From contig JANPJS010000073.1 in the NCBI GenBank assembly GCA_031425655.1, positions 1-64,000 of the forward strand: a stretch of 64,000 nucleotides of DNA, given 5' to 3'. This document shows positions 1 through 64,000 of the stretch, piece by piece (the stretch's first letter is position 1; each line of letters opens with the position of its first letter). This DNA is from Abditibacteriaceae bacterium (GTDB lineage Bacteria; Armatimonadota; Abditibacteriia; Abditibacteriales; Abditibacteriaceae). A model generated the notes under the pieces. That model ran no database searches and was not told where the DNA came from. It saw only the letters and a list, made by a program, of their open reading frames with translations. A program made the position numbers and the translations under genes.

Positions 1-37
1 TGTAAATCCGTGGCCGTTTCCGCGTAAATCCGTGTTC
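1..37. repeat. Partial REP-like arm, family B (ACACGG/CCGTGT type)
   Basis: aatccgtggccgtttccgcgtaaatccgtgttc resembles the right arms at 20960-20985, 36209-36260 and 62436-62480. Confidence 0.7.
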
Positions 38-48
38 TATTGGAAGTT

Positions 49-1968
49 TCAGGAAACGAATTCCAAAACTTCCGAAAAAGGCCGTTCGACGAAAATACCG
101 AAAAGCGGATGGCGCGAAAGGCGTGCTTTGCCCAGCGCCGGGCTGGAAAGTCCGCACAAAAAGCGGGCGCGCTGGCGCGGCAAAGCGAGCGATTCGGCGT
201 TAGCGTCGCAGAGTTGGCGCCACGCTTCCAAATCCAATCTGGCGGGCAGAGGCGGCAGTTCGCGCACGGGCGGCAAAACGGAAATGCGCCTGGTGCGGCA
301 GAAAGTGCAGTGTCCGCACGGTTCGGCGCGCTCTTCGCCGAAATATGTGGTCAGCACGTTGGTTTGGCAGCCTTCATTTTCGATGAGCGCCAAAACCTGC
401 TGCAAACGCGCGATTTCGCTGGCTTCGCGCCGCTCGAAGCGCGTCGCCAGTTCTTCCACTAACGCATTCGCGTCTTCGTTTTCGCGCAAACGCACGTAAC
501 GCTGGCGCACATCGCTGACGGTGAGGTGAATCAGTTCGCGTTCTTCAAGCACTTCCAAAGCGCGCACGATGCGTTTGCGCGGCACGCCGAGCGTTTCGGC
601 GGTTTCGTCGGGGTTGAGGCGAATCCAGATTTTGGAGTGTTTGGCCGCGTCGAAAATGCTCTGCAAAAACTGGCCGGGTTCGGCTGGAAACTGCGCGATG
701 ATTTCAGCTAATGGCGCATTCAATTTCAGCGCATATCCGGCGTAAAACGGCGTGCCCTGCTTCAACACGCCGAACAATTCCAGATAAGTCAGCGCCGTGC
801 GCAAAACCAGCGGGCGAATGTCGAGGCGCGTGGATAATTCATTTTGATCGAGCGCGAATTCCGGCCCCAAACTGAGAATTTCTTCGACGAAACTTTGCAG
901 CGCGGCGCGTTCGGGCGTGTCGCCATAAGCGAAGTTTTCCAAAGCCGGCACGTCGTCGCGCGAAGCGAAAAGTTCGACGATGGATTTCGCTCCATCGCGC
1001 CCGGCGCGTCCGATTTCCTGCGAATAGCTTTCGAGACTTTTCGGCAAATTGTAATGATAAACGTAGCGCACATTCGCCTTGTCAATGCCCATGCCGAAGG
1101 CAATCGTAGCCACGACGATGCGATTATCGCCGGCCATCCACCATTCCTGCGTTTCGCTGCGCAACTCGGCGTCCATTCCGGCGTGATAAGGCCGCGCGGG
1201 TAGGCCGTTTTCGGCTAACATTTCGGCGACGTTCTCGGCGGTGCGCTGCAACGTGACGTAAACAATCGTCGGCCCCGGTGTGCGCGCACTGAGGCGTTTG
1301 AAAAGCAATTCGTCGCGCTGACGGGCCGGGGCGGGCGTGGTGCAGAGGTTCAAATTCTCCCGATAAAAGCCGGTCACGATGGCGCCGGAATGCGAAATTC
1401 CAAAACCGTCGCAAATCGCTTCCACGACATCCGGCGTAGCCGTGGCGGTGAGCGCCAAAACGCGCCGCGCGCCGATTTGCTTGGCCGTAACCGCGAGTTT
1501 CATGTAATCGGGCCGAAAATTGTGGCCCCATTCGGCGATGCAATGCGCTTCGTCAACCGCGAACAGCGCAATCGAAACGCGCTGCAAAAGCGACAAAAAC
1601 CGCTCGTTGTTGAAGCGTTCGGGCGCGACGTAAAGCAGCTTTAGTTGGCCGTTGCGGGCCTGATCTTGCACTGCATAAGATTCATCGCTCGTCAGAGACG
1701 AATCCAAGCGCGCCGCCGCGATGCCGCGACTTTGCAGAAAATCAATTTGATCTTTCATTAAAGCAATCAGCGGTGAAACGACTAAAGTCAGGCCGTCGAA
1801 AGCCAAAGCGGGCAGTTGATAGCACAGCGATTTGCCGGCGCCGGTCGGGAAAACCGCCAGCGCGGCCTGACGTTCGGCGAGCGCGTTCATCACTTCGAGT
1901 TGGCCGGGGCGAAATTCGCTGAAGCCGAAGTGGGTTTGCAAAAGCGAAGAAAAGTCGGGAGTTTCCAT
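49..1968 (-). CDS. recQ: RecQ-family ATP-dependent DNA helicase
   Basis: PTGAGKSLCYQ, DEAHC, ATIAFGMGIDK, QEIGRAGRDG and C-terminal CGHCTFC Zn motif. Confidence 0.95.
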   Translation of the reverse strand: METPDFSSLLQTHFGFSEFRPGQLEVMNALAERQAALAVFPTGAGKSLCYQLPALAFDGLTLVVSPLIALMKDQIDFLQSRGIAAARLDSSLTSDESYAVQDQARNGQLKLLYVAPERFNNERFLSLLQRVSIALFAVDEAHCIAEWGHNFRPDYMKLAVTAKQIGARRVLALTATATPDVVEAICDGFGISHSGAIVTGFYRENLNLCTTPAPARQRDELLFKRLSARTPGPTIVYVTLQRTAENVAEMLAENGLPARPYHAGMDAELRSETQEWWMAGDNRIVVATIAFGMGIDKANVRYVYHYNLPKSLESYSQEIGRAGRDGAKSIVELFASRDDVPALENFAYGDTPERAALQSFVEEILSLGPEFALDQNELSTRLDIRPLVLRTALTYLELFGVLKQGTPFYAGYALKLNAPLAEIIAQFPAEPGQFLQSIFDAAKHSKIWIRLNPDETAETLGVPRKRIVRALEVLEERELIHLTVSDVRQRYVRLRENEDANALVEELATRFERREASEIARLQQVLALIENEGCQTNVLTTYFGEERAEPCGHCTFCRTRRISVLPPVRELPPLPARLDLEAWRQLCDANAESLALPRQRARFLCGLSSPALGKARLSRHPLFGIFVERPFSEVLEFVS

Positions 1969-1987
1969 CTGTGGGGAGTATAAATTA

Positions 1988-2566
1988 ACCCAAGTTGCTG
2001 GCTATGGAGTGCGGCGGCTCGGCGCCGCTTTCAGAAGCCGCTTTGTCGGCAGGAACCCTTTGTTTTGTTGAGGACACGCTGTAGCGTGTCCCTACGGGAG
2101 CCGCATTTCTTGTATGGACACGCTACAGCGTGTCCATAGTCATCAATCCAAGCAACTTTGGAGGCAAATTGGAGCCAGAGAGAGTGTCATTCCGAGTGGA
2201 GTTGGGCCGAAACGCAGTCCGGGAACCCGCTTGCGGGTGGGACAACGCAGTCGAGGAATCTTTTCTGCGGCCCCGTTGGTAAAAGATTCCTCGACTGCGA
2301 ACGACGGCGCGATTTTATCGCGTCGCGCCATCGTTCTTCGCTCGGAATGACACACTCTTTTTACGCGCACAACCCCCAATTTGGTCTTAGCTTGATGACT
2401 ATGGGACACGCTACAGCGTGTCCAACTGCGTTTCTCCTATTTTGAAGTTTGACAGCCGGTTATTCCCATTATTCCCCGTGCTTGATGTTTAACGCCGACA
2501 AGTCGGCTTGAAAAGCGCGAACCAGTTCGCGCACTCCAAAAATGCCGAGTCGGTGGCAACTTGGGT
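1988..2566. mobile_element. Non-autonomous TIR element (MITE-like) carrying nested REPs
   Basis: TIR acccaagttgc/gcaacttgggt; 9-bp direct repeat tataaatta at 1979-1987 and 2567-2575; inverted homolog at 14348-14657. Confidence 0.85.
2139..2399. mobile_element. Inner element with gtcatcaa/ttgatgac ends carrying a GTCATTCCGAG REP pair
   Basis: Absent from the 14348-14657 copy; flanked by duplicated tatg(g)gacacgctacagcgtgtcca. Confidence 0.75.
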
Positions 2567-2699
2567 TATAAATTAGCTTTGGTCATTATGTCGCATACGC
2601 AAGGGATTCAGCTTTGTGGAACCGTCAAAGCGTCAATCGTCTGGCATTGCGCGATATCGGCACGGCAGAACTATCATTGATAAAGTAGGAAAGACTTCT

Positions 2700-4628
2700 A
2701 TGAAACAACGCATAAAATCACTCAAGCAGGCATTTTTAGCACTGGGTTTGGCGCTTCCAGCTTTTTGCGGCGCGGTGCAGGCCCAAACCACGCTTTTTTT
2801 CGATGACTTCACGACTTGGAATGCCAACAGCCAGTGGAGCCTTTATGACACCACTCATTTTTTGCAGGGCACGCAATTCGGCAACACGCCGACCATCGGC
2901 ACCGAAGGCACGACCAAATTCGCGCGCTTCACTCTTGATTCTTACAATCCCGACCCGGCCTATTCAGGCAAGCTTTTTCGCGGGACGGAAGCACAGGGGC
3001 CAACTTACACCGTCGGCAGCGGAATCCAGTTTGCCGCCCGTTTGCGCGGCAAAAACCTCGATCCCGGCATCGTTTTCGCGTTTTTCACTTATAACAGCCG
3101 GGGCGTCTGGCCGAACACTTATCTCAAAGACGAAATTGACTTCGAGTTCCTGACCAACCTCAACGCCAACGAGATGTGGCTCAACGTGTGGGACGATTGG
3201 AATCCGGTGACTTACGGTTCTCAGCAATCGAGCCAAAGCGTGGCCGCCGGCTTGGACAAAAGCAACTGGAACACTTACAAAATCATCTGGACGGAGACTG
3301 CGATCAAATGGTATGTCAACGGCGTCCTGATTCGCACTTCGACCAACATCGTGCCCACAGACCCGATGCAGTTGCGCTTCAACATCTGGGCCGCCGATGA
3401 CAGATGGACGAGGGCTTACAGCAGACCTTTGATGGAATCGGCCACCACCGACCCGTCGCAAAACAAAACCTACTCGATGGACGTGGACTGGGTGCAAGTC
3501 ACCAGACTTCCAGCCGCCAATCCGACGCCGACCCCAACGCCAACTCCGGCACAGCCGCCCGGCGCGGTCGTCGGCAACGGCACAGGCTTATCCGCGACGT
3601 ATTACGACAACAAAGACCTCACCGGCACCACGCTGAACCGCGTTGATCCGACGATTGATTTCCTGTGGGGCTACGGCTCGCCGGCCTCATCCATCGGCAT
3701 CAACACCTTTTCGGCGCGCTGGACAGGCCTGGTGCAAGCGCAGTTTTCCGAAACATACACCTTCACCACCAACACCGATGACGGCGTGCGCTTGTGGGTC
3801 AACGGGCAAAAGTTAATTGATAAGTGGATTAACCAGTCTCCGGAAGATTACAGCGCACAAATCACGCTTGTCGCCGGGCAAAAATACGACATCAAGCTCG
3901 AATACTACGACGACTTAGACGGCGCCGTCGCGCAGCTTTTCTGGAGCAGTGCGCGCACGTCGAAACGAATCGTGCCCAAAAGCCAGCTTTATTCCAGTAA
4001 CGATGTCACGCCTCCCACAGCGACTATCGTGACACCGGCGAATAATGCGATTCTGCCATCGCTGACTTCGATAAGCGGCACGGCCAGCGACAGCGGTTCC
4101 GGTGTAGGTGCGGTTTATGCGCGCTTGCGGCGTCTGAGCGATTCTTATTATTGGAACGGCACGACGTGGGCCGCACCCGCCGCTCTGGTGCGCGTAACGG
4201 GCACCACCAATTGGAATTGGACGCCGCCGACGCTGCCCAACGGCTCTTACACCATTCAAATACGCGCCGATGACGTGGCGCGCAACATCTTCACAACGCC
4301 GCGGCGCCCCTTCTCGATTAACAATGCCGCTATTCTTGCGGGTGTGTCGTCCGGCGTGCAGCTTTCGAGCGCGCAGGCAAGCGGCAGCGAAATCACGCTT
4401 TTCTTCACCGGCGCTTTAGGCGAGGCGGCGCGCGATGTGGCGACATGGCAGGTGAATTCTAACGGCCAAGCCGTTGACGTGAGCCGCGTTGCACTCAGCA
4501 ACGGTGCTGTCGTCTTGAGCCTCGCGGCGCAACTGGAAAGCGGCAGCGAAATCTCGGTGGCGTGGCCACAACTGCGCGATGCGCAGGGCAATGCAGTCTC
4601 TGGGGATTGGCAGGGCGTAGCGCGGTAA
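2700..4628 (+). CDS. Secreted GH16 glycoside hydrolase with PT linker, PA14 domain, Ig-like domain and C-terminal beta domain
   Basis: Signal peptide ending AVQA; catalytic DEIDFE (ExDxE); PA14 TDDGVRLWVNG; RBS agga before ATG 2700. Confidence 0.85.
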   Translation: MKQRIKSLKQAFLALGLALPAFCGAVQAQTTLFFDDFTTWNANSQWSLYDTTHFLQGTQFGNTPTIGTEGTTKFARFTLDSYNPDPAYSGKLFRGTEAQGPTYTVGSGIQFAARLRGKNLDPGIVFAFFTYNSRGVWPNTYLKDEIDFEFLTNLNANEMWLNVWDDWNPVTYGSQQSSQSVAAGLDKSNWNTYKIIWTETAIKWYVNGVLIRTSTNIVPTDPMQLRFNIWAADDRWTRAYSRPLMESATTDPSQNKTYSMDVDWVQVTRLPAANPTPTPTPTPAQPPGAVVGNGTGLSATYYDNKDLTGTTLNRVDPTIDFLWGYGSPASSIGINTFSARWTGLVQAQFSETYTFTTNTDDGVRLWVNGQKLIDKWINQSPEDYSAQITLVAGQKYDIKLEYYDDLDGAVAQLFWSSARTSKRIVPKSQLYSSNDVTPPTATIVTPANNAILPSLTSISGTASDSGSGVGAVYARLRRLSDSYYWNGTTWAAPAALVRVTGTTNWNWTPPTLPNGSYTIQIRADDVARNIFTTPRRPFSINNAAILAGVSSGVQLSSAQASGSEITLFFTGALGEAARDVATWQVNSNGQAVDVSRVALSNGAVVLSLAAQLESGSEISVAWPQLRDAQGNAVSGDWQGVAR

Positions 4629-4650
4629 AGCGCACAGAGCAGTAAAAATC

Positions 4651-4692
4651 AAAGGGCGGAAAGCGGCATAAAACACCGTTTTTCGCCCTTTA
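4651..4692 (+). terminator. Putative terminator hairpin
   Basis: aaagggcggaaagcgg...ccgtttttcgcccttt after the GH16 stop. Confidence 0.5.
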
Positions 4693-4732
4693 ACTTGGGT
4701 TGCAATAAGCCGCTTTTTCAGGTTTTTTCGTC

Positions 4733-4750
4733 TTGTGCATTTTTGCACAG
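4733..4750. promoter_or_regulatory. Rex-like operator upstream of nuoJ
   Basis: TTGTGCA-TTTT-TGCACAG versus Rex consensus TTGTGAA-N4-TTCACAA; TAAAAT -10-like hexamer at 4756-4761. Confidence 0.55.
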
Positions 4751-4834
4751 ATTGTTAAAATCTGCGAGGATTAAGCCCCGGCAGGGTTCGGTTTTGGGTT
4801 GGGGAGCGTGTTATTTCGATATTAAATAGCACGC

Positions 4835-5455
4835 ATGACGGTGTTTATTGAAGCGGCTGCGTTGTTGGCGCAACTGCTGGAGGAATCGGTTTTGACCGCA
4901 GATTCGCTGCTTTTCGGCTTCGCTTCACTTTTAGTTATCGCCTCGGCCCTCATGGTGGTGCTGACTCGTCACCCCGTTTATTCCGCTCTTTTTCTGGTTC
5001 TCACGTTCATTGGCCTTTCCGTCTTTTTCCTGCAATTAGGCGCGCCATTTTTGGCCGCCGTGCAAGTGATCGTTTACGCGGGCGCCATCATGGTGCTCTT
5101 CGTTTTCGTCATTATGCTGCTGGGCGAAGACAAGCCGATGGCCAGCGAGCAGAGTCGCGGTGCGCACTTGCCTTTAGGCATCATTTTCGGCCTGCTGACG
5201 GTGCTGATGCTCGGTTATTTGATGACCAACCCGTCGCAGTTGAAAGCACCGCAAGGTCAGCCGCCTAAAGTGCATACGCTGGTCAGTGCCAACGCCACGG
5301 ACTCCGAAAAAGCCGCCGCCTATGCCGAATTTGGCTCTGTGCGCGCCATCGGCAACACGCTGTTCACCGATTATTTGTTTGCTTTTGAAGCGACTTCCAT
5401 CGTGCTGCTCGTAGCGATGGTCGGCGTCGTCGTGCTGGCGAAGAAGAGATTATGA
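4835..5455 (+). CDS. nuoJ: NADH-quinone oxidoreductase subunit J
   Basis: VQVIVYAGAIMVLFVFVIMLL; FEATSIVLLVAMVGVVVL. Confidence 0.95.
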   Translation: MTVFIEAAALLAQLLEESVLTADSLLFGFASLLVIASALMVVLTRHPVYSALFLVLTFIGLSVFFLQLGAPFLAAVQVIVYAGAIMVLFVFVIMLLGEDKPMASEQSRGAHLPLGIIFGLLTVLMLGYLMTNPSQLKAPQGQPPKVHTLVSANATDSEKAAAYAEFGSVRAIGNTLFTDYLFAFEATSIVLLVAMVGVVVLAKKRL

Positions 5456-5549
5456 CGAGTGAAAAGTGAAAAGTGATGAGTAAAAAGTAAAGGCTTCCTG
5501 CCACTACTTCTCACTTTTCACTTTTCACTTTTCACTTTTTACTCGTCAC
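5453..5549. repeat. Inverted heptamer array (AGTGAAA/TTTCACT)
   Basis: Tandem 7-mers facing their reverse complement between nuoJ and nuoK. Confidence 0.85.
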
Positions 5550-5554
5550 TTACC

Positions 5555-5881
5555 ATGCCTACTCATTATTATCTTGCGATCAGCGCGGCGCTCTTCACCA
5601 TCGGGGTGATGGGCGTTTTGCTGCGGCGCAACGCGATTGTGATTTTCATGTGCATCGAACTGATGCTGAACGCCGCCAACCTCGCGTTCGTGGCCACGGC
5701 CCGGCACTTTGCTTTGGCGGGTAATATTGACCCGGCGCGGGCGATGAGCGGGCAGGTTTTCGTCTTCTTCGTGATGACCGTCGCCGCCGCCGAAGTCGCT
5801 GTTGGATTAGCCATTATCGTGGCGCTGTTTCGCAATCGCAGCAGCATTGACGTAGACGACGTGAATCTTCTCAAATACTAA
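5555..5881 (+). CDS. nuoK: NADH-quinone oxidoreductase subunit K
   Basis: [20 protein letters not shown]. Confidence 0.95.
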
Positions 5882-7842
5882 TGCTTCCTCTCTGGCTGAT
5901 AATCGCCCTGCCTCTGCTCGGTTTCGTCGTCACCGGGCTTTTCGGCGCCAAAATGCCCAAACCGGCAGCGGGCGCCATCGCTTCACTGATGGTCGGCGCC
6001 GCGTTCGTCGTGGCGCTTTTGCACGTTTTGGGCGGCGTGCCCGAAAAAGCGATTTCTGAATCCGTTTACACATGGATACAGATCGGCAATTTCAAAGTAG
6101 ACGTGTCGCTGCTTTTGGATCGCCTGTCCGCCGTGATGATTCTCATCGTGACCGGCATCGGATTTCTGATTCACGTTTATTCCATCGGCTACATGGCGCA
6201 CGATCACAACGATCTCGAAGGCACGCGCTACGCCCGTTTTTTCTCGTATCTCAACTTGTTCATCGCCTTTATGGCGCTGCTGGTTTTGGCCGATAACTAC
6301 CTGCTGATGTTCGTCGGCTGGGAAGGCGTCGGGTTGTGCTCTTATTTCCTGATCGGTTTCTGGTTCGAGCGCGAAGACGCCGCCGAAGCCAGCAAAAAAG
6401 CCTTTATCGTCAATCGCATCGGCGACTTCGGCTTCCTGTTGGGAATGCTGTTGATTTTCTTAGCGGTTGGCTCGCTTAATTATCAGGAAGTCTTCGCCAA
6501 AGTCGGCGAACTGGATTCCGGCACCGTCGGCGCATTGGGCGGCGCGACTTTAATCACGCTGCTGCTGGCGTTGGGCGCAGCGGGCAAATCGGCGCAGATT
6601 CCTCTTTATACATGGCTGCCCGACGCGATGGCCGGCCCGACACCGGTTTCGGCCCTCATCCACGCTGCCACGATGGTCACGGCGGGCGTTTATATGTGCG
6701 CGCGATCCTCGGTGCTTTTCGAGGCCGCGCCCACGACTAAGCTGATTCTCTGCGGCATCGGCGCCGCGACAGCGCTTTTCGCCGGATTGACGGCTTTAGC
6801 GCACACCGACATCAAAAAAGTCCTTGCTTACTCGACGGTTTCACAGCTTGGATTCATGTTCATGGCCGTCGGCGCAGGCGCTTATATCGTAGCGATTTTC
6901 CACGTTTTCACGCACGCCTTCTTCAAAGCGTGTCTGTTTCTTGGCGCCGGTTCGGTCATTCACGCGCTCGGCGGCGAACAGGACATGAGAAAAATGGGCG
7001 GTCTCGCGGCGCGCATGAAAACCACGAACCTGACTTTCATGCTGTCGGGTTTGGCTTTGGCCGGCGCTATTCCGTTTGCGGGCTTTTTCTCGAAAGACGA
7101 AATCATCGGCTCGGTTTTCGCCGCCGGACAGGCCGCAGGCACCAACGGCATTTATGCGATTTTCGGCTCCATTGGCTTGTTGACTGCGCTGATTACGGCA
7201 ATTTACACAGGACGCCAGTATTCGCAGGTGTTTTTGGGCGAATCGCGCTGGAATGCCACGCAGCATCACGGCACCGAAGCGAGCGACGACAAGCACGCAC
7301 ATCACAGCGTCGAACCTCACGAATCACCTGCCGTAATGACGATTCCGCTGATAATTCTTGCTGTCGGCGCGGTTTTCGCGGGCTTTTTAGGTTTTCCCAA
7401 TTTGCCGGGCGTGCCCGAATCGCTGCACGGTTTTGCTAATTTTCTGGCGCCGGTTTTCGCAAGTGAGCATGGCGAACACGCCGAGCATAAGGCCAACGTG
7501 GTTTTGCTGCTGATTGGCGCGATTATCGGCTGGGGCGGCTGGATTTTCGGGCGCGGGCTGGGTTTGAAACAAGCCGAAAGCGCCTTCTGGCCGGAAAGCA
7601 TGAGCGCGCTGTCGCTGGACAAGGTTTATAACAACACCATCGTAAAACTCGGTTACGCGCTGGCGATGGCGGTGCGCTGGATTGACGAAAACATCGTGGA
7701 TGGCATCGTCAACGGCGTCGGGATTTTAGTCGGCCAATCGGCGGCCTCGCTGCGCTTGACGCAGACTTCGTTCGTGCGCAATTACGCTCTGGCGATGGCC
7801 GTCGGTGGCGCGATGATTTTGGCGTATTTTCTAACGAGCTAA
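5881..7842 (+). CDS. nuoL: NADH-quinone oxidoreductase subunit L
   Basis: WLPDAMAGPTPVSALIHAATMVTAG; HAFFKACLFL. Confidence 0.95.
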   Translation: MLPLWLIIALPLLGFVVTGLFGAKMPKPAAGAIASLMVGAAFVVALLHVLGGVPEKAISESVYTWIQIGNFKVDVSLLLDRLSAVMILIVTGIGFLIHVYSIGYMAHDHNDLEGTRYARFFSYLNLFIAFMALLVLADNYLLMFVGWEGVGLCSYFLIGFWFEREDAAEASKKAFIVNRIGDFGFLLGMLLIFLAVGSLNYQEVFAKVGELDSGTVGALGGATLITLLLALGAAGKSAQIPLYTWLPDAMAGPTPVSALIHAATMVTAGVYMCARSSVLFEAAPTTKLILCGIGAATALFAGLTALAHTDIKKVLAYSTVSQLGFMFMAVGAGAYIVAIFHVFTHAFFKACLFLGAGSVIHALGGEQDMRKMGGLAARMKTTNLTFMLSGLALAGAIPFAGFFSKDEIIGSVFAAGQAAGTNGIYAIFGSIGLLTALITAIYTGRQYSQVFLGESRWNATQHHGTEASDDKHAHHSVEPHESPAVMTIPLIILAVGAVFAGFLGFPNLPGVPESLHGFANFLAPVFASEHGEHAEHKANVVLLLIGAIIGWGGWIFGRGLGLKQAESAFWPESMSALSLDKVYNNTIVKLGYALAMAVRWIDENIVDGIVNGVGILVGQSAASLRLTQTSFVRNYALAMAVGGAMILAYFLTS

Positions 7843-7872
7843 ACGCCGAGGCGACAACTCCTCGGAATTATC

Positions 7873-9468
7873 ATGGCAGACCTGAACTCGCTGATTCTCA
7901 GCATTCTGATTTTCTTTCCATTAGCGGGCGCGGTTTTAGTGGCGCTGCTGCCGCGCGCCTTCGCGCGTAAAGCGGCTTTCGCCATCGCGCTGCTCAATCT
8001 GATTTTCTCGCTGCACCTGCTGCAAAACTGGGATTACAACGCGAACGGCTATCAATTCGAGCAAATGCTGCGTTGGCTGCCGCAATTCGGCATCAGCTAC
8101 CACTTGGGCATAGACGGCATCAGCATCTTGATGATTCTGCTGACGACTTTGCTCACGCCCATCGTGATTTTGGCCTCGAAAAACGTGGGGCAGCATCCGA
8201 AAGCGTTTTTCGCGTGCCTGCTGCTGCTCGAATCCACGCTGTGCGGCGTTTTCAGCGCCTTAGACGTGATTCTGTTTTACGTCTTTTTCGAAGCGGTGCT
8301 GGTGCCGATTTACATTCTCATCGCCACCTGGGGCGGGCCAAATCGCCAATACGCTGCGATTAAATATTTCCTCTACAACTTTCTGGGCAGCGTTTTGATG
8401 TGGATTGCGATGTTCTACATCTATTTCCATCAGACGAACGCCGCCGGACAGCCGCTTCCGATGTCGCAGCGCTCGTTCGATTTGCCGCAGTTCATGGCAT
8501 CGGCGCAGCAATTAGGCGCGGCGCCGGTTGCGATGTGGCTTTTCGCAGGCTTTGCCATCGCTTTCGCGGCGAAATCGGCGCTGTTCCCGCTGCATACAAT
8601 GGCGCCCGACGCTTACGCCGAAGCGCCGACCGCCGGTTCGGTTTTTCTCTCAGCGGTTTTGGCGAAAATGGGCACTTACGGCTTCCTTCGCTTCGTGCTG
8701 CCCTGCTTCCCCGAAGCCTCCACGACCGCCGCGCCGCTGATGATTACGCTTGGCTTAATTGCGGTCATTTACGGCGCACTTGTAGCCGTGATGCAGCGCG
8801 ATTTCAAGCGCACCATCGCGTATTCCTCGATTTCGCACGTCGGACTCATCATCGCCGGCATTTTCGCGGCGCAATTGGCCTCGGCTAACAGCGCGGACAG
8901 CGGTTTGACAAGCGCGGATTTGGCGACCGTCGCTCTCAGCGGCGCGACGTTGCAAATGTTCAATCACGGCATCAGCACGGCGGCACTGTTTTTGTTGCTC
9001 GGAATGCTCATCGAACGGCGCGACACCCGTTTAATCGGGCAATTCGGCGGGCTGGCCAAGCCGATGCCGCGCTTTGCCGTGCTGTTCTGGATCGCGCTCT
9101 TCGCGTCCATCGGATTGCCGGGACTGAACGGTTTTATCGGCGAATATCTGCTGTTGCAAGGCTTGGCTTCGGCGAAGTTCGTTTACGCGGCGTTTGGCGC
9201 AACAGGCGTTATTTTAGGCGCCGTTTATATGCTGAAGTTAAGTCGAAATCTGCTTTTCGGTGAAATCACCAACGAGGCGAACCGCAACTTGCGCGACGTG
9301 AATGGCATGGAAACCTTCGTAGTCGCGCTGCTTTTGCTGGTTTCGTTGTGGATTGGTCTGGCGCCGCAGCCGTTTTTGAATCTGATTCACAACGACGCCG
9401 CGAAAATCACGCAAATGGCGCAGGGCAAGCAGGCGCACAGCACACAGTTGGCGCGCATCGAAAAATAA
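7873..9468 (+). CDS. nuoM: NADH-quinone oxidoreductase subunit M
   Basis: EAPTAGSVFL, KMGTYGFLR, GLPGLNGFIGE. Confidence 0.95.
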   Translation: MADLNSLILSILIFFPLAGAVLVALLPRAFARKAAFAIALLNLIFSLHLLQNWDYNANGYQFEQMLRWLPQFGISYHLGIDGISILMILLTTLLTPIVILASKNVGQHPKAFFACLLLLESTLCGVFSALDVILFYVFFEAVLVPIYILIATWGGPNRQYAAIKYFLYNFLGSVLMWIAMFYIYFHQTNAAGQPLPMSQRSFDLPQFMASAQQLGAAPVAMWLFAGFAIAFAAKSALFPLHTMAPDAYAEAPTAGSVFLSAVLAKMGTYGFLRFVLPCFPEASTTAAPLMITLGLIAVIYGALVAVMQRDFKRTIAYSSISHVGLIIAGIFAAQLASANSADSGLTSADLATVALSGATLQMFNHGISTAALFLLLGMLIERRDTRLIGQFGGLAKPMPRFAVLFWIALFASIGLPGLNGFIGEYLLLQGLASAKFVYAAFGATGVILGAVYMLKLSRNLLFGEITNEANRNLRDVNGMETFVVALLLLVSLWIGLAPQPFLNLIHNDAAKITQMAQGKQAHSTQLARIEK

Positions 9469-9495
9469 CGTCGGGGCACGGATGACCGCGCCCAA

Positions 9496-11127
9496 ATGCT
9501 CAATATGCCTGTAAATTCCGTCACACCCGAACAACTTCTGTCGCAATTTCAAATCGTGGCCTTAGCGCCGGAAATTGTGTTATCGCTTTTTGCCCTCGCG
9601 GTGCTTTTAGTCGGCGCGTTTTTCCCCGATCAAGCGCAGCGCCGCGTTTTGCCGCTGCTAACTTTGGCAGGCGCGGCATTGGGCGCGTTAGCCGTTTTCG
9701 CGCTGTGGGAAAAGAACCTTTCGTTCGGCCCGGCCCAGCGCGCGATTTTCGTCGCCGACAATTTCGCGCTGTTTTTCAAAGGCGTTTTCCTGCTCTCGTT
9801 AGCCATCACGGTTTTGATTAGCAGCCGCTTTTTGAAGGTGCGACACGGCGATCATCACACTGTCATCGGCGAATATTACGCGCTGCTTTTGTTCAGCACC
9901 ATCGGCATGATGATGGTGGCGTCGTCGCGCGATTTATTGGTGGTTTTTCTCGGCATCGAAACGCTTTCGATTGCGCTTTATGTTTTAGCCGGTTTCGCCC
10001 GCGCCAATCTGCTGAATAATGAAGCTTCGCTGAAATACTTCTTGCTCGGCGCGTTTGCGACGGGCTTTTTGCTTTATGGCATCGCGCTGACTTATTTCGC
10101 CACCGGCTCCACGCTTTTTCCCGAAATCGCCTTAGCCTTGAAAACCAACCTCAACGTCGCGACGGGCGAGCCAATCAACACGTTATTCCTTTATTCCGGC
10201 ATCGCGCTTTTGCTGATCGGGCTTGGTTTCAAGACCGCCATCGTGCCGTTTCACCAATGGACGCCGGACGTTTACGAAGGCTCGTCCACGCCGGTCACGG
10301 CGTTCATGGCGACGGGCGCCAAAGCCGCCGCGTTCGCCGGTTTCGTGCGCGTTTTCACGCAGGCTTTGGGCGGCGATTTGGCTTCGGGGCAATGGCACGA
10401 CATCGTTTTGGTGTTAGCCGTGCTGACCATGACGGTCGGCAACGTGGTGGCAATTGCGCAGGACAGCCTGAAGCGAATGTTGGCTTATAGCTCCATCGCG
10501 CACGCCGGTTATGTGATGATCGGCATTTTGGCGACGGCTTCGGCGATGCGCGCTTCCGATGGCGTCAACACCTCGGCGGTGGCCAATGCCAACGCCAGCG
10601 TGCTGCTTTATTTAGCGATTTATGCGCTGATGAATTTGGGCGCCTTCGCGGTTTTGGTGCATTTGGAAAACGAGCGCGCCGAAAATAATCCCGGCGCCAA
10701 CAGCGAAACGGGAAATATCAAAATCGGCGACGTGCGTGGTTTGGCGTGGCGCAAACCTCTGGTGGCGGGCGCCCTCGTGGTGTTTTTGCTGTCGTTAGCC
10801 GGCATTCCTCCGACCGCCGGCTTTTTCGGAAAATTTTACGTTTTCGCAGGCGCCGTGGATCAAGGTCTTATCGGTTTAGCCCTTGTCGGCGTGGTCAATT
10901 CGGCGATTTCGCTGTATTTTTACGCCCGTCCCATCGCCGAAATGTTCAAGGATGCGCCCGCTGAAACGCTGAGCGTGAGCAGCGACGGCACGGCGGTGGC
11001 ATCGCGCGGAGGCTGGTCGCTGGCCGTCGCAGCGGCGATTGCGGTTTGTGCCGTGGCGGTGCTTTTCATGGCCGGAGCGCAAGCGGTTTTCGACTGGACT
11101 CAGGCCGATCAATTGTTGCCGCGTTAA
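9496..11127 (+). CDS. nuoN: NADH-quinone oxidoreductase subunit N
   Basis: EASLKYFLLG, PFHQWTPDVYEG, KRMLAYSSIAH. Confidence 0.95.
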   Translation: MLNMPVNSVTPEQLLSQFQIVALAPEIVLSLFALAVLLVGAFFPDQAQRRVLPLLTLAGAALGALAVFALWEKNLSFGPAQRAIFVADNFALFFKGVFLLSLAITVLISSRFLKVRHGDHHTVIGEYYALLLFSTIGMMMVASSRDLLVVFLGIETLSIALYVLAGFARANLLNNEASLKYFLLGAFATGFLLYGIALTYFATGSTLFPEIALALKTNLNVATGEPINTLFLYSGIALLLIGLGFKTAIVPFHQWTPDVYEGSSTPVTAFMATGAKAAAFAGFVRVFTQALGGDLASGQWHDIVLVLAVLTMTVGNVVAIAQDSLKRMLAYSSIAHAGYVMIGILATASAMRASDGVNTSAVANANASVLLYLAIYALMNLGAFAVLVHLENERAENNPGANSETGNIKIGDVRGLAWRKPLVAGALVVFLLSLAGIPPTAGFFGKFYVFAGAVDQGLIGLALVGVVNSAISLYFYARPIAEMFKDAPAETLSVSSDGTAVASRGGWSLAVAAAIAVCAVAVLFMAGAQAVFDWTQADQLLPR

Positions 11128-11158
11128 AAGAGAAAATCGGTTACAATCTCTAAGAGAC

Positions 11159-11225
11159 GCCCCGGCAGGGCGTTTCCCATTTCTGGCCAACAGGCTTGCG
11201 GGAGACGTTGCAACCGGGGCTTTTT
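11159..11225 (+). terminator. Long bulged hairpin with U-tract (terminator or leader RNA)
   Basis: gccccgg/ccggggc and gcgtttccc/gggagacgt stems followed by ttttt. Confidence 0.5.
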
Positions 11226-11247
11226 CGTAGCTTTTGAAGAGGATTTT

Positions 11248-12228
11248 ATGCAAGTGCGCTTTTGGGGAGTGCGAGGTTCGCTTCCATCGCCGGCTGTTAC
11301 GGGCGAGTTGGAAGCGCGTCTGCTCGAAGTCCTCGCGCGGCTGGGCAAAGAAGCGTCTCCGCCCGATTTACAAGACGCCGAAGCGGTGCAAAGTTGGATT
11401 CAAACCCTGCCGGCTCCGCTGCGCGTGGTCAGCGGCGGCAACACGCCCTGCGTGGAAATGCGCACCGACGCCGGCGATTTGTTCATCATTGACGCCGGCA
11501 GCGGTCTGCGACCTTTGGGCAATGAATTAGCGGACGCAGATTTCGGCAAGGGAGAAGGCCACGCTCACGTCTTCTTTTCGCATTATCACTGGGATCACTT
11601 GCAAGGCTGGCCGTTTTTTCGTCCGATTTACATCGCCGGCAACCGCTTCGACCTTTACGCGCGCCACGAGAAGCTCGAAGAGCACCTGCGCCATCAGCAG
11701 CAGGCGCCGTTTTTCCCGCCCGCCGCGTGGGACGAAATGTCTGCCACGATGAATTATCATCAACTGGACGCCGAGCCGATTGAACTTTGCGAAGGCCGCG
11801 TGCGCGTTTCTTCGATTGCGCTCGATCATCCCTCGCGCGCCTACGCTTATCGCTTTGAAGCCGACGGACAAGTCTTCATTTACGCCTCCGACGGCGCTTA
11901 TCTCGATCTCGACGAAGACGCGATTCGTCCTTACATCGCCTTTTTCAAAAACGCCGATTTGCTGATCTTCGACGCGCAATTCACGCTCAGCGAAAGCTAC
12001 GAAAAGCGCACCTGGGGCCATTCGTCGGCGGTTATCGGCGTCGAACTCGCTTGCCGCGCCGGAGTCAATCGCCTCGCTTTGTTTCACCACGATCCCGGCG
12101 CCAGCGAAGACCAACTCGACCATTTGTTAAACGTGGCACAGCAATACGTCACGGTCATTCCCTGCCAGCCCGACGCACAGCCGTGTCAGGTTCTCATCGC
12201 CCGCGAGGGAGAAACCATCCAATTATGA
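11248..12228 (+). CDS. MBL-fold metallo-hydrolase
   Basis: FWGVRGS, GGNTPC, SHYHWDH, WGHS, FHHDP motifs. Confidence 0.9.
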   Translation: MQVRFWGVRGSLPSPAVTGELEARLLEVLARLGKEASPPDLQDAEAVQSWIQTLPAPLRVVSGGNTPCVEMRTDAGDLFIIDAGSGLRPLGNELADADFGKGEGHAHVFFSHYHWDHLQGWPFFRPIYIAGNRFDLYARHEKLEEHLRHQQQAPFFPPAAWDEMSATMNYHQLDAEPIELCEGRVRVSSIALDHPSRAYAYRFEADGQVFIYASDGAYLDLDEDAIRPYIAFFKNADLLIFDAQFTLSESYEKRTWGHSSAVIGVELACRAGVNRLALFHHDPGASEDQLDHLLNVAQQYVTVIPCQPDAQPCQVLIAREGETIQL

Positions 12229-12290
12229 GTTTTGAATTTTAAGTTTTGAGTTAAGAACAACTCAAAACTCAAAACTCAAAACTCAAAACT
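12226..12290. repeat. Inverted heptamer array (TTTTGAG/CTCAAAA)
   Basis: Directly visible. Confidence 0.85.
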
Positions 12291-12294
12291 TCGC

Positions 12295-12927
12295 ATGATT
12301 TCCAAACTGTCAGGAACATTGGCCGGGCGCGGCGACGGTTTCATTATCGTCAACGTCGGCGGACTGGGCTACGAAGTGCAAGTGCCTTCGATTGTCGAAA
12401 AAGCATTGGACGCGATGCCATTGGGCGAATCGCTCGAATTGGAAACCATTTACTATTTTCAAATGGATCAAAATCGCGGCACGCCGACGCTCATCGGATT
12501 TCAAAACGCGATTCAAAAAGAGTTTTTCGAGAAGATGCTGACAGTGCCGAAAGTCGGCCCCAAAGCCGCGTTGGGCGCCTTCGCGCGTCCGGTTTCGACA
12601 TTGGCGACGGCCATCGAAACCGCGAATTACACGATGTTGCAATCTCTGCCCGGCGTCGGAAAACAGCGCGCCCGCGATTTGGTAGCCACGCTGCAAGGCA
12701 AAATCGCCAAATTCGCGCTGATGCAGGACGCCGACTTGGATAATCGCGTCATTCGCGCCGCCACTTCCGACGTAGCCGAAGAAGCGTTGCAGCTTCTGGT
12801 GCTACTTGGTCACAAACGCCCCGATGCCGAACGTATGGTTCAACAAGCCATCGCCGCCGAACCCGACGCGCCCGACGCCGAATCACTGGTGCGCGTGATT
12901 TATCGCAAGCAGCAGGAAGCAAAATAA
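12295..12927 (+). CDS. ruvA: Holliday junction branch migration protein RuvA
   Basis: MISKLSG...VGGLGYEV; VPKVGPKAAL and LPGVGKQRA HhH motifs. Confidence 0.88.
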   Translation: MISKLSGTLAGRGDGFIIVNVGGLGYEVQVPSIVEKALDAMPLGESLELETIYYFQMDQNRGTPTLIGFQNAIQKEFFEKMLTVPKVGPKAALGAFARPVSTLATAIETANYTMLQSLPGVGKQRARDLVATLQGKIAKFALMQDADLDNRVIRAATSDVAEEALQLLVLLGHKRPDAERMVQQAIAAEPDAPDAESLVRVIYRKQQEAK

Positions 12928-12936
12928 GTCGCTATT

Positions 12937-13464
12937 TCAGGCTTCGCCAAGCGTGATAAATTCGATGGTGCCTTCTTGCCCATCTTCCAGCATCCCACCA
13001 ACGATTTCACCAATGGCTCGCCACGCGATTACCGCGAATTCTACTCCGCCAGCGAAAATATTGGCCTGCAACGAGTAGAAAGAACGTGACTTTTGTAAAG
13101 CTTCAACATATTCCGGGCCGGAACATTCAAGCAATTCTTCGAGTTCTTCTTCATCAGCAGCGTAAGGGACTTGAGAGCTAAGCACACAGATATAAACCTG
13201 ATCCGTAGCGATCATTTCATTTAAAGCGGCAACGTCGCGCGCCTGCACAATTTCTTTGAATTGCTCGATATGGCTGCCGCTTATGTCACAAGCGACGACA
13301 ATTTCGTGGTCCAGTGGTGCCTCGTCGCTTGCAAACTCCTTGATTTTGAAACCGTAAGCACAAAAGGCAATCGCAAAGCCGCGCTGCTCCATTACGGCTT
13401 TCAATTGCTCTCTGAGGAGCGGCTTTTCCTGCGGCGAGAAAATCTCCATTGTATAACTCATCAA
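12937..13464 (-). CDS. Hypothetical acidic protein
   Basis: 175-aa ORF with RBS; appears more AT-rich than neighbours; no recognised motif. Confidence 0.7.
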   Translation of the reverse strand: MMSYTMEIFSPQEKPLLREQLKAVMEQRGFAIAFCAYGFKIKEFASDEAPLDHEIVVACDISGSHIEQFKEIVQARDVAALNEMIATDQVYICVLSSQVPYAADEEELEELLECSGPEYVEALQKSRSFYSLQANIFAGGVEFAVIAWRAIGEIVGGMLEDGQEGTIEFITLGEA

Positions 13465-13531
13465 ATGTCCTTTACCTCCTAAATTTCAATAGCCAAGCCA
13501 AGTTTAGCGCGGCTATGTTAAAATAACCCCG

Positions 13532-13933
13532 ATGCAAACGCTCCGGCTTCAAACGCACCAGCGTAGCGAGATGGTCAATATCACGACCGAAGTCAATCGT
13601 GCCGTTGCGCAAAGCGGCGTGAAGCGCGGTTTGTGCCTGATTCACGCGCCGCACACCACGGCGGGAATCGCGGTGCAGGAAGGCTTCGATCCCGATGTGA
13701 TGCGCGACGTTTTAGCTTCGCTCGATGAATTGGTGCCCTGGAATAATGAGTATCATCACGCCGAAGGCAATTCGGCGGCGCACATCAAAAGTTTAATGAC
13801 GGGCGCCGGGCAAACTTTGCCCATCGAATATGGCACGTTGCAGTTGGGCCGTTGGCAGGCCGTTTTCTTTTGCGAGTTTGACGGCCCGCGCGACCGCACC
13901 GTTTGGGTGCAAATCATCGGAGACAAAGATTAA
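13532..13933 (+). CDS. yjbQ: YjbQ/UPF0047 secondary thiamine-phosphate synthase family protein
   Basis: PHTTAG, HAEGNSAAHIK, LGRWQAVFFCEFDGPR. Confidence 0.92.
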   Translation: MQTLRLQTHQRSEMVNITTEVNRAVAQSGVKRGLCLIHAPHTTAGIAVQEGFDPDVMRDVLASLDELVPWNNEYHHAEGNSAAHIKSLMTGAGQTLPIEYGTLQLGRWQAVFFCEFDGPRDRTVWVQIIGDKD

Positions 13934-13944
13934 AGGAGGACAAC

Positions 13945-14043
13945 ATGGCTCGCATTCGTCAGCAGGAAATCAAACGCCGCCGCAAGCGCCTTGAAGAGCG
14001 CCAGAAAGCTTTGAAACAAGCCGCGATCAAAGGCAAAAAATAA
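13945..14043 (+). CDS. 32-aa highly basic small protein MARIRQQEIKRRRKRLEERQKALKQAAIKGKK
   Basis: Strong RBS aaaggagg, then terminator; below the ORF-track cutoff. Confidence 0.8.
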   Translation: MARIRQQEIKRRRKRLEERQKALKQAAIKGKK

Positions 14044-14045
14044 CG

Positions 14046-14074
14046 CAAAAGGACGCTGAATCAGCGTCCTTTTG
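14046..14074 (+). terminator. Intrinsic terminator
   Basis: caaaaggacgctga-a-tcagcgtcctttt. Confidence 0.75.
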
Positions 14075-14105
14075 GCGATTTGAACGCATTCTCTGACCTT
14101 TTCCC

Positions 14106-14135
14106 TTGATAATATCGTGGAAACGAGGTTAAAAT
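14106..14135 (+). promoter_or_regulatory. Sigma70-type promoter for tRNA
   Basis: TTGATA-18 nt-TAAAAT. Confidence 0.55.
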
Positions 14136-14152
14136 AGAGTCTGCGCCTTTTT

Positions 14153-14226
14153 CGGGGTGTGGCTCAGCTTGGTAGAGCGCTGCGTTCGGGACGCAGAGGT
14201 CGTGAGTTCAAATCTCGCCACCCCGA
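14153..14226 (+). tRNA. tRNA-Pro (CGG), CCA not encoded
   Basis: cggggtg/caccccg acceptor stem, ctgcg-TTCGGGA-cgcag anticodon arm, gttcaaatc T-loop. Confidence 0.95.
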
Positions 14227-14234
14227 TGAAATCA

Positions 14235-14264
14235 ACACCGTGCCCATTTTGGGTGCGGTGTTTT
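14235..14264 (+). terminator. Terminator after tRNA
   Basis: aacaccgtgccca-ttt-tgggtgcggtgtttt. Confidence 0.7.
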
Positions 14265-14347
14265 GTTATTTAGACTTCTCGGTTTATGTGTGCAAAATCG
14301 CCAAATCAGCAGATTCCACGACCTCTGCCGCACTCGAAAAGATAATA

Positions 14348-14657
14348 ACCCAAGTTGCCGCCGACTCGGCCTTTTTGGAGTGCGCGAACTGGTCCGCGCT
14401 TTTCAAGCCGACTTGTCGGCGTTAAACATCCAGCACTGGGAATAACGGAAATAACTGGGTGTCAAGGAGAAACGCAGTTGGACACGCTGTAGCGTGTCCC
14501 TACAAGAAATGCGGCCCCCGTAGGGACACGCTACAGCGTGTCCTCAACAAAAGCTGCTCCAACTGCGTAACTCCCCAAAAACCAAAGGGTTGCTGCCGAC
14601 AAATCGGCTCCTCAAAGCGGCGCCGAGCCGCCGCACTCCAGAGACAGCAACTTGGGT
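14348..14657. mobile_element. Second, inverted copy of the acccaagttgc TIR element without the inner insertion
   Basis: Reverse-complement match to 1988-2566; taata on both sides (14343-14347, 14658-14662). Confidence 0.85.
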
Positions 14658-14731
14658 TAATAAAGTCTTTCAAGCGTTCGGTGCTATAGAATTTCTCAAC
14701 TGCATCATTTTCTGCGTCTCGGCGGTGAAAT

Positions 14732-15199
14732 TCACGCCCAGCAACAGCAACCTGCGAAATCAAGCGCGCTGCAAGACGCAGAATCGCAAACGGCATACGG
14801 CGCGTGAGCGGCTAAATCGCAGCCGCCGTGCGCGCAGGAATTGGTGCAGCAATTGTCCTGAGATTTTTGCGGGTGCGGCGTGCCATTTGGCGGCGATTGC
14901 TCGTCGTTTTCAGGGAGATGCGACGATGTTTCAAACGGGCCATCGTCCGTTTTCAAAGCGCGTTCCCGCAAGGTGCGCGAGGCGGAATTGCATTCCCGAA
15001 AACGTTCGCGCGCTAACGACAGCGATGCGAAAATGCCCCGTTCTAAAATCGCGGTTTTTGCAAACTGCGAACACGATTCGCCGCCGTGCAGCACGCGATG
15101 CGCGCAGTGAAAGCCTTTGCGCGGCGATAAATGCCGTTGATAACCGCCAATACAGCCCGCTGCGGCACGACGTAGAACGAAAGAAGTGTCGAGCCTCAC
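14732..15199 (-). CDS. YidD-like protein with Cys-rich C-terminal tail
   Basis: YQRHLSPRKGFHCAHRVLHGGESCSQF typical of the YidD-like family. Confidence 0.75.
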   Translation of the reverse strand: MRLDTSFVLRRAAAGCIGGYQRHLSPRKGFHCAHRVLHGGESCSQFAKTAILERGIFASLSLARERFRECNSASRTLRERALKTDDGPFETSSHLPENDEQSPPNGTPHPQKSQDNCCTNSCAHGGCDLAAHAPYAVCDSASCSALDFAGCCCWA

Positions 15200-16584
15200 G
15201 AAGAATATTCTTGGCGTCTTAGCGGTTTAACGATTTCAAGCAGCGGTGCAGTCATGCAGGTGGTGACTAAGGCCATTAGCACCAGCATGGCGAAAATCGG
15301 CGGTGAAAGAATGCCCAAATCGTAGCCGAGATTGAGAACGATTAGCTCCATCAGGCCGCGCGTGTTCATCAGCGCGCCGATGGCAAAAGCGTCGCGCCAG
15401 CTCTGGCCCGTCCAGCGCGAGGCGAGCATGCTGCCGCCCAATTTTCCGACTACGGCGACGGCCAGCAATCCCGCGCAAATCAGCCAGTTGTGCCAGCCTT
15501 CGATGGCGCCGATTTGCGTTCGCAGGCCGGTGAAGGCGAAAACCAACGGCAGCAAAAACGAGGCGCTGAAACTTTCGAGGCGCTCGGTGAGAAGCTGCTG
15601 CAAATCCTCGCGCGACGGCAGAATCACGCCCGCCAAAAACGCTCCGAACAGCGCGTGAATGCCAATGACTTCAGTGCATAACGCCGAGGCGAAGACAAAG
15701 CACACCACGCCCGCGACCAAACCGTGATGGTTCGCTGTGTCGCTGTCTTCGACCACGAAAATCCGCTCTAAAAGCGGCTTAATCACGAGAAGCATCGCGC
15801 CGCAGAACAGCAGAGTCAGAGCAATCGTGGTGAACGCGCCGCTGATGCCGCTGGCCTGAGCGATGGCGACGACAAGGGCTAAAATGCACCACGCGGTCAC
15901 GTCGCCGACGGCGGCGCAAGCAATGGCCGTCATGCCCAGAGGCGACTTTGATAATCCGCGATCTTCGAGGATGCGCGCCAAAACTGGAAACGCCGTGATG
16001 CTCATGGAGATGCCGACGAACAGCGCAAATGCCGCGAAAGTGACGCCCTGCGGCGCCAGTTCTCGATAAATCAGCAGCGAAAACGCCGCGCCGAGGAAAA
16101 ACGGCACGGCGATGCTGATATGGCTGACGAAAACAGCAGCGTGCGCTTTTTCGCGCAAATGCTTCACGTCCAGTTCGATGCCGACGAGGAACATGAACAA
16201 AATCACGCCGATCTGACTGAGCATTTTCAGCGGCGCGAGCGAAGCATCGGGAAAAAGGAAGGCTTGCAGCGACGGCGCGGCCCAGCCCAGCAGCGAAGGC
16301 CCAAGCATGAGTCCGGCGGCCATTTCACCGATGACGGCAGGTTGGCCGATCTTGCGAAAAAGCGCGCCCATTACCCGCGCCGCCACGATAATGACGATCA
16401 CTTGCAGCAGCAAAATTCCGAGCGGCTGCTGAAGATGCGCTAAAAAGCCACTCGCTTTAGTGCCGGCGAGCGCATTGGGCGCGCTTGCGGGCCGCGAAAT
16501 CTGCGATCCGACCTGCAAAATCGCGTATATTCCCGCCCCGAAAACGGCCAAAATCAAAAAGTAAACGGATAAAAGTCGGCGCAT
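15196..16584 (-). CDS. Cation:proton antiporter (CPA2/Kef-type)
   Basis: GQPAVIGEM, MSITAFPVLARIL, MNTRGLMELIVLNLG. Confidence 0.9.
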   Translation of the reverse strand: MRRLLSVYFLILAVFGAGIYAILQVGSQISRPASAPNALAGTKASGFLAHLQQPLGILLLQVIVIIVAARVMGALFRKIGQPAVIGEMAAGLMLGPSLLGWAAPSLQAFLFPDASLAPLKMLSQIGVILFMFLVGIELDVKHLREKAHAAVFVSHISIAVPFFLGAAFSLLIYRELAPQGVTFAAFALFVGISMSITAFPVLARILEDRGLSKSPLGMTAIACAAVGDVTAWCILALVVAIAQASGISGAFTTIALTLLFCGAMLLVIKPLLERIFVVEDSDTANHHGLVAGVVCFVFASALCTEVIGIHALFGAFLAGVILPSREDLQQLLTERLESFSASFLLPLVFAFTGLRTQIGAIEGWHNWLICAGLLAVAVVGKLGGSMLASRWTGQSWRDAFAIGALMNTRGLMELIVLNLGYDLGILSPPIFAMLVLMALVTTCMTAPLLEIVKPLRRQEYSS

Positions 16585-16651
16585 GGAAGAAGGTGTTGGT
16601 TTTTGGAAGTAAATCGGTGTGGAGCAAAGCGAAAGAGGCGTTGAGGGAAGG

Positions 16652-16993
16652 TCACAATTCTTGCATTTCATCCAGCATTTGCGCGATAGGCGCCTTGAGT
16701 TTGGGCAAGTCTTCGGAAACGACTGTCCAAACGTTTTCCAAATCCATTCCCAAGTAGTCGTGCGTCATGGCGTTTCGGACGAAGGCCAACCCCGTCCAGT
16801 CCACTGCGGGATGCGCCGTTTTCAGAGAGGCTGATAGCTTTTGCGTGGATTCACAGAGTGTTTGCAGATTTCGCACGACGGCATCTTGAATTAGCGTGGA
16901 GGATAAAAATGCCGCGCGTCCTTCTACGATGTAACTTTCGATACGGGAAATGGCCTCGCTGATATGGGCGAGATAGAGGTGGTCTCGATTCAT
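16652..16993 (-). CDS. HEPN (DUF86/HepT-like) RNase toxin
   Basis: RNAMTHDY = Rx4HxY; IQDAVVRNL. Confidence 0.88.
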   Translation of the reverse strand: MNRDHLYLAHISEAISRIESYIVEGRAAFLSSTLIQDAVVRNLQTLCESTQKLSASLKTAHPAVDWTGLAFVRNAMTHDYLGMDLENVWTVVSEDLPKLKAPIAQMLDEMQEL

Positions 16994-16999
16994 AGTGAT

Positions 17000-17290
17000 T
17001 TATAACGCTTTCAAGTCGGTTGCGATGGCCTTTTCAAAAATAGGATGCAATCCGCCTTCTGTGGCAACGTCTACGCGGCAGCGCAACAGTTCTTGTAGAT
17101 CGAATGTGATGTGAGCCAAGTCCAGCAAACTGCGTCCGGCCTCCAGTTCGACCAGGAAATCTATGTCACTGTCTTCGCGCGCATCGCCACGCGCTACCGA
17201 GCCGAACACGCGCACGTTGCGGGCGCCGTGGCGCGCCGCGATTTCTAAAATTTGCTCGCGCCGCGCGTGCAGAGCTTCGGATGTCCACAT
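17000..17290 (-). CDS. Minimal nucleotidyltransferase antitoxin (MntA-like)
   Basis: GSVARGDAREDSDID = GSx10DxD. Confidence 0.9.
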   Translation of the reverse strand: MWTSEALHARREQILEIAARHGARNVRVFGSVARGDAREDSDIDFLVELEAGRSLLDLAHITFDLQELLRCRVDVATEGGLHPIFEKAIATDLKAL

Positions 17291-17300
17291 GAGAGCAAGT

Positions 17301-19469
17301 TTAGCGTGCCTTCGCCAGTTTCTTTTTGATTTTGGCGCTCAAAGCGCCGATCTGGGTCGCTTCTTCGATTTTGAGCAGCAAGCCCAACGCCACGAATGCC
17401 ATCATGCCCACGATGCCGGAAAGAGCGACGGATAACAGCATTTTCATTTTGGCAGGACGCTTGACAAGCTCCTGCGGATAAGTGTCTTCGAGCAGCAGGC
17501 GGTTAAGCGCAACGAGACTTTTTCCTTGCGGGTTGCTTTTCATCAAGGCGCGCGTTTCTGGTTTGAGATTGACCTCGTGAAATAATTTTTCATCGTAAAG
17601 ATTCGGGCCTTGCGCCAGACGATTCAACTCAACGATCAAAGCGGCTTTTATCGGTTCGTCGAACGAATCGCCGGCGTTTTTGAGCTGCGCTTGAAAAGCC
17701 GGCGAGGTGCGCCGGAAAAGCGATTGCGACAGCGCGTCGCTGCCATCGCGTAGCCGCAGCATCATGTCGCTGGTGCTTTGCAAATCGTCGCGCACGAACA
17801 AGGCGCCTTGCGGAGCGGTGCCCGCTAATGTCGTCGGGCCGAGCGAGGCGCGTTCTACCCGGCCTGCCAGCTTATCTCCGACGAAACCGGCCACGCCCGC
17901 CGCTACAATGGAAGCCAGCACCACTTTTAGGCAAAAGCCCGCGATTTTGCCGCCTTCGACGCGGCCCAAATGCGGGCGAATCCACGTCCACATCAGCAGG
18001 CATTTAATGCTTTTAGCCAGCGATTCGGCGCCCGCGATGGCGAGCAGGCCCCAGCCGAATGATTGCACGCCCATCGTGGCGAAGAGTATCCATACGACGG
18101 TCGCCAACAGGCCCATAATCGTCGGAGTCCACGCTTTGGTCATGGCGTAAAAGGTTTGGCTGAGCATCATTTCGCAGGAAAACGCGATTAGCCCGATAGT
18201 AAAGCCGATAAACGGGCCGGACATGGCAATCGTGTCGGAGTGCGTGAAGTTGCCGCCTTCCCAGACGGCGCGCAAAAGCGGAAAACGCAGCGCGATGAGA
18301 ATGGCGGTAATCGGCGCGAACGCGAAAATGCAAACGCGCAATGCGCCCATTAAGGTATCGGTGAGCGGCTGCTTATCCTTTTCACGCGCTAAATCGGCCA
18401 AAAACGGAAAAATACCGATGGACAGCGCGTAAGGAAAAAGCTGAATCAGGTTGTCGCCCACGATGCGCGACCATTTGATGGCGGCGCGTCCGGCGCCGAC
18501 GGGAATGAGCGGGCTATCGGTCAAACGCTGCAAATAAATGCCGCGCGATTCGGAAACCACGATGCCGATAATCAGCGGCACAGCCAACATCATGGCCTTG
18601 CGCGTCAAAGGGTCGTTCAAATCAATGCGCGGCCTGAAAAACTTCCATTTGCCGCGCAGTCCCCACACTTGCGGCGCCAATTTCAAAACCGAACCGCAGA
18701 CGTAGCCCAGCGAAATCACCAGCAGCGCGCGGTCGGGCGTGACTTTGAGGTTGGTCATCACGGCGAACAACGCGCCGCCCAAAACGCCGAGTTTCCACAG
18801 CGTGTCGCCGAACGCGGCGAGGGCAAAGCGTTTGTAGCCGTTTAAGAGAACGTAGGTCAGCGACGACATTCCCAGCGCCCACAAACCGACTAACAGCAGG
18901 CGCGTGGTGGAAATCGTCAGCGCGAGTTCTGCCGGACTTGCGCTGGGCGACATATAGTTGATGATGGCCGGCATCGCCAAAAACGAGGCCACGCTCATCA
19001 CCAGCAGCGCGATGGCGGTGAACATCAGCGCCGAAGACGCCAGACGCCATGCGCGTTCTTCGCCTTCTTCTTTCATGGCGCCGATGAAGACCGGCAAAAT
19101 CGCCGGATTCAGCACTTTTTCAAACAAGAGCCAGACGCGCTGCACCAAGTCGGTGGAGACTGCATAAGCATCGGCGTGCCAGCGCAAGCCGAAGTTGCTG
19201 GCAATCAGCGGCTGCGCGATGAAACCGATAACGAAGCGCGCCAGATGCATCACGCCGATGCCGGCGGTGGCTTTGGCCACGCTTTGGCCGGTCGAGCCTT
19301 GCTGCATGGCTGTGGCGCTTTCGCTGCCCAGCATCGAGCTTTCCAGCGATTGCTCGCCGCTTAAAAGCGAGACATCCGGTTCGACAGGTTTATCGGTATT
19401 GCGGCGCAGATGCGGCGTCTCCGACGAAGGCTCGTCCTTTACGTCATCCGGCTTCTGTTCGTTATCCAA
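17301..19469 (-). CDS. murJ: Lipid II flippase MurJ-like protein with soluble insertion before the last TM helix
   Basis: Many TM segments, ADAY, IFPFLA, FYAM...TP pattern of the MviN family. Confidence 0.75.
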   Translation of the reverse strand: MDNEQKPDDVKDEPSSETPHLRRNTDKPVEPDVSLLSGEQSLESSMLGSESATAMQQGSTGQSVAKATAGIGVMHLARFVIGFIAQPLIASNFGLRWHADAYAVSTDLVQRVWLLFEKVLNPAILPVFIGAMKEEGEERAWRLASSALMFTAIALLVMSVASFLAMPAIINYMSPSASPAELALTISTTRLLLVGLWALGMSSLTYVLLNGYKRFALAAFGDTLWKLGVLGGALFAVMTNLKVTPDRALLVISLGYVCGSVLKLAPQVWGLRGKWKFFRPRIDLNDPLTRKAMMLAVPLIIGIVVSESRGIYLQRLTDSPLIPVGAGRAAIKWSRIVGDNLIQLFPYALSIGIFPFLADLAREKDKQPLTDTLMGALRVCIFAFAPITAILIALRFPLLRAVWEGGNFTHSDTIAMSGPFIGFTIGLIAFSCEMMLSQTFYAMTKAWTPTIMGLLATVVWILFATMGVQSFGWGLLAIAGAESLAKSIKCLLMWTWIRPHLGRVEGGKIAGFCLKVVLASIVAAGVAGFVGDKLAGRVERASLGPTTLAGTAPQGALFVRDDLQSTSDMMLRLRDGSDALSQSLFRRTSPAFQAQLKNAGDSFDEPIKAALIVELNRLAQGPNLYDEKLFHEVNLKPETRALMKSNPQGKSLVALNRLLLEDTYPQELVKRPAKMKMLLSVALSGIVGMMAFVALGLLLKIEEATQIGALSAKIKKKLAKAR

Positions 19470-19527
19470 AATCGGCCTCGTATTGAGTATTCAGCGGCAA
19501 AACGGCGTTTTAGACAGGAGGGCAAAG

Positions 19528-19627
19528 GCTTTGATTCACCGTCCTGCCCAGAGGGCGCCCGACGCCAAGAACGCCAAGAGATTTAATTGCTCTTGGCGTT
19601 CTTGGCGTCTTGGCGGTGAATCAAAGC
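19528..19627. repeat. REP-like inverted pair, family A variant, with 19-nt micro-insert
   Basis: gctttgattcaccg...gacgccaagaacgccaagag and its reverse complement. Confidence 0.85.
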
Positions 19628-19693
19628 AGTCCGAGTTGCAAACTTGCGGCTTCGGACATCATTTCCGTGGTGTAGGGCGGCTCCCACACGATT
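19621..19693 (-). pseudogene. Orphan duplicate of the sufT 3' end
   Basis: 61/73 nt identical to 20451-20523; encodes IVWEPPYTTEMMSEAASLQLGLL*. Confidence 0.9.
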
Positions 19694-19700
19694 GCAATAT

Positions 19701-19913
19701 CTATGCAGCTTTGCGCCGGGTAACTTCGGGCAGGGCAATGCGTTCTTTAATTTCTGGGAAATCCTGTTCGAGGGCTTCCAGCAGTTTGGCGGCGCTTTCA
19801 TTGGTGAGGGCGTCGGCGCGCAACTGCTCGGCAACCTCGTGGAGATTGGGAATGGGATGCCCCGGCTCGAATAATTCGTTGATGTGCCCAATGCCTAATG
19901 CCATTTCGCTCAC
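19701..19913 (-). CDS. 70-aa hypothetical protein, partner of the upstream JAB-like gene
   Basis: GTG start overlapping the upstream stop, RBS aaggag. Confidence 0.65.
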   Translation of the reverse strand: MSEMALGIGHINELFEPGHPIPNLHEVAEQLRADALTNESAAKLLEALEQDFPEIKERIALPEVTRRKAA

Positions 19914-20440
19914 TCCTTGAAGAACATAAAACCCTGCGCCATGACCGAACGCACCATGCGTTGGTTAGTTTCGTAAATTTGAGCGGCCCGCGATGCGCTG
20001 TGCGATTCAAATCTATCGGCAGCAAAAGCAGGGTCGGCGCGCACGGCGGCTAACAATCGCTCAAATACAGACCCCAAAACCGAAAGGCCCGGTCTACACG
20101 CAGCCTGAAATTCCCAATCAGCCGGTTTGGAGAGACCGTAAGTTTCATCGGGACAGACGGCCCAGATTTCGGCTACCGGCGCATGACTCGCAAGAACGTC
20201 CCAATCTTCCGGCCCAAAAGCAATATTGGACGGGTGCGTGTGCAAGACCGTAACTCTGGCGCCTGCCGCTATCCTTTTCCAATCGGGCGTCACCGCATCC
20301 GAAGTGCCGATTTGAAAATCCAGGTGTTGCCCCGTCGTGCGGTCAACGCTGATGGAAGCCTCACTTCCTCCCCTTTGTGCCAAAGAGCGCAAAATATCGA
20401 GTGCGGATTTCAGCCCATCACGATAACCGGCTTCATCCAT
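19910..20440 (-). CDS. Putative JAB/MPN-like metalloprotein
   Basis: Upstream Glu plus LHTHPSNIAFGPED (HxH-x6-G-x2-D, JAMM-like). Confidence 0.55.
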   Translation of the reverse strand: MDEAGYRDGLKSALDILRSLAQRGGSEASISVDRTTGQHLDFQIGTSDAVTPDWKRIAAGARVTVLHTHPSNIAFGPEDWDVLASHAPVAEIWAVCPDETYGLSKPADWEFQAACRPGLSVLGSVFERLLAAVRADPAFAADRFESHSASRAAQIYETNQRMVRSVMAQGFMFFKE

Positions 20441-20450
20441 TGGTGGCCTT

Positions 20451-20867
20451 TTAAAGCAATCCGAGTTGTAAACGGGCGGCTTCGGACATCATCTCCATCG
20501 TATAGGGTGGATCCCAGACGATTTCGACATTCACATCTTTGATGCCGGGAAGGGAAGCGATTTTGTTTTCGACTTCAATCGGCAAGGTGCCGGCGACCGG
20601 GCAGGCCGGCGAAGTCAGCGTCATCAGGATTTCAACTTCGCTTTGCGGCGTGATTTTAATGGCGTAAATCAGGCCGAGTTCGTAGATGTCAACCGGGATT
20701 TCCGGGTCGTAAATCGTGCAGAGCGTTTCGATGATTTTCTGTTCCAGCAAGCGCTCTTTGATGCCGGTGTTTTCGCTTTCGGGCGTGGTATCGGTGGCGT
20801 TCAGTGCGCCATCAAGCAGCTTTTGCGCGGGCGTCGGTTCGTTGTCGAGAGAAAGAATGTTACTCAT
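20451..20867 (-). CDS. sufT: Fe-S cluster assembly protein SufT (DUF59)
   Basis: IYDPEIPVDIYELGLIY; MTLTSPACP. Confidence 0.9.
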   Translation of the reverse strand: MSNILSLDNEPTPAQKLLDGALNATDTTPESENTGIKERLLEQKIIETLCTIYDPEIPVDIYELGLIYAIKITPQSEVEILMTLTSPACPVAGTLPIEVENKIASLPGIKDVNVEIVWDPPYTMEMMSEAARLQLGLL

Positions 20868-20883
20868 GGTTGCTCCTATTTCA

Positions 20884-20985
20884 AATGGAACACGGATTTC
20901 ACGGAAACGACCACGGATAAACACGGATTTTTCTGTGGGTTGAACAGCGAAAATCTGTGTTTATCCGTGAAATCCGTGTTCCATT
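20884..20985. repeat. REP-like inverted pair, family B
   Basis: aatggaacacggatttcacgga...ccgtgaaatccgtgttccatt. Confidence 0.85.
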
Positions 20986-21415
20986 AAACGTGCTGTGCGG
21001 CTAAAATTTTGATGCGCTGCACCATACCGTCCAAGCCGTTGCGACGGCCCGAAGTCAAGTGTTGGTCGAGTCCAAGTCGTTGCAGCAGGCCGGTGATGTC
21101 GAAGGACAGGATATTTTGAGGCGTCTGGCCCGCATAAACTTTTCGCAAAATGGCGATTAAGCCCTTGACGATTAAAGCGTCGCTATCGGCGATGAAGTCA
21201 ATCGTCGTCTGATCGTTTTCTTGGCGCGGGCGCGCCACCATCCATACCTGACTTTGGCAGCCGTGAACGCGATTGGCTTCGATTTTTTCGCTGTCATCAA
21301 GCGGCGGCAGCTTTTTGCCGAAGTCAATCAGAACGCCGTAACGGTCTTCCCACGAGTCGAACATCTCGAAGGTTTCCACCAAGTCGTCGGCGATTTCTTG
21401 TTGATTCTCAGTCAT
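20984..21415 (-). CDS. sufE: Cysteine desulfuration protein SufE
   Basis: VHGCQSQVW, DSDALIVKGL, RRNGL. Confidence 0.92.
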   Translation of the reverse strand: MTENQQEIADDLVETFEMFDSWEDRYGVLIDFGKKLPPLDDSEKIEANRVHGCQSQVWMVARPRQENDQTTIDFIADSDALIVKGLIAILRKVYAGQTPQNILSFDITGLLQRLGLDQHLTSGRRNGLDGMVQRIKILAAQHV

Positions 21416-21422
21416 GATTTTA

Positions 21423-21528
21423 TTCACCGCCGAGACGCGGAGAACGCAGAGATTTTTGAGATTACGTCAAAGCTAACGCTCGGAAAATCTCTTTGTATTC
21501 TCAGCGTCCTCTGCGTCTCGGCGGTGAA
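21423..21528. repeat. REP-like inverted pair, family A
   Basis: ttcaccgccgagacgc...gcgtctcggcggtgaa. Confidence 0.85.
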
Positions 21529-21529
21529 A

Positions 21530-22756
21530 TTAAAGCAGCATTTCGCGCGCTTTTTTCACGGCGGTGACGAAAATATCTACCTCATCTTCAGTGTTGTAAA
21601 ACGCGAACGAGGCCCGCGCCGTTGCTGTTAATCCAAGGCGCGTCATCAACGGTTGCGTGCAGTGATGGCCGGTGCGAATCGCTACGCCGCGCGCGTCAAG
21701 CAGGGCGCCGATGTCTTGAGGATGCGCGCCGGGAATTACGAAGGAAAGAATGCTCGCCTTGTGTTTCGCCAGCCCGACGATGCGAAAATCTTCGATGCCT
21801 TGCACCGCTTGAGTCGCGTAATCGAGCAATTTCGCTTCGTGCGCCGCGATATTTTCCAGTCCGAGATTTTCCACGTAGTCAATGGCCGCCGCAAGGCCAA
21901 TCACGCCGGAAATATCGGGCGTGCCGGCCTCGAATTTATGCGGCAGCACGTTGTATTCGGTTTTCTCCCAGCTTACGCTGGAAATCATGTCGCCGCCGCC
22001 CTGCCACGGCGGCATCGCTTCCAAGAGTTCGGCTTTGCCGTAAAGCGCACCGATGCCAGTCGGGGCGCAGAGCTTGTGGCCGCTAAAAGCGTAAAAATCG
22101 GCGTCCAAATCCTGCACGTCCACTTTTGTGTGCGGAACGGCCTGTGCGCCGTCTATCAGCACTTTTGCGCCGGTTGCGTGCGCCATTTCGATCATGTGTT
22201 TGACCGGGTTGACCGTGCCCAGCGCGTTGGAAATATGCACAATTGCGACGAGTTTCACGCGACCTGAAGCCAGCAAAGTTTCGTATTCGTCGAGCAAAAT
22301 TTCGCCCGCGTCGTTGATGGGAATGACTTTAATTTTCGCGCCGGTCGCTTCGCAGAGCATCTGCCACGGCACGATGTTCGAGTGATGCTCCATCGCCGAA
22401 AGCAGAATTTCGTCGCCCGATTTTAAGTTTGCCCGCCCCCAACTGTTTGCGACCAAGTTAATCGCTTCGGTCGTGCCGCGCGTGAAAATTATCTCGCGCG
22501 ATTCCTTCGCGTTGAGAAGTCGCTGCACGCTTTCGCGGCCTTCCTGATAAGCGCGCGTCGCGGTTTCGCTGAGATAATGCACCGCGCGATGAATGTTGGC
22601 GTTTTGCGCCGTGTAATAATGCGTCAGCGCGTCAAGCACAGCCTGTGGCTTTTGGCTTGTCGCGGCATTATCGAGATAAATTAAAGGCTTGCCACGCACC
22701 TGCATTTGCAGAATCGGAAAATCGGCGCGCACTTTTTGAACGTCGAAGGTTTTCAT
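21530..22756 (-). CDS. sufS: Cysteine desulfurase SufS
   Basis: YLDNAATSQKP, FSGHK, RTGHHC. Confidence 0.95.
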   Translation of the reverse strand: MKTFDVQKVRADFPILQMQVRGKPLIYLDNAATSQKPQAVLDALTHYYTAQNANIHRAVHYLSETATRAYQEGRESVQRLLNAKESREIIFTRGTTEAINLVANSWGRANLKSGDEILLSAMEHHSNIVPWQMLCEATGAKIKVIPINDAGEILLDEYETLLASGRVKLVAIVHISNALGTVNPVKHMIEMAHATGAKVLIDGAQAVPHTKVDVQDLDADFYAFSGHKLCAPTGIGALYGKAELLEAMPPWQGGGDMISSVSWEKTEYNVLPHKFEAGTPDISGVIGLAAAIDYVENLGLENIAAHEAKLLDYATQAVQGIEDFRIVGLAKHKASILSFVIPGAHPQDIGALLDARGVAIRTGHHCTQPLMTRLGLTATARASFAFYNTEDEVDIFVTAVKKAREMLL

Positions 22757-22820
22757 GGGTTTTGGGTTTTGGGTTTTGGGTTTTGGGCAACTAACACCCA
22801 GCACCCAGAACCCGAAACCC
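22756..22820. repeat. Inverted heptamer array (TTTTGGG/degenerate complement)
   Basis: Directly visible between sufD and sufS. Confidence 0.8.
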
Positions 22821-22822
22821 CG

Positions 22823-24145
22823 TTATCGCACACTTTGCAATTTGGCGAAGAGTTCGCGTTCGAGGCGCTCACGCAGCGGCGCGACTTTGATGCGTTCCAA
22901 AATATCGCTGGCGAAGGCGTGCGTGAGAATATCCTGCGCGGCCTCTTTGTTTATGCCGCGTGCGCGCAGATAAAATAGCGCGTCGTCGTCGAGTTGGCCA
23001 ATGGTGGCGCCGTGCGTGCATTTCACGTCGTCGGCGAAGATTTCGAGCTGCGGTTTGGCGTCAATTTCGGCTTCGCGCGACAAAAGCAGCGTGCGATTGC
23101 TTTGCTTGGCGTCGGTTTTTTGCGCGTCCAAGCGCACGAAAATCTTGCCGTTGAACACGCCGCGCGACTTGCCCGCCAAAATTCCCGCGTAATGCTCGTG
23201 GCTGGCGCAGTGCGGCTGGGCGTGATCCATAATGGTGTGATTATCAATCACTTGATCCGCGCCGCCGACGTAAAGGCCGTTCAGCGTGGTTTCGATATTG
23301 GTGCCGCCCATCACGGCGTTGCCCTGATTACGCACCAATCTGCCGCCAAAAGTAATTGCGTGCGACGAAAAGCGGCAATCGCGGTCTTGTTGCACTTGCA
23401 TCGTGGCGACGTGATAGGCCGCGTCGGCTTCGAGAACCAGTTTATGATGATCCACTTCGGCGTTTTTGCCGACCGAAACTTCGGTCACTGCGTTGCAAAA
23501 ATAAGCGGTTTCGCTCGCGCTTTTGCCCGCATATTCTTCGATAATCGTCACTTTGCTGTTATCGCCGACTAAAAACAAATTGCGCGGCTGGCTTTGCGTG
23601 CCGCCTGCCGAAAGAAACAGCAGATGAATCGGCGCTTCGATAACTACGTTGTTCGGGACGTGAACGAGCGCGCCATCCTCGAAAAACGCCGTGTTGAGCG
23701 CGACAAATGCTTCGTTTTCAAAACCGGCAAAGCGCGCCAGATTTTGCTGCACGATTTCGCTGTGATTCGCCAGCGCTTCGGCGATGCTGCAAACCGTGAC
23801 GCCTTCGGGCAACGCGCCAATTTGCGAAAGCTCCGGCGCGAAACGGCCATTGAACCACACCAAACGATGCGCGCCGTCTAAGGCCCACTTTTGTGGCCCG
23901 GCAGTCGCCAAACCGTTTAAGCTGGGCGCCTCATTCTGCGTTTCAAAGCGCGCAATCGGACGCACGTCGGTATATTTCCATTCTTCGTGGCGCGTGGTCG
24001 GAAAACCCAATGCGGCGAAGCGTTCAAGGGCGCGCGAACGCAAATCACGCAGCCATTGGGCCTCGTGACCGCGCTCGATGGTAAACGCCGCGTGCTGCAT
24101 GACGTAGCGGCCCTGCGCGGCGTCAAGTTCGGAAAGCGTTTTCAT
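22823..24145 (-). CDS. sufD: Fe-S cluster assembly protein SufD
   Basis: EEWKYTD; KPQLEIFADDVKCTHGAT. Confidence 0.95.
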   Translation of the reverse strand: MKTLSELDAAQGRYVMQHAAFTIERGHEAQWLRDLRSRALERFAALGFPTTRHEEWKYTDVRPIARFETQNEAPSLNGLATAGPQKWALDGAHRLVWFNGRFAPELSQIGALPEGVTVCSIAEALANHSEIVQQNLARFAGFENEAFVALNTAFFEDGALVHVPNNVVIEAPIHLLFLSAGGTQSQPRNLFLVGDNSKVTIIEEYAGKSASETAYFCNAVTEVSVGKNAEVDHHKLVLEADAAYHVATMQVQQDRDCRFSSHAITFGGRLVRNQGNAVMGGTNIETTLNGLYVGGADQVIDNHTIMDHAQPHCASHEHYAGILAGKSRGVFNGKIFVRLDAQKTDAKQSNRTLLLSREAEIDAKPQLEIFADDVKCTHGATIGQLDDDALFYLRARGINKEAAQDILTHAFASDILERIKVAPLRERLERELFAKLQSVR

Positions 24146-24909
24146 CGCGCCGCCTCTTGAAGCTGCTTGTAGCCGCTGGTGTCGAGGTCAATCGCCAGTT
24201 GCTTATCGCCGGTTTGCACGATGCGCCCGTCCATCAAAATGTGCACGAAATCCGGCACGATATAGTTGAGCAAACGCTGATAATGCGTCACGACGACGAA
24301 GGCGTTTCCTTCGTTTTTCAGCGTGTTCACGCCGTTGGCGACGATGCGCAGCGCGTCAATATCGAGGCCGGAATCGGTTTCGTCTAAAATGCCCAACGTC
24401 GGTTCCAAAACCGCCATCTGGAAGATTTCAAAGCGCTTTTTTTCGCCGCCGGAAAAGCCTTCGTTGATTGAGCGGCTGAGAAAGCTCTTGTCCAATTCGA
24501 CAATGCCCATTTTCTGGCGCACCAGCTTGAGAAACTGCGTGGCGTCCATTTCTTCTTCGCCGTGCGCTTTGCGAATGGAATTTAAGGCCGCGCGCAGAAA
24601 ATACGATGTGTTGACGCCGGGAATTTCAACGGGATATTGAAACGCGAGAAACACGCCTTTTTGGGCACGTTCGTCGGGCGCCATATCGAGCAGATTTTCG
24701 CCTTTATAAAGCACTTCGCCCTGCGTCACTTCGTATTCTTCGCGGCCCGCCAGCACTTGCGCCAGTGTGCTTTTGCCGGAACCGTTCAGGCCCATAATCG
24801 CGTGCGTTTCTCCAGCGTTAACCGTCAAATTGATGCCGCGCAGAATCTCTTTGTCTTCGACTCGCGCGTGCAAATCACGAATTTCTAAAATAACTTGTTT
24901 TTCTTGCAT
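24142..24909 (-). CDS. sufC: Fe-S cluster assembly ATPase SufC
   Basis: GLNGSGKST, FQYPVEIPG, GFSGGEKKR, DETDSGLD. Confidence 0.95.
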   Translation of the reverse strand: MQEKQVILEIRDLHARVEDKEILRGINLTVNAGETHAIMGLNGSGKSTLAQVLAGREEYEVTQGEVLYKGENLLDMAPDERAQKGVFLAFQYPVEIPGVNTSYFLRAALNSIRKAHGEEEMDATQFLKLVRQKMGIVELDKSFLSRSINEGFSGGEKKRFEIFQMAVLEPTLGILDETDSGLDIDALRIVANGVNTLKNEGNAFVVVTHYQRLLNYIVPDFVHILMDGRIVQTGDKQLAIDLDTSGYKQLQEAAR

Positions 24910-24919
24910 GATGTTTTGA

Positions 24920-25047
24920 TTCACCGCCGAGACGCGGAGAACGCAGAGATAATTTGAGAAAAATGGAGATCGAGTTTTCGCTCTTTACTCTCTAAATCTC
25001 GTGTTTTCTCAAATTATCTCTGCGCTCTCCGCGTCCTCTGCGGTGCA
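24920..25047. repeat. REP-like inverted pair, family A
   Basis: ttcaccgccgagacgcggagaacgcagag...ctctgcgctctccgcgtcctctgcggtg. Confidence 0.85.
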
Positions 25048-25054
25048 ATTTTGT

Positions 25055-26500
25055 TTAGCCGACGCTGCCTTCGAGGCTGATGCCGAGCAGTTTTTGCGCT
25101 TCGACGGCGAATTCCATCGGCAATTCGCGGAAGACTTCCTTACAAAAGCCGTTGACGATCATGCCGACGGCGTCTTCGCTCGAAATGCCGCGCTGATTGA
25201 GATAAAAAATCTGGTCTTCGCCGACTTTGGAAGTTGAGGCTTCGTGTTCGACGCGCGCCGTCGGGTTTTTTACTTCGATATACGGAAAAGTGTGCGCGCC
25301 GCAGCGGTCGCCAATTAACAGCGAGTCGCATTGCGAAAAGTTGCGCGCGTTTTCGGCGCCTTTGAGAATGTTCACCAAACCGCGATACGAATTATGCGAC
25401 TTGCCCGCCGAAATGCCCTTGGAGACAATCGTGCTGCGCGTGTTTTTGCCGATGTGAATCATTTTCGTGCCCGTATCGGCCAATTGGCGATTGTTGGTGA
25501 CGGCGACCGAATAAAACTCGCCGACCGAATTATCACCCTGCAAAATCACGCTCGGATATTTCCACGTAATCGCCGAGCCGGTTTCGACCTGCGTCCACGA
25601 AATTTTCGAGTTCGCGCCGCGGCAGGCGCCGCGCTTAGTCACGAAATTGTAAATGCCGCCCTTGCCGTCTTTGTCGCCGGGATACCAGTTTTGCACCGTC
25701 GAATACTTGACCTGTGCATCTTTCATCGCCACGATTTCCACAACGGCGGCGTGCAACTGATTTTCGTCGCGCATCGGCGCCGTGCAGCCTTCGAGATACG
25801 AAACGTAAGAGCCTTCGTCGGCCACGATCAGCGTGCGCTCGAACTGCCCGCTGCCCGCCGTGTTGATGCGAAAATAAGTGCTTAGCTCCATCGGACAGCG
25901 CACGCCCTGCGGGATGTAGCAAAAGCTGCCGTCGGTAAAAACCGCCGAGTTGAGCGCCGCGTAAAAGTTGTCGCCCGCAGGCACGACCGAACCCATATAT
26001 TTCTGAATAAGTTCGGGATGCTCTTGAACCGCTTCGGAAAAAGAGCTGAAAATGATGCCCATTTCCTTGAGTTTGTCTTTGAAAGTCGTGGCCACCGAAA
26101 CGCTGTCGAAAACCGCGTCTACGGCCACGCCCGACAAGCGCATTTGCTCGACTAAACTGATGCCCAATTTGTCGAAAGTCGCGCGCAATTCCGGGTCAAC
26201 TTCGTCCATCGAGTTCAGTTGCTTCTTTTGTTTGGGCGCCGCGTAATAAATGACATCCTGATAATCAATCTTTGGATAATCGGCGTTCAGCCAGTGCGGT
26301 TCGGTTAAGGTCAGCCAGTGGCGATAGGCTTTCAAGCGCCATTCGAGCATCCATTCCGGCTCGTTTTTCTTGGCCGAAATCGCGCGAACGGTGTCCTCGT
26401 TTAAGCCTCGCTCCAACGTCTCGGTTTCGATGTCGGTGATGAAGCCATATTTATATTCTTGAGTCGCTAAATACTCAATTGTGCTGGTGTCTGTGTTCAT
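25055..26500 (-). CDS. sufB: Fe-S cluster assembly protein SufB
   Basis: [31 protein letters not shown]. Confidence 0.97.
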
Positions 26501-26598
26501 GGTGTTCCTTGCGGTGCAAACGAAAACTCGCTTGCTTCAAACGTAAACAGCACGTTTGAAATCGCCTTCTGCTCCACTGTTTTACTATGAGAAGTGAT

Positions 26599-26623
26599 AA
26601 TTCCAAGTAAAACAGTCGGATTT
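26599..26623 (-). promoter_or_regulatory. Possible IscR/Rrf2-type operator upstream of sufB
   Basis: Minus strand AAATCCGACTGTTTTACTTGGAATT immediately after a TACAAT -10-like hexamer. Confidence 0.4.
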
Positions 26624-26723
26624 AATTGTAGCGCAAATTCATCGCCTTTGCACGAAGAAAACCGCTTGACTTAGCAGAGAAGGGATTAGCGGTCGAAGCA
26701 AAAAATACCGGCCATTAATGAAA

Positions 26724-27152
26724 TTAACAGCCGGCGGAAAACAAGGGGCGCAATCGCTTGGGAGCGTCGTGCGAATGGCTCGGAACGCGATTGCTGGTGC
26801 TGTTTGGTGCGGGTGGCGGGCGGTGCAGCAATTCATTCAAATAAGCGATGTCTATGGGCTTTTGTAAAAACGCTTCGACAACGCTATCTGGTGTTCCGAT
26901 GTTGGAATACGCCGAAGTGAGAATCACACGCGGCGGCTGCGACATATCGTGAGCCTGACGTGCCAGCTCGAAGCCGCTTATACCCGGCATCCGCACGTCG
27001 CTGACCAAAAACTCGAAGTGCCGCAATTGCAGATAATCCAGAGCTTTTTGCGCGTCGCTAACCATCGTGACGCTGTGACCCAAACGTCGCAAAGCAATCG
27101 CTAAAGTCAGTAATACGCTGCCGTCATCATCTACTAAAAGAATATCCGCCAT
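26724..27152 (-). CDS. Single-domain response regulator with Pro-rich tail
   Basis: LLVDDD, SDVRMPG, FLQKP. Confidence 0.88.
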   Translation of the reverse strand: MADILLVDDDGSVLLTLAIALRRLGHSVTMVSDAQKALDYLQLRHFEFLVSDVRMPGISGFELARQAHDMSQPPRVILTSAYSNIGTPDSVVEAFLQKPIDIAYLNELLHRPPPAPNSTSNRVPSHSHDAPKRLRPLFSAGC

Positions 27153-27244
27153 GACTCTCGTGCAGCTTGTGTCAGAGTAGCGAATAAAAGGTGAAATTTT
27201 CACCGCACTTCGCCGATAGCTGCAATTTGTAATAGCTATTAGTT

Positions 27245-27260
27245 AGCAAAGGCAATGCCG
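27245..27260 (-). promoter_or_regulatory. Sigma-54 -24/-12 promoter
   Basis: Minus strand CGGCATTGCCTTTGCT (GG-N10-GC) about 90 nt before the receiver ATG. Confidence 0.65.
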
Positions 27261-27267
27261 CCTGTTA

Positions 27268-27310
27268 AATGCAAAACTCCCCGCCTTATGGGGCGAGGAG
27301 TCTTGCATTT
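27268..27310. terminator. Hairpin after the activator gene
   Basis: aatgcaaaactccccgcc-ttat-ggggcgaggagtcttgcatt. Confidence 0.6.
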
Positions 27311-27319
27311 ATGACGCGA

Positions 27320-28528
27320 TCACGATTTATTTTTGCGATTGGTGTTCAACAGCGAGCCGCCTAACGTGAGCAGAAAATCTTCAGGGCCAACTTTGGGGCC
27401 GGACGCTAAAATCACGGCGCGTTCGATGGCATTAATTAACTCACGAATGTTGCCCGGCCACGCATAATCGAGCAACGCTTTTTTCGCCGGTGCGGTGAAT
27501 TCTTCGACCGGCTTGTTAAATTTGTGGCGAAACACGTTGAGATAATGCTCGGCGATAGGAATAATTTCGTCCTGTCTGTCGCGCAACGGCGGCAATTGCA
27601 CGAGGATGACTTGCAGGCGATAGTAAAGGTCTTCGCGGAACGAGCCGTCCTCGATGCGCTGCAACAGTTTTTGGTTAGTGGCGGCTACTAAGCGCACGTC
27701 TACTTTTACGGCAGAGTTACCACCGACGCGCCGCACTTCCATGTCTTGCAGAACGCGCAGCAGTTTGACCTGCGTGGTCGGCGTGGTTTCGCCGACTTCG
27801 TCGAGAAACAGCGTGCCGCCGTCGGCTTCTTCAAATAAGCCTTTTTTGTTTTGATGCGCGCCGGTAAAAGCACCCTTGACGTGCCCGAAAAGCTCGCTTT
27901 CAAGCAGGTTTTCCGGCAGTGCGCCGCAGTTGATGGGAATAAAAGAAGCGTCTTTGCGCTTGGAATTCTGATGAATCGCGCGGGCGATGAGTTCTTTGCC
28001 GGTGCCGCTTTCGCCTTGAATTAACACCGTTGCGTCTGTCGGAGCGACGCGCTCAACCATATCCAGCACTTTATGCATGGCCGCGCTGGCCGCGATGATG
28101 CTGCCCGGTTTGAACTGTTCTTTTTCTTCGACTGCCGAGCGCAAACGCGCCACTTCCGACTTCAGGCGCTGACGTTCCATCGCGCGCTGCACGGCCAAAA
28201 GCAATTCTTCGGTGTCGAAAGGCTTGGTCAAATAATCAATGGCGCCGGCTTTCATGGCGGCCACGGCGCTTTCCACGCTGCCAAAGCCGGTGAGCATAAT
28301 GACTTCGGTTTTCGGATTGTTCAGTTTTGTGGCGCGCAACACATCCAAACCGGTGACTTTATCCAATTTGAGATCGGTAATGACCACATCGAAATCGTTT
28401 TTGCCGATTTTTTCGATGGCGTCTTCGCCGGTGCCGGCCTGCATCAGCGTGTGCCCGGCTTGTTTAAGCAGGGCCGTCAACGTCAAACGCATCGAACTTT
28501 GGTCGTCCACTACTAAAATATGAGCCAT
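27320..28528 (-). CDS. Sigma-54 activator (REC + AAA+), apparently without C-terminal HTH
   Basis: GESGTGKE, GAFTGA, FREDLYYRL, WPGNIREL; ends about 35 aa later. Confidence 0.92.
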   Translation of the reverse strand: MAHILVVDDQSSMRLTLTALLKQAGHTLMQAGTGEDAIEKIGKNDFDVVITDLKLDKVTGLDVLRATKLNNPKTEVIMLTGFGSVESAVAAMKAGAIDYLTKPFDTEELLLAVQRAMERQRLKSEVARLRSAVEEKEQFKPGSIIAASAAMHKVLDMVERVAPTDATVLIQGESGTGKELIARAIHQNSKRKDASFIPINCGALPENLLESELFGHVKGAFTGAHQNKKGLFEEADGGTLFLDEVGETTPTTQVKLLRVLQDMEVRRVGGNSAVKVDVRLVAATNQKLLQRIEDGSFREDLYYRLQVILVQLPPLRDRQDEIIPIAEHYLNVFRHKFNKPVEEFTAPAKKALLDYAWPGNIRELINAIERAVILASGPKVGPEDFLLTLGGSLLNTNRKNKS

Positions 28529-28679
28529 TCTTGTTATTGATGCCTTTTGATTAATTCCCAACAACGCGGTTTCAGTCGGATAAGTTTGCACCAAAAGCAT
28601 GGTGCGATTAAACGATGTCAGAGACTATTTAAAGTCTGACATAAACTTGCCAATTTGACTTGGAGTTAAAGGGAAGCGA

Positions 28680-29636
28680 TTATTTCGCGGCAGGCAAAAC
28701 ACAGCACAGGCGTGCTCCGCTGACCGTGTGTTCGGAATCGAGCGCAGGCGATTCGCGGTTCGACAGGTTTTCCAACCAGAGCGCGCCGCCCGCGGCTTGC
28801 ACCGCGACCTGTGCCGTAGACAAGCCAAGCCCGGTGGATTGAGGTTTCGTCGAATAAAAAGGCAAGAAAGCGCTTTGCAAATCATCGGAGCTAAACCCGG
28901 CGCCGTTGTCTTCAACGCAGAGAATGATGCGCTTAGCGTCGGAATCGGCGCGTCCATGCAGCGTCAGCGTGGGATGCGGATTTTTGGACATCGCTTCGCC
29001 GGCATTTTCAAAAATGCGAAGCAGAGCCTGCTGGATTTGGTTGCTATCGGCGTGAACTTGAAGCTCTGAGGGCAATTGATCGTGCATTTCTACGTTTTGC
29101 CAGAGCGCGCTTTCGCTTTGTAAGCGTTCCAAGGATTCGTGAAGCAATGTTACGAGATCGAAGTTTTCCGGGTGTGGCTGTGGCGGTTTCACGTAAAGCG
29201 AAAACTCGGTCAGGATTTGGTTCATACGCCGCGCTTCTTTGCGCACCACGCCGAGCAGCATCATGGATTCTTCACTGATTCCAGCGTCGTCTTGCAGTAG
29301 GCTGACGGCGGTCAAAATCGCTGCCATCGGGTTGCGCAATTCGTGTGAGATGCCACCTAAAAGCGAGTGAAGATCAAGGCGCGCCAGGGGCAAACCTGAA
29401 GCGGCTTGATGCGGCAAAGGCAACGGCTCGCTCGAATCAAGACGGCGCAAATACCAGCCATCGCCCAATTCGATGGTGGAAACGCGCGCCTGCCCGTCGC
29501 CGCCGTTGTCGTCGGGCCATGTTGCGCCGCGCGCCGCCTGATTGTCGGCGACGACGCGGCCCTGCACATCGTAAACGCGTGCCGGCTCCGGCAAAAGATT
29601 CAAGAGTGTGATGAATTGGGCAATGGTGACAGACAT
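28680..29636 (-). CDS. Cytoplasmic sensor histidine kinase
   Basis: ISHELRNPM H-box, DNGAG, FYSTK, GLGL; no TM segment. Confidence 0.9.
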   Translation of the reverse strand: MSVTIAQFITLLNLLPEPARVYDVQGRVVADNQAARGATWPDDNGGDGQARVSTIELGDGWYLRRLDSSEPLPLPHQAASGLPLARLDLHSLLGGISHELRNPMAAILTAVSLLQDDAGISEESMMLLGVVRKEARRMNQILTEFSLYVKPPQPHPENFDLVTLLHESLERLQSESALWQNVEMHDQLPSELQVHADSNQIQQALLRIFENAGEAMSKNPHPTLTLHGRADSDAKRIILCVEDNGAGFSSDDLQSAFLPFYSTKPQSTGLGLSTAQVAVQAAGGALWLENLSNRESPALDSEHTVSGARLCCVLPAAK

Positions 29637-29713
29637 AAGAGTTTTGAGTTTTGAGTTTTGAGTTTTGAGTTGAATGATTAACTCAACACTAAAAACTCAT
29701 AATTCAAAACTCA
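29637..29713. repeat. Inverted heptamer array (TTTTGAG/CTCAAAA)
   Basis: Directly visible between rpoN and the kinase gene. Confidence 0.85.
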
Positions 29714-31171
29714 ATCAAAGCGCCTTCGCTGCGCGGCGGGCGGCACTTTCAAGGCTTCGCGGTATTTTGTGACCGTGCGCCTCGCAATCTGGATGCCTTT
29801 CTTCACCAATTCGGCACTGATTTGCTCGTCGGAGTAAGGTTTTCGAGGATTTTCGGCGGCTAAGAGGTCTTTTATGACTTCTTTGATGCTCAAACTGGAA
29901 TCGAAAAACATATCGCAGGGAATCACTTCGCCCGACGGAATCATCGCGTATTTGCCGGTCACGGCGCGGCCTACCGTAGATTCGTGCAAACCTAATTTGT
30001 GCGCGACTGCCAAACGCGTCAAAGGTTTGAGCGAATGCGTGCCTTCTTCGAGAAACCGGCCCTGCTCGGTGGCGACGGCTTCGATGATGAGCTTAAGCGT
30101 TTTGCGGCGCTGATTGAGGTTGTCTATGAATTCACGAGCGCGCGTCAGATATTGCTGGACGTGTTCGCGGTCGTTGGCCGCGTAGCCTACCGGGTCTTTG
30201 CGCATCGCGTCCCAAAGCTGACGGTAAACCGCGTTGACGCGCAATCCCAGACTGCGCGATTCGCTGACCGTGACTTCGTAAACGCCTTCTTCGCCTTCGA
30301 CTTTGCTGATGGTGACGTCGGGGCGAATGCGGGCTTCGCCCTGCGGCGAGCGCGTTTGCCAATCGGGCCGATATTGGCGACCGGGATACGGCGTCAGGCC
30401 GTGACGAATGAAGTCGGCGGCGTTCTGCACGGCCTCGACCGGCACTTTCATTTTGCGCGCGATGTCTTCGTAAGAATGGCGCGCGGTCGCTTCCCAAAAG
30501 TCGTCAATCAGGCGCGTGGCGAGTTTGGCGTGGCCCTGATCGCGTTCGCGCGCTTCAAGGTGTTTCAACTGCAAGCGCAGACATTCGCGCAAATTGCGAG
30601 CGCCCACGCCAATTGGATCGAGGTTTTGCACTTCTTTGAGAACCGCTTCAAGTTCTTCCAGCGGCACGTCCAAACCTTCGGCTAAGGTTTCCAAGTCGTT
30701 GTCGAGATAGCCGTCGTCGTTGATGCAGCCGATCAGCACGTCGCCTAAGTGACGATTTTCTTCGGTGCAGCTCATGCGCCAGACCCAGCGCAAATGCTCG
30801 CCCAGCGTTTCGGGCGAGACCAGACGCGCCATGACATCGTCGCCTTCTTCTTCGCCCCAATAAACGGGTTTTTCGGTCGGCGCGGCTTCGATGGCCAAGT
30901 CAACTGGTTTGGTGCGGTCAATTTCGGGGTTTTCTTCTTCGGGCGTCAGGCGATAACCGCATTCGCGGCAAACGGCAGTCAGCATCGTCGAGCCGCAGGC
31001 CGGGCAGATGCGCTCGGCAGTGACTTCGAGAGCCGGATTGTCTTGCAATTCTTCGTCAATAGCTTGTTCGAGTTCTACATTGGGTTGCTGCAAAAGTTCG
31101 TAAAACGCGATCATTTTGGGATTGAGCGTTTGCTCCATCCCGGTGCTCATGCCGAGCGATTGTTGAGCCAT
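29711..31171 (-). CDS. rpoN: RNA polymerase sigma-54 factor
   Basis: DPIGVGARNLRECL, LHESTVGRA, RpoN box ARRTVTKYRE. Confidence 0.95.
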   Translation of the reverse strand: MAQQSLGMSTGMEQTLNPKMIAFYELLQQPNVELEQAIDEELQDNPALEVTAERICPACGSTMLTAVCRECGYRLTPEEENPEIDRTKPVDLAIEAAPTEKPVYWGEEEGDDVMARLVSPETLGEHLRWVWRMSCTEENRHLGDVLIGCINDDGYLDNDLETLAEGLDVPLEELEAVLKEVQNLDPIGVGARNLRECLRLQLKHLEARERDQGHAKLATRLIDDFWEATARHSYEDIARKMKVPVEAVQNAADFIRHGLTPYPGRQYRPDWQTRSPQGEARIRPDVTISKVEGEEGVYEVTVSESRSLGLRVNAVYRQLWDAMRKDPVGYAANDREHVQQYLTRAREFIDNLNQRRKTLKLIIEAVATEQGRFLEEGTHSLKPLTRLAVAHKLGLHESTVGRAVTGKYAMIPSGEVIPCDMFFDSSLSIKEVIKDLLAAENPRKPYSDEQISAELVKKGIQIARRTVTKYREALKVPPAAQRRRFD

Positions 31172-31239
31172 AAGAATATCCTTTGAAATAACGAAAGAAG
31201 TTTTGGAAGGCTGTGGGGAACGAAAAAGCGGGCGCGCAG

Positions 31240-31282
31240 TGCCAAATTTGTGCCCGCGAGTGCTTATACAAATTCGGTGCCA
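31240..31282 (-). promoter_or_regulatory. Two sigma-54-like sites upstream of rpoN
   Basis: TGGCACCGAATTTGTA (31282-31267) and GGGCACAAATTTGGCA (31255-31240). Confidence 0.45.
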
Positions 31283-31297
31283 AGAAAGATTGTTTGC

Positions 31298-31400
31298 GTA
31301 GGGTTGTGATTTATCACGACCGCTCCCACGAATGAATCGAACTTGTGTGGAGTTGTCAGCGAAGTTTAGCGGAATCGGTCGTGATAAATCACAACCCTAC
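31298..31400. repeat. GTAG-type REP doublet (REPIN-like)
   Basis: Perfect 25-bp IR gtagggttgtgatttatcacgaccg / cggtcgtgataaatcacaaccctac. Confidence 0.9.
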
Positions 31401-31494
31401 AAATGTTGCACTCCATTGCTTTATAAATCGCCTGATTGATTTTTGACACACAAATCTTGTTCGGCATATGGCGGCTCTTTATAATGAGACGACA

Positions 31495-32958
31495 ATGGAT
31501 GCTCAACGCCGTCTGCGGTTGCTGTTGTCACTGCCTATGATGGTCGGTGTCTGCTTTGCCCCGGCTGTATCGGCACAAGAGCCGTCGGCCCTCAAAGAAA
31601 ATAGCCAAATAACGGCGCCTGATGCCGCGAAAATTACTCTGCAGCCCGGTGAGATATTGCTGCTTGGTCAAACGCAGGCTGTGGATAATGAACGTCAGTT
31701 TTCGATTGCCACCGCCTTTTTCACACTCCCGAACGGACGCTCGGCGCGCGTTGACTCCAAAAACAAAGCCGTGCTGATTGACGAAAACACGGTCTTCCAG
31801 CGCGCCACCGGCGAGCCGTGCGACTTCTCGGTAATTGCGGCTGAAGAAAAGGTTCTCGTCATCGGCAAGGATAATGGAAGCGGCGCGCCGATAACGGCGC
31901 GTCTTATTGTTTGCGGCGAATGGAAAGAGCCGGAAATAATCATCCCCGCGCCCTCTGTGGCGGCTACTGTTGCGTCTGCGAAGGCTACAAAGCCGAATAA
32001 ACCGCATGATGCGGATGCGGCTCAAATTTTCGCGCTTATGTCGCAAGCGATGCAGCAAGCGGATATGGCGATGCGCCAAATGCCCGCGATCCCGCCATCG
32101 CTTCCTCCCGCACGCTTGAATACTCCAGCGAAACCGTCCATTCTTTCCCGTTTGTTCGGGCCAAAAGTATCTGTTCCGGTTTGCGAGAATCTGCCGTTTC
32201 CGCCCGCCACGGCGCGCATGACGACCGAAGACATTCAAGGCTGGCTTGAGCAGGTGGCAGCGGCCAATCCGCACAATACGAAGCTGCTGCGCTTGGCGCA
32301 AAGCTCCGAAGGACGCTTCGTGTGGGCATTGGAAATTCGCCCGCAAGGCACGCCGCAGGAAAATTTTCAGCGCCTTGCCATAGTGTGCCGCCAGCACGGC
32401 GACGAGCCGGAAACCACGGCGGCGGGCGCCGAATTGATTCACCAACTGCTGACTTCGCCGACTCCGCGCACCGCGCGTGTTTTGAGCCGCACGGCGGTTT
32501 TGGTTATTCCCGTTGCGAACCCCGACGGCGCATCGCGCAAGCAACGCCATAACGCTCTCGGCCAGGATTTAAACCGCGATTGGGGCCGGGGCCGCACGCG
32601 CGAAGTGTCGGCGATCATGTATGAATTGCAACGCTGGCAGCCGCAATTAGTGGTGGACGTGCATCAATGGGTGCCCGGCGATGCTCATCAAACGCCAATG
32701 GCCGAAGCCTCCGGCGGGAGTTTAAGCCGCAAAGCGGCCTCGGCGATGACAGCGGCAGCGCGCAAAAATGGATATTGGTTAGCGTATCGCTCGCAGGGCG
32801 GCGGCGGCACGCTTTGCAATCGGCATTACGGCGGCAAAGGCGTCCCGGCGATTCTGCTGGAAACCATTCACCACCCGGATTCACCCAATCGCCGCAATAT
32901 CGCTATTCAAACCAGCGTCGTTGCCCTGCAACGCGCGCTCGACTTGCTGGCCGGATAG
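31495..32958 (+). CDS. Secreted M14 zinc carboxypeptidase with N-terminal beta domain
   Basis: Signal peptide; QHGDE, NPDG, DLNRDW, VDVHQ. Confidence 0.8.
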   Translation: MDAQRRLRLLLSLPMMVGVCFAPAVSAQEPSALKENSQITAPDAAKITLQPGEILLLGQTQAVDNERQFSIATAFFTLPNGRSARVDSKNKAVLIDENTVFQRATGEPCDFSVIAAEEKVLVIGKDNGSGAPITARLIVCGEWKEPEIIIPAPSVAATVASAKATKPNKPHDADAAQIFALMSQAMQQADMAMRQMPAIPPSLPPARLNTPAKPSILSRLFGPKVSVPVCENLPFPPATARMTTEDIQGWLEQVAAANPHNTKLLRLAQSSEGRFVWALEIRPQGTPQENFQRLAIVCRQHGDEPETTAAGAELIHQLLTSPTPRTARVLSRTAVLVIPVANPDGASRKQRHNALGQDLNRDWGRGRTREVSAIMYELQRWQPQLVVDVHQWVPGDAHQTPMAEASGGSLSRKAASAMTAAARKNGYWLAYRSQGGGGTLCNRHYGGKGVPAILLETIHHPDSPNRRNIAIQTSVVALQRALDLLAG

Positions 32959-33162
32959 GTCGGCAAAGTAAGGGATGCGGGCAGCGGCAAAGAATTGACG
33001 GCGCGCGAAATCGTGGTTGGCGCGAAGTGATGAGGATGGTGGCGCGAAATCATGCTGGGAATATTGGAACCATTGACCGAGGCGCGAATTTCGCGCCTCG
33101 TTTTGTTTTGCTATAAGCTGCCCGCTCAAAGCTAACCGCGTTATAATTTCAGAGATTAACCT

Positions 33163-33789
33163 ATGATGACGCTGAACGTAATGTCGGACGAGCCTTTGAT
33201 CTGCCCCGTCACGCCGGGCGCCGCGCTGTGCCGCCTTTCGGAAGTCACCGGCGCACTCGAACGCCAATCTGTGTTGCCCGAATGGCCCGAATCACTGCGC
33301 GCGGCGCGGTTGGCTTTAGAAAACGCGCTCGAAAGCGGCGAAACGGAGCGCGTCACGAGCGCGCTGCACGCGGCGCAGGAAAAGCTGACTGTTTGCTACG
33401 ATGCGGTTTGTGCGCTGCCGGCCGCCGCGCCGCTGTGCGCCGCAGTCGGTTTTCCCTCGCCCGGCAATTCGTTCAAAGAGCGCCACGTCGAAGCCGTAGA
33501 TGTGGCCACTATTCAAGTCACTTACACGCGATTCGGCAAGCAAGTTCTGGCGAATTTTTCGTTCCGCGATGCGCAGGGCGCGACCGCTTACTGGTTGCAC
33601 GAAGTGCGCTTCATTGACGGCGAACGCTGCGAATGGGCGCGCCTTGAGGACGCCGTCACGGAAAGTTATTCGCCGGTTTTCACGCGCGTGCGAATGGGCG
33701 GTGGCACGCGCTATTTCATCATCGAGTCGCGCAATCCGCACAAATCGGCGTTTACGCAAGAGTTCACCTTAGAAGTGCCTTCGCTGTGA
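33163..33789 (+). CDS. Hypothetical protein
   Basis: 208-aa ORF filling the gap; no motif recognised. Confidence 0.65.
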   Translation: MMTLNVMSDEPLICPVTPGAALCRLSEVTGALERQSVLPEWPESLRAARLALENALESGETERVTSALHAAQEKLTVCYDAVCALPAAAPLCAAVGFPSPGNSFKERHVEAVDVATIQVTYTRFGKQVLANFSFRDAQGATAYWLHEVRFIDGERCEWARLEDAVTESYSPVFTRVRMGGGTRYFIIESRNPHKSAFTQEFTLEVPSL

Positions 33790-33835
33790 AACTTGTGTGG
33801 CTTATGAAAAGGTCTAATTTTCGGGAGATGCAAAC

Positions 33836-34780
33836 ATGACTGCGAACACGAAACTTTGGCTGGCGGCTGCGCTTTGCGTGGCGGCGAACGCGCCTGCGGC
33901 ACAGGCCGATATGCGCTGGAAAACCGAAATGAAAATCGAAGGCACGACTGGCGCTCGTGTCGGACGGCCCGTCGGCATGGCGCCGGTGATTTCCACCACA
34001 ACTGCCGTTAAAGACGGCGCGCAACGCACTGAAACCTCGGTTCAAGTCGGCATAATCAACATGAGCATGAACGAAGTGACACTGACGCTGTGCGAGAAAA
34101 AGCAGCGCGTGCGCTTGGACGACAAGCTGAAAATCTATGTCACACTGCCGATTGATTCCGAAGTCGCGCCGCAAAATCCCTTAGCGGGCATGGCGGCGTC
34201 CATCGGCAAGATGCTGCCTCCGGGCTTCAAATTGCCCGGATTGCCGCAGGCACCGCAAGGCGAACCGGCGACCGGCAAAGTCATCAGCACCATCACGGCG
34301 CAGGATTTAGGCGAAGACACCGTCGCCGAAACCAAAACGCAGCGTTGGATGCTGACCATGAAAAACGAAAACTCCGGCTGCGCGGGAACCGACACCACAA
34401 CGCTGAAAATGGAAGTCTGGACGGCGAAAATAGACGAGCCTGTCGTCTGCCCGGACGCTGTAAATCGGAATCCGATAAGCGAGTATCAAAAGGCCTTGAA
34501 GCCGCAGTGCAAGATCACCACGGAGATGCACGGCGAGGGTTTGGAAACCTTCGGCAAAATTTTTCGCGGCATTGTGATGCGCTTGAAAATGTATCAGGGC
34601 GAAACCACCGACAAGGCTGTGATGACGCAGGAAGTCACGATGATCACGCGCGCCAAGCAGGACGACGCGCTGTTTGCCGTGCCCGCCGATTACAAAGAAG
34701 TTAAAGCGGAAGAATTCGACCAGATGCGCTCGCAAGCCATGATTCGCCAACTCATGGGCGGTTTTGGTGGCGCTCAGTAG
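33836..34780 (+). CDS. Secreted protein (DUF4412-like C-terminal FAVPADYKE)
   Basis: Signal peptide AQA-D; RBS ggag. Confidence 0.7.
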   Translation: MTANTKLWLAAALCVAANAPAAQADMRWKTEMKIEGTTGARVGRPVGMAPVISTTTAVKDGAQRTETSVQVGIINMSMNEVTLTLCEKKQRVRLDDKLKIYVTLPIDSEVAPQNPLAGMAASIGKMLPPGFKLPGLPQAPQGEPATGKVISTITAQDLGEDTVAETKTQRWMLTMKNENSGCAGTDTTTLKMEVWTAKIDEPVVCPDAVNRNPISEYQKALKPQCKITTEMHGEGLETFGKIFRGIVMRLKMYQGETTDKAVMTQEVTMITRAKQDDALFAVPADYKEVKAEEFDQMRSQAMIRQLMGGFGGAQ

Positions 34781-34810
34781 TTAAGGGCGCAACCTGTTGT
34801 GCCCAAAGTT

Positions 34811-34841
34811 AAAGCGCGGGGAGAATTTCTCCCCGCGCTTT
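34811..34841. terminator. Bidirectional terminator
   Basis: aaagcgcggggaga-att-tctccccgcgcttt between convergent genes. Confidence 0.8.
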
Positions 34842-34855
34842 GCTTTTTGTTGCGC

Positions 34856-35956
34856 TCAATTGTTAGAAGGTTCGCTGAAGCCGTTCATGCTGCTGAGCGA
34901 AACGGCTTCGGCGGGCACGGGAATCGGTGCGTGGCCTTGCAATCCGTTGTTGGCGTTCGTGGCGCGATCTGCCAACACCGTTATCATTGAAGCGCCGTTT
35001 TGACCGCGACTGTCCCAACCCGACCGGCTGTCGTCGCCTGCGGAATCGGATGGCGACGGCAAAAAGCGCATCAGCAAGCCCATGACTTCGGCGAGCAGAT
35101 TTGGCATCAGCGCCGTCGAAACGTGCGCCAAACGCGCGTAAAACGGCATGACCAGCATGGCATCGCCCCGCCGGCAGGCCTGCAGAATTTGCCTCGCCGC
35201 GAGGCGCGCGTCCATCGAAGCGATGGGCAAACCGGCGAATAGGGAAAAAAGTTGATATTCCTTTTCGTGACGACCTTTGAAGCGCGCGTTGACGTGCGAG
35301 CCGGTTCGCATCGTGCTGGGACAAACCGTCGTCACCAGCACGCCGTCTTTGGCTAACTCAGCGCGCAGACTGTTCGATAATCCCACCGCCGCGAATTTGC
35401 TGACGCTATAAGCCGACAAGTGCGGCAGCGTCATCAGGCCGCCCAGCGATGCGATGTTGACGACCCGCCCGCCGCGCTTTTTCAAGTGCGGGAGCGCGGC
35501 GCGCGTGGTCGAAAGCATCGCCCAGCAGTGCAAATCCATCATCCTTTTGAAGTCGGCCTCGCTCATGTGTTCCATCGGCCCGACTTCGATGGCGCCGGCA
35601 TTGTTAATCAGCACGTCAAGACCACCAAAATGCTGCGCGGCGCGTTCCATCGCGTCTTGCACAGCGCCGGCGTCCGTTACGTCGCATAAAGCCGTTAGAA
35701 CCCGCGTGTCGCCGCGCTCGCTCAATTCGGCTTCAGCACGATTTAATTCGGCCTCATCGTGCGACAACAACACCAAATGAGCGCCTTCGTCGGCCAAAAG
35801 GCGCGCCAAAACCAATCCCAAGCCGCGCGAGCCGCCGGTAATGACGGCCACGCGCCCGGCGAATTGAATGCTGCGCCGCGTGCGCAGCCATTGCGCGCCA
35901 GCGTAAAGCGCGCCGCCGCATAACAGGGCTTTCGAGACAAAATCGCGTTTGCTCAT
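34856..35956 (-). CDS. SDR family oxidoreductase
   Basis: TGGSRGLG, NNAG, YSVSK. Confidence 0.92.
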   Translation of the reverse strand: MSKRDFVSKALLCGGALYAGAQWLRTRRSIQFAGRVAVITGGSRGLGLVLARLLADEGAHLVLLSHDEAELNRAEAELSERGDTRVLTALCDVTDAGAVQDAMERAAQHFGGLDVLINNAGAIEVGPMEHMSEADFKRMMDLHCWAMLSTTRAALPHLKKRGGRVVNIASLGGLMTLPHLSAYSVSKFAAVGLSNSLRAELAKDGVLVTTVCPSTMRTGSHVNARFKGRHEKEYQLFSLFAGLPIASMDARLAARQILQACRRGDAMLVMPFYARLAHVSTALMPNLLAEVMGLLMRFLPSPSDSAGDDSRSGWDSRGQNGASMITVLADRATNANNGLQGHAPIPVPAEAVSLSSMNGFSEPSNN

Positions 35957-35959
35957 GCC

Positions 35960-36115
35960 CTATTCCTTGCTTTTCAGGTTTTCGTCAATGGTTTCTTCGT
36001 CGCCTTCGGCCTGCGACGGCGTGGTTTTCGGCAGGCTTTGGTGGCCCGGTTCGTCGCTGCCCTCGGCCTGCGACGGCGTAGGGATTTCGTGCAGTTCTTC
36101 GCTCTTCGTTTCCAT
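35960..36115 (-). CDS. 51-aa acidic small protein with two TPSQAEG repeats
   Basis: ATG 36115 with RBS agga; stop 3 nt before the SDR start. Confidence 0.65.
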   Translation of the reverse strand: METKSEELHEIPTPSQAEGSDEPGHQSLPKTTPSQAEGDEETIDENLKSKE

Positions 36116-36140
36116 AAATTTCCTGTTGCGACGCATTTTT

Positions 36141-36261
36141 AAATGGAACACGGCGCCTTCGGCGACACGGAAACAACACAGATTTTCACTGATTTCAAAA
36201 TTGAAAAAATCCGTGTTAATCCGTGTCGTTTCCGTGTAGGCGAAGCCTCCGTGTTCCATTT
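36141..36261. repeat. REP-like inverted pair, family B
   Basis: aaatggaacacgg...ccgtgttccattt. Confidence 0.85.
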
Positions 36262-36291
36262 GAATTTCTCGTTTTTAAACGTGAATCTTCT

Positions 36292-36540
36292 CTAAACCGT
36301 GGCTGTCGCCATTTCCCGTTTTTCGGTTGGGGGCGAGAACGCGGCGTGCGGGTCAAGGACAATTTTAGTGCAGTTTTCCTGCTTGTGCTTGAAAATTTCG
36401 TAGCCTCGCGGCGCTTCCGCCAGAGGCAGGCGGTGCGAAATGACATACGACGGGTCAATGTCGCCGTTTTGCACGCGCTCCAAAAGCGGCGCCAGATATT
36501 TGTGCATATTGGTTTGGCCCATCTTGAAAGTCAGACCTTT
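36292..36540 (-). pseudogene. C-terminal fragment of a Zn-dependent (formaldehyde-type) alcohol dehydrogenase
   Basis: KGLTFKMGQT...DPSYVISHRLPLAEAPRGYEIF...CTKIVL; in-frame stop shortly upstream. Confidence 0.8.
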
Positions 36541-36781
36541 GGCCGTTTTGCGCGCCGTCTTCGGCGCGATTCACGCCTGCCGCTTCGTAAAGCGGGCAAT
36601 GCTGCGTCTTGCTGCGATACAGCAACGCGCCGCCGATGGCCAAAAGCCCCAGCGCCGCCGGCAGACGGCCTTTAGCGCACAGTTGCAAGCCCGCCAGCGC
36701 CAATCCGCCGCCCGCCAAAAGCGAGGCCGTGCGTTCCTGTTCGCTCATGCTGGCGCCTGAAGCGCCACTATTTTCGTTCAT
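36541..36781 (-). pseudogene. N-terminal YgaP/DUF2892-type fragment, probably of an SRPBCC protein
   Basis: ERTASLLAGGGL...LLYRSKTQHCPLYEAAGVN; RBS aaggag; runs out of frame into the ADH fragment. Confidence 0.65.
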
Positions 36782-37099
36782 GTTTGCTCCTTAAATCCGA
36801 CTCCGGCGCCAGCGGCACATTGCGTGCCTCGCGCGCCGAGTTTTGTGCGTAACCGTTTGAAACTTCGATTCGGCATCTGCAAAAGTGAGACTTCAAAGCG
36901 CCGCGCCACTGCCGAAGAAAATCAAAGCCGCTGATGAGCAGAAGACGAAACCCCTTTGGCGCGCAAATTTCGCACAACTAATCTCCATGAAACTCATAAC
37001 CAAATCACCACGAAACAGCGGTTTGCAAGGCGCCTAACCGCTGTTAAACTGCGCCGCGTTCACAAGTCAATCCTTTGTTTTCAACGCACGGGCCGGGGC

Positions 37100-37117
37100 T
37101 TGAGAAAGATTTCACAA
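37100..37117. promoter_or_regulatory. Rex-like (or Crp/Fnr-like) operator upstream of ctaAB
   Basis: TTGAGAA-AGAT-TTCACAA, one mismatch to the Rex consensus. Confidence 0.65.
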
Positions 37118-37192
37118 ACAACGTGAAAAGCTGTTTCAAAGGCCCGGTTTGGATGAGCGCGTTGCAAAGACCGTTGCCGAATTCGCCGCATC

Positions 37193-39241
37193 ATGATCTC
37201 ACCCGCTGCACTTCCCACATCGCCCGCAAGCTCAATTGAAGCTGCGGAGTTTGCTCCGGTCACGGGCATTGGTGGCGGCAGCCGAAAATTTGCCCGCTTT
37301 GGCTGGTGGGTTCTGGCTTATTGCCTTGTGGTGTCGGCTTGGGGAGTGTTCGTGCGCGCCAGCGGCGCCGGCGACGGGTGCGGCGCCAACTGGCCCAAAT
37401 GCGACGGCAGTTTTATGCCTTTACTTTCGGGCAACTGGGAAAAAACGGTCGAAGCCAGCCATCGCCTGACCAGCGGTATAATTCTGCCGCTCGTTATCGC
37501 GCTTTTAGTTGGCGCACATCGCATATTTCCGCGCCGTGATTATCCAAGCCATCCGGCGCGCAAAGCGGCGTCGTGGGCACTGGGCGCCACGCTGATCGAA
37601 GTGATTATCGGCGCGGTTTTGGTAAAAATGGGCTGGGTTGATAAAAGTGCGGCGCCGGGTCGCGTTTTTCTCGGCATCGGCCATCTGATGAGCACGTTTT
37701 TGCTGGTCGGCTCTATCGCTTTAACGGCGTGGTGGGGCAGCGGCGCGGCGAAGTTGAATTTGCGCGGACAAGGGCCGCTGGCGACAGCGATGTTGGGCGC
37801 CGTCGCGGGCACGCTTTTGCTGGGAATTACCGGCGCGATTAGCGCGCTCGGCGACACGATTTATCCCGCCAGTTCGCTGCTCGAAGGCATCAAGCAGGAT
37901 TTCAATCCGACTTCGCATTACTTATTGCAATTGCGCGTCTGGCATCCGTGGCTGGCGGCGACGATGAGCCTTTATGTGATTCTCATCGCAGGCGTTGTCA
38001 CCAAATTGCGGCCTTCGCCCGATGTGATTCGCTGGGCGCGCTTGCTTTCGTTATGTTTTCTGCTGCAAATGGCGGCGGGATTCGTGAATTTGCTGTATTT
38101 AGCGCCGATTCCGCTGCAAATGCTGCACTTGTTTTTAGCCGATTTGCTGTGGCTGGCGATGCTTTTGATGGCGGTTTCGGCTTTAGCTGAAGGCGTGCCG
38201 CAAATCGAAACCGCGCAGGACGACAGCTTGGCCGGGCTATTATCCGGCAAAACGCTGAGCGAAGGCGTCGGGCGCGCGACCTGGAAAGATTACGTGGTGC
38301 TAACCAAGCCGCGCGTGATTAGCTTGTTGCTTTTGACGACCGTCGCAGCGATGTTCGTGGCTTCAGGCGATACTTTGCCGAGTTTCGTGCTGGTTTTGGC
38401 GACAAGTCTGGGTTTTTACATGGCGGCGGGCGCGGCCAACACCATCAATATGGTGCTGGAACGCGATCTCGATTTGAAAATGAAGCGCACTGCGGAGCGC
38501 CCACTCGTGACGCAGAAAATCTCGTCGCGCCACGCGCTGCGCTTTGCGTTTTTGATGGCGTTCGGCTCGTTTATCACGCTTTCGGCGTTCGCCAGCACGC
38601 TTTCGGCACTCATGGCGTTGTCGGGGCTGGTGTTTTACGTTGTGGTTTATACGATCATGCTCAAGCGGCGCGGTTGGTATAACATCGTTATCGGCGGCGC
38701 GGCGGGCGCGTTCCCTCCTCTTGTTGGCTGGGCGGCGGTGACGGGCAGTTTGAGCAACGTGGCGCTGGTGTTGTTCGCGTTAGTTTTTGTGTGGACGCCG
38801 GTGCATTTCTGGGCGTTGGCGCTGCTGATTAAAGAAGATTACGCCGAAGCCGGTGTGCCGATGCTGCCCTGCGTGCGCGGCGACCGCGCCACGGTTATCC
38901 AAATCGCGGCTTACACCGTTTTGACAGTTGGCGTTTCGCTCGTGCCGCTGTTTTTGAAAAACGCCGAAGGCATCGCGTTCGCCGGGCCGGTTTATTTGTG
39001 TGCGGCGCTGCTCTTGAATGCGGTTTTGGTGGCACAAAGTGCGCGATTGTTTCGCGTCCCGGAACGCGCGCAGGCCAGTTCGCTGTTTCATTATTCGATG
39101 ATTTATCTGGCCTTTCTTTTCGTGGCTTTGGCTGTGGAGCGCGCCGGTTGGCAGGCGGCTTTGGCCGCGATTTTTGCCGGTTGGGTGTGTTTTGAGTTAG
39201 AAAAATTGTCTCGGCCTCTCGGCAAGACGGCGACAGGCTGA
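37193..39241 (+). CDS. ctaB: Fused heme A synthase (CtaA/COX15) and heme O synthase (CtaB/CyoE)
   Basis: GDGCGANWPKC, EASHR, LHL; then TKPRVI, ERDLDLKMKRTAERP, WTPVHFWAL. Confidence 0.9.
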   Translation: MISPAALPTSPASSIEAAEFAPVTGIGGGSRKFARFGWWVLAYCLVVSAWGVFVRASGAGDGCGANWPKCDGSFMPLLSGNWEKTVEASHRLTSGIILPLVIALLVGAHRIFPRRDYPSHPARKAASWALGATLIEVIIGAVLVKMGWVDKSAAPGRVFLGIGHLMSTFLLVGSIALTAWWGSGAAKLNLRGQGPLATAMLGAVAGTLLLGITGAISALGDTIYPASSLLEGIKQDFNPTSHYLLQLRVWHPWLAATMSLYVILIAGVVTKLRPSPDVIRWARLLSLCFLLQMAAGFVNLLYLAPIPLQMLHLFLADLLWLAMLLMAVSALAEGVPQIETAQDDSLAGLLSGKTLSEGVGRATWKDYVVLTKPRVISLLLLTTVAAMFVASGDTLPSFVLVLATSLGFYMAAGAANTINMVLERDLDLKMKRTAERPLVTQKISSRHALRFAFLMAFGSFITLSAFASTLSALMALSGLVFYVVVYTIMLKRRGWYNIVIGGAAGAFPPLVGWAAVTGSLSNVALVLFALVFVWTPVHFWALALLIKEDYAEAGVPMLPCVRGDRATVIQIAAYTVLTVGVSLVPLFLKNAEGIAFAGPVYLCAALLLNAVLVAQSARLFRVPERAQASSLFHYSMIYLAFLFVALAVERAGWQAALAAIFAGWVCFELEKLSRPLGKTATG

Positions 39242-39378
39242 TATATTTTTGGTGCCGCATCGTAGACACTGGATTTGGACGTAGTCGTTTGCAACTCGCA
39301 CGCGTTTGACGGTTGTTTAGCAACGAAAATCGGCCTTCGGGGCCGAAATTTCTTGAGAAGAGAAGAACCAGGGCCGAT

Positions 39379-40065
39379 ATGGCGCAAGTTTTTCATCGCA
39401 GTTCAAATACTGCTGCCAAAGCCGGCATCGTCGGCGGGTTATTGGGGTTGCTCGGACTTTCGGGCGCCGTGTTTGGGTTCAACCAGACTTATGGCAACCG
39501 CATGTATGTGCCGGTTGAGCAGCCGGTCGCGTTTTCGCACAAGCACCACGTCATAGACGACGGCATTGATTGCCGTTATTGTCACACGTCGGTCGAAAAT
39601 GCGGCCTTCGCGGGCATTCCTCCCACGCACACTTGCATGACGTGCCACTCGCAAATCTGGAGCGACAGTCCGCTTTTGCAGCCGGTGCGCGAAAGTCTGG
39701 CCACGGGCAAGCCGATTCCATGGACGCGCGTTCACGATATGCCCGACTTTGTGTATTTCAACCACTCGATTCACGTCAAAAAGGGCGTCGGCTGCCAGAC
39801 GTGCCACGGGCGCGTTGACAAGATGCCGATCACCTGGAAAGAACACACCATGACGATGAGCTGGTGCTTGGACTGTCATCGCCATCCTGAGAAATACGTG
39901 CGTCCGCGCGACGCCATTTACAACATGGATTGGAAAGCCTCAGACGTGATTAATCCAGCAACCGACCAGCCTTACGACCAGATTACATTGGGCCGCGAAC
40001 TGGTGAAAAAATACCGCATCCGCAACGAAGAGCAGATCACCAACTGCTCGGTTTGCCACAGATAA
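39379..40065 (+). CDS. actA: Alternative complex III pentaheme cytochrome c
   Basis: Five CxxCH: CRYCH, CMTCH, CQTCH, CLDCH, CSVCH. Confidence 0.92.
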   Translation: MAQVFHRSSNTAAKAGIVGGLLGLLGLSGAVFGFNQTYGNRMYVPVEQPVAFSHKHHVIDDGIDCRYCHTSVENAAFAGIPPTHTCMTCHSQIWSDSPLLQPVRESLATGKPIPWTRVHDMPDFVYFNHSIHVKKGVGCQTCHGRVDKMPITWKEHTMTMSWCLDCHRHPEKYVRPRDAIYNMDWKASDVINPATDQPYDQITLGRELVKKYRIRNEEQITNCSVCHR

Positions 40066-40088
40066 AAGGCGAAGAGCGCCCTTTCACG

Positions 40089-43000
40089 ATGAGCGAAGAC
40101 ATCAAGCTGATCACAAAAAACGGCAAAGTGCGCCTTGAAAACGGCGCCGCAGACGGCCACCAGCACGGTCACGCCGACGGCCACCAGCACGGTCACGCCG
40201 ACGGCCACCAGCACGGCCACGCCGACGGCCACCAGCACGGCCACGCCGACGGTCATCATCACGACCACGAGGAAGCGGCTCCGGCGAACTTCATTCCGCT
40301 CGGCGCGCTGACGCGCAACCGTGTTGTCGAGGCCAAGCCACAACTCGATTTGGCCGCCGTGCGCACCAAGTTGGCGTCGAGTAAGGGCAAAGGCTACTGG
40401 CGCAGTCTGGAAGAATTGGCCGGACGCGAAGATTTTCACGCGCTGATGGAGCGCGAGTTTCCTCACACCGCGCCGCGCGACATGACGCCGCTTTCGCGCC
40501 GCGAATTCGTGCGCTTAATGGGCGCATCGCTGGCTTTGGCCGGCCTCGCGGGCTGCGCTTTTCAGCCGGCGGAAAAGATTTTGCCTTACGTCGAGCAGCC
40601 GGAAAACCTGATTCCCGGCAAGCCGCTTTTCTACGCGACGGCGATGACGATGGGCGGCTACGCCATCGGCGTTTTAGCCGAAAGCCATGCGGGACGCCCG
40701 GTTAAGCTCGAAGGCAACCCGCAGCATCCGGGCAGCAAAGGCGCCTCCGACACTTGGACTCAGGCTTCGTTATTAGGACTTTACGACCCGGAGCGTTCAC
40801 AAACCGTGCTGCGGCGCGGCGAAGGTTCGTCGTGGGATTCATTTACCGGCGAATTGCACGAGGCTTTGCAAAAGCAGCGCGCCAAACGCGGCGCGGGCCT
40901 GCGGATTCTGACCGAAACCGTGACTTCGCCGACTTTAGCCGCGCAGATTTCGCAGCTTTTGACGCTTTATCCCGAAGCGCGCTGGCATCAATACGAGCCG
41001 ATTACGCGCGACAACGTGCGCGACGGCGCTCGCTTGGCTTTTGGTGAAGACGTTCATACGCTTTACGATTTCAGCAAAGCCGACAAAGTGCTGTCGCTGG
41101 ACGCCAATTTCCTGCAAGAAGAGCCGGGCCGATTGATTTACGCGCGCGATTTCATCGAAAAGCGCCGCGCCAAATCCACCGATGTCGCCGCAGCCAAGCG
41201 CATGAGCCGGCTTTACGCCGTTGAATCCATGCCGACGATTACCGGCGCGATGGCCGACAACCGTTTGCCGCTGCGCTCCAGTGATGTCGAAGCCTTTGCA
41301 CGCGCGTTGGGCGCCGCACTGGGCGTGTCGGGCCTCAGCGGCGAGGCGCCGCAAGCGGGCGCCGGCAAAGATGACGTTAAAAAGTGGATTGATACGCTTG
41401 CCAAAGACCTGACGCCGGGTTCGAGCCTTGTCATTGCGGGCGCACATCAGCCGCCGGTTGTTCACGCGATTGTTCACGCCATTAATAAACATCTTGGCAA
41501 CGTCGGCAAGAGCGTGATTTACACGGCGCCGGTCGAAGTCAAACCGGAAAATCAGGCCGCATCGCTGAAGGCTTTGGCCGCCGATATGAATGCCGGAACG
41601 GTGCAGGCGCTGCTGATTTTAGGCGGCAATCCGGCCTACAACGCGCCCGCCGACCTCGACTTTGCCAAATCATTGGAAGAATTGTCGAAGAACAAAGCTC
41701 GATTTACGGCGCATTTGGGCAATAATTTCGACGAAACCGGCACGCTTTGCCAGTGGCACGTTCCCGAAGCGCATTATCTGGAAACGTGGGGCGACACGCG
41801 CGCTTACGACGGCACCATCGCCATTCAGCAGCCGCTCATCGTGCCGCTTTACAACGACGCGCGCTCGGCGCTGGAAATCGTCGCCACGGTTTTGGCGCCA
41901 AGCCGCCGGGGCGCGATTCAAACCGCGGCCAGCGGCTACGAACTGGTGCGCGAATACTGGGCCGGGCGTCAAAGCGGCGGCTTCGACAAGTTTTGGAACA
42001 GGTGCGTCCACGATGGCATTGTGAAGGATACCGACGTGCGCCGGCGTCCGAAAAACGTGACTTTGCGCGCTGGTTTTGCTTCGGTTGCCACGCCCAAAGC
42101 GGCGGGCAAGTTTGAAATCACCTTTCGCAGCGATCCCTCGGTTTGGGACGGGCGCTTCGCCAATAATGCGTGGCTGCAAGAATTGCCGCGTCCATTGACC
42201 AAATTAGTCTGGGATAACGCCGCGCACATCAGCCCCGCCACTGCCGAAGAATTGGGCGTTGGCTCAGGCGACTTGCTGTTGTTGAAAATTGGCGACCGCG
42301 CGCAAAAGCTTCCGGCGTGGGTTATGCCGGGCCATCCCGATCATTCCGTCACGGTTCATCTGGGCTATGGCCGGACGCAGGGCGGCAACGTCGCCAAAGG
42401 CGAAGAAGGCGTCGGCGTTGGATTCAATGCTTACACGCTTCGCACTTCGGACGCGATGGACATCGCGCACGGCGAAGTCAGCAAAGCGGGCGGCCATTAT
42501 AGATTGGTGGCCACGCAGGAGCATCACTTGATTGACGGCTCGGCGCCTGCGCTGAAACCCGGTCAAGTGGACACCACAGCGGGCCGTTCGCACGATATTT
42601 TGCATTCCTCGACGTTGGCCGCGTTCGCGTCCGGCAAATATCCCGAACCAAAGGCTCATCACGATCCGGCTTCGCTGTATCCGCCGATGTGGCCTTCGGA
42701 TATTTCCACGAAAAACCAAACCGCCGAGCGCGACCGCGTTGGTGAGCACCCTGATGGCAGCACCGGCAGCGAAAAGTTGGGCAAAGGTAAGTTCGACGCC
42801 GACGGCATTGACCGCTCGCATTCGCAGGACGTAGAGCGCGTGGTGCCGCAGCATCACGCCAAGCCCATAAACTACGCGCAGCATCAGTGGGGCATGAGCG
42901 TTGACCTGACGGCGTGCATCGGCTGCAACGCCTGCACCGTCGCCTGTCAGGCCGAAAACAACATTGCAACCGTGGGCAAGACGATGGTTCACATGAACCG

Positions 43001-43664
43001 CGAAATGCACTGGCTGCGCATTGACACTTATTACAAAGGTTCACTGGAGAATCCGACGGCGTATTTCCAGCCGATGATGTGCCAGCACTGCGAAAAAGCG
43101 CCCTGCGAGCCGGTTTGTCCGGTTGAAGCGACCACGCACAGCGCCGAGGGCATCAACGAGATGACCTACAACCGCTGCGTGGGCACCAAGTATTGCTCGA
43201 ACAACTGCCCTTATAAGGTGCGGCGCTTCAATTTCCTGCAATGGTCGGATCAACAGACGCCGACGATTCAGATGATGCGTAATCCGGACGTGACGGTGCG
43301 TTCGCGCGGCGTGATGGAAAAATGCACGTTTTGCGTGCAGCGCGTGAACGCCGCGCGTATTCAAGCCGAGCGCGAAGACCGGCCCGTGCAGGAAGGCGAA
43401 GTGTTGACCGCCTGCCAGCAATCGTGCCCGACGAATGCGATTGTTTTCGGCAATCTGATCGGAACAAAAGCCGATAAAAGAACGCCGAGCAGTGTGCGAC
43501 AATTGCGCGAACATCCGCTGACTTACAGCGTGTTAGCCGAATTAAGCACGCATCCGCGCGTGACGTATTTAGCGCAGCTTCGTAATCCGCACCCCGATTT
43601 GGTGACCGAAGACGCAGAAGCCGGACATGAGGGCGCAGCCGCACACGGCGCCGCCTCGCATTGA
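40089..43664 (+). CDS. actB: Alternative complex III subunit B (molybdopterin-like + Fe-S domains)
   Basis: YWRSLEE, Tat SRREF, CIGCNACTVAC, CQHCEKAPCEPVCP, CVGTKYCSNNCP. Confidence 0.93.
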   Translation: MSEDIKLITKNGKVRLENGAADGHQHGHADGHQHGHADGHQHGHADGHQHGHADGHHHDHEEAAPANFIPLGALTRNRVVEAKPQLDLAAVRTKLASSKGKGYWRSLEELAGREDFHALMEREFPHTAPRDMTPLSRREFVRLMGASLALAGLAGCAFQPAEKILPYVEQPENLIPGKPLFYATAMTMGGYAIGVLAESHAGRPVKLEGNPQHPGSKGASDTWTQASLLGLYDPERSQTVLRRGEGSSWDSFTGELHEALQKQRAKRGAGLRILTETVTSPTLAAQISQLLTLYPEARWHQYEPITRDNVRDGARLAFGEDVHTLYDFSKADKVLSLDANFLQEEPGRLIYARDFIEKRRAKSTDVAAAKRMSRLYAVESMPTITGAMADNRLPLRSSDVEAFARALGAALGVSGLSGEAPQAGAGKDDVKKWIDTLAKDLTPGSSLVIAGAHQPPVVHAIVHAINKHLGNVGKSVIYTAPVEVKPENQAASLKALAADMNAGTVQALLILGGNPAYNAPADLDFAKSLEELSKNKARFTAHLGNNFDETGTLCQWHVPEAHYLETWGDTRAYDGTIAIQQPLIVPLYNDARSALEIVATVLAPSRRGAIQTAASGYELVREYWAGRQSGGFDKFWNRCVHDGIVKDTDVRRRPKNVTLRAGFASVATPKAAGKFEITFRSDPSVWDGRFANNAWLQELPRPLTKLVWDNAAHISPATAEELGVGSGDLLLLKIGDRAQKLPAWVMPGHPDHSVTVHLGYGRTQGGNVAKGEEGVGVGFNAYTLRTSDAMDIAHGEVSKAGGHYRLVATQEHHLIDGSAPALKPGQVDTTAGRSHDILHSSTLAAFASGKYPEPKAHHDPASLYPPMWPSDISTKNQTAERDRVGEHPDGSTGSEKLGKGKFDADGIDRSHSQDVERVVPQHHAKPINYAQHQWGMSVDLTACIGCNACTVACQAENNIATVGKTMVHMNREMHWLRIDTYYKGSLENPTAYFQPMMCQHCEKAPCEPVCPVEATTHSAEGINEMTYNRCVGTKYCSNNCPYKVRRFNFLQWSDQQTPTIQMMRNPDVTVRSRGVMEKCTFCVQRVNAARIQAEREDRPVQEGEVLTACQQSCPTNAIVFGNLIGTKADKRTPSSVRQLREHPLTYSVLAELSTHPRVTYLAQLRNPHPDLVTEDAEAGHEGAAAHGAASH
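40152..40268 (+). repeat. 24-bp coding tandem repeat (DGHQHGHA x4 plus partial)
   Basis: gacggccaccagcacggYcacgcc four times. Confidence 0.95.
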
Positions 43665-43709
43665 TTTTTCCTTGCCGCGTTTAGCGGCTGAGTCGAAGGA
43701 GTTTTAGTA

Positions 43710-45113
43710 ATGGCCGTTGCGCACATTCCGCACGAAAAGCCAATCAATCCGCCAGTCGGTGATCAGGAAGAATACGCGATCATCACGCCCGGTCACGACT
43801 ACAACTCGGTGACGGAGAAAATCGCCGATTCGGTTTTAGCGCGTCCGGTTTCGCTAAGCTGGCTGGCGATGGTCGGCTTGTTCGGCGCGATGCTGTGCAT
43901 GATGGTCGGCTCCGTCGTGTGGGTCGTTTTGATGGGCGTCGGCGTCTGGGGCATCAATGTCCCGGTCGGCTGGGGCTTCGACATCATCAACTTCGTGTGG
44001 TGGATCGGTATCGGCCACGCCGGAACGCTGATTTCCGCCATTCTTTTGCTGCTGCATCAAGGCTGGCGCACTTCGATCAACCGCTTCGCCGAAGCCATGA
44101 CGCTGTTCGCCGTGGCCTGCGCCGGTCTCTATGTGACGTGCCACATCGGGCGCCACCAGTATCTCTACTGGCTGTTTCCGCTTCCCAACACGATGGGTTT
44201 ATGGCCGCAGTTCCGCAGCCCTCTGGCGTGGGACGTGTTCGCGGTTTCGACTTACGGAACCGTTTCGCTGCTCTTCTGGTATGTCGGATTAATTCCCGAC
44301 CTTGCCACGCTGCGCGACCGTTCCAAGAATCCTCTGATTCAAAAAATTTACGCTCTGGCGTGCTTGGGATGGCGCGGTTCACAGCGCCACTGGCATCGCT
44401 ACACGGCGTTGTATCTGATTTTGGCGGGCATTTCGACGCCTCTCGTGCTTTCGGTTCACAGCACGATTAGCTTCGACTTCGCGGTTGGTCTGGTTCCCGG
44501 CTGGCACTCAACTATTTTCCCTCCTTACTTCGTGGCCGGTGCCGTATTCGCCGGCTTTGCGATGGTGCTGATTCTCGCCATTCCGTTGAGAGCTTTCTAT
44601 AACATGAAAGACCTCATCACCATGAAGCACTTGGAAAACATGGCGAAGGTGATGTTGGCGACCGGCAACGTGGTGTTTTACGGCTACTTGGTCGAGGTGT
44701 TTTTCGGATTCTTCAGCGGCAACAAATACGAAGGCTACATGACGTGGAATCGCATGGTCGGCCCGTATTGGTGGACGTATTGGACGCTGATTTTCTGCAA
44801 CGGCATCGCGCCGCAGATTTTGTGGTTCAAGAAATACCGCACGCATATTCCGACTTTGTTCGTGATTTCGGTCATCGTCAGCATCGGAATGTGGTTTGAG
44901 CGGTTCGTCATCATCGTCGTGAGCTTACACCGCGAGTTCCTGCCTTCGGCGTGGGGCAATTACACGCCGACGGTTTGGGAAATTATGCTTTACATGGGCA
45001 CGATGGGCTTGTTTACGACGCTGTTCCTGTTGTTCGTGCGTTGCCTGCCTTCGATTTCGATTGCCGAAATGAAAGAACTAATCCATCACGAGGAGCAGCA
45101 CGGCGCGCACTGA
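43710..45113 (+). CDS. actC: Alternative complex III quinol-binding subunit (NrfD family)
   Basis: FVWWIGIGHAGTLISA, SPLAWDVFAVSTY, WHSTIFPPYFVAGA. Confidence 0.93.
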   Translation: MAVAHIPHEKPINPPVGDQEEYAIITPGHDYNSVTEKIADSVLARPVSLSWLAMVGLFGAMLCMMVGSVVWVVLMGVGVWGINVPVGWGFDIINFVWWIGIGHAGTLISAILLLLHQGWRTSINRFAEAMTLFAVACAGLYVTCHIGRHQYLYWLFPLPNTMGLWPQFRSPLAWDVFAVSTYGTVSLLFWYVGLIPDLATLRDRSKNPLIQKIYALACLGWRGSQRHWHRYTALYLILAGISTPLVLSVHSTISFDFAVGLVPGWHSTIFPPYFVAGAVFAGFAMVLILAIPLRAFYNMKDLITMKHLENMAKVMLATGNVVFYGYLVEVFFGFFSGNKYEGYMTWNRMVGPYWWTYWTLIFCNGIAPQILWFKKYRTHIPTLFVISVIVSIGMWFERFVIIVVSLHREFLPSAWGNYTPTVWEIMLYMGTMGLFTTLFLLFVRCLPSISIAEMKELIHHEEQHGAH

Positions 45114-45129
45114 AGCGCCTGAAACTCTC

Positions 45130-45675
45130 ATGTTGATTAAGGAAGAATCGCAGATTTTCGGTGTTTCGGCAGAATACGACTCGCCCGAAGCCTTGCTGGC
45201 GGCGACCAATCGCGCTCGCAAGGCCGGTTACGTCAAAATGGATGCCTATACGCCGTTTCCCGTCGAAGGGATGTCGGATGCCTTAGCCATCAAAGATAAG
45301 TGGATCATTATCTTGATGCTGGTCGGCGGTTTTATCGGCTGCATCAACGGCTGGCTGCTGCAATATTGGGGAAGTGTGGCGTCGTATCCGCTTAACATCG
45401 GCGGGCGCCCGATCATTAGCTGGCCGCAAATGGTGGTCATCATGTTCGAGGCCACGATTCTCACTTCGGCGCTCACCGGCGTGTTCGGCATGATTATTTT
45501 GAATGGCCTGCCGGAGCCGTATCATCCGATGTTCAACGTGCCGGGCTTCGAGCGCGCTTCGCAAGATCGCTTTTTCCTGTGCATTGAGGAAAAAGACGCG
45601 AAGTTCGACGTGCAGGAAACGATGCGCTTTTTGCAAGGCACCGGCGCGCTCAGTGTGGCGGAGGTGGCGAAATAA
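45130..45675 (+). CDS. actD: Alternative complex III subunit D (DUF3341)
   Basis: DAYTPFPVEG, YPLNIGGRP, DRFFLCIE. Confidence 0.9.
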   Translation: MLIKEESQIFGVSAEYDSPEALLAATNRARKAGYVKMDAYTPFPVEGMSDALAIKDKWIIILMLVGGFIGCINGWLLQYWGSVASYPLNIGGRPIISWPQMVVIMFEATILTSALTGVFGMIILNGLPEPYHPMFNVPGFERASQDRFFLCIEEKDAKFDVQETMRFLQGTGALSVAEVAK

Positions 45676-45677
45676 GC

Positions 45678-46505
45678 ATGAAAAGCTACAAAATCTTTCG
45701 CAATCTGTCGCTGCTTTTGTTGGCGGGCGCTTTGAGTGGCTGCACGCGCAATCACGAGTTCCAGCCGGTTGATATGTGGAACAACACGCGCTTAAAGCCT
45801 TACGAAGAACTGAAAAGTGCCCACGGCACGACGGCGCTGCCGATGCCTGCCGGAATTATTGCGCGGGGGCAACTGCGCGAAAACGACGCGCTTTATCGCG
45901 GCAAAACCGGCGACAAATTGGTAACGGCGTTTCCGATTGCCATCACGCCCGAAGTTTTAAAGCGTGGTCAGGAGCGTTACACGGTTTTCTGCGCGCCGTG
46001 TCACGGCGGCTTGGGCGACGGCAAAGGCATCATCGTGCAGCGCGGCTTTTCTATTCCGCCGGATTACACGATTCCGCGCTTAGTTGACGCGCCGGTCGGC
46101 CATTTTTACGATGTCATCACCAACGGCTACGGCGCGATGTATTCTTACGCAGCGCGCGTGCCGGTGAACGACCGTTGGGCGATTTCGGCTTATATTCGCG
46201 TTTTGCAAAAAACGCGAGCCAAAGGACGCAAGCCGGGCGGCCCAACGATGCCGGGAGGCGGCGTTTACACGCCCGGCATGAAGCCCTTCGAGCCGGACAC
46301 CGGCGAACACGGCGGCGCGGAACACGGCGGCTCAGAACACAAAAGCGGCGAACACGAAAACGCGCCGGGTGTGGCTCCGGGCAGTTCGATACCGAAGACA
46401 GACCACGCGTCCGGCGGCGCTGCGGAAGGCGCGACGCATGAGAAAGCCATCGGCGGCGACAGCAGCGACAAGGCATCGAACGATCAGGGGGCAAGTCCGC
46501 ATTGA
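45678..46505 (+). CDS. actE: Alternative complex III monoheme lipoprotein
   Basis: Lipobox LSGC; CAPCH; GYGAMYSY. Confidence 0.9.
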   Translation: MKSYKIFRNLSLLLLAGALSGCTRNHEFQPVDMWNNTRLKPYEELKSAHGTTALPMPAGIIARGQLRENDALYRGKTGDKLVTAFPIAITPEVLKRGQERYTVFCAPCHGGLGDGKGIIVQRGFSIPPDYTIPRLVDAPVGHFYDVITNGYGAMYSYAARVPVNDRWAISAYIRVLQKTRAKGRKPGGPTMPGGGVYTPGMKPFEPDTGEHGGAEHGGSEHKSGEHENAPGVAPGSSIPKTDHASGGAAEGATHEKAIGGDSSDKASNDQGASPH

Positions 46506-46560
46506 GGCGGATAAACAGAACGCCGCAAGTCGCATTGGGTGACTTTTGGCGCGAGACGAC

Positions 46561-47865
46561 ATGAGCAATAATCTCAACTCGACATCGCAATTTCGGCCCC
46601 GACTCGATGCGCTGTATCGCATGGGTGTCATTGCCTGCGGCATTGGTGTGCTGCTGATTGCGGGCAGCTTTTTGGGCGGCGCAAGCCGGGCCGGCGACTT
46701 CTGGGCGAAGTTTTACCAATCGTATTTAGTCGCTTTCATCTTCTGGTTGGGTGTGACGGCGGGGCCGGTGGCGCTCTTGCTGCTGCACAACACGGTCGGC
46801 GGAGGCTGGGGCTTCGTGCTCAAACGCCAACTCACCGCCGCGACGGGTAACCTTCCGCTCATGGCATTTTTCGCCATATTTTTGATTCCCGGCTTTCAAT
46901 TTCTGTATCCGTGGGCCAAGCCGGAAATGATTGAACACAGCGCCGGGCTGCAATTACAGCAAAAATGGATGGTTGTGCCCTTCGTCGTCGGGCGTTTGGT
47001 GTTCTATTTCGCGTGTTTCATGTTTTTGTCAAGCCGCGTCAATAAGTGGACGTGGAGCATGACCGCCGACAACGCCGAAGCGAATACGCGCAAGTTAAAC
47101 GGCATCGGGCCTCCGGGCATCATTCTTTACGTCATTTGCATTACGTTTTTGGCAATTGACTTAATGATGACGATTACGCCGCTGTGGAATTCTTCGATTA
47201 TCGGCTTGTTATTCGTGGTCGGTCAGGGCTTGTCCACTTTTTCGCTGATGTGCGTTTTGACCGCTTATCTCGGCGCGCATAAGCCGCCGATGGTGAACGT
47301 GCCGCGTCGCTATATTCGTGACATCGGCAACTTCATGTTGGCCTTCACGCTGCTGTGGAGCTATATGTCGTATAGCCAATTTGTCATTACTTTTTCGGGC
47401 AACCAAGCCGAAGAAGCGACGTGGTATCAGCCGCGTCAGATGGGCGGTTGGCAGATTGTCGGTATGCTTTTGGTCGTGGCGCACTTCGCGTTGCCGTTCC
47501 TCACGCTGCTGTCGAGCGCCGTGAAAACCAACATCAGCAGTCTGGCGAAGTTGGGCTTGATTATCATTTTCATGCGCTTCGTGGATTTGTATTATTGGGT
47601 CGTGCCGGGTCTGTTTCAGCCGTTCGAGCAGTCTGTGAATTTCGCGCGCTTGCCTTTGGACTTTGCGATGCCTTTGGCGATGGGCGGTTTGTGGCTGGCG
47701 ATGTGGTCGGTGCAAATGCGCGACAAGCCGATTGTGCCCGAACACGACCCGCGTTTATACGGCGCGTGGCCTTTGGATGAACATCATCATGAGCCGGAGC
47801 CGATTGGCTACGAAGGCGTGCCCGAAGACGCCTTAAGTGAAGCGGAGGTGGCGCATCATGTCTAA
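46561..47865 (+). CDS. actF: Alternative complex III membrane subunit F
   Basis: About 10 TM helices; WSYMSYSQF, N..EEATWY; operon position. Confidence 0.85.
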   Translation: MSNNLNSTSQFRPRLDALYRMGVIACGIGVLLIAGSFLGGASRAGDFWAKFYQSYLVAFIFWLGVTAGPVALLLLHNTVGGGWGFVLKRQLTAATGNLPLMAFFAIFLIPGFQFLYPWAKPEMIEHSAGLQLQQKWMVVPFVVGRLVFYFACFMFLSSRVNKWTWSMTADNAEANTRKLNGIGPPGIILYVICITFLAIDLMMTITPLWNSSIIGLLFVVGQGLSTFSLMCVLTAYLGAHKPPMVNVPRRYIRDIGNFMLAFTLLWSYMSYSQFVITFSGNQAEEATWYQPRQMGGWQIVGMLLVVAHFALPFLTLLSSAVKTNISSLAKLGLIIIFMRFVDLYYWVVPGLFQPFEQSVNFARLPLDFAMPLAMGGLWLAMWSVQMRDKPIVPEHDPRLYGAWPLDEHHHEPEPIGYEGVPEDALSEAEVAHHV

Positions 47866-48442
47866 AAAAGGCGCAAGCGACATCAAACGAGCCGACGCGC
47901 ATCAAGACGAAGAAATGCTCGTCACCCGCACCACGCCGCAGGGCACGCAGGAAGCGGGCGTCGAAAAAGGCCACGAACTGCGCGACATCAAAATCCGCGA
48001 GCTGCTTTATTGGTTCGCCGGGCTTGTGGTTTACATCGTGGCGTCCATCGGTGGAATGTGGCTTTTGGTGCTGTGGATGACTTCGACGGATAAAATCGAA
48101 AAAACGCGGCTTTCGACGCCGCTTTATGGCACCGATGTGCCTCAGCGCACGCCGGAACTGTTGCCAAACCCGCAGCAGTTGACCAACGGCAAAGGCTACA
48201 CGCTGCCGTGGGATCATTATCGTGAATTCGTCAAAGACGAGAGCCGCGAAATGGAAAAAGCCGGCTTGGCAGACAAGTATGGCCGTCTGGCGCTGCCAAC
48301 TTCGGTCGTGGCGGAAGTGCAACGCGAGCCGTCAAGCAAAGGCATTGCGCTTGATGAAACGAGTGATGAAACCCGATATGAAACCCGGTTTTCGGAAGCA
48401 AGCGGTGGGACGAAGCGGGAAATCGCAATTTTGACGAAGTGA
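47858..48442 (+). CDS. Single-TM protein, ActG-like position
   Basis: GHELRDI + TM helix; between actF and sco. Confidence 0.6.
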   Translation: MSKKGASDIKRADAHQDEEMLVTRTTPQGTQEAGVEKGHELRDIKIRELLYWFAGLVVYIVASIGGMWLLVLWMTSTDKIEKTRLSTPLYGTDVPQRTPELLPNPQQLTNGKGYTLPWDHYREFVKDESREMEKAGLADKYGRLALPTSVVAEVQREPSSKGIALDETSDETRYETRFSEASGGTKREIAILTK

Positions 48443-48459
48443 AAGTAAGCTGCCGTAAC

Positions 48460-49344
48460 ATGATGTATTTTTCGATGATTCGCCGCGCCGCACTGTTGTT
48501 TTCGCTGACGTTTTGCCTGACAAGCGGCGCGTGGGCGCACGGCGAGAAAAACCGTGGGTTGACGGCGGACGATAAGGCGCTCAATCAGGTTGGTTTCGAT
48601 CAAAAGCTCGATACCAACCTGCCGATGGGTTTGGAATTCCGCGACGAAAGCGGAAAACGCGTGCAACTCAGGCAGTATTTCGGCGAAAAGCCGGTCATCA
48701 TTATGATGATTTACTATCGCTGCGCGCTGCTTTGTCCGTTGGGCGCCGATATGCTGCTCGATTCGCTCAAGCAGTTGAAGTTCAGTATCGGAAAAGAGTT
48801 CAACGTAGTAACGGTCAGCATTGACCCGAAGGAAACGCCGCAAGACGCCGCCGATAGCAAAGCGGGTTACATCCAGAAATATGGCCGTGCGGGTGCAGAA
48901 AACGGCTGGCATTTTCTGACCGGGCAGCACGAAGCGATTGACGAATTAGCCAACGCCATCGGCTTTCGCTACGCCTATGTGAAGAAAACCGGCGAATATG
49001 CTCATCCCGACGGCATCGTCGTGGTTACGCCGGAAGGAAAAATCGCGCGGTATTTTTATCGTTTGGAGTATCCGCCGCGCGATGTGCAATTCGGTTTGAT
49101 GGAAGCGACGCGCAATCGCATCGGCTCGCCGTTATCGTATTTGGCGCTGAGTTGTTTTCATTACGATCCGCAAACCGGCAAATACAATTTCAGCGTGATG
49201 AAGGCGCTGCGTGTATTCAGCCTGTTCTTTGTAGTGGCAGTGATGGGAACAGTCGGGATTGCGGTTTGGCGTGAAAAGCGTGGGCGCAGCCGTGGAAATC
49301 AAGCTGTAATCGGTGTGCCGCCGGAATCGGCGGCGAAGATTTAG
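48460..49344 (+). CDS. SCO family copper chaperone
   Basis: VGFDQKL, CALLC (CxxxC), YAHP, CFHYDP. Confidence 0.9.
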   Translation: MMYFSMIRRAALLFSLTFCLTSGAWAHGEKNRGLTADDKALNQVGFDQKLDTNLPMGLEFRDESGKRVQLRQYFGEKPVIIMMIYYRCALLCPLGADMLLDSLKQLKFSIGKEFNVVTVSIDPKETPQDAADSKAGYIQKYGRAGAENGWHFLTGQHEAIDELANAIGFRYAYVKKTGEYAHPDGIVVVTPEGKIARYFYRLEYPPRDVQFGLMEATRNRIGSPLSYLALSCFHYDPQTGKYNFSVMKALRVFSLFFVVAVMGTVGIAVWREKRGRSRGNQAVIGVPPESAAKI

Positions 49345-49506
49345 GAAAGTAGTCTGAAAAGTGGTGGTGACTCCCTTCCCCTTGATACGGCAAAGGGGAA
49401 GGGTTGGGGATGGGGTTCGGCTTTTTCCAGAACCCCATCCCTAACACCTGCCCTGAGGGCACCCGCCTTAAACGGCAAGGGGAGGGGACTTTTCAGACTG
49501 CTTCTA
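49345..49506. mobile_element. TIR shell (agtctgaaaagt/acttttcagact) carrying a CCCTTCCCC REP pair
   Basis: Ends related to 56677-56912; contains micro-module at 49446-49464. Confidence 0.7.
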
Positions 49507-49557
49507 AGAAAGTATTGGGAGAGCGCGTTAGAACTGCGCTAAAGATTTGGAAACGAC

Positions 49558-50763
49558 ATGCAGTCATCAATTTCGCTGATTCCAGAGGCGGCTTCGACAC
49601 AAGCAGGCCCCATTGATTCACTTTTCTGGGTTCTCACGCTGGTGACGGTGTTTTTCACGGCGCTGATTTGCGTTGCGATTGCCTACTTCGTGGTGCGCTA
49701 TCGGCGCGGCGCGAAAGTGGATCGCTCGAATCCGCCGCTCGAACACGCCGTTTTGGAACTGTTCTGGACGGGCATCCCGCTGCTGATTTGCCTGTTCATT
49801 TTCGGCTGGTCAACGGTCATTTATTACAAGAATCGCACGATTCCGACGGACGCGATGGAGATTTACGTGGTCGGCAAGCAGTGGATGTGGAAATTGCAGC
49901 ATCCCGAAGGCCGCTGGGAAATGAACACGCTGACGGTTCCCGTCGGGCGTCCCGTCAAGCTGACCATGACTTCGGAAGATGTCATTCACTCCTTTTTCAT
50001 TCCAGAATTCCGCGTGAAAATGGACGTTTTTCCGGGCCGGTTCACTGAGTTGTGGTTCAACGCCACCAAGCCGGGCAAATATCATTTGTTTTGCGCCGAG
50101 TTTTGCGGCACCTATCACAGCGGCATGGTCGGCAGCGTGGTGGTTTTGGAGCCGGCGGAATACGAAAAATGGCTGCAAACCGGCAATGTGAACAAGAGCA
50201 TGGCCGCCAAAGGCGAGCAGCTTTATCGGGAACATGGTTGCAGCGGCTGTCACGGCGCCAATTCCAGCGTGCGCGCTCCGTATCTCGAAGGCTTGTATAA
50301 CGCCCAGCGCCCGATTCAGATTCCTCAAGCGGGCGTGCCCTTAGACCAGGTTCAATCCAAAGTGATTAAGGCGGACATTCGCTATATTCACGATTCGATT
50401 GTGCTGCCGCAGCAGGAAGTCGCCGCCGGATTCAAGCCGATCATGCCGAGCTTCAAAGGGCGGTTGTCCGAAGAAGAAATCGTGCAGATCATCGAATACA
50501 TAAAAACGCTGCGCACCAGCAACGGCACCAACAACGGCCTGAGCAACGGCGGCATCATTGGCTATCCGAACAGCGGCGCCAACACGCCGGGCACCAGCAA
50601 TCGCACCGGCAACATCGGCGCCGATGGCGTGCGCGCCCGCACCCACATCAATCCGGCGCCGACAACGACGCTTAGCTCACCGAATAAAATGTCGTCATCG
50701 CCGACAACATCGGCGCCGGTCAGGGCGATTCCACCGAAGCCGGCGCCGGTTTCGGTGCGATAA
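49558..50763 (+). CDS. coxB: Cytochrome c oxidase subunit II with fused cytochrome c (caa3)
   Basis: DVIHSF, CAEFCGTYHSGM CuA ligands; CSGCH. Confidence 0.93.
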   Translation: MQSSISLIPEAASTQAGPIDSLFWVLTLVTVFFTALICVAIAYFVVRYRRGAKVDRSNPPLEHAVLELFWTGIPLLICLFIFGWSTVIYYKNRTIPTDAMEIYVVGKQWMWKLQHPEGRWEMNTLTVPVGRPVKLTMTSEDVIHSFFIPEFRVKMDVFPGRFTELWFNATKPGKYHLFCAEFCGTYHSGMVGSVVVLEPAEYEKWLQTGNVNKSMAAKGEQLYREHGCSGCHGANSSVRAPYLEGLYNAQRPIQIPQAGVPLDQVQSKVIKADIRYIHDSIVLPQQEVAAGFKPIMPSFKGRLSEEEIVQIIEYIKTLRTSNGTNNGLSNGGIIGYPNSGANTPGTSNRTGNIGADGVRARTHINPAPTTTLSSPNKMSSSPTTSAPVRAIPPKPAPVSVR

Positions 50764-50817
50764 AACAATTTGAACGTCGCCAGCGCGGCGACAGTTTTTG
50801 AGAGTAGAAGGAAAGTT

Positions 50818-52659
50818 ATGGTTAGCACTCCAGCGGAAGGATTCACGCCAACTCCACGCCCGGCGGCGGCGCCCGGCGACGTGTCGGTGCCCGAAGTCGT
50901 GCCGGCGGATTCCGAAGAGCCGAAAAATTATCTCAATGTTTCCTACGGCGTCAAGTCGTGGCTGTTTACGCTCGACCATAAACGCATCGCGATGCTGTAT
51001 TTGCTGACGGTTTCGCTGATGTTCGTGGTCGGCGGCGTTGCGGCGGGCATGGTGCGTTTGAATTTGTTGCAGCCCAACGGCTTTCTTATCAGCGCCGCAA
51101 CCTACAACAAGGCGTTTTCTGCGCACGGCATCGTGATGGTGTTTTTCTTCATCATCCCGGCGATTCCGGCGATTTTGGGCAACTTTTTCATCCCGATGAT
51201 GCTCGGCGCCAAAGATTTGGCGTTTCCGAAAATCAACCTGCTGAGTTGGTATCTCTATATCATCGGCGCCGTGATGGTGCTGGGCGCTCTGGCGTGCGGC
51301 GGTGTGCAAACTGGCTGGACTTTTTACGCTCCTCTATCGAGCCAATACACGAACGGGCCTATCGTCGTGGTGGCGCTGGGCGTGTTTATCGCCGGGTTTT
51401 CGTCCATCCTGACCGGGCTTAATTTCATCGTGACCACGCACAAAATGCGGGCGCCGGGCCTGACGTGGTTTCGCCTGCCGCTGTTCGTGTGGGGAATGTA
51501 TGCGACCAGCCTGCTGCAAATTCTTGGCACGCCGGTTGTTGCCATCACGATTCTCTTGTTGGCCGTTGAAATCATCTTCAATGCCGGCGTGTTCGACGCC
51601 TCAACCGGCGGCGACCCCGTCCTGTTTCAGCACTTGTTCTGGTTTTATTCGCATCCGGCGGTCTACATTATGATCTTGCCGGGCATGGCGGTCATTTCCG
51701 AAGTTGTGACGTGCTTTTCGCGCAAGCCGATTTTTGGATACCGCTTCATCGCCTTTTCCAGCATGGCGATTGCGATTCTCAGCTTTCTGGTCTGGGGACA
51801 TCATATGTTCACCACCGACCAGTCGCCGCTGTCGAGCATTGTGTTTTCGGTAATTTCGTTTCTCGTGGCGATTCCCTCGGCCATCAAAGTCTTCAACTGG
51901 ACGGCGACGCTTTACAAAGGCTCGATTCGCCTGACCACGCCGATGCTTTATTCGCTGGGCTTTATCGGCCTGTTCACCATCGGCGGCCTGACCGGGCTGT
52001 ATTTGTCGGCCATCGCGGTTGATATTCACTTGCAGGACACCTATTTCGTGGTCGCGCACTTCCATTACGTCATGGTCGGCTCGACGGTCATGGCTTACAT
52101 GGCCGGTTTGCATTACTGGTGGCCGAAAATGGTAGGGCGGATGTATCCCGAAGGCTGGGGACAAACCGCAGCGGTTCTGCTTTTTATCGGTTTCACGCTG
52201 ACTTTCATGCCGCAGTTCATCGCCGGCTATGCCGGAATGCCGCGCCGTTACCACGTTTATGACCCGCAGTATCATGTGATGAACGTGCTTTCCACGGCAG
52301 GCGCGACGATCATGGCGCTGGCCTATCTGCTACCCTTCTTTTACCTGACGTGGTCGCTGAAATATGGCCCCAAAGCCGGGCCGAATCCGTGGCGCGCGAC
52401 CGGTCTCGAATGGCAAACGCCGTCGCCGCCGCCGACCTTGAACTTCGAGCGCACGCCGGTCGTGACCATCGGCCCGTATGCCTATTCGGCGGAAAACGAC
52501 GAAATTGAAGACGCGCGCTACGACATGGAACGCGCTCAGGCCGATTACGCCGCCGCGCAAGCCAAAGTCGCCGGCGACCGTGAACACCGCGCGATGGAAG
52601 AAGGCGGCGCGAGTGCGGTCAGCCAGACAATCATTGAGGAGGCCAAGCGTGACCTCTAA
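50818..52659 (+). CDS. ctaD: Cytochrome c oxidase subunit I, type A2
   Basis: YSHPAVY, WGHHM, VAHFHY, GMPRR. Confidence 0.95.
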
Positions 52660-53530
52660 GGCACCAGTCAAACACTCGGTGGCGCCGCCGCCCGCTACCA
52701 CCCATTATCAGGGTGAGGCTGAACACGGACACGATCACGATGATTCTCATGTGTTGATGCACCATTTCGATCACATGGAGCAGCAGCGCGAGTCCATCAG
52801 CCTGGGAATGTGGACGTTCCTGTGGACGGAAATCATGATGTTCAGCGGGCTGTTTTTCTGCTATGCGCTGTTCCGCTGGAAGTTTTACGACGCTTATTTG
52901 CTGGGCAGCCAGCAGCTTGACATCACGTTGGGCACGATCAACACCTTCGTGCTGCTCGCTTCGTCCATGACAATGGCTTTGGCCGTCCACGCCGCGCAGG
53001 TGAAAAATCGCAAGGCGCTGATGGGATATATGGTCGGCACCCTGATTTTCGGCGGCGCGTTTTTGGGCGTCAAGGCCGTAGAATGGACGGCGGATTATCA
53101 CGAGGGCATGGTGCCGACGTTCGAGTTCATGGGGCCGCGCGGCAACTGGAACCCGGCGCTGTGGCGCACAACGCACCACGCGCGCACAGACCGCAAGCCG
53201 GAAGAGGCGACAAGACTGGCGCAGATTAAGCCCGACTCGACGGTAACTTACGATTTCAAACACAAAAAAGAAGTCAGCGTGCAGCAGGTCAAGATGTATT
53301 TCATGCTCTATTTTTGCATGACCGGCCTGCACGCGATTCACATGATTGCAGGTGTCGCCATTTTGTTGGTGATGCTGCTGATGGCGGCGGGCGGGTGGTT
53401 CACCAACGGCAACGATCAGCCGGTGGAATTGTTCGGACTTTACTGGCACTTTGTGGACATCGTGTGGGTGTTCCTCTTTCCGCTGCTGTATTTAATCGCC
53501 GGTTTCAGTATGTTTGGAGGCGCGCACTAA
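52649..53530 (+). CDS. Cytochrome c oxidase subunit III
   Basis: [31 protein letters not shown] with RBS gaggag. Confidence 0.9.
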
Positions 53531-53910
53531 TGACCGAAGTCGCAAGACACGAAACGACTCCCGGCAGTCTGGCGGGCGACCGCATCGAAGACACTCACGA
53601 AACGGGCCATCATATTGTCCCGATTTCGGTTTACGTCAAGGTAATTACCGCGTTGATGGTGTTGCTGGTTATCACTTTAGGCGCGGCGGCGGTTGACTTT
53701 GGGAAGATGGGCCTGCCTTGGCTGAACATCGTCATCGCCATGACCATCGCCATCGTGAAAGCCGTGCTGATCATTTTGTATTTCATGCACGTTCGCTACA
53801 GCAGCAAATTGATCTGGGTGTTTTCGGGCGCGGCGTTTTTCTGGGTCATGCTTTTGTTCGTCATGACGCTGGTAGATTATTTTTCGCGCGCCCCAAGTCT
53901 GGCGTATTAA
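53530..53910 (+). CDS. Cytochrome c oxidase subunit IV (caa3-type)
   Basis: IAIVKAVLIILYFMHVR. Confidence 0.88.
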   Translation: MTEVARHETTPGSLAGDRIEDTHETGHHIVPISVYVKVITALMVLLVITLGAAAVDFGKMGLPWLNIVIAMTIAIVKAVLIILYFMHVRYSSKLIWVFSGAAFFWVMLLFVMTLVDYFSRAPSLAY

Positions 53911-53918
53911 CGAAAGCG

Positions 53919-53967
53919 AAGCGCCGCTGAGGACTACAAATTTGTCGTCCTCAGCGGCGCTTTTTTG
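53919..53967 (+). terminator. Intrinsic terminator of the respiratory operon
   Basis: aagcgccgctgaggac...gtcctcagcggcgc-tttttt. Confidence 0.85.
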
Positions 53968-54002
53968 TATTGCGGGCGCGCCAGCGGCGCGCCTTTTTTA
54001 TT

Positions 54003-55835
54003 ATGAGTTGGCAAGGCTGGTTTACTCTCGGATTGGTCGCTTTAGTGTTCGTGGCGATGGCCAAAGACATTGCCGCGCCCGATGTGCTGCTCATGGGCGC
54101 CACGATTATGTTGGCCATCGTGGGCATTATCACGCCCAAAGAAGCTTTTGCCGGGTTTTCCAACGAAGCGATGCTGTTGGTCGGCGCGCTTTTCGTGGTC
54201 GTGGCGGCGTTGCGTGAAACCGGCGCGATGGACGCCATCGGCGCGCGAATGCTGGGAAAAGCCAGGACTCCGCAGGGCGCGATGCTGCGCATGGCGGCTT
54301 GGATCAATACGGCGTTGGTATTTCTCAACAACACCAGCATCGTTGCCATGCTGCTGCCGGTGGTCACCGATTGGTGCCGCAAAAACCGCGTTTCGCCCTC
54401 GAAATTATTGATTCCGCTGTCGTTTCTGACGGTTTTGCGCGGCATGACGACTTTGCTCGGCACCAGCACCAATTTGGTCGTCAGCGGTTTTATGAAGGAC
54501 AGCGAGCAAAGGGCCACCGTAGACGGCGCGGCTCCGGCGATGCTGCACGCGCTGCGTCCGGTAGGACTGTTTGAAATCACGCCGTTGGGCATCGCGTGTT
54601 GCGTGGCGGGCACGATTTACATGGTCATCGCCGCGCCTCGCCTTTTGCCCGACCGCAAAGGCGTCATGGAGCAGATGGGCGAAAGCGTCCGCGAATATCT
54701 GCTGGACAGAGTCGTGACGCCGTCCTGCCGTCTTATCGGGCAAACCGTCACCGACGCCGGATTACGCCAATTGCCCGGTTTGTATCTCATCGAAATCGCA
54801 CGCCGCGACAAAGTGATTGCGCCGGTCAACCCAGACGAGCTAATCCGCGAAGGCGACCGCCTCACGTTCACCGGCATCGTGGATTCGATTGTAGATTTGG
54901 AGCGCATTCCCGGCTTGGCGGCCACTGACGAATCTTACGAAGCCGATCCGGCGCGCCGCCGTGGACGCCGCCTGACCGAAGCGGCGATTTCTCCGCGTTC
55001 GCCGTTAGTGGGGCAAACCATTCGCGCCGCCGATTTTCGCGCGCTTTACAACGCCGCTGTGGTGGCTGTGCATCGCGGCGGCACACGATTGCGCGGGCGC
55101 GTCGGCGACATTGTGCTGCGCGCCGGAGACACGCTGCTTTTGCAAACCGGGCCGCACTTCGCGCGGGCGCATCGCAACAATCTCGATTTCATTTTGGTGT
55201 CCACCCTCGAAGAATCGGAGCCGGTGCGTCACGACCGTTCTCTTTTGGCGCTGGGCCTGCTCGGCCTGCTGATAATTTTGTTGGTTTCCGGCGAGAATCT
55301 CTTAAATCCGACGATTGCGGCCTTTTTTATCGCCGGCTTGATGGTCGCTACGCGCTGCATTTCCACGTCAAGGGCGCGCGAAAGCGTGGACTGGCAAACC
55401 CTGATTTCCATTGCCGCTTCGTTTGGAATCGGCACCGCATTGGACAAATCGGGCGCCGCGAAAGTCATCGCTAACCTCGTCGTCAACGCGACCGGACAGT
55501 GGGGGCCAATCGCGGTTTTAGCGGCCATTTACTTCCTTACAGTTCTCTTCACCGAACTGATTACCAACAATGCAGCGGCGGCCTTGATGTTTCCCTTCGG
55601 CTTAGCCGTTGCGAGCCAAATGGACCTCAGCCCTCGCCCGTTTTCCATCGCCATCATGTTCGCGGCCTCGCTGGCCTTCGCCACGCCGATTGGCTACCAA
55701 ACCAACCTCATGGTTTACGCGCCCGGCGGCTACAAATTCTCCGATTTCACGCGCATCGGCCTGCCTTTAAACATCCTGCTCTGGATCATTTGCACGGCGC
55801 TGATTCCGATTTTGTGGCCGTTCGCGCTCAAGTAA
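54003..55835 (+). CDS. SLC13-family permease with TrkA-C domains
   Basis: GFSN, FLNNT, GTSTN, TELITNNAAA, TPIGYQTN. Confidence 0.9.
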   Translation: MSWQGWFTLGLVALVFVAMAKDIAAPDVLLMGATIMLAIVGIITPKEAFAGFSNEAMLLVGALFVVVAALRETGAMDAIGARMLGKARTPQGAMLRMAAWINTALVFLNNTSIVAMLLPVVTDWCRKNRVSPSKLLIPLSFLTVLRGMTTLLGTSTNLVVSGFMKDSEQRATVDGAAPAMLHALRPVGLFEITPLGIACCVAGTIYMVIAAPRLLPDRKGVMEQMGESVREYLLDRVVTPSCRLIGQTVTDAGLRQLPGLYLIEIARRDKVIAPVNPDELIREGDRLTFTGIVDSIVDLERIPGLAATDESYEADPARRRGRRLTEAAISPRSPLVGQTIRAADFRALYNAAVVAVHRGGTRLRGRVGDIVLRAGDTLLLQTGPHFARAHRNNLDFILVSTLEESEPVRHDRSLLALGLLGLLIILLVSGENLLNPTIAAFFIAGLMVATRCISTSRARESVDWQTLISIAASFGIGTALDKSGAAKVIANLVVNATGQWGPIAVLAAIYFLTVLFTELITNNAAAALMFPFGLAVASQMDLSPRPFSIAIMFAASLAFATPIGYQTNLMVYAPGGYKFSDFTRIGLPLNILLWIICTALIPILWPFALK

Positions 55836-56649
55836 TCGCGCGCCATTTGTGGCGCGGCGCCCAGTGCAGCACCGATTTGGCGCGCCGCGTATCAATTAAA
55901 GCTTTGAAAGGACGCGCTTCGTATTCCGACCCGCCACGCCACGCAACATCGGGATGAATCAAGGCGGCTAAAGCGTGACTACTCTGCGCAGCCGATGAAA
56001 TATCGTCGGCGCAAAGCAGCAAACGAACGTGGCCAGATTCGGGACAGGTCAGAGCGCACAGCGCGGCGTGGGCCGCATCGCGCACATCCAAAAACGCGCC
56101 ATATTCCCAGTAAGGCGTCCACTCGAAATTGGCGTCGGCGCGACGATTCTCGATGATGAATTCGTAAGTCGAAGCCGCGAAAACGCCGGGCGGACGCAGG
56201 CAAATTGTGAAAATGCCGGTTTTTTGCGTCCAAAGGCGGCACATTTCTTCGCCCAGATATTTGGAAATTGCATACGGCGAAGTGGGATAACACCGATGCT
56301 CGTCGTCGAGCGGCAGATAATCGGGCGCTCGCTCGCCTTTGAAAACGCCCAGTGCCGCCGCGCTGCTCCAAAACACCACGCGCCGCACCTGCGCGGTTTC
56401 AGCCGCAGCCAATACGTTCCAGGTGCCGGCCAAATTCACGGCCATCAAATCGGGCGAATCTTCGTCTAAAATCGCCGCGCCATGCACAACCGCATCGCAG
56501 CCCTGCATCGCCGCGAGCAGCTTCGACGCGTCACGAATATCATCGCCGTTTACCGCGTCGAAGCCGACGACTTCGTGTTCTTCGCTGCGTAAAAGCTGTT
56601 CCACTTCGCGCCCAATCAAGCCCGCGCTGCCGGTGACGAGAATTTTCAT
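55828..56649 (-). CDS. NAD-dependent epimerase/dehydratase
   Basis: TGSAGLIG, YAISK. Confidence 0.88.
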   Translation of the reverse strand: MKILVTGSAGLIGREVEQLLRSEEHEVVGFDAVNGDDIRDASKLLAAMQGCDAVVHGAAILDEDSPDLMAVNLAGTWNVLAAAETAQVRRVVFWSSAAALGVFKGERAPDYLPLDDEHRCYPTSPYAISKYLGEEMCRLWTQKTGIFTICLRPPGVFAASTYEFIIENRRADANFEWTPYWEYGAFLDVRDAAHAALCALTCPESGHVRLLLCADDISSAAQSSHALAALIHPDVAWRGGSEYEARPFKALIDTRRAKSVLHWAPRHKWRAIT

Positions 56650-56676
56650 TCAAAGCCTTCAAAATTGGACACAATA

Positions 56677-56912
56677 TAAGAAGCTGTCTGAGAATAGCCA
56701 TTGATCCTGAGTTGAGCCGCTTTTAATAGGACACGGAGCTTCGCTTCGCGGAAACGGCCACGGGTTTACACGGATTTTTGACATCTTTCTGTAAAACCGC
56801 GAAAATCCGCGCATGAAATCGGGGCACCCGCTTGCGGGTCGGAAAGCGAAGCTCCGCGTCCCCTTAAAAGTCTTTGGTATTAGCCTGTAACGAATTCTCA
56901 GACAGTTTCTTA
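56677..56912. mobile_element. TIR shell carrying a family B REP pair
   Basis: taagaagctgtctgagaat / attctcagacagtttctta (18/19 IR, TA at both ends); inner ggacacggagcttcgct...agcgaagctccgcgtcc. Confidence 0.75.
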
Positions 56913-56916
56913 GAAA

Positions 56917-57840
56917 TCAGGCGATGCCCAGATCAGATTCGAGTTGGCGCCATAATTCATCGGGCAGCGTTGTCGTGGCGGCGTGCACGTTTTGCTCGAC
57001 TTCAAGGGCACGTCCGGCGCCGACTAAAACGGTGCTTAGTCGCGGTTCGCGCAGCACATATTGAATGGCTAAATGCAAAATGCTCACGCCATGCGCCTCG
57101 GCCCACGCGCGGATTTCGCGGGCGCGTTGCAATTCGGGCGAAGCGCCATCGCTTTGGTGTTCGCGCAGCAATTCATCCCAATTCCGATCAGTGAGATAGC
57201 CCATCAAAACCGGCGAGCCAAGAATTAAAGCGGTATCGGTCGCGGCGGCTTCGCTAAACAAATCGCGCCGTGCCGATTGCCGCACCAGATTGAAATCGGC
57301 ATAAGTCAGAATGGTGTCGAACTCTGGCCTTTCGATGGCGCAGAGCAGAAAATCGTGGTTGCGCACGCCCAGTCCGATGCCGCCGATAACGCCTTGCGTT
57401 TTCAGGCTTTCGAGCGCGCCCAACGCTCCCTCGTGCGAAAAAGCCAGAGCGAAATCGGCTTCGGCAATGTCGTGAATCTGCACCAAATCGAGATAATCGG
57501 TGGCCAATACGCGCAGCGACTTTTCGACGCTGCGCAGCGTGGCTTCGTAAGAATAATCGCGCGGTGAGGTGCCGGTTCCGGTCTTGGTGGCCAGGAAATA
57601 GGAGGCGCGCGGCACGCCTCGCAACGCGCGCCCCAATCGCGCTTCGCTTTCGCCGTAGAGTGGCGAGGTATCGAAGTAATTGATGCCAAGTTGCAGAGCG
57701 CGCTGCACGGTTTCAATCGCGCCGGCTTCCGAGTTTTCGCGGCCATACAGGCAAGAAGCGAGTTCGGCGCAACCCAAGCCTAATTGGCTGACTTGCCGGT
57801 TCAAGCGCCCCAAACGGCGCTGTGGAAGGAGTGTCGTCAT
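56917..57840 (-). CDS. Aldo/keto reductase
   Basis: LGLG, FDTSPLYG, LATK, DYLDLVQIHD. Confidence 0.92.
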   Translation of the reverse strand: MTTLLPQRRLGRLNRQVSQLGLGCAELASCLYGRENSEAGAIETVQRALQLGINYFDTSPLYGESEARLGRALRGVPRASYFLATKTGTGTSPRDYSYEATLRSVEKSLRVLATDYLDLVQIHDIAEADFALAFSHEGALGALESLKTQGVIGGIGLGVRNHDFLLCAIERPEFDTILTYADFNLVRQSARRDLFSEAAATDTALILGSPVLMGYLTDRNWDELLREHQSDGASPELQRAREIRAWAEAHGVSILHLAIQYVLREPRLSTVLVGAGRALEVEQNVHAATTTLPDELWRQLESDLGIA

Positions 57841-57896
57841 TTGCTTTCCAAGAATCAGTTTAAAAAGTCCGATTAAGACTATTTAAAGAAGAGTTT

Positions 57897-57973
57897 GGTC
57901 ATCCTGAGCTTGCGAAGGATCTCGGCGTTTTGGCTTCCGTTACGCTGAGATCCTTCGCAAGCTCAGGATGACC
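57897..57973. repeat. GTCA-type REP doublet
   Basis: Perfect 27-bp IR ggtcatcctgagcttgcgaaggatctc / gagatccttcgcaagctcaggatgacc. Confidence 0.9.
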
Positions 57974-58006
57974 GCTGCTTAACTTTTGAGGTTTTGCCAC
58001 TACTTT

Positions 58007-59191
58007 TCAACCTGATTCCAAAAGCTGTTTCACATAATCTGCCTGCTCGGTTTCGCGGTTGGCATCGAGCCATTCTTGCAGCAAAGCGCGCGATTCATCG
58101 GCTAAAACGCCGCCGACGAAGCGTGGAAACAGGCTTTCGGGCGAACGCGGCGCCGAAACGCGATGCGTGGCGCCGTCGAAAGGCGCTTCGAGGCCGAAAA
58201 TGACCGTATCCACGCCCGAAAGCATCAGCGCGCCGCCGCACATCACGCACGGCTCTAAAGTCGCGGCGACGATTAAATCTTTGGCTTGCGGGTCAATTTT
58301 GCCGTCGCCGGCCTCGAAAGCCATCATTTCGGCGTGCGCGGTTTTGCGCTGCGTAGCGTTCATCTGATTGCTGGCCGTGGCAAGAATTTTTCCGCTGCCG
58401 TCGGCGATTGCGGCGCCGATGGGCACCTCGCCACGCGCCATGCCTTCGCGCGCCGCGTCCAACGCCGCGCGCATGATGCGTTCGAGTTCGGCTCGCGATA
58501 GCGAAAATTTAATCGGCGAAGCCAGTTGCAAAGCGTTGTCGAGATCGGCTAAAAGCGCGGCGCAATTTTCGTAAACCGCGCGGCAGCCGGCCTCGCGCAA
58601 ATCGGCCTCGGCGTGGCCTCCGGATAAGACGCCCAAACACGCCACGCCCGCCGCGCGGCAAGCACGGGCATCATGCGGCGTGTCGCCCACAAAAGCGCAT
58701 TGCGCGGGCGATAAACCCAGTTTTTCCAGTGCGACATTGAGAATATCCGGCGCCGGTTTGCTGTTTTCGGCATCGGCAGCGGTCGTCACGACTTCAAATT
58801 CGTCGCGCCACGCCACGCCACAGCTTTTCTCGATAGCTTCCAACATCTCCGGCTTAGCCGAAGTCGCTAAAGCCAAACGCAGGCCGCGTTTTTTCAGTTC
58901 GCCGAGCAGTTCGCAGGCACCGGGCACTATGTCAACGGGACTTTGCGTGATGGTCTGAATAAAGCGTTTAGCCTGGTCTTTACGCAAGGCTTCTCCGTCT
59001 TTTTCGTCGCCGCTGACGCCGATTAAATCGGGCACCAACTGGTCGCCGCCTTTGCCGACTTCGGGCGCGATGCGGTCGGCGGGAATGCCGTAGCCGCGCG
59101 CTTTAAATGCCTGCGCGAAACTCTCGGCGTGCATTGGGTTGGTGTCCACCAGAGTGCCGTCCATATCGAATAAAATCGCTTCTAAGGTCAT
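58007..59191 (-). CDS. HAD phosphatase fused to a Zn-dependent nucleoside deaminase domain
   Basis: FDMDGTL, KPAPD, VGDT; then EVPIGA, HAE, LEPCVMC. Confidence 0.88.
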   Translation of the reverse strand: MTLEAILFDMDGTLVDTNPMHAESFAQAFKARGYGIPADRIAPEVGKGGDQLVPDLIGVSGDEKDGEALRKDQAKRFIQTITQSPVDIVPGACELLGELKKRGLRLALATSAKPEMLEAIEKSCGVAWRDEFEVVTTAADAENSKPAPDILNVALEKLGLSPAQCAFVGDTPHDARACRAAGVACLGVLSGGHAEADLREAGCRAVYENCAALLADLDNALQLASPIKFSLSRAELERIMRAALDAAREGMARGEVPIGAAIADGSGKILATASNQMNATQRKTAHAEMMAFEAGDGKIDPQAKDLIVAATLEPCVMCGGALMLSGVDTVIFGLEAPFDGATHRVSAPRSPESLFPRFVGGVLADESRALLQEWLDANRETEQADYVKQLLESG

Positions 59192-59284
59192 GGTTCGCGC
59201 GAATCGGCAAGTCGCCCGCCGAATTATTCACTATCTGTGCGCCTCAAGCGCGGGCGGTTGGATAAAATAAAAGGACGAACCGCC

Positions 59285-59887
59285 ATGAAATCGAACCCGC
59301 GCTTCCTTCGCCGCCTGAAAACTTGCTGCTGCCTTGCGTTTCTGCTTGTTGGCGCGCTGCATCACTCGGCTTCTGCCCGCGAAAGTGCAACCTACGCGCT
59401 GAAAATTACTCACTCTGGGACAGGCCGGGAAAGGCTCAATACTCTTTGGCTTTACAACACCAAAACGCGAAAGACAGTCTGGAAGCGGAAGTTCAAGGCT
59501 AATGTCGGGGATGTAGAATGGTCGAAGGATAAACGCGCGGTTGCAATTAATGTGCATGGGGGAAAGATTTTGGTATGGCGCTTAGGCTATAAAACCCGTT
59601 TTTTCGATGCGCCACCAGATGAGGATTACATAATGGGTTTTCACTGGTCCCCCGACAAGCGGCGTCTCTTGATACGCTGTGGAGGCAGCGGCGATGATAT
59701 GACGCCAAACTGTAATCTTTATTGCCTGAATATTCAAAAACGGCGACTTCATTTTATTCATGGGGCAAGCGAAGAATCCTGGGCGAGCAACCGCAAGGTT
59801 CTTTATAAGGATAAGACTTCTGGTTATGACTCTAAAACCGGCCAATGGATTTATCCCAAAAAGTTTCGCGTTTGGCGTAGCCCCTAA
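59285..59887 (+). CDS. Hypothetical basic exported protein (WS-repeat, propeller-like)
   Basis: Signal peptide; WSKD, WSPD, WASN motifs; appears AT-richer than neighbours. Confidence 0.65.
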   Translation: MKSNPRFLRRLKTCCCLAFLLVGALHHSASARESATYALKITHSGTGRERLNTLWLYNTKTRKTVWKRKFKANVGDVEWSKDKRAVAINVHGGKILVWRLGYKTRFFDAPPDEDYIMGFHWSPDKRRLLIRCGGSGDDMTPNCNLYCLNIQKRRLHFIHGASEESWASNRKVLYKDKTSGYDSKTGQWIYPKKFRVWRSP

Positions 59888-59957
59888 ACTGTGCCTCAGA
59901 GCAGCAACCGAAACTTCGTCATTCGTCAATTGAAAATCGTCAATCCAAAGGGATAAT

Positions 59958-61043
59958 ATGAAAAAATGGAAGGTTGCAGGAATTAGCTTCGACCATATGC
60001 ACATGGGCGATTTGCTGCGGCAGGTCGGCGAGCATCCGAACGCCGAAATCGTCGGCATTTGCGATGACAATTCGGCCAACGCCGAAGGCTTCGCGCGCGT
60101 GAAGCAAAACTTCTCCATGCCCGATGATCGCGTTTTTAGCGATTATCAACAGTGTCTCGAAACCACGCAGCCGGACATCGTGATTTTGTGCCCGGCGACG
60201 GCACGGCACGGCGAATTCGTCGAGAAAGTCGCGCCGTTCGGCGTGAATGTGCTTGTCGAAAAGCCATTCGCCGCCACGTTACAAGAAGCTGATGCCATGA
60301 TCGCCGCGATGCAAAAAAGCGGCAAAACGATGGTGATTAACTGGCCTCTGGCGTGGTATCCGCCGCACGTTACGAGCAAGCGATTGATTGACGAAGGCGT
60401 TATCGGCGAAGTGATCGAAGTGCATTATTACGACGGCAATCGCGGCCCGATGCGCCACGTCGCCGACAAAATCGAAATCGGCGAAGACGAAGCGACACGC
60501 CGCAAAAACCAGAGTTGGTTTTACCAAAAGGACAAAGGCGGCGGCTCGCTGCTTGATTATCTGGGTTACGGCACTACGCTCGGAACGTGGTTTCACAGCG
60601 GCGCGGCGCCGCTCGAAGTGACCTGCATGGTAGATGAGCCGAGTGGGCTGGAAGTGGACGAACACTCGATCACAATCGCGCGCTATGCGAACGGTTTATC
60701 GAAATTCGAGACGCGCTGGGGCACTTTCACCGACCCGTGGACGCTTCAGCCGCAACCCAAATGCGGCTTTGTCATCGTCGGCACTGCGGGCACGATTAGC
60801 TCTTACGACTACGCATCAACGATTCTCGTGCAAACGCGCGCGAAGCCCGAAGGCGAAACGCTTCCCGTTGATACGCTCAAAACCGCGCTTTCAAATCCGA
60901 TTCACCATTTGATTGACGTGTTGGAAAACGGCACGCCGATTCACGGCCCGCTCGACCCAAAAATCTGCCGCATCGGCCAACAAATCGTGGATAGCGCCGT
61001 GCTTTCGGCGCGCGAAAAGCGCACGGTGCCATTGGTAGGCTGA
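59958..61043 (+). CDS. Gfo/Idh/MocA oxidoreductase
   Basis: VEKP, GGGSLLDY. Confidence 0.88.
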   Translation: MKKWKVAGISFDHMHMGDLLRQVGEHPNAEIVGICDDNSANAEGFARVKQNFSMPDDRVFSDYQQCLETTQPDIVILCPATARHGEFVEKVAPFGVNVLVEKPFAATLQEADAMIAAMQKSGKTMVINWPLAWYPPHVTSKRLIDEGVIGEVIEVHYYDGNRGPMRHVADKIEIGEDEATRRKNQSWFYQKDKGGGSLLDYLGYGTTLGTWFHSGAAPLEVTCMVDEPSGLEVDEHSITIARYANGLSKFETRWGTFTDPWTLQPQPKCGFVIVGTAGTISSYDYASTILVQTRAKPEGETLPVDTLKTALSNPIHHLIDVLENGTPIHGPLDPKICRIGQQIVDSAVLSAREKRTVPLVG

Positions 61044-61052
61044 CTTTAAATA

Positions 61053-61163
61053 GAACACGGCGGCTTCGCCGACACGGAAACAGCAAGGATTTTCACAGAT
61101 CAATCCAAATTAAAAATCCGTGTAAATCTGTGTCGTTTCCGTGTCGGCGAAGCCGCCGTGTTC
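61053..61163. repeat. REP-like inverted pair, family B
   Basis: gaacacggcggcttcgccgacacggaaac / gtttccgtgtcggcgaagccgccgtgttc. Confidence 0.9.
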
Positions 61164-61175
61164 CAATTGAAAATC

Positions 61176-62321
61176 ATGGCGAAAAAAGAAACCGATTACA
61201 GTCTCAGCAACGCTTCGCCGTCGCAGAAAATCGCGGCGCCGAAGCTCAATTATCTGCCGCCGATGCCGAAAGACTACCGGCCAAACATCGCTTTAATCGG
61301 CTGCGGCGGCATCACGAAAACGCATCTCACAGCCTATGCAAAAGCCGGTTTCAACGTCGTGGCGCTGTGCGATGTCAACCGCGAAAACGCCGAGCGGCGG
61401 CAAACAGAATTTTTCCCGGACGCCCAGATTTACACCGATCACAGCGAAGTTTTGAAGCGCGACGACATCGAAGTGCTGGACATCGCCACGCATCCGCCGG
61501 AGCGTGTGCCGTTGCTCAAAGACGCGCTCAACGCGCGCAAGCACGTTTTATCGCAAAAGCCGTTCGTGCTTGACCTCGATACCGGCGAAAAGTTGGCCGA
61601 TTTAGCCGATAAAAAAGGCGTGAAATTGGCGGTTAATCAAAATGGCCGCTGGTCGCCGCACTTTTCCTATATTCGCAGCGCCGTGCAGACCGGCACCGTC
61701 GGCGAATTGCTGTCGGCGCACGTTCGCGTTCACTGGGATCACACCTGGATTGCCGGCACGCCCTTCGAGCGGATTCACGACATTGTGTTTTATGATTTTG
61801 CGATTCACTGGTTCGATTTTGTGGCGACACTGCTTGGAAATCGCAAAGCCACGCGCGTTCACGCTTCCAAAACTCGCGCTTCTGGGCAAACCATGATGCC
61901 GCCGATGCTGGCGCAATCGCTGATTGAATTTGAAGGCGGGCAAGCCTCGCTGGTCTTCGACGCGCACTTGCCTTACGGCGCGACGGACACTACTTACGTC
62001 GGCGGCACGAAAGGCAGTATTCTTTCGACCGGGCCGAATTTGGGCGAGCAAAAACTGACGCTTTATCTCGAAAACGGCACGGCGCAGCCGAAATTGCAAG
62101 GCTCGTGGTTTCCCGGCGGCTTTATGGGCACGATGGGCGAGCTTTTGTGCGCCATCGAAGAAAACCGCGCGCCACAAAACAACGCGCGCGATAACCTGAA
62201 AAGCTTGGAATTGTGCTTCGCCGCGATTGCCGCCTCAACCGATGGCCAGCCGAAAACACCCGGCGCCGTTCGCAAACTGCCGAAAGGCGCCGTGCCAGCG
62301 CAAACGAAAGGCAGTCGGTGA
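61176..62321 (+). CDS. Gfo/Idh/MocA oxidoreductase
   Basis: IGCGGI, SQKP, DFAIHWFD. Confidence 0.88.
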   Translation: MAKKETDYSLSNASPSQKIAAPKLNYLPPMPKDYRPNIALIGCGGITKTHLTAYAKAGFNVVALCDVNRENAERRQTEFFPDAQIYTDHSEVLKRDDIEVLDIATHPPERVPLLKDALNARKHVLSQKPFVLDLDTGEKLADLADKKGVKLAVNQNGRWSPHFSYIRSAVQTGTVGELLSAHVRVHWDHTWIAGTPFERIHDIVFYDFAIHWFDFVATLLGNRKATRVHASKTRASGQTMMPPMLAQSLIEFEGGQASLVFDAHLPYGATDTTYVGGTKGSILSTGPNLGEQKLTLYLENGTAQPKLQGSWFPGGFMGTMGELLCAIEENRAPQNNARDNLKSLELCFAAIAASTDGQPKTPGAVRKLPKGAVPAQTKGSR

Positions 62322-62322
62322 A

Positions 62323-62479
62323 TTGGAACACGGGCTTCGCATCCTGCCCAGAGGGCGCCCGAAACGACACGGATAGACACGGTTTTTCTTTGCGCTGTTT
62401 CGGGAAAAGTGCGCTTCTTTGGCCCGTTTTTGAAACCGTGTTAATCCGTGTCGTTTCCGTGTGCGAAGCCCGTGTTCCA
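62323..62479. repeat. REP-like inverted pair, family B, with 19-nt micro-insert
   Basis: tggaacacgggcttcgca[19 nt]gaaacgacacgg / ccgtgtcgtttccgtgtgcgaagcccgtgttcca. Confidence 0.88.
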
Positions 62480-62487
62480 TTAAACGC

Positions 62488-63276
62488 ATGAATTTCACTA
62501 ACAAAACGCTTTTTATCGTCGGTTCGACGGGCATTGGTGGCGAAACGGCCAAGCTGGCGGCGCAGGCGGGCGCACGGGTTTTCATTTCGTCGCGCACTGA
62601 GGAAAATTGCCGCGCTCTGGCCGAAGAGATTAATTCATCGGGCGGCACGGCGGCCTTTTTTGCCGCCGACCAAACGCAGGCGATGCAAGTGGAAAGCGCA
62701 GTTGCGGCGTGTGTCGAAGCCTTTGGCGGCATGGACGCGGCTTTCAATGTAGCGGGCATTAGCGGGCGCAAATTCGGCGACGGGCCGCTGCACGAATGCA
62801 GCGAAGAAGGCTGGGATGTTACGCTCGATACCAATGCCAAAGGCTTGTTTTTGTTTTGCCGCGCGCAGCTTAATCAAATGCTGAAACAGCCGATTGGCGC
62901 CAATGGTTTGCGCGGCAATATTCTCAACATGGCGAGTATGCTGGCGCTTTCGCCGCAACGCGATTTCTTTGCTACGCACGCTTATGCGGCCAGCAAAGGC
63001 GCGATTATTTCGATGAGCCGCTCGATGGCGAGTTATTACGCGCCGCATAAAATCCGCGTCAACGTCATCGCGCCGAGCCTGATTCGCACGCCGATGAGCC
63101 TTCGCGCGCAGGAAAACCCCGCGATTTTGGAATTGATGAAAACCAAACAGCCGCTGGTCGAAGATTTAATTTCCGCCGAAGATGTGGCTCGCGCCGCGCT
63201 GTTTTTACTGAGCGACGAAGCGCGTGCCATCACCGGCGACGTTCTAAGCGTAGACGCCGGCTGGAGCGTGAGCTGA
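62488..63276 (+). CDS. SDR family oxidoreductase
   Basis: GSTGIG, NVAG, YAASK, RVNVIAP. Confidence 0.9.
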   Translation: MNFTNKTLFIVGSTGIGGETAKLAAQAGARVFISSRTEENCRALAEEINSSGGTAAFFAADQTQAMQVESAVAACVEAFGGMDAAFNVAGISGRKFGDGPLHECSEEGWDVTLDTNAKGLFLFCRAQLNQMLKQPIGANGLRGNILNMASMLALSPQRDFFATHAYAASKGAIISMSRSMASYYAPHKIRVNVIAPSLIRTPMSLRAQENPAILELMKTKQPLVEDLISAEDVARAALFLLSDEARAITGDVLSVDAGWSVS

Positions 63277-63282
63277 AATTTA

Positions 63283-63380
63283 TTCACCGCGGAGACGCTG
63301 AGAAAAACAGATTTTGAAAATGGCTTTTTTACGAAATTCTTTTAACATTTTTCTCGGCGTCTCCGCGTCTCGGCGGTGAA
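63283..63380. repeat. REP-like inverted pair, family A
   Basis: ttcaccgcggagacgc...gcgtctcggcggtgaa. Confidence 0.85.
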
Positions 63381-63394
63381 ATCGAAAGGGCAAC

Positions 63395-64000
63395 ATGAAA
63401 ATTGGATTTATTGGCGTGGGCGGCATCGCCGGCAATTATTTGGGCAGCTTGAAGAAGTTGGAGCAGCCCGTCGCGGCCTTTTGCGACTTAAACGCCGAAC
63501 GCGCGCAAAAAGCCGCGAGCGAAAATGGTGGCACGGCTTACACTGATCACAAAGAAATGCTGGCGCGGGAAAAGCCGGACATCGTGTTTATTTCGATTCC
63601 TCCGGGCGCGCACGACGGACAAGTCGCGGATGCGGCGCAATCGGGCGCGGCGGTCTTTGTCGCCAAGCCGGTCGGCCTCAATTTCGATGCGGTTTTGCGC
63701 ACGCGCGATGCCATTTCGCAGGCCGGCGTCATTAATCAAGGGGGCTACATGGCGCGCTATTCCGACATTACGCAGCGCGCGAAAGAACTGGCCGGCGACC
63801 AAAAATTGAGTCTCGGTTTTGGCCGATTTATGTGTCGAATGGGCAGCGGGCATCCGTGGTGGGGCAAAGGCGCCGTCAGCGGCGGGCAAATGCTGGAACA
63901 AAGCACGCACGTTTTCGATTGGCTGCGCTATTTTCTCGGCGACGTAGCCGAAGTTTCGGCCTACGGACACCAAGGCGCCGCCGATGATGTCGCTGATTTC
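63395..64000 (+). CDS. Gfo/Idh/MocA oxidoreductase, truncated by window end
   Basis: MKIGFIGVGGIA...VAKP...SGGQMLEQSTHVFD translated by hand. Confidence 0.85.
   Translation, partial: MKIGFIGVGGIAGNYLGSLKKLEQPVAAFCDLNAERAQKAASENGGTAYTDHKEMLAREKPDIVFISIPPGAHDGQVADAAQSGAAVFVAKPVGLNFDAVLRTRDAISQAGVINQGGYMARYSDITQRAKELAGDQKLSLGFGRFMCRMGSGHPWWGKGAVSGGQMLEQSTHVFDWLRYFLGDVAEVSAYGHQGAADDVADF

What the first reader, a model, noticed from the sequence alone, without database searches (positions are those of the whole stretch)
19542..19560. A 19-nt hairpin micro-module that overwrites arms of unrelated REP families
Seen: tcctgcccagagggcgccc occurs identically at 19542-19560 and 62342-62360, and at 16/19 identity at 49446-49464, each followed by g. 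Each sits in one arm of an inverted repeat from a different family. The intact partner arm shows it replaced ccaa (19542), cacg (62342) or about 5-6 nt (49446), with no target duplication. It folds tgccc-aga-gggcg followed by cccg. Inference: an enzyme-driven micro-insertion system targeting palindromic or single-stranded repeat DNA (a parasite of REPs, an excision footprint or a templated repair tag). I do not recognise a described element of this size and behaviour.
Basis: partly seen in the sequence, partly recalled or inferred. Interest (0 to 1): 0.8.

Follow-up and report, generated by a model that had tools for sequence, protein, structure and literature searches.

The report
Twenty-base hairpin insertion module
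A 20-base DNA hairpin has been pasted hundreds of times into other repeats (and once into a tRNA gene) of this soil/sediment bacterium, each time replacing exactly five bases, and the same module occurs letter for letter in an unrelated phylum, so it is a very small mobile element whose enzyme is still unknown.

Summary
The unit is a 19-nt core CCTGCCCARAGGGCRCCCG preceded by one variable non-G base. The genome holds 299 copies at up to 3 mismatches, with razor-sharp borders, 75% outside a crude ORF map, mostly inside other repeats. In 30 of 36 independent host families the unfilled copies carry exactly 5 nt (C+NNNN, C in 30 of 30) where filled copies carry the 20 nt; there is no target duplication. 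A syntenic tRNA-Arg(TCG) gene is intact in a congener (CAGCA) and carries the module in this genome, which proves insertion. The same 19-mer, with the same 5-to-20 rule, sits in a narrow Chloroflexota clade (10-31 copies per genome). No RAYT, reverse transcriptase, phage or larger element goes with the module; the enzyme remains unknown. Closest known: Elhai's small dispersed repeats (SDRs) of Nostocaceae. This scan has noted the same kind of element before in other phyla. Verdict: new variant of a known, unexplained kind.

The parts
19542..19561 (+). Module copy 1: variable base T (19542) + 19-nt core CCTGCCCAGAGGGCGCCCG (19543-19561)
19526..19626 (.). Host palindrome of copy 1 (arms caccg-CCAAG-acgccaagaacgccaagag); gene-less relative of the cassette around the GxxExxY gene on contig C45; folds at -43.5 kcal/mol with the module as a side branch
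19609..19613 (-). Intact 5-nt target (CCAAG on the - strand) in the partner arm of the same palindrome
62342..62361 (+). Module copy 2: T (62342) + core (62343-62361)
62325..62478 (.). Host palindrome of copy 2 (arms ggaacacgggcttcgca-CACGG-aaacgacacgg); gene-less relative of the cassette around the GxxExxY gene on contig C215
62457..62461 (-). Intact 5-nt target (CACGG on the - strand) in the partner arm
49446..49465 (+). Module copy 3 (diverged): A (49446) + core CCTGCCCTGAGGGCACCCG (49447-49465), replacing CCTCC at the start of the 5' arm of the hairpin ccctcccctt-aaacggc-aaggggaggg
56820..56842 (-). Copy of the sister module M2 (CCGACCCGCAAGCGGGTGCCCCG, 23 nt, same CC...CCCG frame), in the same slot of the 'ggagcttcgct' host family that elsewhere holds the module or CGCGG
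2219..2241 (-). M2-like variant (CCCACCCGCAAGCGGGTTCCCGG, 3 mismatches)

Best explanation
The feature is one copy of a non-autonomous, about 20-nt insertion module ('M'): one variable base plus the 19-nt hairpin core CCTGCCCARAGGGCRCCCG. SHOWN: M is a discrete unit with sharp borders; it is inserted DNA (intact orthologous tRNA gene in a congener); each insertion removes exactly 5 target bases that begin with C and puts 20 in (net +15), with no target duplication; targets lie in hairpin-prone DNA (arms and loops of palindromic cassettes and REPs, heptamer arrays, a tRNA gene), mostly on the 5' side of the hairpin when read in M's orientation; a sister module M2 uses the same slot; the same module and the same rule occur in a narrow Chloroflexota clade. 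INFERRED: a trans-acting, structure-guided enzyme makes two cuts 5 nt apart on one strand next to a C and joins in a copy of M; the left junction base (T>A=C>>G) is either part of the element or a non-templated addition; most of the 299 copies then arose by hitch-hiking when host repeats multiplied (at least 88 distinct contexts); the module or its machinery moved between phyla horizontally. The enzyme is not identified; the weak best candidate is the cassette-borne GxxExxY PD-(D/E)XK nuclease family.
For: Sharp borders and copy number: 299 copies at <=3 mismatches, information drops to background at both ends; 211 exact vs 0 for the reversed pattern. Rule: 721 paired flank sites, 314 filled, 407 not, of which 342 have 4 nt after the junction base; 36 host families with both states, 30 with a 5-mer, first base C in 30 of 30; two abutting targets gcggcaa[CCACG][CGGCA]aagtc give two abutting modules 20 nt apart. 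Insertion polarity: tRNA-Arg(TCG) of congener G001 reads ggacagga-CAGCA-cgcttcgaa, G000 reads ggacagga-A+core-cgcttcgaa, same tRNA cluster (alignment A1). Replication in another phylum: G043 has 13 hairpins with ctc-CATTG-cgatgg and 5 with ctc-A+core-cgatgg. No TSD. 5' arm bias 32 vs 8 strict, 131 vs 30 loose. M2 in the same slot. Distribution: all 4 genomes of the genus, 5 of 8 in two sister genera at 1-14 copies, 0 of 11 in another genus, 0 of 17 outside the family; 12 of 61 genomes around G043 (two of the 12, G049 and G050, are unpublished genomes that add counts only). Cassette link; PF13366 in 10 of 12 M-bearing vs 5 of 49 M-free Chloroflexota genomes.
Against: No enzyme is tied to M: none of six Y1/HUH genes is flanked by M and 0 of 3 M-bearing Thermomicrobiales genomes has a Y1 gene; no RVT_1 reverse transcriptase in G000, 97% complete. 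PF13366 is also in 10 of 11 M-free genomes of genus g2 and missing from G041, which has 16 M copies; its Chloroflexota association is confounded by kinship. No strand bias with GC skew (111 vs 101) or with transcription (57 vs 49), which a single-strand mechanism might predict. No present-day mobility seen: congeners are only 75-80% identical in flanking genes and the laid contigs show no presence/absence variant. 6 of 36 families depart from the 5-mer rule. Copies are not independent because host repeats multiply.
Confidence: 0.7

Rival explanations
1. Repair patch: hairpins and slipped heptamer arrays are cut by a host structure-specific nuclease (SbcCD-type cutting at the 5' side of loops is recalled knowledge) and the break is mended with a short patch copied from another M-bearing locus; no dedicated element-encoded function.
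For: Targets are hairpin-prone and mostly at the 5' arm/loop side; one junction carries a variable base like a non-templated addition; no dedicated enzyme found.
Against: The patch is always the same 19 nt with exact borders in at least 88 contexts and in two phyla; exact 5-nt loss beginning with C in 30 of 30 families is hard to get from resection and end joining; no microhomology at the junctions.
Confidence: 0.12
2. Functional site: M is a binding site or RNA/DNA signal for a conserved protein, kept identical by selection, and moved among repeats by recombination of modules as in E. coli BIMEs.
For: Core is far better conserved than distant host flanks (minor-allele fraction 0.007 vs 0.35-0.46 in one family of 23); identical in two phyla; contains the palindrome GGGCGCCC in the G variant (sequence).
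Against: No orientation bias to transcription (57 vs 49) and no preference for promoters (26 divergent of 169 classified); disrupts a tRNA gene; weak hairpin; no Rfam family; selection does not explain the 5-nt replacement rule.
Confidence: 0.1
3. REP/REPIN of a RAYT (Y1 HUH transposase) acting on single-stranded DNA.
For: G000 has six PF01797 genes, some flanked by REPs that host M; no TSD.
Against: No GTAG/CGTC tag; none of the six genes is flanked by M; 0 of 3 M-bearing Thermomicrobiales genomes and only a 24-bit hit in G044; no strand bias.
Confidence: 0.04
4. Artefact (adapter, assembly error) or excision footprint of a larger element.
For: None beyond the small size.
Against: Present in mid-contig in many independent assemblies of two phyla; multi-copy depth and border at 62343 in a second assembly of the run; no larger element in the slots; tRNA orthologue shows the 5-mer is ancestral.
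Confidence: 0.01

Closest known systems
Small dispersed repeats SDR4-SDR6 of Nostoc punctiforme and other Nostocaceae (Elhai et al. 2008, Genome Res 18:1484; full text not held; details partly recalled; passages citing it read in PMC4390886, PMC5861425, PMC3116915, PMC2884548)
   Same: [quoted passage not shown]
   Different: Other phyla (PMC5861425 passage says no SDR was found outside Nostocaceae); 19-20 nt rather than 21-27 (recalled range); here a fixed 5-nt target loss starting with C is shown, identity across two phyla, a hit in a tRNA gene, and hosts that are arms of nuclease-gene cassettes. Sequence likeness to SDR1-8 could not be tested.
REP/REPIN elements with RAYT transposases (PMC3116915, abstract and passages; PMC3733652, abstract and passages)
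   Same: Short intergenic palindromes in hundreds of copies, no TSD, thought to be moved in trans.
   Different: No GTAG/CGTC tag, no flanked RAYT gene, M sits inside REPs rather than being one, and M-bearing Thermomicrobiales genomes lack Y1 genes.
23S rRNA intervening sequences and their four-helix-bundle (PF05635/TIGR02436) gene cassettes (family names; biology recalled)
   Same: Hairpin-shaped DNA that replaces the tip of an existing helix; the same protein family lies in the palindromic cassettes of this genome.
   Different: IVS are 100 nt or more and sit in rRNA; M is 20 nt, gene-less and dispersed.
Rickettsia palindromic elements (recalled, not read here)
   Same: Palindromic repeats that insert into genes, including RNA genes, without obvious transposase.
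   Different: 100-150 nt, one genus, no fixed target replacement reported to my knowledge.

Membership tests
Small dispersed repeats (SDR, Elhai 2008) | Dispersed repeat of about 20-27 nt with sharp borders | tested here: met
   19-nt core + 1 base; information falls to background at both ends; 299 copies. Size range recalled.
Small dispersed repeats (SDR, Elhai 2008) | Precise insertion into other repeats, heptamer arrays included, without target duplication | tested here: met
   SDR5 'precise insertion' in PMC4390886 passage; nesting in heptamers recalled.
Small dispersed repeats (SDR, Elhai 2008) | Sequence relationship to SDR1-8 / occurrence in Nostocaceae | not testable with these tools
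   The paper and its sequences are not held. Organisms here are Abditibacteriaceae and Chloroflexota by record titles.
REP/REPIN-RAYT | GTAG or CGTC tag at the foot of the hairpin | tested here: not met
   Core starts CC and ends CCCG; tag definition from PMC3733652 abstract.
REP/REPIN-RAYT | A Y1 transposase gene flanked by the repeat and co-occurring with it | tested here: not met
   0 of 6 Y1 genes flanked by M; 0 of 3 M-bearing Thermomicrobiales genomes with PF01797.
MITE | Terminal inverted repeats plus target-site duplication, 50-500 nt | tested here: not met
   20 nt; TSD lengths equal shuffled control.
IS200/IS605-type single-strand insertion | Insertion 3' of a retained 4-5-nt target; strand bias with replication | tested here: not met
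   Target is removed, not retained; 111 vs 101 with GC skew (weak test).
Retroelement-templated insertion | A reverse transcriptase in the genome | tested here: not met
   PF00078: 0 matches in G000, completeness 97.15%; multi-copy genes can be missing from such assemblies.

The most novel reading that the evidence does not exclude
M, its sister modules and the palindromic GxxExxY / four-helix-bundle / DUF559 cassettes are one system found across phyla: a cassette-borne PD-(D/E)XK (GxxExxY) nuclease recognises hairpin DNA, cuts one strand beside a C and 5 nt further on, and swaps in a hairpin unit, which may be 20 nt (M) or a whole gene cassette. That would be a new transposition chemistry ('cut five out, paste a hairpin in') and would also explain the cyanobacterial SDRs and 23S rRNA intervening sequences.
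Probability: 0.12. Interest if true: 0.9.

Novelty: new variant of a known kind. Interest (0 to 1): 0.68.

Why it matters
Mobile DNA is thought to need at least terminal repeats for a transposase; a 20-nt unit that inserts precisely, keeps its sequence across phyla and can knock out a tRNA gene lies below that limit. The way SDR-type modules move has been open since 2008. This locus gives testable handles: an exact target rule (C+NNNN replaced), a polarity towards the 5' side of hairpins, a proven orthologous empty site, two distant clades for phyletic profiling, and a short list of candidate nucleases that live in the very repeats the module invades. It also shows that many 'REP families' of this genome are arms of small nuclease-gene cassettes, each paralogue with its own repeat family.

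Tried and rejected
Larger autonomous element in the same slots: 59 flank pairs 25-10,000 nt apart are neighbouring repeats, one 30-nt variant only. RAYT/HUH. Reverse transcriptase: none in G000. Phage vector: 5 single hits in the viral collection, about chance. Rfam: only two sub-threshold chance hits on the host palindrome. Strand bias with GC skew or transcription: none. Orthologous comparison at the three window sites: congeners too diverged; at 62342 one congener has no host repeat and another a related element without M. Read-level polymorphism: runs are kept as contigs that break at the repeats; no presence/absence variant seen; runs X2-X4 hold only small shares. Cross-phylum transfer scan: 4382 G000 ORFs against 173 kb around Chloroflexota copies and against 2.31 Mb (about 44%) of G044: 674 hits of 100 aa or more, median 35.5% identity, maximum 68%, no high-identity outlier; of the 63 hits at 49.5% or more, 60 were annotated (3 left out for lack of fetch calls): 56 ordinary genes, 4 small cassette genes. 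PF05635 (10 of 12 vs 19 of 49) and PF04480 (9 of 12 vs 34 of 49) do not track M. Elhai 2008 could not be read; searches for 'Abditibacteriota'+'repeat' (47 papers, 10 listed, none relevant by title/abstract), heptameric-repeat terms, 'GxxExxY' (3 papers, none on function) and IVS/four-helix-bundle (1 paper) found no description of this module; so 'not in print' holds only for these searches of the held library.

Full report
OBSERVATION. The 19-mer TCCTGCCCAGAGGGCGCCC stands at window 19542-19560 and 62342-62360 and, with 3 mismatches, at 49446-49464, all on the + strand, each followed by G. Chance expectation in the window is 0.02 matches and none of 100 shuffles reaches three. The window is contig C73 of a 5.98-Mb, 327-contig assembly of 56.7% G+C.

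THE UNIT. Aligning the copies shows that the conserved block is shifted by one base: CCTGCCCARAGGGCRCCCG (19 nt), with G236/A58 at the loop position and G171/A128 at the position closing the stem. It is preceded by a variable base (T147, A71, C71, G10 of the 299 copies that lie 30 nt or more from a contig end). Information content falls to background immediately outside. It is the most abundant non-tandem 14-mer family of the genome. The hairpin TGCCC-ARA-GGGCR is weak by itself (-3.4 kcal/mol as DNA, z -0.74) and forms a side branch in the strongly folding host palindromes (-43.5 kcal/mol, z -11.5 at 19526-19626). No Rfam family fits.

IT IS REAL. The exact pattern occurs 211 times in this genome, 109, 23 and 44 times in the three other genomes of the genus, 1-14 times in 5 of 8 genomes of two sister genera, and not in the 11 genomes of another genus of the family or in 17 genomes of other families searched; the reversed pattern gives 0 everywhere. 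A public run holds 96% of the sampled words of window 54001-64000 and is probably the source sample, so it is not independent. Its Logan contigs break at the repeats, repeat bins have 5-10 times the depth of neighbours, and six contigs with unlike upstream sequence begin to match exactly at 62343, the first base of the core. An adapter or assembly artefact is excluded.

THE REPLACEMENT RULE. I took the 30-nt flanks of all 299 copies and paired their matches elsewhere in the genome: 721 paired sites, 314 with the module between the flanks and 407 without. Of the 407, 342 have exactly 4 nt after the junction base, 20 have 3 and 16 have 5. Grouping by flanks gives 88 contexts, 38 with both states; 36 have a short 'empty' form, 30 of these a 5-mer, and its first base is C in 30 of 30 (CTTGC, CAACC, CCTCC, CTTAA, CGCGG, CACGG, CAATT, CCAAG, CGGCA and others). 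So 5 nt (C+NNNN) are replaced by 20 nt (H+19), net +15. Six of 36 families depart from this (3, 4, 6 or 7 nt). Where two such 5-mers abut (gcggcaa-CCACG-CGGCA-aagtc) some copies carry two modules exactly 20 nt apart. There is no target duplication beyond a shuffled control.

PROOF OF INSERTION. One copy in a unique context lies in a tRNA gene on contig C61. ARAGORN finds only a distorted tRNA-Arg(TCG) there. In congener G001 the same cluster (His, Leu-gag, Arg-tcg, Leu-taa, Trp) holds an intact 72-nt tRNA-Arg(TCG). The two genes align over their whole length except that G001 has CAGCA where G000 has A plus the 19-nt core (alignment A1). The replaced bases are the last base of the D stem, base 26 and the first three of the anticodon stem. 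This fixes the polarity (the 5-mer is ancestral) and repeats the rule at an orthologous site. It is the only tcg tRNA that ARAGORN finds in G000; acg, ccg, cct and tct tRNAs remain.

WHERE IT LANDS. By a crude ORF map covering 88.7% of the genome, 224 of 299 copies are outside ORFs; most of the other 75 lie near ORF ends or in doubtful ORFs. 198 of 299 have both flanks repeated elsewhere and 287 at least one, against 153 and 377 of 600 random intergenic points. Hosts include heptamer arrays (catccct), REP-like hairpins and long palindromes. In folds of the empty forms the 5-mer usually lies just before, or in the 5' arm of, a hairpin, often at the arm/loop junction. Read in its own orientation the module is in the 5' arm in 32 cases against 8 by a strict test and 131 against 30 by a loose one; copies are not independent. 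There is no bias with transcription (57 same sense, 49 antisense between co-directional genes) or with GC skew (111 vs 101).

RELATIVES OF THE MODULE. A 23-nt module M2, CCGACCCGCAAGCGGGTGCCCCG, has the same CC...CCCG frame, about 25 copies in at least four contexts, hybrids such as CCTGCCCGCAAGCGGGCGCCCGG, and occupies the same slot (in place of CGCGG) as M in one host family; one copy is in the window at 56820-56842.

A SECOND PHYLUM. Besides records titled Abditibacteriaceae, it returned several loci each from records titled Thermomicrobia, Thermomicrobiales, Chloroflexia and Herpetosiphonaceae, plus singletons in other phyla that are about what chance allows. Four of these Chloroflexota genomes hold 16, 10, 31 and 14 exact copies, reversed control 0. 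Among 61 genomes around G043, 12 carry it (1-31 copies) and 49 do not (two carriers, G049 and G050, are unpublished and give counts only). The contexts match: heptamer arrays (ctcattg, ccccgat), the loop of gggcgca...tgcgccc-ctac REPs, G/C hairpins; the preceding base is T23, A7, C2, G1 in 33 distinct copies (35 rows, two places listed twice). In G043, 13 hairpins read ctc-CATTG-cgatggagagggg and 5 read ctc-A+core-cgatggagagggg: the same rule, at the 5' arm/loop junction of an 11-bp hairpin. In a ctcattg array the phase of the repeats likewise implies loss of CATTG (by eye). Two narrow, distant clades thus share one module and one mechanism, which points to horizontal spread.

THE HOSTS ARE NUCLEASE CASSETTES. 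Looking for genes unusually alike between the phyla, I compared 4382 G000 ORFs with 2.31 Mb (about 44%) of G044: 674 hits of 100 aa or more, median identity 35.5%, maximum 68%, no outlier. Of 63 hits at 49.5% or more, 60 were annotated: 56 ordinary genes and four small ones, two PF13366/TIGR04256 'GxxExxY' PD-(D/E)XK nucleases (63%, 53%), one PF05635/TIGR02436 four-helix-bundle '23S rRNA intervening-sequence' protein (59%) and one DUF559 (51%). G000 has eight clear GxxExxY paralogues (37-56% alike; a ninth weak hit), two four-helix-bundle and two DUF559 genes. Each of the eight GxxExxY genes, and both four-helix-bundle genes, sits in the centre of a long inverted repeat. Those repeats are the families that M interrupts: the C45 gene has the arms of window 19526-19626, the C215 gene those of window 62325-62478, and the C143 and C298 cassettes carry M in their arms; the four-helix-bundle genes lie between inverted heptamer arrays. 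G044 shows the same architecture. 68 of 299 M copies lie in repeats matching arms of gene-bearing cassettes, and most arms have about 20 to 120 matches genome-wide, mostly gene-less.

THE ENZYME IS NOT FOUND. None of six Y1/HUH genes is flanked by M, and 0 of 3 M-bearing Thermomicrobiales genomes has one. G000 has no RVT_1 gene. No larger element occupies the slots. Viral contigs give five single hits. PF13366 occurs in 10 of 12 M-bearing but 5 of 49 M-free Chloroflexota genomes, yet also in 22 of 24 Abditibacteriaceae including 10 of 11 M-free ones, and not in G041 with 16 copies; kin are not independent. PF05635 (10/12 vs 19/49) and PF04480 (9/12 vs 34/49) do not track M. The GxxExxY nucleases are therefore a lead, not a finding.

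MECHANISM. Shown: a cut-and-replace outcome with a fixed 5-nt loss beginning with C, one precise junction (core-G then flank) and one junction with a variable base, preference for the 5' side of hairpins, no duplication. Inferred: a structure-guided enzyme acting in trans makes two cuts 5 nt apart and joins in a copy of M; a fixed small target loss is what two staggered cuts of the 'wrong' polarity give (general knowledge of transposition and target-primed copying, recalled). The T>A=C>>G base could be a non-templated addition or part of the element. Most copies then spread by hitch-hiking with host repeats.

KNOWN THINGS. The closest is Elhai's small dispersed repeats. I could not read that paper. 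Passages elsewhere call SDR5 a 'repeat module' with 'precise insertion' in HIP1 (PMC4390886) and say no SDR was found outside Nostocaceae (PMC5861425). REP/REPIN-RAYT, MITE, IS200/IS605 and retroelement membership each fail a defining feature (see membership table). Earlier notes of this scan report tiny hairpin modules nested in heptamer repeats in other phyla, some nearly identical across phyla, with SDRs as closest known and no enzyme; they agree with this reading but are unchecked. What is added here: the exact target rule, an orthologous empty site, replication in a second phylum, and the link of host repeats to nuclease cassettes.

VERDICT. Observation confirmed; interpretation partly supported; a new variant of a known but unexplained kind of very small mobile DNA.

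Noticed in passing
whole genome G000; e.g. contig C74 around 24318-24701, C253 around 9075-9380: Abundant heptamer tandem arrays (AGTTTTG, AGGGATG, AGTGACG, AATTCAA; up to 246 occurrences of a 14-mer); inverted heptamer arrays bracket the two four-helix-bundle (PF05635) genes.
   Followed up: partly
G000 contigs C45, C54, C126, C143, C215, C228, C260, C298: Each GxxExxY (PF13366) paralogue has its own inverted-repeat family with tens of gene-less copies, a one-gene/one-repeat-family relation like RAYT and REPINs; I found no description of it in the held library.
   Followed up: partly
whole genome; consensus TGTCATTCTGAGCTTGCGAAGAATCT: A 26-nt module with 115 copies of its core 14-mer and sharp borders of its own; its central CTTGC is the commonest target of M (23 filled, 46 empty).
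   Followed up: partly
window about 14440-14490 (- strand); also contigs C179, C276, C42: A GTAG-tagged REP pair (GTAGCGTGTCCCTAC...GTAGGGACACGCTAC) nested in the loop of the hairpin ggacacgc-tgta-gcgtgtcc, the same loop that elsewhere holds a variant of M.
   Followed up: no
L192 (G000:C61:420-900) vs L193 (G001): Between tRNA-His and tRNA-Arg the congener has a tRNA-Leu(gag) gene; G000 has AATTCAA-type repeats there instead, so this tRNA cluster has been remodelled more than once.
   Followed up: no
window 62290-62500 vs L007, L008: The host palindrome itself is variable between species: one congener has no repeat in the orthologous spacer, another a related palindrome plus an extra gene of about 260 codons.
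   Followed up: no
G000 contig C12 4782-5123: A RAYT-like Y1 gene flanked by the gaagtccgcc...gcggact / cccgaataaattcgggg REPs, which are themselves frequent hosts of M.
   Followed up: partly
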